DNA from: a virus
Lineage: Duplodnaviria > Caudoviricetes
Reading direction: 5' to 3' (one strand)
DNA: 24,395 bases
Virus record (IMG/VR): IMGVR_UViG_3300020182_000188
Coordinates: 1 to 24,395 of that record
Position 1 is the first letter of the stretch. Each line of letters begins with the position of its first letter. The position numbers and the translations under genes were made by a program. Below the pieces are notes generated by a model, which ran no database searches, was not told where the DNA came from, and was given only the letters and a program-made list of their open reading frames with translations. Shown one piece after another: positions 1-24,395 of the stretch.

Positions 1-20
1 TTTTGTTTTTTAAGATACTG

Positions 21-60
21 CAATATAAAACCTTTTTTATTTATAAACTAATTAATTAAC
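21..60 (-). promoter_or_regulatory. Putative early promoter for a gene left of the window
   Basis: Minus strand reads GTTAATTAATTAGTTTATAAA...TATATTGCAG, a variant of the Bacteroidota -7 box TAnnTTTG. The 21-mer at 40-60 matches 1764-1784 at 20/21 positions. Confidence 0.55.
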
Positions 61-67
61 GTTTTTT

Positions 68-781
68 TTAATCTGTCCTTAATTTTAATAAATTCCAACA
101 TTCTATATATTTCTGTTTGGCTTTCCCCCTGTATTCTTCCCTGAATAATTCGTACATTCTTTTTGTGTACTTATATTTAGAATCGCACCCTGCAAACCAT
201 TTTCCTGCAAATACTCTTCCTTTGCCTTTAAAGTATTGTACATTATCAGCTCCATCCCCTATTATCATTTGCTCATAAAAATTAAACAACGCTTCTTGTT
301 CTGAAATATCTAAAACAACTTTATGTTTATAGTGGTAATTATACATCAAACAAGGAAACTGTTTGTAATCTTTATCAATGCTCACTATCATTACGTTGTC
401 CCTCCCTATCTCATTTGATAACTCAAACCAATATCTTGCAACCATATCATCTGTCTCAACACCATAACCCCAAACGCTTTCGTATTGGTCTTTTACATAA
501 TCGTGCATTTCGTTTAATAATGGCGGTAAGTCCGTTGCTTTCCTATTTGCTTTATATGTATTTGTAATGAGCTTTCTAAAGTTTCCCTTGCTACCGCTAA
601 ACGTTATTACTTTGTCGACTGAATACATATCTTCTAACTTATTTACGATACTCATAAACTGTTGGTCGAACTTTGCCTTGCAATCATTTATATTCGTGTA
701 ATACCTTTCGTCTGTGGCGTATTCCCTTTTTTTGTAACACGCTGCAAATATTAAACTATCTGCGTCTATTAATAAAATCAT
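68..781 (-). CDS. 5'-3' exonuclease / RNase H (PIN-fold, T7 gp6/T4 RNase H-like)
   Basis: Contains the acidic active-site motifs of the FEN/5'-3' exonuclease family: LLIDADS, NFRK...YKANR, ETDD, SIDKDY.Q and GDGADN. Confidence 0.88.
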   Translation of the reverse strand: MILLIDADSLIFAACYKKREYATDERYYTNINDCKAKFDQQFMSIVNKLEDMYSVDKVITFSGSKGNFRKLITNTYKANRKATDLPPLLNEMHDYVKDQYESVWGYGVETDDMVARYWFELSNEIGRDNVMIVSIDKDYKQFPCLMYNYHYKHKVVLDISEQEALFNFYEQMIIGDGADNVQYFKGKGRVFAGKWFAGCDSKYKYTKRMYELFREEYRGKAKQKYIECWNLLKLRTD

Positions 782-900
782 TCTATATCTGCGTTAAAAC
801 ATTCAGTTGAACAATAATAGTTGCCTTGTGTTTCTGTTGAACAACAGGCGCAAAATGTTTGTTCGTCTGGTTCATCTATATAACTATCTAACCAATTCAT
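778..900 (-). CDS. Small zinc-finger protein, 40 aa (not in ORF track)
   Basis: Translates as MNWLDSYIDEPDEQTFCACCSTETQGNYYCSTECFNADIE, with CxxC...CSxxC. It has ATGA overlaps with both neighbours. Confidence 0.75.
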   Translation of the reverse strand: MNWLDSYIDEPDEQTFCACCSTETQGNYYCSTECFNADIE

Positions 901-1172
901 AATTCTTGTGTATTAATTTGTTCTTTTAATGTTTCTATTTCTTTTTGAAGCGATTGGATTGCTTCGTTCTTACCTTGTCTAATTAAACCGATGCGTTTTG
1001 TTAGTACGCTATTTTCTATATTTAATTGATTAACGTATTGACCAATCTCATTAAGACCTTTTATGTAATTCTTTAAATCTTTATTTGCAGGCTTGGACTT
1101 TGCCCATTCCATTGTTTTGTCGGCTATCCAGTTAAACCAAAGATTATAAGATTGTTTTTGAAGTAACGTCAT
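897..1172 (-). CDS. Hypothetical coiled-coil protein
   Basis: 91-aa ORF with a heptad-like C-terminal half, coupled to its neighbours. Confidence 0.7.
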   Translation of the reverse strand: MTLLQKQSYNLWFNWIADKTMEWAKSKPANKDLKNYIKGLNEIGQYVNQLNIENSVLTKRIGLIRQGKNEAIQSLQKEIETLKEQINTQEL

Positions 1173-1357
1173 TATCTTGCTCCGTATATGTAACCCGATA
1201 CAAAAGCTACAAAAATTAAAAATCCAATTAAAATATTAAAATTTCGTTTTTTGTTTTCTTCTATTAAAGCGTTTAAATCCTCTAATTCTTTAGGTGTATA
1301 TACTTCAATATAGTTTCCTTTAGTTTCAATGTGTAGTCCTGTTTTTGTCTTTTTCAT
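1172..1357 (-). CDS. Small membrane protein (C-terminal TM helix)
   Basis: Hydrophobic stretch FNILIGFLIFVAFVSGYIYG; A-rich leader AAAACAAAACACT-ATG. Confidence 0.7.
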   Translation of the reverse strand: MKKTKTGLHIETKGNYIEVYTPKELEDLNALIEENKKRNFNILIGFLIFVAFVSGYIYGAR

Positions 1358-1370
1358 AGTGTTTTGTTTT

Positions 1371-1391
1371 AAAGGGGGTTTTTACACCCCC
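1371..1391 (-). terminator. GC hairpin, possible weak terminator or processing stem
   Basis: Minus strand GGGGGT-GTAAAA-ACCCCC followed by only TTT; intergenic. Confidence 0.4.
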
Positions 1392-1405
1392 TGTTTATTT
1401 TTAGT

Positions 1406-1543
1406 TTATTTTATTAAATTTCCGTTTTCATCGATAAAATAAGGTATATACATTTCTGTATTTAAGATTAAATCAATTCTTAAAAGCCTGTTCTCAATAG
1501 TTCTTTTAATCTCGCAAAATTCATTTCTTAGTAAAGTTGTCAT
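1406..1543 (-). CDS. Hypothetical 45-aa protein (not in ORF track)
   Basis: Translates as MTTLLRNEFCEIKRTIENRLLRIDLILNTEMYIPYFIDENGNLIK; leader AAAAACAAACATT-ATG. Confidence 0.55.
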   Translation of the reverse strand: MTTLLRNEFCEIKRTIENRLLRIDLILNTEMYIPYFIDENGNLIK

Positions 1544-1554
1544 AATGTTTGTTT

Positions 1555-1698
1555 TTATTTTTTGATAATTTCTTCAATTGTTTCATCTAAGTCTCTAATC
1601 ATTGCGTAGTTGATTCCGCTTGGGTGCTTCTTGTGTAATTTCATTAAGTCTTTTCTTAAATTTGAAAGTTTGATTAGTTGTTCGTTTGTAATTTTCAT
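1555..1698 (-). CDS. Hypothetical 47-aa protein (not in ORF track)
   Basis: Translates as MKITNEQLIKLSNLRKDLMKLHKKHPSGINYAMIRDLDETIEEIIKK; first gene after the promoter at 1743-1784. Confidence 0.6.
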   Translation of the reverse strand: MKITNEQLIKLSNLRKDLMKLHKKHPSGINYAMIRDLDETIEEIIKK

Positions 1699-1742
1699 AA
1701 TAATTTATTTTAAAGTTTGTTTGCTTGCCCTTATTGACACTA

Positions 1743-1784
1743 CAAATATACAACTAAATAATCTTTATAAACAAATTAATTAAC
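1743..1784 (-). promoter_or_regulatory. Host-RNAP (Bacteroidota sigma-A type) early promoter
   Basis: TTTG (1772-1775), a 21-nt spacer, then TATATTTG (1743-1750) on the minus strand. This matches the -33/-7 consensus TTTG/TAnnTTTG. Confidence 0.75.
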
Positions 1785-2250
1785 TATTTTTTTTAATTAT
1801 TTTTTCTTTTATATCAAAATAACTATCCCAGACCCCTGTTTTATTTTCTTCATTTAAGTTAATTATTGCAGCGTCTTTTTCTTCTAACAGATAACAAGGC
1901 TTTAAAACTTTCTTTTTTGTCCATAGCGTTGTATCAGGACAATAAATATCTTTAGTCTTTAATTCTTTTAAATTATTGAGCCAAAACATATAATTTCCTT
2001 TCGGGTCATTCACTAAGTAAAGAGCAACTTTCCCAGTTTCAATCAATTTATCGTGCTTAAATTTTTCTAATATTTTAGTGTCATAGTAAGTATTTCTGAA
2101 TTTCATTTCTATAACGCACTCTTGACCCTTTGGCGTTGTGCCTGTGGCGTCCCAAGATTCACTCCCTTTGCCTGTGTGGGTTAAGTTCCATCCATCAAGG
2201 TTTAAAAGTGTTACAACCGCCTTTTCCCAATTATGTATTTTTTCAATCAT
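1780..2250 (-). CDS. PD-(D/E)xK family nuclease (possible resolvase-like)
   Basis: N-terminal helix with E, then WDATG...VIEMKFR (D...ExK catalytic signature). Confidence 0.65.
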   Translation of the reverse strand: MIEKIHNWEKAVVTLLNLDGWNLTHTGKGSESWDATGTTPKGQECVIEMKFRNTYYDTKILEKFKHDKLIETGKVALYLVNDPKGNYMFWLNNLKELKTKDIYCPDTTLWTKKKVLKPCYLLEEKDAAIINLNEENKTGVWDSYFDIKEKIIKKNS

Positions 2251-2447
2251 TTAATCTTATTATATATGTTATCAATATCTTTTATCCACATTACCAAAGT
2301 CTTTGGTTTGCAGCTACAAGGCTCATAGTAAGGATGGTTTAAGTAACGAGCGTGAAGAGTACATAAAATCTTATACTGTTCCTTAGTTAGTTTACTTGTG
2401 ACGTTTGCTTTGAAGTCAACCCAAGCATCTTGATCTTCTATTCTCAT
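2247..2447 (-). CDS. Hypothetical protein with PCSC motif
   Basis: 66 aa, H...YEPCSCKP; ATGA-coupled on both sides. Confidence 0.7.
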   Translation of the reverse strand: MRIEDQDAWVDFKANVTSKLTKEQYKILCTLHARYLNHPYYEPCSCKPKTLVMWIKDIDNIYNKIK

Positions 2448-2587
2448 AATTCAATATCTATATCATTCCACGCTTTGCGCCGTTCATTACATCCACAATC
2501 TTTTCCTGTTAATAAACTCCATTTTTCTACTAGCCAATGAATACCAGTATAATAAGTGAAATTGTAAAATAAGTCTCCTAGTCTCAT
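2444..2587 (-). CDS. Hypothetical 47-aa protein with DCGC motif (not in ORF track)
   Basis: Translates as MRLGDLFYNFTYYTGIHWLVEKWSLLTGKDCGCNERRKAWNDIDIEL; ATGA overlaps at both ends. Confidence 0.75.
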   Translation of the reverse strand: MRLGDLFYNFTYYTGIHWLVEKWSLLTGKDCGCNERRKAWNDIDIEL

Positions 2588-3072
2588 AAATTTTTTTTTA
2601 TATGTTTTTTTGCGTTTACGTATGTATTGTATAGTGAATAATAGCTTATCTTTGTGTTCCTGCTTAGTTCGGCAACGCTCACACCCTTTGCAACGATCTC
2701 AAATATCTTTTTGTCATACCAATACATATCATTTAATATGCTGTCTATATGGTCACGCTGCTTTGCCCATTCAACTTCATCAATACCGCTTTCTTGTATT
2801 TCTTTAAGTTCGTTTATATCTTCTAAATAAACTTTCTTTTGTCTTAAACTAGCTTTGTATAAATTCGTGTAAATTCCCCTTAAAACTTTATAACAATAAT
2901 AGTGATTTATTTCATCATTATAGTATAGGTCTAAACCTTTTTTCACATCAGCATCAAGTTGTATGTACATTTCCATTACAACGTCCTCACTCATTGAGGG
3001 GTTGCAGCCGAAACTCTTTACGATATTATTCCAATCGTTATGTTTTTTATATGCGAGTTCAAGAATTTTCAT
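2584..3072 (-). CDS. Phage sigma-70/ECF-like RNA polymerase sigma factor
   Basis: Region-2-like SEDVVMEMYIQL and region-4 HTH (YDKKIFEI...GVSVAELSRNTKISYYSLYNTYVNAKKHIK); ECF-like size of 162 aa. Confidence 0.72.
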   Translation of the reverse strand: MKILELAYKKHNDWNNIVKSFGCNPSMSEDVVMEMYIQLDADVKKGLDLYYNDEINHYYCYKVLRGIYTNLYKASLRQKKVYLEDINELKEIQESGIDEVEWAKQRDHIDSILNDMYWYDKKIFEIVAKGVSVAELSRNTKISYYSLYNTYVNAKKHIKKNL

Positions 3073-3085
3073 TTATTTTTTTTAA

Positions 3086-3988
3086 TTAAAAAGGTGCTTT
3101 TATTTGTTCGTTTGGTTTGTTTGGTGTTAATGTTCTGGGTACAAAGTATTCTAATGGGTCGTATATCTCACCAACCACAAAAGGCAGCCCAAACTCGTTG
3201 ATACTAAAGCTGAACGTTTCAAAAGCGTAACCCCTAGAACGTTTGCAGCTTACTGTAATCCATTCCTTATTGACTGTATTTATTTCAAGTTGTATTTGGT
3301 TTTCTGTCTTTTTTTCTAAGAAACTACCCAAGTGTCCAGTTGGCTTATCGCTCCCGAAATTACTATGAATGACAGTTACTATATGACAATCATATTTTGC
3401 AGATAGTTGCATTATTTTTTGAACACATAGATTTGATTCTTCAAGATTATTGACGTCACTAACTAGATCAGCAATTCCATCAATTACAACCATACCATTT
3501 TTACCTTTGTTTTGTTCCAAACAATGCTCTATAAATTGTAATCGTTCTTTATATCCAATAGTTCTAAGAGCGTATGTGTGATAACAACCCACATCTTTAG
3601 TGTTTGCCATATCCTGAACCCTTCTAAACACCCTTTGAGCGTGCCACGAACCCTGCTCCGTATCAAAGTGCATTAAACACCGCCCTTCACGATGTCCTTT
3701 AATTTTACCGCCAAAGTTATTTCCACCACTTAAATAAACCGATGCTAATAAACTAACAAAGAAGGTCTTTTTTGATTTTGGGGGAGCTTGTACAAAGCTA
3801 AAATTTCCATAAGTTCCAATTGGAATCGGCATTGTGATATCACCGCCTTTGGCTTGTATGGTTTTTTCACCTAAACTTAAAGCCGTTGGGGGGTATTCCA
3901 TTACATCTTCAGTATCAATAGCGCATTCTTCTGCTATTAATTCCATCAGCATATTATGGGTTGTTTGTTCTTCTGTTATTTTTTCCAT
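3086..3988 (-). CDS. RecA-fold P-loop ATPase, probable replicative helicase (RepA/AAA_25/DnaB-like)
   Basis: Walker A-like APPKSKKT, FDTEQG, Walker B VVIDGIAD, and VIH.N...PTGHLGS.L.KK.E. Confidence 0.8.
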   Translation of the reverse strand: MEKITEEQTTHNMLMELIAEECAIDTEDVMEYPPTALSLGEKTIQAKGGDITMPIPIGTYGNFSFVQAPPKSKKTFFVSLLASVYLSGGNNFGGKIKGHREGRCLMHFDTEQGSWHAQRVFRRVQDMANTKDVGCYHTYALRTIGYKERLQFIEHCLEQNKGKNGMVVIDGIADLVSDVNNLEESNLCVQKIMQLSAKYDCHIVTVIHSNFGSDKPTGHLGSFLEKKTENQIQLEINTVNKEWITVSCKRSRGYAFETFSFSINEFGLPFVVGEIYDPLEYFVPRTLTPNKPNEQIKAPF

Positions 3989-4016
3989 TTTGTATGTTTT
4001 GTTAATGTAAGGTAAT

Positions 4017-4041
4017 AAAAAAGGCGGTTATTACACCGCCC
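4017..4041 (-). terminator. Intrinsic terminator after SSB
   Basis: GGCGGT-GTAATA-ACCGCC followed by TTTTTT on the minus strand. Confidence 0.8.
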
Positions 4042-4048
4042 TAGTTAG

Positions 4049-4348
4049 TTAAAATGGTAAGTCGACAATTTCAGCTTCTTGAACTACTTCTTTGGCTTCT
4101 TCACGTTCAGCCTTTACAATATTTCCATCTGTCCAAACCACTTTACCGTTTCCAATGTATTCTTTGGATTTTTTCGCCTCACGTTCTTCTTGTGTTTGGC
4201 TCACTGTTATAGAAGTGTTATTCCCGTAACGTGTTTCGTCATTTACTGACATTGTAAGGTTTACATAAACCGCACCATCTTTTCCTGCGATAAATTTCTC
4301 TTTTGGTAATTTGTCCACCCTTAGTGAATAATTGATAATTGCACCCAT
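4049..4348 (-). CDS. Putative single-stranded DNA-binding protein
   Basis: Small beta-rich protein with an acidic tail ending DLPF (SSB C-terminal tip). It lies between the annealing protein and the helicase. Confidence 0.7.
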   Translation of the reverse strand: MGAIINYSLRVDKLPKEKFIAGKDGAVYVNLTMSVNDETRYGNNTSITVSQTQEEREAKKSKEYIGNGKVVWTDGNIVKAEREEAKEVVQEAEIVDLPF

Positions 4349-4361
4349 AATTTAATTTAAT

Positions 4362-4520
4362 TTAATTGTTATTGATTTCTTTTAATTGTTTTTTATTCAT
4401 TTTTACATTGTCCGCTAAATGTGAAATAAATTCAGCTTCGTAATCTTGAAAGTCATCGCTTCTATATAACTTTGCAGCGATTGATATTAGTAATTCGTAC
4501 TCGTGACATTTTAATCTCAT
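4362..4520 (-). CDS. Hypothetical 52-aa protein (not in ORF track)
   Basis: Translates as MRLKCHEYELLISIAAKLYRSDDFQDYEAEFISHLADNVKMNKKQLKEINNN; follows the promoter at 4545. Confidence 0.5.
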   Translation of the reverse strand: MRLKCHEYELLISIAAKLYRSDDFQDYEAEFISHLADNVKMNKKQLKEINNN

Positions 4521-4544
4521 AGTTTTTATTTTAATTGTTTACAG

Positions 4545-4580
4545 CAAATATACAAATAAATGTTTAATTAATTGCTTTTT
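4545..4580 (-). promoter_or_regulatory. Early promoter (-7 box TATATTTG)
   Basis: TATATTTG at 4545-4552 on the minus strand, in an intergenic gap. Confidence 0.6.
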
Positions 4581-4585
4581 TTAAT

Positions 4586-4972
4586 TTATTTTTTAAAAGA
4601 ATCTGATTCATCCTCACCAAAAACGCCTAGCTCATAAAATCCTGTTAGTTTTAAAACCGCTCGGCTCATTGCTCTTTTCTCTGCCATTTCTGCTACGTAC
4701 CAACTATTTGTTGAACCGTCTTTATGTGTAGCACCTTTTAAGGCACTTCCAAAGGTTTCAATTTTATAATCAACTCCTTTTGTCGCAATCGCTTTAAATA
4801 CTGCAAAATTTGTAGTACATTGAATTACCTCATAATTAATTTTAATTTGTGCAACAGCTTGTATCTTATCAATCCCTTGGCGTGTGATAATTGTGTAGTG
4901 TTGGTGTTTAAAAAAATCTTCTTTTGATAAATTATATTTATTGTATAATTCTACTAATTTTTCTTTGTTCAT
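4586..4972 (-). CDS. Putative Rad52/Sak-like single-strand annealing protein
   Basis: Beta-strands followed by the helix EMAEKRAMSRAVLKLTG, resembling the Sak/Rad52 A.KRA...LG helix. It lies upstream of the SSB gene. Confidence 0.5.
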   Translation of the reverse strand: MNKEKLVELYNKYNLSKEDFFKHQHYTIITRQGIDKIQAVAQIKINYEVIQCTTNFAVFKAIATKGVDYKIETFGSALKGATHKDGSTNSWYVAEMAEKRAMSRAVLKLTGFYELGVFGEDESDSFKK

Positions 4973-4973
4973 A

Positions 4974-5108
4974 TTATTTGTTTTTGTTATTAATTTCGTT
5001 TTGTGATTCTAAAAATTCAACTCTTTTTTCTAGTGCTTTAATTCTAGCGTTTAAATAATCAATTGTATCGGTTGAAGCTGCCCTGTTTACGTCTTCTGAA
5101 TAAGTCAT
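4974..5108 (-). CDS. Hypothetical 44-aa coiled-coil protein (not in ORF track)
   Basis: Translates as MTYSEDVNRAASTDTIDYLNARIKALEKRVEFLESQNEINNKNK; exactly fills the gap between its neighbours. Confidence 0.7.
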   Translation of the reverse strand: MTYSEDVNRAASTDTIDYLNARIKALEKRVEFLESQNEINNKNK

Positions 5109-5109
5109 A

Positions 5110-5313
5110 TTAAAGCTCATTAAATAATTCGTATGGACTTTCGGTTGTTTCTAGTAAGAATCTTAAATCACTTACAACTCCATAGGGTAAATCTTTAACA
5201 TAAGAATATTCTTCTAAGCTATCAGTTATAAATCCAACTAATGCAGGAAATCTAAAATTTATTAAATCTAATCTTGTTTTGTACTCTGGTTTTAATCTTT
5301 GTAATAAATTCAT
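5110..5313 (-). CDS. Hypothetical protein (likely start ATG 5313, MNLLQRLKPEY...)
   Basis: The ORF-track start at 5361 lies within the promoter. ATG 5313 has the leader AAAACAATACATT. Confidence 0.7.
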   Translation of the reverse strand: MNLLQRLKPEYKTRLDLINFRFPALVGFITDSLEEYSYVKDLPYGVVSDLRFLLETTESPYELFNEL

Positions 5314-5338
5314 AATGTATTGTTTTAAATGTTCTATG

Positions 5339-5380
5339 CAAATATAAAACAAATAATTCAATAAAAAAAACTATTAACAA
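5339..5380 (-). promoter_or_regulatory. Early promoter (-7 box TATATTTG)
   Basis: TATATTTG at 5339-5346, just downstream of the terminator at 5399-5428. Confidence 0.65.
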
Positions 5381-5398
5381 AAAACTTTAGTTTTAAAC

Positions 5399-5428
5399 AA
5401 AAAAAACCACCCTTTTACAGAGTGGCTT
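5399..5428 (-). terminator. Intrinsic terminator
   Basis: GCCACTC-TGTAAAA-GGGTGGT followed by T8. The G-U pairs form only on the minus strand, which fixes orientation. Confidence 0.8.
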
Positions 5429-5467
5429 AATTTGGTTATGACAACCATATTAAAACAAAAACAATAC
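5399..5467 (-). ncRNA. Candidate ~70-nt small RNA
   Basis: Bounded by a TATATTTG box (5472-5479) and the terminator. It has a U-rich 5' end and a small hairpin TGGTTG-TCA-TAACCA. Confidence 0.4.
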
Positions 5468-5471
5468 TTTA

Positions 5472-5479
5472 CAAATATA
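5472..5479 (-). promoter_or_regulatory. -7 promoter box directly after the NinG stop
   Basis: Exact TATATTTG, identical to the boxes at 1743, 4545 and 5339. No clear -33 TTTG. Confidence 0.5.
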
Positions 5480-5481
5480 CG

Positions 5482-5877
5482 TTAGTTGTCTAGTTGTTTA
5501 ATTAACATTTCATATTTTTCTATTAACATTTCTAAATCTGTGTTATCTAGCTTTACCGTTTTATTAGCTTCAATATGTAGTTCATCAGCTAAACCGTCAT
5601 AGTAAGTGTTATCTAAATTACGAGCGAATTTAAACTGCTCACCATATCTAAAAACGTTACACCCCGAACATTGTACCTGACAATTTACCTCGTGCCACCT
5701 TGTAGCGTAATGTTTACGGCTTTGAAAGTGTCCGTTTTGTAGTTTCTTCCAATGGTCTTGTTTACCACAAGTAAAGCATTCAGCTATATCATTATCGGCA
5801 TACCTGCGTCTTATATATATACTAAAAACCTTATCTAACTTATCTACTAGTTTTTTGCGTTGTGTTCTTTTTGCCAT
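5482..5877 (-). CDS. ninG: NinG/Rap-family recombination endonuclease (HNH-like)
   Basis: LDKVFSIYIRRR...CFTCG...GHFQSR...TRW.E.NC..QC..CN, the signature of the lambda NinG family. Confidence 0.88.
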   Translation of the reverse strand: MAKRTQRKKLVDKLDKVFSIYIRRRYADNDIAECFTCGKQDHWKKLQNGHFQSRKHYATRWHEVNCQVQCSGCNVFRYGEQFKFARNLDNTYYDGLADELHIEANKTVKLDNTDLEMLIEKYEMLIKQLDN

Positions 5878-5984
5878 TTTTGAATATTTCCCAGATGTCT
5901 TATCTATTTGTTTCTATATATGTTTTTTTATGCCTTTAAGGGCAACAAAAACTTTAGGCTAATTAATCAGCTTAACAAAAAATT

Positions 5985-6016
5985 CAAAGTTATATCTTTT
6001 ATTTAGAATAAACAAG
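5985..6016 (-). promoter_or_regulatory. Early promoter upstream of ninG
   Basis: CTTG (6013-6016), a 20-nt spacer, then TAACTTTG (5985-5992). Confidence 0.6.
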
Positions 6017-6027
6017 AAAAAAGTAAT

Positions 6028-6504
6028 TTATTTTTTAAAATGCTTTGTAATCTTTTCAGCAGACCTCATTCCGAAATAACCACCATAAACCAAAAGTAGT
6101 AAAGAACTAAGTAAATCAATCCATTCAGGAGCTATTTTAAAGCCATCTAAAGAACTATCTAATATGATATACACAAATAGTGTAGCCGTTAAAAAAGCGA
6201 GCGTTAAGGGTCTGATATTACGTGTTAAATAACTGTCGGTATTGTTATCCGATACCCAACGTTTAGTGGTTTCTTGCATTTCTATTTTATCAAAGTTTAA
6301 CTCCTCTAATAAAAGTTGTTTATCTGTTTCACTTAAAACGGTATCAGCTCCGATTTTATTTGCTAATAACTCCAAAGCTTCAATCCCTGTAACATTAGAC
6401 GCTATTTTTAAAAGCTCTGGGGCTACTTCTTTACCTTGTTTTAATAACCAACGTAATGCGTCTCCTACTCTTGTAGTTCCGTTTTGTTCTTTGTATTTAG
6501 GCAT
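6028..6504 (-). CDS. Putative holin (GTA 3TM-holin-like)
   Basis: RW.SD...L.RNIRPL followed by two TM helices and YFG.RS.EK; adjacent to the endolysin. Confidence 0.72.
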   Translation of the reverse strand: MPKYKEQNGTTRVGDALRWLLKQGKEVAPELLKIASNVTGIEALELLANKIGADTVLSETDKQLLLEELNFDKIEMQETTKRWVSDNNTDSYLTRNIRPLTLAFLTATLFVYIILDSSLDGFKIAPEWIDLLSSLLLLVYGGYFGMRSAEKITKHFKK

Positions 6505-6874
6505 AGTTCCAACGTGCTTTAGTTTTTCTAATATCGTAATGCGTAAAAGATTTGTACATTCCCAAACCGCCTTGTAATATTTCTCCAGTTAGAATAAGAT
6601 CATCTAAATAATCGTAAGTATCTAAAACAGGATCAAGTCCATTAATGACAATATCAGCTGCTTTGCCCAGTAAGTGTTGAGAGTTTTCAGAGCCGCCAAC
6701 CGATTTATTATGCGCTTGACATCGATAACCACTATTAATCGTTATAGGCATTGCAACGTTATCCCTAACATATTGTAATTGGTTTGCTAATTTAGTAACG
6801 TTAGCTAAAACATCATCAGGCATATCGCACCCACACTTGCAATCAAACTCACTTTTTTTAAAGTTTTTAGTCAT
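6497..6874 (-). CDS. Endolysin, peptidase M15A family (likely start ATG 6874)
   Basis: NF..SEFDCKCG, INSGYRC..HN..VGG...SQH..GKAAD and F.HYD: the zinc peptidase M15_3 motifs. Confidence 0.88.
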   Translation of the reverse strand: MTKNFKKSEFDCKCGCDMPDDVLANVTKLANQLQYVRDNVAMPITINSGYRCQAHNKSVGGSENSQHLLGKAADIVINGLDPVLDTYDYLDDLILTGEILQGGLGMYKSFTHYDIRKTKARWNYA

Positions 6875-7022
6875 TTTTTTTATAGGTTTCATATATCTTC
6901 TGTGCCGTATATCCTATTGATAGCAATAAAAGTATAATTTTTAAACTGTTTTCTATATGCGTGAAACTAACACCAAAAGTGATAGCATTTAAAATTCCTA
7001 TTTTCAAATCTTGTACGGTCAT
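6867..7022 (-). CDS. Small membrane protein, holin/antiholin-like, 51 aa (not in ORF track)
   Basis: Translates as MTVQDLKIGILNAITFGVSFTHIENSLKIILLLLSIGYTAQKIYETYKKND: hydrophobic segments plus a basic tail, directly before the endolysin. Confidence 0.7.
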   Translation of the reverse strand: MTVQDLKIGILNAITFGVSFTHIENSLKIILLLLSIGYTAQKIYETYKKND

Positions 7023-7342
7023 TATATTTTGTTTTCTAAGTACGAAAGCCCAAAAGTATGCAAGCCTTCATTATCTAAATCAATCTCATAGGTTTTCCAA
7101 CCGTATGGATTTTCTTCAATATCAACCCAAAGAACATCTAAACGATAAGCCCCATAAACAGGATCTTTTGTTATAACTCCGTTTTCAAATTCAGCATCCT
7201 CAATAATAACACTTCCTAAATGTGTAATAATGTGTTTATATGATGGGTATGTATTTCCTTCAAAATCAGTCTTGTGAGGCAATCCTTCAATTTTTGAAAA
7301 AGCCTGTTCTTTACTTTTAAATTCGTATTTTCCTACTTTCAT
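7022..7342 (-). CDS. Hypothetical protein, possible fibre partner/chaperone
   Basis: 106 aa, TAATG-coupled to the fibre gene. Confidence 0.7.
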   Translation of the reverse strand: MKVGKYEFKSKEQAFSKIEGLPHKTDFEGNTYPSYKHIITHLGSVIIEDAEFENGVITKDPVYGAYRLDVLWVDIEENPYGWKTYEIDLDNEGLHTFGLSYLENKI

Positions 7343-8661
7343 TATATTGTTGTTAATTGGATTGCATCTGATTCAGGTATAACTTCATCAAAATATTGAA
7401 TACCATTTACTTTGCCAAAAAAATTATTGGATTGATCCCCATAAGAAAAACTTATTCTATCCGTATTTAATGGTACTGCTCCGAGGTTTGTTATGGTTTG
7501 AATCAAAACTCCATTTATATATAATTTAAAAAAATCAATATCCCAAGTTGCTGCTATTTTAACAGGATTTAACCTATCATAACCACTTGCCAATATATCT
7601 GCTTCATTATTTCCATTCACTAATACCTTACCTCTTATTGTCATAGTTTGAGTCAATTGGTATAGTGAGCCAAATTGTATTTGCACCGCATCTTGGTTAT
7701 CATCGGTTGAAACCGAAATAGTCCCTGTCGATGCCAAATCGTTAAATTCAACTTCCTGAAGATCGATAAAAAGACTTCCAGAAGGATTTCCTTCAAAAAT
7801 AGGGTTTTCTGCATCATAACAAAATTCGTAACCTTGTGTTACTGCCGATCCATATGTAGCTATATAACTATGCGATAAAGCTTGTGGACTTAAATAACCA
7901 TTATAAGGAATTATTTCAGCCATTGGAAGGGCTACCTGTATTATACTGCCAACGGTTGGAAAAGGTTGTATTTCAAAAGTACACACATTTAATCCCGATG
8001 TTAAAACAGTAAATTCTAATCTATACCACCCATTATCCGCTTTTATAACACGAGTTCGTTCTGGCGTCCAACCGCTTGCATCCTCAATTGTTAATAGTTC
8101 AGTATTATAATTAAATTCCATTGTTAATTTATTATAAAGATCTTTTAACCTTAGGTAAAGTTTATCATACCGAGACCCTCTACCTTCGTTTCTTTTAACG
8201 TAAACAGAAACAGTCGCGTAAGCTACGTTGTATCCATAACTCCCCCAGAATTGTTGTTTAAGCCCGAAATCCCCAGTTACTGTGTTGAGATTTGCAATAC
8301 GAATCCCCTTGTTTTGATTTGTAGGGTCTTGGACTGCGGGAGTTATATAAACCCCTGTTGTTTGCCAAGTAGAAGGTAATCCGCTATTTATGTTATCACT
8401 ATATAAAAGTCTGTTAGTTGCGGTGCGTTCTAACCACAAAACAGGACAAGTTTTTCTATCTTGCCAATCTAACCTCATATCTGTTGTTGGTTCTAATATC
8501 CCATCTTCTGGCGTTACATAAGCGGTTGTAGACGAGTTCCTTCCTGCTGAAAAATCAGCGTTTGGAGAAGCCGATGGAAGTATTGAATAAACTTTTTGAG
8601 CTTGTGGATATCCAAGCTTTTTATATGCGGCAGGAATCATTACAAATTTAGGATCTATCAT
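7342..8661 (-). CDS. Virion fibre/spike protein with carbohydrate-binding-like and C-terminal ConA/LamG-like domains
   Basis: LWLERTATNRLLYS...T.SVYVK...NGWYRL beta-sandwich, then KIAATWD...KLYINGVL...GKVNGIQYFD (LamG-like). Confidence 0.68.
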   Translation of the reverse strand: MIDPKFVMIPAAYKKLGYPQAQKVYSILPSASPNADFSAGRNSSTTAYVTPEDGILEPTTDMRLDWQDRKTCPVLWLERTATNRLLYSDNINSGLPSTWQTTGVYITPAVQDPTNQNKGIRIANLNTVTGDFGLKQQFWGSYGYNVAYATVSVYVKRNEGRGSRYDKLYLRLKDLYNKLTMEFNYNTELLTIEDASGWTPERTRVIKADNGWYRLEFTVLTSGLNVCTFEIQPFPTVGSIIQVALPMAEIIPYNGYLSPQALSHSYIATYGSAVTQGYEFCYDAENPIFEGNPSGSLFIDLQEVEFNDLASTGTISVSTDDNQDAVQIQFGSLYQLTQTMTIRGKVLVNGNNEADILASGYDRLNPVKIAATWDIDFFKLYINGVLIQTITNLGAVPLNTDRISFSYGDQSNNFFGKVNGIQYFDEVIPESDAIQLTTI

Positions 8662-8665
8662 AATT

Positions 8666-9112
8666 TTATCTTTCTGTTATTATTGAGGTACTAGCGCAGT
8701 ACCACCATTGACCATTTGCCTGAAACCTTAATGTAACAGTTTCGCCTATATTAATAGGCACTTCTTGACCGAAATTAAATATTACTGATTCCCTTACATT
8801 TGTGGAATAAGGTTCAAATTTAGTTGATTTTAAAACTCCATTTACATAAACTTGTAATTGAGCTAAATATCCATTTGGGTTTTGTCTAGTTGAATAAGGC
8901 ATTGAAGCCATCATAAACCTACTAAAATAACCATTGTAAGGAACTGCAATACCGCCATAAGCATAAGGAAAGGTGCTTGTTGCCCCTGTACTATAAAGGG
9001 TGTAAAAACCAGTTCCACTAATATAGTGCCTCCAATGTACGCTAAGCTTCTGGCTTGTGTGCCCCCTTTTTACGGCTTCCGAACTGGCTGCTGATGTTAT
9101 TTTTGAAATCAT
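8666..9112 (-). CDS. Hypothetical virion protein (Tyr/Gly/Ser-rich beta-sandwich)
   Basis: 148 aa, aromatic-rich and beta-strand-like, within the fibre region. Confidence 0.6.
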   Translation of the reverse strand: MISKITSAASSEAVKRGHTSQKLSVHWRHYISGTGFYTLYSTGATSTFPYAYGGIAVPYNGYFSRFMMASMPYSTRQNPNGYLAQLQVYVNGVLKSTKFEPYSTNVRESVIFNFGQEVPINIGETVTLRFQANGQWWYCASTSIITER

Positions 9113-9231
9113 TCCTTCCTGTATTTAAGCTTTATTTCGTCATAAAACCTTTTAGCATCTTCTTCATTTGCTTTCAGTCCTACATATTTTTTTAAACGCT
9201 TAACGTTTATGTCTTTTACTTTATATTTCAT
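9109..9231 (-). CDS. Small basic protein, 40 aa (not in ORF track)
   Basis: Translates as MKYKVKDINVKRLKKYVGLKANEEDAKRFYDEIKLKYRKE; ATGA overlaps at both ends. Confidence 0.7.
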   Translation of the reverse strand: MKYKVKDINVKRLKKYVGLKANEEDAKRFYDEIKLKYRKE

Positions 9232-9728
9232 AAAACCCAACTGTTATAAACCGTGTCAGAATCTGGGCTTATATCTGAACCTGAATTGCTAGTGTATTCT
9301 GGAAACTTAGAGCTATTATCACAAAGGTAATCAACTAACCTAGTCGAATAATAACGAGCATACTCCCTAGCTTTACCGACTAAATAATCCACTTCTTCCT
9401 TAGAAACGTTTTCAGCTGTTTCGCTAGAATGTTTAAACACTCCTCCGTTCTTAATTTGATAAGTCGCGAATGGAATATAATTTACCTGAGCAAACCATAT
9501 AAGGGTTGACTGTATATAATCGCTTACAAGGGCTAAATAGTCGCCTGTTAAAGTGTCGTTTGTAATGTCGTCACTTATTCGGTTGTATAAATCCGTCCCT
9601 AGTAGGTTTTTGATATCAATTTCTTGTCCGAGCTTGATGAATTGTATAAATTTGTCCGTATCCACCGATCCGTCTAAGATTGAATTTCTTACTAAGTCCG
9701 TTCGTGATATAAATAATGCTGTTGCCAT
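9228..9728 (-). CDS. Putative head-tail adaptor/connector protein
   Basis: Helical 166-aa protein directly after the portal; function inferred from size and synteny. Confidence 0.6.
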   Translation of the reverse strand: MATALFISRTDLVRNSILDGSVDTDKFIQFIKLGQEIDIKNLLGTDLYNRISDDITNDTLTGDYLALVSDYIQSTLIWFAQVNYIPFATYQIKNGGVFKHSSETAENVSKEEVDYLVGKAREYARYYSTRLVDYLCDNSSKFPEYTSNSGSDISPDSDTVYNSWVL

Positions 9729-11540
9729 TTAGTTTTTAAATTTCATTTTGTTCCAATATTCAGCGGTATAACCTTTATACTTCATATCGTTTGGTGCTAC
9801 TGGTACTTTTTGGGCGTTTTTAGGTGCTTTAAAACCTTTGCTTTTAGCTTGACCACTTGTTATCTGGCTTTTTTTACCTTCTTTAATTTGATATGTTTTT
9901 CTAAACCATTTATGATTACATCTTGCACCTCCTTTATACAACCATATTGAATACGTATCAGAACCGCCTTTACCAAAACCGCTATTCACCGCCTTGTTTC
10001 CCATCGCTACGATGTCCTCTTTACGGTAAACCTTTTTAGCCCCTACCATTTTAGAACAAAACTTTCGACTATTTGCTCCCGCTTTTTCTGGTGCATAGCT
10101 ATATCTTACTAAAAATTCAACACCTTTTTGGCTATCTTGTTTTGATGTGCCGTCTTGTTTACTTTCGGCGTTTGGTTTTGCCGTTCCTGTGCTTACAAAA
10201 TTCCATATTTTAGATAATACAGATTGTTTAGGCTCGGTGTTTAAGTCTGTAATAACTTCGTCAAGTTCATCGTTCAACTCGTAATCAACCTCGCTTTCAT
10301 CTACTAAATCATATTCAGCTAGTAGTTCATCTTCTGTTTGCCCTAAGTCGATTAATTCATCAGCTATATTGCTACCTAATTCATCTGGTAAATCTTCGCT
10401 TAATTTAACCCCTGTTTCTTCTTCTTTTGTTTCTGCGTCCTCAACGTTTTTTAAATCTGTAAATTCTAACGGTTGAAGCGTTTTAAAGTACAATTTAAGG
10501 CTCATTTGATTAAATGCTAATATACTATCAAAAGCATCTATTAAAAGCATCTGGAACGGTCTTATAACGGTGTTATCCATTAATGTACTTGCAGTCTTTA
10601 ATTCTTCTGCATTGTTACCCAAACCGCTATTATCTTTAATACCTAAAAGCATAGGAGAAACAACTCTGTGTGATACCATTACTTTTTTAGAACTTTCATC
10701 AGAAAGAAATTGATACTGCATATGCGCTTCGCTTAATTGTATGGGCTCAATCGTTGCTGCACTTTCTGGATTGTCATTAAAAGCTAATATAAATTTGCCC
10801 GCATTACTTGAACCGCTAAACTTAGAGTATATACGGTTTTCTAAAGCTTGACGTTCTTCGGCGTTTGGTGTTCCATTGTTAAAGTTAATTAACATTGACG
10901 GAGCTAATCCGTTCAAGATATTGTTTAAATGGTAGTTACTTATCTCTTGCTCTAGTTCGGCATATTGTAAACCCCCTGCATAATCTGGACTTGAATAGTA
11001 CTTATACCCTGCCCGATAAGGTTTAACGTAAATAATCTCTATATTTTCCTTGCTGCTTCCAAATGCAGGAATTCTAGTTGTTTGATTTACGTTCTTAACC
11101 TTTGACCAATCATCCGAATAATAATATCCTTCAATCTCTCCTTTTTTGTTGCATTTTTCAGCTCTTAAATTTTCAATTGGAATGTGTTCTACTTGTGCGA
11201 TTGTTTTTCTATCCTTAGAATAAATGACTTGCATAGAACATTGACCCATTAATTTAAGGTCATAGCATAATTTACGAACCATATCTTTATGGAACAAAGA
11301 AATCATTTTAGCGTATTGTTCAGGCTTTTTATTTGAATTTAAAGCATCCAATCCACGACCATAAATCATTTCGCTAATACCGTTTATAATAGCGTTGTTT
11401 GTTGGGCTGCCATTGTAACGGTCAATTAAGTACTTAAAATAATTATTATCCGCACCATACGACACCCAATCTTTATTGGACTTCTCAACGATATCTGGCG
11501 TTGTGTAGGTACTTAAATTTACTATTCTTAAATCATTCAT
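9729..11540 (-). CDS. Portal protein with C-terminal extension
   Basis: YGADNNYF..L...YN.SPT..AII.G, NNI.NG.APS, F.GS.NAGKF, and H.V.SP.L.GI...GLG.NA.EL form a portal core of ~370 aa. An acidic linker and a Cys/His basic domain follow. Confidence 0.82.
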   Translation of the reverse strand: MNDLRIVNLSTYTTPDIVEKSNKDWVSYGADNNYFKYLIDRYNGSPTNNAIINGISEMIYGRGLDALNSNKKPEQYAKMISLFHKDMVRKLCYDLKLMGQCSMQVIYSKDRKTIAQVEHIPIENLRAEKCNKKGEIEGYYYSDDWSKVKNVNQTTRIPAFGSSKENIEIIYVKPYRAGYKYYSSPDYAGGLQYAELEQEISNYHLNNILNGLAPSMLINFNNGTPNAEERQALENRIYSKFSGSSNAGKFILAFNDNPESAATIEPIQLSEAHMQYQFLSDESSKKVMVSHRVVSPMLLGIKDNSGLGNNAEELKTASTLMDNTVIRPFQMLLIDAFDSILAFNQMSLKLYFKTLQPLEFTDLKNVEDAETKEEETGVKLSEDLPDELGSNIADELIDLGQTEDELLAEYDLVDESEVDYELNDELDEVITDLNTEPKQSVLSKIWNFVSTGTAKPNAESKQDGTSKQDSQKGVEFLVRYSYAPEKAGANSRKFCSKMVGAKKVYRKEDIVAMGNKAVNSGFGKGGSDTYSIWLYKGGARCNHKWFRKTYQIKEGKKSQITSGQAKSKGFKAPKNAQKVPVAPNDMKYKGYTAEYWNKMKFKN

Positions 11541-11542
11541 AT

Positions 11543-11893
11543 TTATATTATTATAAATTCGTTGTCCGAACTTTCTTCACTTATATACTGATCCTTATTT
11601 ACACTATAATATTCATCATTGTTTTGATTGATGGCTTGATCGGTGCAAAAAATTATGTCTTTATAAATTACGTTTGTTGAATAAACAACTTCCAACGTAT
11701 AAAAATCGCTTTCAGTTAAAGCCCCAAAAACCGCATCGAATGAAATGTAATTCCCATCAATAAGAGAAGTAGCATCAACTGTAATGGTTTTATTTGTGCT
11801 TTCGCTAGTTAATTTTAGGTTCAATGTACCTATATAAAATTCTCTTGGAATTATTTTAAAGGTTTTATTTCCGCTTGTGCTTATTAACTTCAT
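11543..11893 (-). CDS. Hypothetical structural protein (Ig-like beta fold, possible head completion)
   Basis: 116 aa; first gene after a late-promoter motif and directly upstream of the portal. Confidence 0.6.
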   Translation of the reverse strand: MKLISTSGNKTFKIIPREFYIGTLNLKLTSESTNKTITVDATSLIDGNYISFDAVFGALTESDFYTLEVVYSTNVIYKDIIFCTDQAINQNNDEYYSVNKDQYISEESSDNEFIII

Positions 11894-11930
11894 ATTAATA
11901 TATAAATAAAAAACAAATATTTTGTATTGT
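11894..11930 (-). promoter_or_regulatory. Putative phage late promoter abutting ATG
   Basis: ACAATACAAA-N15-TTATATATTAAT-ATG; one of four copies with identical spacing. Confidence 0.7.
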
Positions 11931-11938
11931 GTAGGTAT

Positions 11939-11968
11939 AAAAAAAGGGCTATCCGTTAAGATAACCCT
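11939..11968 (-). terminator. Intrinsic terminator after tail tube gene
   Basis: AGGGTTATC-TTAACG-GATAGCCCT followed by a T-run. Confidence 0.82.
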
Positions 11969-11990
11969 AATTTATAAGCAAAAGTACTAT

Positions 11991-12518
11991 TTAAGCCGTT
12001 GGGTCAATTTGAACCGCTGAAGCATCAGCAGTAATAACCGCAGGCGTCACAAAGAAAGGCGGTGAAGTTTCTTGTGCGTTAACCGTTAAAGTATAGCCTG
12101 TTAAATCTGACATTCCAGCTCCCGTTACGATTGTTCCACCGTTTACATCGCCACCATTTTCAAGACCTACTAAAAAGAAATTACCGTTATAATCTTCAAC
12201 GGCAACGTGTGGACGTGCGTGTGCGATTAATTTTAATTCTTCTTGTGTAGCTTTATCTTGAAAAGTTAAAGTCATATTAAGTGTAGTATCGTAAAAAGTC
12301 GTTCCGTTTTCTCGGCTTGATGTGATAGCAGTTTCCATTGAACTGTTACCTTTTACGTCAAACTGAAACCACGTTGGTGTCCCTGCTACGGCAGTTATTT
12401 CGCCTGCCACGATTGTTGCGTCTCCTAAAGTTCCGTAATCTGCAAAGTAAATGGTTTTAATCCCACCGACCGCTGATTTACAAGGTACTTTACGACCGCT
12501 TGTAATTAAACATCCCAT
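11991..12518 (-). CDS. Major tail (tube) protein
   Basis: MGC.IT.GR..PCK..VGGIK.IYF, SRENGTTFY, VEDYNGN.FL.G...G and GYTLT; beta-rich 175 aa following the major capsid gene. Confidence 0.68.
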   Translation of the reverse strand: MGCLITSGRKVPCKSAVGGIKTIYFADYGTLGDATIVAGEITAVAGTPTWFQFDVKGNSSMETAITSSRENGTTFYDTTLNMTLTFQDKATQEELKLIAHARPHVAVEDYNGNFFLVGLENGGDVNGGTIVTGAGMSDLTGYTLTVNAQETSPPFFVTPAVITADASAVQIDPTA

Positions 12519-12538
12519 ATTTTTAAATTTTTTTAAAT

Positions 12539-12564
12539 AAAAAAGGGTAGGCAGAACCCACCCC
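12539..12564 (-). terminator. Intrinsic terminator/attenuator after major capsid gene
   Basis: GGGGTGGG-TTCTG-CCTACCCT followed by TTTTT. Confidence 0.75.
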
Positions 12565-12587
12565 TTTAAATTTGATTAGTTAATTAA

Positions 12588-13523
12588 TTATACTGTCGTT
12601 CTTAAAACGATATCAGTTACTTGTGCATACTGAACTGCTGCCGTGAATCTCATTACAACACGTACATTTTGTGAACCGTCATTTTCAGCCATATCAATCA
12701 CGCGTACTTCGTTTAAATCTGAAGTTAAGCCTGTTCCAAAGAATAAATTTGATTTTTCAGCTGCAATGATCGTTCCTGCATTTGCTCCTCTCGCTGCTAC
12801 AACTGGAATACCATCAAAGAATAAAGAACCTAATGATTGGTTATTTCCTTTGTTTTCGTATCCGTTTGCACCTACACCACCAGATTGGAATCCTCCAAGT
12901 GCTCTCGTGTAAGCTCTTACAACGTCAGATGCTGCATAGATAATTAAATCTTCAGAACCATAAACGGCAGTAGGAATTGCGTCAGTTACCGCACCTAAGA
13001 ACCCAATTACATTATCAGCATCTACGGCTGCTCCTGTTAATTCTTGAGTTGCAGGCAAATCGCCATCGGCAGCTAATAGAGTTTCAAACCCATCAAACTG
13101 TCCGCTTGTTGCAGTTGTTCCAGACCAGATATTTTTTTCAGTTCTATCGGCTACTTTAGAAGCAACGTGAGCTAATACGAAATCAGAAAAGTTTGGTGCT
13201 AAACTATCAAAAGCACTAAAGCCCATTTGTTCAGCTTCCCAAGAATCGTGAAGTGTCTTTTTACAAATATCAAGATTTACTTGAAATTCTTTTGGTTCAA
13301 GAACTGCTTCTGTTAAAGTTAAAGTTCCCGCATCTGTTTGAAAGTCGCAAGTTGCATCTTTTACGATGTCATCAGTTGCTGCTTTTTGAATTACAGATTT
13401 GTACTTTACATTCGGCATTACCGTAATGTTACCTTTGTCTAATGTGTCCGCTGAAAGCAACGCTGCGGCAATATATTTGCCACTGAATTCCCCGGAATAC
13501 GAGGTTGTTAATGATACACTCAT
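12588..13523 (-). CDS. Major capsid protein (HK97 fold)
   Basis: 311 aa after the protease and scaffold genes. Motifs include E..IW.G......FDG...L and NL.FGT.L..D...V.V.D...RF..AVQY. A terminator follows. Confidence 0.82.
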   Translation of the reverse strand: MSVSLTTSYSGEFSGKYIAAALLSADTLDKGNITVMPNVKYKSVIQKAATDDIVKDATCDFQTDAGTLTLTEAVLEPKEFQVNLDICKKTLHDSWEAEQMGFSAFDSLAPNFSDFVLAHVASKVADRTEKNIWSGTTATSGQFDGFETLLAADGDLPATQELTGAAVDADNVIGFLGAVTDAIPTAVYGSEDLIIYAASDVVRAYTRALGGFQSGGVGANGYENKGNNQSLGSLFFDGIPVVAARGANAGTIIAAEKSNLFFGTGLTSDLNEVRVIDMAENDGSQNVRVVMRFTAAVQYAQVTDIVLRTTV

Positions 13524-13545
13524 TTTATTTAATTTTTAGTTGTTA

Positions 13546-14139
13546 TTAATTATTTAATCTTGCCATTACTCGATCAATAGTTGTGTTTTTTCTATTAGGA
13601 GAAACACTAAATTTCGAGATGTTTTTATTACCTTCTGGATTTGATACGATTGGATCAGCACTTGGTTCTGCTAATTCTTTTTCAAGGCTTAATTCGTGCT
13701 TAGAAAGTTCCTCAGTTAAAAGGTTTCCAACTTCTTCGCTCAAATCTTCTTTTGGTTCTAGCATAGCTTTGATTTCTTCAACCAAAGACTTCACTTCTTC
13801 CAATTCTTCTTTAGTAGCATAAGTCACCTCTTCTTCAGCCGCTTCAACCTCAACTTCTTCTTCTTCGGTTTCTTCAACTTCTTCTTCAGCTTCTTCTTCT
13901 TTGATTTCAGATATAACCCCTTCTTCAACCACTACTAATAATTTACCGTCCTCTAATGAATACTCACCTATTGGTAAAGCTACTTTTTCATCTTCTGTAA
14001 CGATAAACACTTCAACACCTGACTCAAAAGAATCGGCTTCAATTACCGTCCCATTGTCAAGTTTAGCTTGTTCTAGCTTAACCTCTTCGTTAAGATTTAA
14101 AACATTTTTGATTTGTTCAATCACTTTGTTTGATTTCAT
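13546..14139 (-). CDS. Capsid scaffolding protein
   Basis: Extremely Glu-rich; LP.GEY.LEDG..L.V.EEG.I..I motif; basic C-terminal helix; directly upstream of the major capsid gene. Confidence 0.7.
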   Translation of the reverse strand: MKSNKVIEQIKNVLNLNEEVKLEQAKLDNGTVIEADSFESGVEVFIVTEDEKVALPIGEYSLEDGKLLVVVEEGVISEIKEEEAEEEVEETEEEEVEVEAAEEEVTYATKEELEEVKSLVEEIKAMLEPKEDLSEEVGNLLTEELSKHELSLEKELAEPSADPIVSNPEGNKNISKFSVSPNRKNTTIDRVMARLNN

Positions 14140-14176
14140 ACTTATATATAATTTAGATTAATTTAATTTGTATTTT
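14140..14176 (-). promoter_or_regulatory. Putative phage late promoter abutting ATG
   Basis: AAAATACAAA-N15-TTATATATAAGT-ATG. Confidence 0.7.
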
Positions 14177-14183
14177 CGTTTAA

Positions 14184-14633
14184 CTATCCTTTTTTCTGAA
14201 TTATAAACCACTCGATTCCATCGCTCCAAACTTGGATTCCTTCATAAGGTTTATTAATCACATAAGCTGCATTGACGCCATCAAGTAATTCTGTTCCCGT
14301 TGGTGTTAAATTCACTCTTGTTGCAGTCGCAAACCCCCCATTTGAAATGAACCGCATCACCCTGTTTGGATGTTGTGCTGCCGTTGGTAGGTTTAAAGTC
14401 ATCGTACCATTTGCACCATCCCAAGTCATTCGTATTAATTCTGCTTTCTCATATGTTTCATCCTGTAAGCTTATTGTTTGACCATCTGAAACGACTAAAC
14501 TAACTGGAACTATGTAATTAACTATATTTTCAATCGTGCTCTGTTTGGTTGATCCATCTTGAACAACCGCTATAAGTTCCCCACCCTGTAAAGGTGTTGC
14601 TGTTGGTAAAGCACTAATCTTTGAATTTGCCAT
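14184..14633 (-). CDS. Putative head decoration/fibre protein
   Basis: N-terminal KISALPTAT.L.G.EL..VVQDG.TK attachment-like motif, plus a T.NLP.A...IDG-type...SDG..W beta domain. Confidence 0.55.
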   Translation of the reverse strand: MANSKISALPTATPLQGGELIAVVQDGSTKQSTIENIVNYIVPVSLVVSDGQTISLQDETYEKAELIRMTWDGANGTMTLNLPTAAQHPNRVMRFISNGGFATATRVNLTPTGTELLDGVNAAYVINKPYEGIQVWSDGIEWFIIQKKG

Positions 14634-14851
14634 TATTTCTCTATTTTATAATTATCTTCTTGTAATAAAAAACCTCCGTTTTCTAAAAGTATAAAGTTTT
14701 CGTTTTTAGAAGTTTCGCCAATTCCTTGTGCTATAATGTCACCATTGCAACACTCAATTGAATAAGCGTCTCTATCCCTGCATAAGCAACCCCTACGACC
14801 CCCATTCGGGCTTGTTCTACTTGGCGTAAATAGTTTTGACCACCTATTCAT
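14633..14851 (-). CDS. Small Cys-rich protein
   Basis: SRTSP.GGRRGCLC.D...YS.ECC.G...AQGIG, with a C-terminal ILLENGGFLLQED. Confidence 0.7.
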   Translation of the reverse strand: MNRWSKLFTPSRTSPNGGRRGCLCRDRDAYSIECCNGDIIAQGIGETSKNENFILLENGGFLLQEDNYKIEK

Positions 14852-15794
14852 TTTCTAATTGTTTAATTTTAGCTTCAGCCCAAGTCTTAGCTGATTTGCC
14901 ACCCCATAATAAAAAAGAGATAGTCCCACAGGCTTCTGTATCTTTAGGATCATAATATGCTTCTGCTCTTGACAAATAGCTAAACATTCTTTTTATAGTT
15001 TCTTTGCTTATTGGTTTTCCTTGTGCTAATTGTTGAGCCCTCACTTTACCGACTTGTGTAGCGCATTTATTATTTACAGCCTCATTAAGTTTCAACCCTC
15101 TTTTAGCGTTGTTACTTACTGAACTCGGATAATCAGAGTAGCTTTCTAACTCCATTTTCTTGCCACCTTTTAAACGTTTGTCGTTTTTAATGATGGCTTT
15201 AACTTGACTAAGTAAATATTCGGCTTCGGCTTCTTCAATAGCTGCAAGTTCGTCTTTTATTGCTGCATCGTTTGGGCGTTCCATTTCCATCTTATCCGCA
15301 AAATATCCTTCAATACTAAAACCTTTTACTTTACCAGTTTTCACAAACTCATTCCAGATTTTATCGTTGTTCACTTTAACACTACCAACCCAAGTTCCTA
15401 AAGGTAAATCCATCCCAAACTTTACGCTCTTATCGTGTACCTTATCTTCAACTATCCAACTTTCAACTAAACTTAAACCTTCCAATTCGTATTGGTGTTC
15501 TAGTGTTGAATTGTTTTGTTTGCTATTCATTAAGTACATTTGGGACGCTTTTAAGACAGTATCTTTCGAAAAATATATGTAGTATTCGTCCTCGCCGTTT
15601 CGTCTATAAATTGGCTTGTTTGGTATCAATAAAGCACCCATCAATATCCTACGTTCGCCATCAACTTCTGCAAGTTTAAATTCTTGGCTTTTTAACGCCA
15701 CAAAATCTTCTTCAATAGCAGGCGATTCTACAACGCTTATTGCCTCAATCCCCAACTCGCTTTCTTCGTCTAATATCAATTCAACTATTCTCAT
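14844..15794 (-). CDS. Prohead protease (XkdF-like serine protease) with extra C-terminal domain
   Basis: AIS.VE.PAIE, G..LIPNK.IYR, T.EH, ESWI, GTW...KV and GFSIEG.F; upstream of the scaffold and major capsid genes. Confidence 0.78.
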   Translation of the reverse strand: MRIVELILDEESELGIEAISVVESPAIEEDFVALKSQEFKLAEVDGERRILMGALLIPNKPIYRRNGEDEYYIYFSKDTVLKASQMYLMNSKQNNSTLEHQYELEGLSLVESWIVEDKVHDKSVKFGMDLPLGTWVGSVKVNNDKIWNEFVKTGKVKGFSIEGYFADKMEMERPNDAAIKDELAAIEEAEAEYLLSQVKAIIKNDKRLKGGKKMELESYSDYPSSVSNNAKRGLKLNEAVNNKCATQVGKVRAQQLAQGKPISKETIKRMFSYLSRAEAYYDPKDTEACGTISFLLWGGKSAKTWAEAKIKQLENE

Positions 15795-15831
15795 AATAAT
15801 ATATAATCAAAGTTATTTATTTTTGTTTTTT
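15795..15831 (-). promoter_or_regulatory. Putative phage late promoter abutting ATG
   Basis: AAAAAACAAA-N15-TTATATATTATT-ATG. Confidence 0.7.
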
Positions 15832-17617
15832 AATCTATTGTTGAACCTTCCACAATATTGTTCTGTAAACTTTGAGCCGATGTAACGTCATTCGCTACAA
15901 CGTAAGCCTGAACTGGTTGGTTTTCTTGACCTGCAACCGCATCAGCTAATTGATTAGTGTCACTTGCTCCAACTATATTAAAACTTGGTGGTTTAGGTGC
16001 TGCCGATGCTGCTGCTCCTGCCCCTCCACTAGCTCCACCGCCACCACCACCCTTTGGTACTTTGACGCTTTTTATTGCTTGTATTTGTTTAAAACCACCA
16101 ACGACCGCTGCTCCTGCTGCTGCAAAACCTAATGCCGGGCCAACATAAGGGATAGAAGCTAACGATGCGTAAGAACTTTGTGCGCCTTGATAAGTGCTAA
16201 TTAAAGCCTGCGATATTGCTAAGGCTTTTCCTGCTGCGGTTTCTTTTCCTGCAAGTTCAGCAAATGACCCCAAAGCATCGCCCACTTTTGCTAAATTATC
16301 TTCTTTTGTTTTGGCTTCTAAATTTGATACTTGTGTATTAGCATCCGATATAACTTTTTCTTGTTCAGCAATCGCTTTGTTATTCTCAATATTTGTTTGC
16401 CTAGATTGTTCCATAAAATCATCCAGAGCAATTTGAGCATCTATTTTAGCTTGTGTTTCCGCATTTGCACTTTCAACAATTAATTGAAGTCTTGCAGTTT
16501 CTTTTTCTGCATACAGTAAATCTATTTGCTTTAAAGCCTCCAGTTTAGCTAATTCATCATCTATTTGTTCCGCATTAAACCTTTGGCGTTCTATTGATAA
16601 ATTGCTCTCGCTTTCTAATTTTGAATTTGTAAGTTCTATTAATTCCCTATCTAAAGCCAAGTCGTTTGCTTTCTGCTCAGAACGTAATCCCTCAACTTGT
16701 GCTAAAACACCTAAGCGATTTGCTAAGGCTTCCGTAACAGCTACTTGATTTTCAATAGAGTTATTTTTAGCGGCATCTGCTTGAGCTGAGGCTAATTGTG
16801 CATCAGCCGTCAAAAGCATTGCTTTCTCTTGACTTTCTAAAACCTCTAATAAATCGTCATTTGCTTTTTTACGATCTGTAATTGAGTTTCTTTCTTCGTC
16901 TCTAATTTGCCTAAGTTGTTCCGCCTGTCTATCGTATTTCTCAACTAATAAGCTTTGTCGTGCTGCTGCTAATTGTGCGTTATTGGCTAACTCAACGTTG
17001 TTCTTAGCTGCTTCTAAAGTTTCTTTTGCATAATTGCTAACTGTTTCAGCTACGCTTTCAAAACTATCATCAACCCCTGTGAACACATCAACGGTTTGTT
17101 TGCCTGCTTCTTTTATAGTATCAAATGCATCGCTAAATTCTCCCTTTACAAGTTGCCCAATTGCTTTGCCCGCCAATCCTAAAACCTCAACTAGCTGCTC
17201 AAACCTTACTACAACACCATTATAAATACTTTCTCCTAATCCTTTAATCGCTTCGGCAGGGTTTTCAAATATAGACTTAAAAGAATCAACAACTCCGCTT
17301 GTATTATCAGCTACAAAACTCACAAAGTCATTAAAGACAATACTAATCGCTTCAAATGTAGTGTTAAAGAAATCTGCAAACTTCTGATTTTGACTAAAAA
17401 CTTCACCTAGTTTTGAAATTCCTGCTATTACCAAGCCAATCCCTGCTGCTTTCATTGCAGTACCAAGTCCCTTAAAACCTTTTGATGCTGATTCAGTTCC
17501 TTTTTCAACGTCAACCGTTGCAGAACCTAAATCAACTAAACCAGAATTAACCGCTTCAATTCCTTTGACTGCACCTTTAGTGTCGGCTTTTAAAGTAATT
17601 GTTTTTTCTATGACCAT
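15830..17617 (-). CDS. Tail tape measure protein
   Basis: 595 aa, Ala/Gly-rich amphipathic N-terminal part, long coiled coil and hydrophobic C-terminal helices. Confidence 0.75.
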   Translation of the reverse strand: MVIEKTITLKADTKGAVKGIEAVNSGLVDLGSATVDVEKGTESASKGFKGLGTAMKAAGIGLVIAGISKLGEVFSQNQKFADFFNTTFEAISIVFNDFVSFVADNTSGVVDSFKSIFENPAEAIKGLGESIYNGVVVRFEQLVEVLGLAGKAIGQLVKGEFSDAFDTIKEAGKQTVDVFTGVDDSFESVAETVSNYAKETLEAAKNNVELANNAQLAAARQSLLVEKYDRQAEQLRQIRDEERNSITDRKKANDDLLEVLESQEKAMLLTADAQLASAQADAAKNNSIENQVAVTEALANRLGVLAQVEGLRSEQKANDLALDRELIELTNSKLESESNLSIERQRFNAEQIDDELAKLEALKQIDLLYAEKETARLQLIVESANAETQAKIDAQIALDDFMEQSRQTNIENNKAIAEQEKVISDANTQVSNLEAKTKEDNLAKVGDALGSFAELAGKETAAGKALAISQALISTYQGAQSSYASLASIPYVGPALGFAAAGAAVVGGFKQIQAIKSVKVPKGGGGGGASGGAGAAASAAPKPPSFNIVGASDTNQLADAVAGQENQPVQAYVVANDVTSAQSLQNNIVEGSTID

Positions 17618-17748
17618 TTTATTTCTTGTTTAAGTGCTTTGTATCCTTCCTTAAAAGTGGTAGGTAATTTGTATTTGCCTTTTGCGATTCTAAGGTTTTC
17701 AGTCTCACCATTTGCATACTTTAAATTCTCAATTATTAATTTTATCAT
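17608..17748 (-). CDS. Small basic protein, 46 aa (not in ORF track)
   Basis: Translates as MIKLIIENLKYANGETENLRIAKGKYKLPTTFKEGYKALKQEIKWS; fills the gap and overlaps the tape-measure start. Confidence 0.7.
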   Translation of the reverse strand: MIKLIIENLKYANGETENLRIAKGKYKLPTTFKEGYKALKQEIKWS

Positions 17749-17756
17749 AACTTTTT

Positions 17757-20375
17757 TTAAATTAATGTTTGCGCTGCCACCATTGAAGGTGTTGACTCGT
17801 AAACCGTTCCCCCATCGTCATACACCTTTGATACTCGTATTTGATAAAAAGTATTTGCATTAAATGTTTTGCCAACTAAATTTCCTAAAACCGGCGACAC
17901 CGCTTGACCAGTTGAAACGTTACCGATTGTCAGATAATCCGAATCGTCAACTCTCACATAATATTCTCCTGTTTCTTCAACACCACCATCAACCCCTGTG
18001 AAATCAATTGTTATTGATCCGTTTGTTATATTAGACACCCTAAGATCTTCAACTTGTGCAACGGTTGGATTTACATTCCTTTGACTGTCTTGTGAATTAA
18101 TAGGTCTTTCTGTATAAAGTTCTAACTCTGATTTGTTAGTAAGTAAGTTGGTTTTTATTTTATTTAAAATATATGGTTTGTTGTTTATTACAAAAGTATC
18201 ATTCATTTTATAAGTGTTTACAATTCCCAAAGGTAAATGTGCGGTCACTTTTAAGAGCCTACTTTGTTTATCAAATGCGGTTTGAACATAATTCAAATAT
18301 CCTTCTGAAAATAAATTCTTTCCAGTACCTTGAACCGCTTGCAAATATTCATCGGCTTCAACACCAAAATTTAAAGATGTTCTATTAGAGAAATCCTGAA
18401 ATGTGAATGGGGCTAATTGTGTTGGTCTATTGTATTGGTTTACAGATATTGCATTTGAACCGCTTTCATCAGTTATTTCTAATGGGTTATCAGCATCTTG
18501 AACCTGAACATAAAACAATAAAGGCTTTCCTATTGTTGGTTTAAAATCTTTATCTAACATTGCACCCTGACCAAACGAAGATAAAACTCCTGTATCTTCA
18601 TTGTTTAATCTTTCGTACATCATTTTCTCAAAATCAACCTCAACTATGTAATCTCCGCCATCCCATTCAGCATTTCCATAACTTTCTTGTGAGAATTTAT
18701 TCCCTTGTATATCATCAGAGTATTGAACTAAAAAGCTTTTTTTACTTTTATAATCAAATACCATATTCTTATATTGAAACAACCGCTCAACCGTTGCTGA
18801 ACTCATATCAACATATTTTGTAATATCAAATAAATTATTCCCTGATTGCTGCCAATAAATAGGTGTTGATACTACAATATTATTTCCCTCTTTATAAACT
18901 ACAAGATTAAATAGTTTAAATAAATTACTCAAGAAATCTATAATTTTCATTTTAGGCATCTGAGATGGTACTACGATACTATTATCAAGAGCTTTAACAT
19001 CTGTTTCATATTCGCAAGAATCCCTAAAAACGAATTTCCAAATATAAAATTCATATCTATTAACTAATAAATTTTGTTGTATATTTAAAGTATTTTCAGA
19101 CTCATATATAAACATTATATCCAACTCCTGAACCCCTAAAGCATCAAAATCAACTTCATATTTTAAGTTTGTTTTATCCCCTTGTTGACCATCAAACCGT
19201 ATGAGTTCCGCATTGGTTTTATTGTTAAGTAATATTATATTGTAAGAAACATTCGGGTCTGAGACAGTAACATCTAAATAAAGGTCATACCTCTGTTTCC
19301 ACCCATTTGCGCTTGTTGATTTTAATTTTCTTTGTTCTGTTCCTGAGATTTTATCCCAGTCTCTATCCTTGTTAAGCATCCCCGGACTTCGATAAAACCT
19401 ATTGTATATTCTTTTAATTCCACCACCTTCTTCAGCATTACTCATATACCCTTTTTCCCTGTGAAGCCACAAATAAAGGCTTGAAAAGTTTTGACTATTA
19501 AAGAATCCGTTTTCAAACTTAAGTCTTGGATATTCTTCTGATATCGCTTCAATTATTCTCTGTACTTTTATAGCAGGCTTTAAATCTGTGAATTTAAGTC
19601 TATCCCCCGTGATGTTGTCTCTATAACCGTTATTAGTAAAACGCATATTTGCGCTATGATGAATATTTGGAAATATAACATCACTTCCACCACCGCCTCC
19701 TGTCTCATTATCAAATTTCCCCGCAACAGTATTTAAGTCATAATCAAAATCAAATTGTGTAAGGGTTTCTAAACTTGATAATTCATCCTCTCCTAATATT
19801 TCTTTTAACTCAACTGTTTCCCCATAAAATACAACCTTGTATGCGTGTGGTGAATTGTCTTTTAATGATACACTTTTAAATAGTATTTTTCCTTTTTTAT
19901 AATCAACACCATTTAATTTAATTATCGCATCGGTTCTATATCTTGCATCAAAACTATTTTCAATATCTGAATTTTCGTAATGTCTAAATATTTTATTATT
20001 GTTTTTAGAAGCAGGCAAATTAAACTGCTGAGAAAATGGACTGAATATTTTCTTTATATCTCTAATGTTTAAAATACTATCAGTTATAGAGACGCTTTCA
20101 TCTTCAAATAAATCAACCCGAATATAATCACTTGATATTGTGTAATCGTCAACACCATTTATAACATCAGCGTCTAGTTGTAAAGTAGTGTCATTTATTA
20201 CTGAGGTGACCTTAGCCGATTGATTAACCGTTGTAGAAGTGAATATATCCCCTATCTTTACAGAAGCGTTAAACAACGCACTTGAATCAGTTATAGTCAA
20301 TGCGCCTGTATTTGTACTTGTAGTAATACCGCTTATTCTGGTACTACCTTTCATATATAATTCAATTATTTGCAT
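17757..20375 (-). CDS. Large tail tip/hub protein with C-terminal FN3-like domain
   Basis: VDLF.DESVSIT...F.LPAS.NNNKIF.H N-terminus, MPKMK.IDFL..LFK.FNL, and a C-terminal V.DL.VSNIT..SITI.F...NT.Y.IRV FN3 pattern. Confidence 0.65.
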   Translation of the reverse strand: MQIIELYMKGSTRISGITTSTNTGALTITDSSALFNASVKIGDIFTSTTVNQSAKVTSVINDTTLQLDADVINGVDDYTISSDYIRVDLFEDESVSITDSILNIRDIKKIFSPFSQQFNLPASKNNNKIFRHYENSDIENSFDARYRTDAIIKLNGVDYKKGKILFKSVSLKDNSPHAYKVVFYGETVELKEILGEDELSSLETLTQFDFDYDLNTVAGKFDNETGGGGGSDVIFPNIHHSANMRFTNNGYRDNITGDRLKFTDLKPAIKVQRIIEAISEEYPRLKFENGFFNSQNFSSLYLWLHREKGYMSNAEEGGGIKRIYNRFYRSPGMLNKDRDWDKISGTEQRKLKSTSANGWKQRYDLYLDVTVSDPNVSYNIILLNNKTNAELIRFDGQQGDKTNLKYEVDFDALGVQELDIMFIYESENTLNIQQNLLVNRYEFYIWKFVFRDSCEYETDVKALDNSIVVPSQMPKMKIIDFLSNLFKLFNLVVYKEGNNIVVSTPIYWQQSGNNLFDITKYVDMSSATVERLFQYKNMVFDYKSKKSFLVQYSDDIQGNKFSQESYGNAEWDGGDYIVEVDFEKMMYERLNNEDTGVLSSFGQGAMLDKDFKPTIGKPLLFYVQVQDADNPLEITDESGSNAISVNQYNRPTQLAPFTFQDFSNRTSLNFGVEADEYLQAVQGTGKNLFSEGYLNYVQTAFDKQSRLLKVTAHLPLGIVNTYKMNDTFVINNKPYILNKIKTNLLTNKSELELYTERPINSQDSQRNVNPTVAQVEDLRVSNITNGSITIDFTGVDGGVEETGEYYVRVDDSDYLTIGNVSTGQAVSPVLGNLVGKTFNANTFYQIRVSKVYDDGGTVYESTPSMVAAQTLI

Positions 20376-21500
20376 CTATCGGATATTATTAATTGTATCA
20401 AAAGCGAAACTTACATCAACTGTATAATTTATTAATTTGTCATTTAATTGTGTTTTATATTCGACACCGCTTGACTCAACATTAATTGGTAAAACTTGAT
20501 TGTTTATAGTGATCCAAACATCTTCACTTAGTTGAACTTCTTTGAAAATATCGTTGTATATTTCTGGATAAAAACCTGTGTTTAAAGATAATTTTTCAGA
20601 ACCGTTTTTAGTTAATACCTTTGCCTGATGGTTACTTACATTATAAGCCCCGTTTACAATTATATTCCTTTTAAATACTTCTTTTTTAGTTGACAATTTT
20701 TTGTTTGTTCTTTTAAAGAACCATAAATCTTGCAACGCCCCAAACCTATTCTCAAAGGTTAATTTCATTGGTTCATATTTACATTCCTCAATGTTTTTAA
20801 TTTTAACAACTGTAACATCTCCTGATATAGAATTTATATAAACCGTATCTGCATCAAAATTGCTCCCATTTTCAAAAGAACTAATACAATAGCTACTTTG
20901 ATATACACCTCCATCAGCTACAACACGGCTTTCAAGGTCTATAAAAGAAGCTCCATCACTTTGAATGTATTCAATTTGTTGATCTGATTCCACACTTGAT
21001 GTAACATCGTGAGAATAAACAAGTTCGTTATCTTCGTAAAAAGAAACATTTTCAACAAGCTCTGTGTCAACTGGTATTTTAAGCGGTTCAGTTGGAGACT
21101 TTAAAATAGTTAAGTTTGATTGAAGCCACCCCAACTCTAAAGAAGGGTTTGCCCCATCTTGAAAATATCCATAACCATAAAACCCCCTATAACTTGACCA
21201 ACTTGTGAAAGACTGAGCAACACCCCCAATATAGTTTCTAGTTCTATAATCAATCCAAACATTATTATTGTAATAATCGCCTGTAAAGTTTTGTTGAATA
21301 AAATCCTTTGCTATTTCTGAAATCTCAAAAGTACAGTTATCAGAAACGGCAGTTGAGGTTAATTGAAAAAATGATCCATTACTAGAAGTTCTATCAGTTG
21401 TCTGTGTACCCGTGTAAATCCATAACTCCATATCAACCGAGGTTAATCTAGTAGCGGTCAAGTTTACATAAAAAGGACTTCTTACATTAATTTTTGCCAT
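20376..21500 (-). CDS. Tail structural protein (distal-tail-like)
   Basis: ECKYEP.KL.F.NRFGALQD.WFFK...L.LNTGF...LSE.VWI; upstream of the hub gene. Confidence 0.58.
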   Translation of the reverse strand: MAKINVRSPFYVNLTATRLTSVDMELWIYTGTQTTDRTSSNGSFFQLTSTAVSDNCTFEISEIAKDFIQQNFTGDYYNNNVWIDYRTRNYIGGVAQSFTSWSSYRGFYGYGYFQDGANPSLELGWLQSNLTILKSPTEPLKIPVDTELVENVSFYEDNELVYSHDVTSSVESDQQIEYIQSDGASFIDLESRVVADGGVYQSSYCISSFENGSNFDADTVYINSISGDVTVVKIKNIEECKYEPMKLTFENRFGALQDLWFFKRTNKKLSTKKEVFKRNIIVNGAYNVSNHQAKVLTKNGSEKLSLNTGFYPEIYNDIFKEVQLSEDVWITINNQVLPINVESSGVEYKTQLNDKLINYTVDVSFAFDTINNIR

Positions 21501-21514
21501 AATTTATTTTTTTA

Positions 21515-21997
21515 TCAAGTACAACGTATTTTAAATTCCCAACCAGAAAACCCTTGTTTTTCTAAAGGTGCATATACGTAAACTAAAATATCTCTATTTA
21601 CGTGAAAGTCTATAATATTGCTTGATGGTTGTGTAATTGTTTCTAATGGTAATCCCCTTTCACTTAAATATGAATCTAGTTGTGACTGCCAAGTAGAAGG
21701 AGAACTTGATCTATATCCTGTATCTACCAAGGTAACCCCGCTTTGAACAACAACAAATTTAGTAGGTCTGTTATAAGCCTCAAAGTCTATGTATGATTCC
21801 CCTGCTTGATTTATTGAAATATTAAATACTTTTGGAAATGAAGGGTTTAAATCATCCCATTGATATACAACACCACAAACGCCATCTTCTACAACGGGGT
21901 TGCAAGTTGCAGGAAATTCTGGAACTGATTTTTTATTTGCTTCATCCCCCCAATTTGAATAACAATATATTTCGCCCCAGTTTATTTGATTTGCCAT
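21515..21997 (-). CDS. Hypothetical virion accessory protein
   Basis: 160 aa, with a Trp/Gly N-terminal peptide (INWGEIYCYSNWG) and a beta-rich C-terminal domain. Confidence 0.6.
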   Translation of the reverse strand: MANQINWGEIYCYSNWGDEANKKSVPEFPATCNPVVEDGVCGVVYQWDDLNPSFPKVFNISINQAGESYIDFEAYNRPTKFVVVQSGVTLVDTGYRSSSPSTWQSQLDSYLSERGLPLETITQPSSNIIDFHVNRDILVYVYAPLEKQGFSGWEFKIRCT

Positions 21998-21998
21998 T

Positions 21999-22544
21999 TT
22001 ATTTTTGTGTTAATTTTATTAAATCTTTTTCTAGTCCTATTGAATATGCTTGTAATAATTCATCTGGTAATCTTTTAAATGCTGCTTCAAATGGTTTGGT
22101 AAAAAACAAACTTGCCTTTGTCCCCTTTTGATATATGCTCCTAGCAATTAAAAATGCAGTACTTTTATAAGTTAAAAACTTGCCTGTCTTTTTATCTCTG
22201 AATTGTATTTTACGTCTTTTAACATAACCTTCCATTGCCTCGGTCAAACCACCTTTCCTTCCAGTTCCACTACCAAACCTAAAAGGACTATTAGGAGCTT
22301 TTGAACTTGACGATTTACCACGAACACCTTTATCTTTAAACTTACCGTAATCAGCCATTTCAAAGCTTAGGTTAGCTCCTTTTTTATTTACCGATACATT
22401 ACCCTTTAAACTATTATAAAGCCCCTTAGTATCGTTATATGTACCATAATCAGGACTCCCTTTTGTTAAGTTGCTTCTTGATTGTTGAATAACGTATTTA
22501 GCGAACTTATTAAGTTCTTCTTGTAAGGCTTTATCTGCTAGCAT
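21999..22544 (-). CDS. Putative neck/tail completion protein (HK97 gp10-like)
   Basis: Basic 181 aa with YGKF.DKGV.G...IARSIY.KG....FFT.PFE; follows the tail-terminator-like gene. Confidence 0.55.
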   Translation of the reverse strand: MLADKALQEELNKFAKYVIQQSRSNLTKGSPDYGTYNDTKGLYNSLKGNVSVNKKGANLSFEMADYGKFKDKGVRGKSSSSKAPNSPFRFGSGTGRKGGLTEAMEGYVKRRKIQFRDKKTGKFLTYKSTAFLIARSIYQKGTKASLFFTKPFEAAFKRLPDELLQAYSIGLEKDLIKLTQK

Positions 22545-23008
22545 ATTTCAATGTCGTTGTTTACAAACACATCAAAAGTTGCCGTCCATCCTGCTACCTT
22601 ATTTTCAAACCTATCAACAAACGGCTCTAAATTTGCATCACCAGTTAATTGGTATTTATCATTATATAAATCGCCACGCCTTAAAACTTGTACTAACTTA
22701 TTTAAGACCGCTAGTTGTGTATTTAAAACGTCCTGCTCATTATTGTTTCCTATAAATATATCTGTGGTTGGTTCTTTACTTTCATCTACTATATCCATTG
22801 ATAAAACAGAAATGTTAAACCTCAATACACTTTCTTGAGCCGCTACGGTGTTCACTATTAAATGCGACAAAGGAAATATTGATTGCTTCGATAAATCAAC
22901 GTCGAACAAATCACCTTCTGTAACGGTGTTAACATTTACGTCCGCTAGTAATTGATCTTTGATTGCTTGGGTTAATAAATAAAAACCTCTTACTCCTGTT
23001 TTTGCCAT
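22538..23008 (-). CDS. Putative tail terminator protein
   Basis: Acidic 156 aa with FPL.H..V...PF.DRF.N..AGW...F; inferred from size and synteny. Confidence 0.55.
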   Translation of the reverse strand: MAKTGVRGFYLLTQAIKDQLLADVNVNTVTEGDLFDVDLSKQSIFPLSHLIVNTVAAQESVLRFNISVLSMDIVDESKEPTTDIFIGNNNEQDVLNTQLAVLNKLVQVLRRGDLYNDKYQLTGDANLEPFVDRFENKVAGWTATFDVFVNNDIEIC

Positions 23009-23263
23009 TTAATTAAATTTACTTTTTATATTTCTTGACTCAATTTCGTTTTTCTCTTTTGTGTAGGTTAAGTATGTCAAACATTCGTGAACGTTTAATT
23101 TAGTGATATCTTCAAATCTTGTAATATCTCCGTCAGCGATTGCATAGATTGAATTGTACCATCCCCATTTGGAAGTGAACCCAGATATTGCGCTAAATTG
23201 TCCTCGTTCTGTTTGCTCGAAGAGTTCAGCATAGCTATCGACAAGTCCTTCCCTAAAGCGTAA
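23009..23263 (-). CDS. -1 frameshift extension (GT-like) of the upstream tail-chaperone-like gene
   Basis: The frame has no ATG start and opens just upstream of the T9 run. It reads LRFREGLVDSYAELF...KWGWYNSIYAIADGD...KFN, and its stop abuts the next ATG. Confidence 0.68.
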   Translation of the reverse strand, partial: LRFREGLVDSYAELFEQTERGQFSAISGFTSKWGWYNSIYAIADGDITRFEDITKLNVHECLTYLTYTKEKNEIESRNIKSKFN

Positions 23264-23739
23264 AAAAAAACCATCGCACCAAAACAAGCGTCCAAGGGAT
23301 AATCCTTAGCAGCTTCGTTTGAATCTGGATCGTAATCTTTTAGTGTATAACGTGCGCCTTGTTTTAAATCAATCGGTCTAAATAAAACATTCATCGCTCT
23401 GTGAAGGTTATCCGTGTCACCTATAAAGGTATCTAAATCCACATATTCACCAAAGCTTATATTTTCTAAGTCTGGTATAAAACCAAAGTCTTGACCACCT
23501 AACTGAAACCTATTTATCAACTGGTGTTCTACGTCAAACATTGTATTAATGACTTCGCAAATATCTTTGATGTCATTTGCTTTCATTGACCGAACAACCT
23601 CAATAGGCACTTTGCAGAATATCTCAACCATTTTCAAAAGAACATCGGATTCCTTTTTAGAATCTAATTTTGAAAACTCTTGGTACTGTCCTAATGTGAT
23701 TTCGTTTAGGGTTGTTGGTATCTGTATTTTTACTTCCAT
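23095..23739 (-). CDS. Putative tail assembly chaperone (G-like)
   Basis: IPT.L.EITLGQYQ...FGFIPDLE.ISFGEYVDLD; contains the slippery site ATG GTT TTT TTT TAC at codons 156-160. Confidence 0.6.
   Translation of the reverse strand: MEVKIQIPTTLNEITLGQYQEFSKLDSKKESDVLLKMVEIFCKVPIEVVRSMKANDIKDICEVINTMFDVEHQLINRFQLGGQDFGFIPDLENISFGEYVDLDTFIGDTDNLHRAMNVLFRPIDLKQGARYTLKDYDPDSNEAAKDYPLDACFGAMVFFYALGKDLSIAMLNSSSKQNEDNLAQYLGSLPNGDGTIQSMQSLTEILQDLKISLN
23260..23274 (-). promoter_or_regulatory. Slippery sequence (T9; heptamer T TTT TTT)
   Basis: Nine consecutive T on the minus strand (23262-23270), where the two overlapping ORFs share FF codons. Confidence 0.7.
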
Positions 23740-23776
23740 ACTAATATATAAACAAACCCTTAATATTTTAGAAAGT
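23740..23776 (-). promoter_or_regulatory. Putative phage late promoter abutting ATG
   Basis: ACTTTCTAAA-N15-TTATATATTAGT-ATG. Confidence 0.65.
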
Positions 23777-23835
23777 ATTAAAACAAATAATCGGCAACAA
23801 AATTAATTTACTGCCAATTATTAGTTTGTTCTTAG

Positions 23836-24042
23836 TTATAACGACTGGCAAAAGCCAAATTTGTCAATTTCTTTTTCTGGTAATTTTTTTGATTCAAAGT
23901 TCCAATAGTATTCACAACCCGAATCCTTAATCGGGGATTCTATAAAATACGCTTGTCGAAAAGTATTTGGTTCAGCTTTGTACCTGTAACAAGTGTTTTT
24001 GCTTTTGCACCCCTTACCTTCACACATTGTAATATCTGCCAT
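23836..24042 (-). CDS. Small Cys-rich hypothetical protein
   Basis: MADITMC.G.GC..K.TCYRY.A.P...RQ.YF...P.....CEYYW; leader AAAAACAAACAAG. Confidence 0.75.
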   Translation of the reverse strand: MADITMCEGKGCKSKNTCYRYKAEPNTFRQAYFIESPIKDSGCEYYWNFESKKLPEKEIDKFGFCQSL

Positions 24043-24126
24043 CTTGTTTGTTTTTATAGGCGTTAACCTATGTTATTGTTATTAATGAGTGTTTTTATTA
24101 TTAATTAGTGTTGTTTTTGTCCCCTA

Positions 24127-24170
24127 TAAAGGTATAGCTTTTTTTGGATTAACAAACATTTTAATTAACT
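24127..24170 (-). promoter_or_regulatory. Possible host-type promoter for the 68-aa gene
   Basis: GTTAATTAA...TTTG (24153-24156), an 18-nt spacer, then TACCTTTA (a -7 variant). Confidence 0.4.
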
Positions 24171-24299
24171 TTTTTTCAATATCGTATAAATGTCGGTTAT
24201 ATATCGGTTGTATATGTAGTACAGTTTTGCGGTTGGATTGCATAATTGTATAGTTTTAACCTTACTTTGATACAAACAAATTATATATTTGCCTTTACT

Positions 24300-24395
24300 T
24301 TATGACACCGCATATTTGCCGAAGTTTGGTCTGCTCATTATTGAGTAAGTAGCATATCGCACCGCATCAATCAAGTGATTATTTTTATCAACGGG
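24300..24395 (-). CDS. terL: Terminase large subunit, C-terminal 31 aa (truncated by window edge)
   Basis: Translates as PVDKNNHLIDAVRYATYSIMSRPNFGKYAVS*. P.D..NH..DA.RY is the terminal RNase H-domain motif of PBSX/SPP1-type TerL. Confidence 0.8.
   Translation of the reverse strand, partial: PVDKNNHLIDAVRYATYSIMSRPNFGKYAVS

Follow-up and report, generated by a model that had tools for sequence, protein, structure and literature searches.

Bacteroidota initiate translation on A-rich leaders, with A at -3, -6, -12 and -13 in F. johnsoniae (PMC6847099), and two small RNAs (sRNAs) of Bacteroides thetaiotaomicron, GibS (PMC7366714) and FopS (PMC11697453), repress by covering the initiation region, as far as the accessible parts of these reports describe them. 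GibS is trans-encoded, has an AT-rich, unstructured 5' seed and is reported to act in a phylum that lacks Shine-Dalgarno pairing as well as Hfq and ProQ (PMC7366714). FopS (RF04319) is described as an RNA of about 70 nt with a housekeeping-sigma promoter and a single-stranded 5' seed followed by an intrinsic terminator, which prevents initiation on several mRNAs by binding beside their start codons; members of the family carry the R1 seed and bind an RRM protein of the RbpB type, and a copy in a Caudovirales phage is on record (PMC11697453). Among phage RNAs, c4 of P1/P7, sar of P22 and OOP of lambda repress genes of their own phage by pairing, according to the available sections of PMC8201110 and PMC12197685. 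Here we describe a unit in a phage record that has the layout of FopS, a predicted 5' seed that, like those of GibS and FopS, would cover initiation regions and, like c4, sar and OOP, targets that would belong to the phage itself. Judging from its sequence, we consider it probable that the unit encodes a trans-acting sRNA repressing tagged phage genes.

The window, that is the whole stretch of DNA analysed, is a virus record of 24,395 bases that is 76% complete and has nearly all of its genes on the minus strand. Along that strand the order is tail and head genes, portal, endolysin, holin, ninG (5877-5482), small genes, an AAA_25 protein, a sigma-like protein and an exonuclease. The capsid-like protein has four matches in 50,697 phage records, all to the Nonlabens phages P12024L/S at 30% identity. 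Because of this match, the TAnnTTTG boxes before small genes and the marine metagenome relatives, we infer a marine Flavobacteriales host for the record. A prophage search with the capsid-like protein among GTDB genomes returned two MAG contigs and no clear prophage, and neither an integrase nor a repressor was found among the 40 proteins of the record or the 56 non-structural proteins of two complete relatives, most small genes having no family; classical lysogeny control is thus not indicated. The sigma-factor-like protein (2584-3072) has no significant Pfam match, and its orthologues match PHROG 1740 (E 4e-6, 1e-3). In both complete relatives the terminase large subunit ORF, counted from the first ATG, encodes 319 aa (L107:17859-18818 and L114:12127-13086), and the 394-aa protein of L130 is longer than either.

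The ninG/Rap-like gene (5482..5877, minus strand; PHROG 5034, E 2e-26) is followed, 2 nt past its stop, by a -7 promoter box, TATATTTG (5472..5479, minus strand), so that the upstream part of the predicted sRNA promoter lies within the 3' end of the gene. At the -33 position (5499..5501, minus strand), 19 nt before the box, the record has TTA. The box and its position are those of a host-type promoter, going by the accessible part of PMC9723704. If the 4-nt box-to-start spacing given for F. johnsoniae in the available part of PMC6847099 applies, the RNA would start at G5467 and would be 69 nt long (5399..5467, minus strand; both ends predicted), with a fold of -18.2 kcal/mol (z -3.5). It would consist of an open U-rich seed of 16 nt (5452..5467), whose positions 1-15 have an unpaired probability of about 0.8-0.9, a middle hairpin (5433..5447) and an intrinsic terminator (5399..5428; stem 5428-5404, U run to 5399) that is common to ninG transcripts. 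The first early gene has a separate -7 box (5339..5346, minus strand). Upstream of ninG there is a likely host-type promoter as well, with TAACTTTG at 5985-5992 on the minus strand and TTG 20 nt upstream; with this one counted, three tandem promoters fall within 650 nt.

The unit, a single promoter-seed-terminator copy in the record, has no Rfam match at the predicted sRNA, nor at the element in 10 relatives, and the one Rfam match in the record is a chance match to MIR8001 (28 bits against a cut-off of 90). Seven sequencing runs matched, five of them RNA runs with 5-8% of words, and among the contig pieces listed for four of these runs none lies over the predicted sRNA. An antisense gene or promoter on the plus strand was rejected, that strand having no TAnnTTTG box at the unit. 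A preliminary description of this DNA had reported a perfect box at 5472-5479 and a strong terminator about 70 nt away, and both are present. Its statement that no complete ORF lies between them needs correcting, since a 24-codon frame begins with an ATG at 5448 and extends across the terminator as far as 5374, and the U-richness that it took to be unusual is shared by 5396-5347 (30/50 T). ATGs in the seed are not conserved; an ATG occurs anywhere in 41/124 of the RNAs of related regions and in only 3/30 of those of the record's own clade, and a leader-peptide attenuator was rejected on these counts.

The preliminary description had proposed that conservation be checked in related phages. Three ninG scans, one pattern scan and 40 genome stretches gave 268 loci with a full ninG end, corresponding to 126 distinct regions and, after removal of two poor matches, to 124, in which ninG is 53-100% identical. 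The architecture of box, U-rich stretch and hairpin plus U run is found in 124/124 of these post-ninG regions, with the box, under a permissive pattern, always 1-11 nt past the ninG stop (exact TAnnTTTG in 101, near variants in 23) and a predicted RNA of 48-91 nt (median 60). TTG stands 18-21 nt before the box in 81/124, compared with 0-10/124 at five control shifts, and its spacing is kept at 19-20 nt in 76 of these 81 although the distance from box to stop varies (2-11 nt). The record's own clade lacks this TTG (0/30), which is a point against a promoter of its own. The 16-nt seed does not vary among the 30 distinct regions whose ninG is 87% identical or more, one of which came in through the seed pattern itself, and the preceding 4 nt take 11 forms. 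The middle hairpin is variable in sequence with its pairing kept in these 30 regions, stems among relatives being GGTT/AACC, GGCT/AGCC, GACTG/CAGTC and AGCTA/TAGCT; it occurs in seed classes A, B and D of the classification given below and is missing from most others. In L002 and L081 longer hairpins replace the middle part of the RNA after ninG, with promoter and seed unchanged. In the terminator 99.4% of 160 cells are paired over 20 sequences, one pair showing a two-sided change. A strict terminator test was passed by 100/124 regions, the misses coming mostly from cutting inside the hairpin; a lenient one was passed by 124/124 but also by 56/124 control stretches and carries little weight.

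These data bear directly on a second reading, in which the seed acts while carried at the 3' end of transcripts of ninG or the late lysis genes, be they whole or processed, and would thus appear late and bring about an early-to-late switch of the tagged genes. The terminator does also end ninG, downstream of the lysis genes on the same strand, the -33 position in the record's clade is TTA and not TTG, and two relatives (G026 and G030) have a second U-rich 3' end with a terminator and no box. This reading is nevertheless unlikely, given a box in all 124 regions, the -33 spacing described above, and a unit in P12024L that has its own box more than 30 nt from the holin stop. The second U-rich stretch and terminator in the two relatives (L115 about 9515-9575 in G026; L141 in G030) lie where the small-gene cluster ends and the tail genes follow, and possibly represent a second RNA of the 3'-UTR type.

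Returning to an sRNA with its own promoter, the preliminary description had listed five complementary leaders, and all five complementarities are found where it placed them. The predicted sites, all on the minus strand, include a 10-nt perfect match, AAAACAATAC, at 5317..5326 before the gene 5313-5110 (67 aa; -12.6 kcal/mol), 11-nt perfect matches at 4978..4988 before gene 4972-4586 (AACAAAAACAA; -11.5 kcal/mol) and at 1362..1372 before gene 1357-1172 (TTAAAACAAAA; -12.3 kcal/mol), and an 8-nt perfect core, AAAAACAA, at 1549..1556 before gene 1543-1406 (-11.3 kcal/mol). The fifth leader, that of gene 24042-23836, is a weak candidate, its 8-nt match at 24048..24055 (AAAAACAA) giving only -6.2 kcal/mol with the whole RNA, and a good site that had not been listed lies at 4522..4534 before gene 4520-4362 (-11.1 kcal/mol including G-U pairs), a gene that has its own TATATTTG box at 4552-4545. 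AAAACAATAC, AACAAAAACAA and TTAAAACAAAA each occur once on the minus strand, and AAAAACAA occurs 12 times, three of these within leaders. When the whole RNA was compared with 19 leaders of our choosing, the top five were those of 5313, 1357, 4972, 1543 and 4520 (-12.6 to -11.1 kcal/mol), followed by that of gene 21997 in the structural region (-9.7). Among 16 non-structural leaders the best three have a mean duplex energy of -12.2 kcal/mol, compared with -7.8 +- 1.3 for 2000 shuffled seeds, of which five paired as well as the real one, and with -8.6 for the best three of 24 late-region leaders; none of 173 other U-rich 22-mers of the strand did as well as the seed. The pairing thus beats the shuffled controls against which the preliminary description had asked that it be judged, while perfect-run length alone gives a p of only 0.02-0.03 and duplexes of -11 to -13 kcal/mol at 37 C are modest, which counts against an sRNA. 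The site before gene 1357 lies directly 3' of a G/C hairpin (1392-1373), and leaders of hairpin plus tag occur with other tags in classes C and D. Such a GGGG-loop-CCCC hairpin adjoins the tag in leaders of internal small genes (1373-1392 here, and in L141, L114, L280, L158 and L198), and may be a processing site or a 5' stabiliser that creates a standard leader.

Further evidence comes from lineages in which the seed differs. The RNAs were sorted into 17 seed classes, of which two had too little flank and were excluded, leaving 15 classes represented by 50 loci, each with a different seed and 4 kb or more of downstream sequence; the seed windows of F and K, in which a hairpin comes first, were set by hand after the sequences had been seen. 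The pairing of each seed with the leaders (-22..+3) of each locus was computed, and the matrix was double-centred. The class diagonal was -1.85, against -0.02 +- 0.32 in 100,000 permutations. The cognate RNA ranked first of 15 in 10 classes and second, third and fifth (E) in three, and the test failed in two of the 15 (K, rank 9; E2, rank 14). Control windows gave no signal (-47..-22, p 0.16; +40..+65, p 0.45), and a slight one at +3..+28 (p 0.006) is confounded by protein conservation and was left uncounted. The first codons of the AAA_25 protein (3086-3988; family 6) often match the seed of the lineage, K-L-T for example occurring only in class D, an observation that conservation confounds as well.

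Counts of individual tags point in the same direction. Eight 8-mer tags were picked by us from the seeds after the sequences had been seen. The cognate 8-mer occurs in 60/1086 leaders of 48 loci and the seven non-cognate ones in 15/7602 tests, the loci inside a class being related and the counts therefore not independent; five of the 15 are the class A tag in class B leaders, which counts against strict co-change. The class C tag is present in 29/471 C leaders, in 17 protein families, and in 0/615 others, and the cognate tag is borne by 6 distinct families in E, 5 in B, 3 each in A and D, one each in F and G and none in H. The tag of the gene at 5313 varies along with the seed in classes A, B and F. 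Gene family 18 carries AACAATAC in A, AACAAAGA in B and ATGATAAC in F, and gene family 9 carries C, D and E tags, each fitting its own seed. In a five-protein tree (51 rows) seeds of classes D, E and G/H fall within C and those of A within B, with F apart; this points to at least five seed switches, with the support of deep nodes in this tree being low (0.16-0.69).

Could these results come from a lock acting in cis only, in which a read-through transcript folds the seed onto the first early leader 140 nt downstream in the manner of an attenuator? The strongest cognate signal does come from the first gene (diagonal -3.10 for this gene alone, p 2e-5). However, the distal genes alone, with the neighbouring gene left out, still give a diagonal of -1.47 (p 2e-5, the lowest value that 50,000 permutations can give), tags are found up to 11-12 kb from the unit, the first gene's own promoter sits past the terminator, and many E and C3 loci have no tag on the first gene. 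We regard such a lock as very improbable and return to an RNA acting in trans.

In that case the predicted 69-nt RNA would pair with a tag that ends a few bases upstream of the start in some four to five small phage genes, mostly promoter-proximal, and by covering the tag would be likely to block ribosome loading. Pairing over -3 to -14 would hide the A residues that promote initiation, as these determinants are given in the accessible part of PMC6847099. The same position could suit an RNA that pairs with the tags and activates or stabilises, as an adaptor or by protecting the 5' end, and so favours the tagged genes: the tag overlaps the region of Shine-Dalgarno pairing in other bacteria, and the tagged genes could plausibly be early genes of high expression. 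An activating role seems to us a very long shot, as the pairing would reach to 2-3 nt from the AUG, over A residues that are positive determinants (PMC6847099, in the part available), and as GibS and FopS are described as repressing from the same position (PMC7366714, PMC11697453).

All 60 tags end 1-7 nt before the ATG, 43 of them at 2-3 nt, and only seven cognate 8-mers lie between -8 and -60. The distance from box to tag ranges over 3-29 nt, and 25 of the 60 have no box within 45 nt. The tag distance is fixed to the ATG and not to the promoter box, and this favours a site at the RNA level over an operator. If the tag were instead bound as DNA by a regulator of the phage, and repeated in inverted form at the post-ninG promoter, this could account for the 35/60 tags just downstream of promoter boxes. 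At the one-mismatch sites of class C, a count made to look for G-U wobble gave C>T 15, G>A 7, C>A 8 and A>G 4, which points neither way. To the DNA-site reading we give hardly any credence, given the anchoring to the ATG, an orientation that never varies (sense in leaders, antisense in the unit), and the lack of a repressor-like protein among the 56 non-structural proteins of the two complete relatives. Chance similarity of a U-rich 3' UTR to A-rich leaders in an AT-rich genome, for which it can be said that any U-rich oligomer pairs with such leaders at about -8 kcal/mol and that the run-length result in the record alone is modest, is largely refuted by the cognate versus non-cognate test, with lineage-specific G and C letters matching, an invariant seed between variable flanks and a signal limited to the initiation region, and is as improbable as the operator. 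The multi-target antisense sRNA of the preliminary description is thus well supported as a prediction by the conserved promoter and seed, the co-change of seed and leaders and the anchoring to start codons.

A wider claim of the same description, that of a global early-to-late switch, is unsupported. Of 24 downstream genes, a median of 4 (range 0-10) reach a pairing energy of -10 kcal/mol or better, as do 31% of 231 promoter-proximal genes and 12% of 935 others, and the families of the sigma-like protein, the exonuclease and the conserved ~100-aa protein are untagged (4%, 0% and 2%). The sRNA promoter is, moreover, of the same host-type class as the early promoters. The associated claim that late genes would be immune fits the rarity of structural genes among predicted targets: in 10 genomes 11/200 structural or lysis genes pass the threshold of -10 kcal/mol, compared with 57/299 others (Fisher p 8e-6), and among structural genes with a late-type motif adjoining the ATG there are 0/42. 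This motif (ACAAA, about 14 nt, CGTTATA or TTTATATA, 3-5 nt, ATG) precedes structural-gene starts by 3-5 nt in all nine of nine genomes, with record ATGs at 23739, 15794, 14139 and 11893 on the minus strand, and we take it to resemble an ECF-sigma promoter. Its spacing is the sole ground for the leaderless part of the claim, and makes it plausible that late mRNAs are leaderless and driven by the phage sigma-like protein.

Since the sRNA and early promoters share the host type, delayed negative feedback on a subset of immediate-early genes is the simplest circuit. As we infer its effect and timing, the RNA would be a repressor made from the host-type promoter from the start of infection and would then build up, so that the tagged immediate-early proteins, probably of host takeover, would be made as a short pulse. 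Later, read-through from the lysis genes and ninG could add further seed through the shared 3' end, and the core replication and structural genes, mostly untagged, would be spared.

In phages P1 and P7, sequence changes in the c4 RNA and its target define immunity groups (heteroimmunity). It is possible, and we offer this tentatively as less likely than the sRNA itself, that seed and tag here form an RNA address code defining exclusion groups, in which the resident sRNA silences the tagged immediate-early genes of a superinfecting phage with the same code. Why a purely internal timer should change its code again and again is not obvious, and it is this that points to exclusion and suggests that lineages escape it by changing seed and tags together. 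If so, phages in which no integrase was found would have a repressor-free, RNA-only form of superinfection immunity or carrier-state control, and the code switches, at least five in number, would be explained. It predicts exclusion between related marine phages, which can be tested, the cultured P12024L/S having a similar unit.

In these two Nonlabens phages a promoter-U-rich-terminator unit follows the holin (P12024L, L284:9826-9897, with the box at 9826 of NC_018272; P12024S, L299:10174) and is the same in both, with perfect runs of 12, 11 and 9 nt to promoter-proximal leaders. In P12024L the run length beats 299/300 shuffles and the energy test is not above shuffles (p 0.67); a second covariation series was not obtained from relatives of its holin. 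Polaribacter phage P12002L has such a unit after a tail gene (L285:14222-14325), the 5' part of which mirrors the A-run-plus-ATG starts of many early genes, with pairing not above shuffles (p 0.67, 0.24). Further units beside a holin were reached through that of P12024L (L289:10712, plus strand; L290:10561, L291:9953 and L292:9335, minus strand), some on the opposite strand, and the one in L290 reads as the reverse complement of a leader and start codon.

The unit shares with known trans-acting sRNAs its own promoter and terminator (without the -33 TTG in the record's clade), the lack of a conserved ORF, and a conserved seed predicted to be accessible and complementary to initiation regions of unlinked mRNAs. 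No description of it was found in the literature searched, which consisted mostly of main texts available without subscription. A match to GibS was not found by sequence, and Rfam C4 had none in the record at E<=1 or in 10 related loci at E<=5. RF04319 gave none in the record at E<=10 and none above the gathering cut-off of 56 bits in five genomes, with four weak matches elsewhere in two relatives (7.5-15.7 bits). The open 5' stretch followed by an intrinsic terminator is a FopS trait present here, and by its predicted features the unit would work like FopS and GibS but is not a FopS member. FopS is reported to have 12-15 paralogues aimed at host susC (PMC11697453, accessible part), whereas here there is one copy aimed at the phage's own genes, with a seed that, unlike that of FopS, varies between lineages along with its targets. 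GibS is described as a host metabolic regulator with two seeds over 30-50 nt (PMC7366714, accessible part), compared with one seed of about 16 nt and a dedicated phage-gene tag. The c4, sar and OOP RNAs act on one operon, are mostly cis-encoded and belong to temperate phages, going by the available sections of PMC8201110 and PMC12197685, while the tag here is shared by several scattered genes; the latter review, in those sections, mentions neither an RNA of a Bacteroidota phage nor a multi-gene tag by which a phage targets itself. If the prediction holds, small unannotated early genes gain a shared regulatory label, and the natural orthogonal pairs of seed and tag could serve to study, and to use, control of translation without Shine-Dalgarno pairing in Bacteroidota. 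Most known phage sRNAs either regulate a single operon in cis or target host genes via Hfq; here, apparently, one RNA would govern a regulon of the phage's own scattered genes, and the co-evolution of seed and targets can be read from the genomes themselves.
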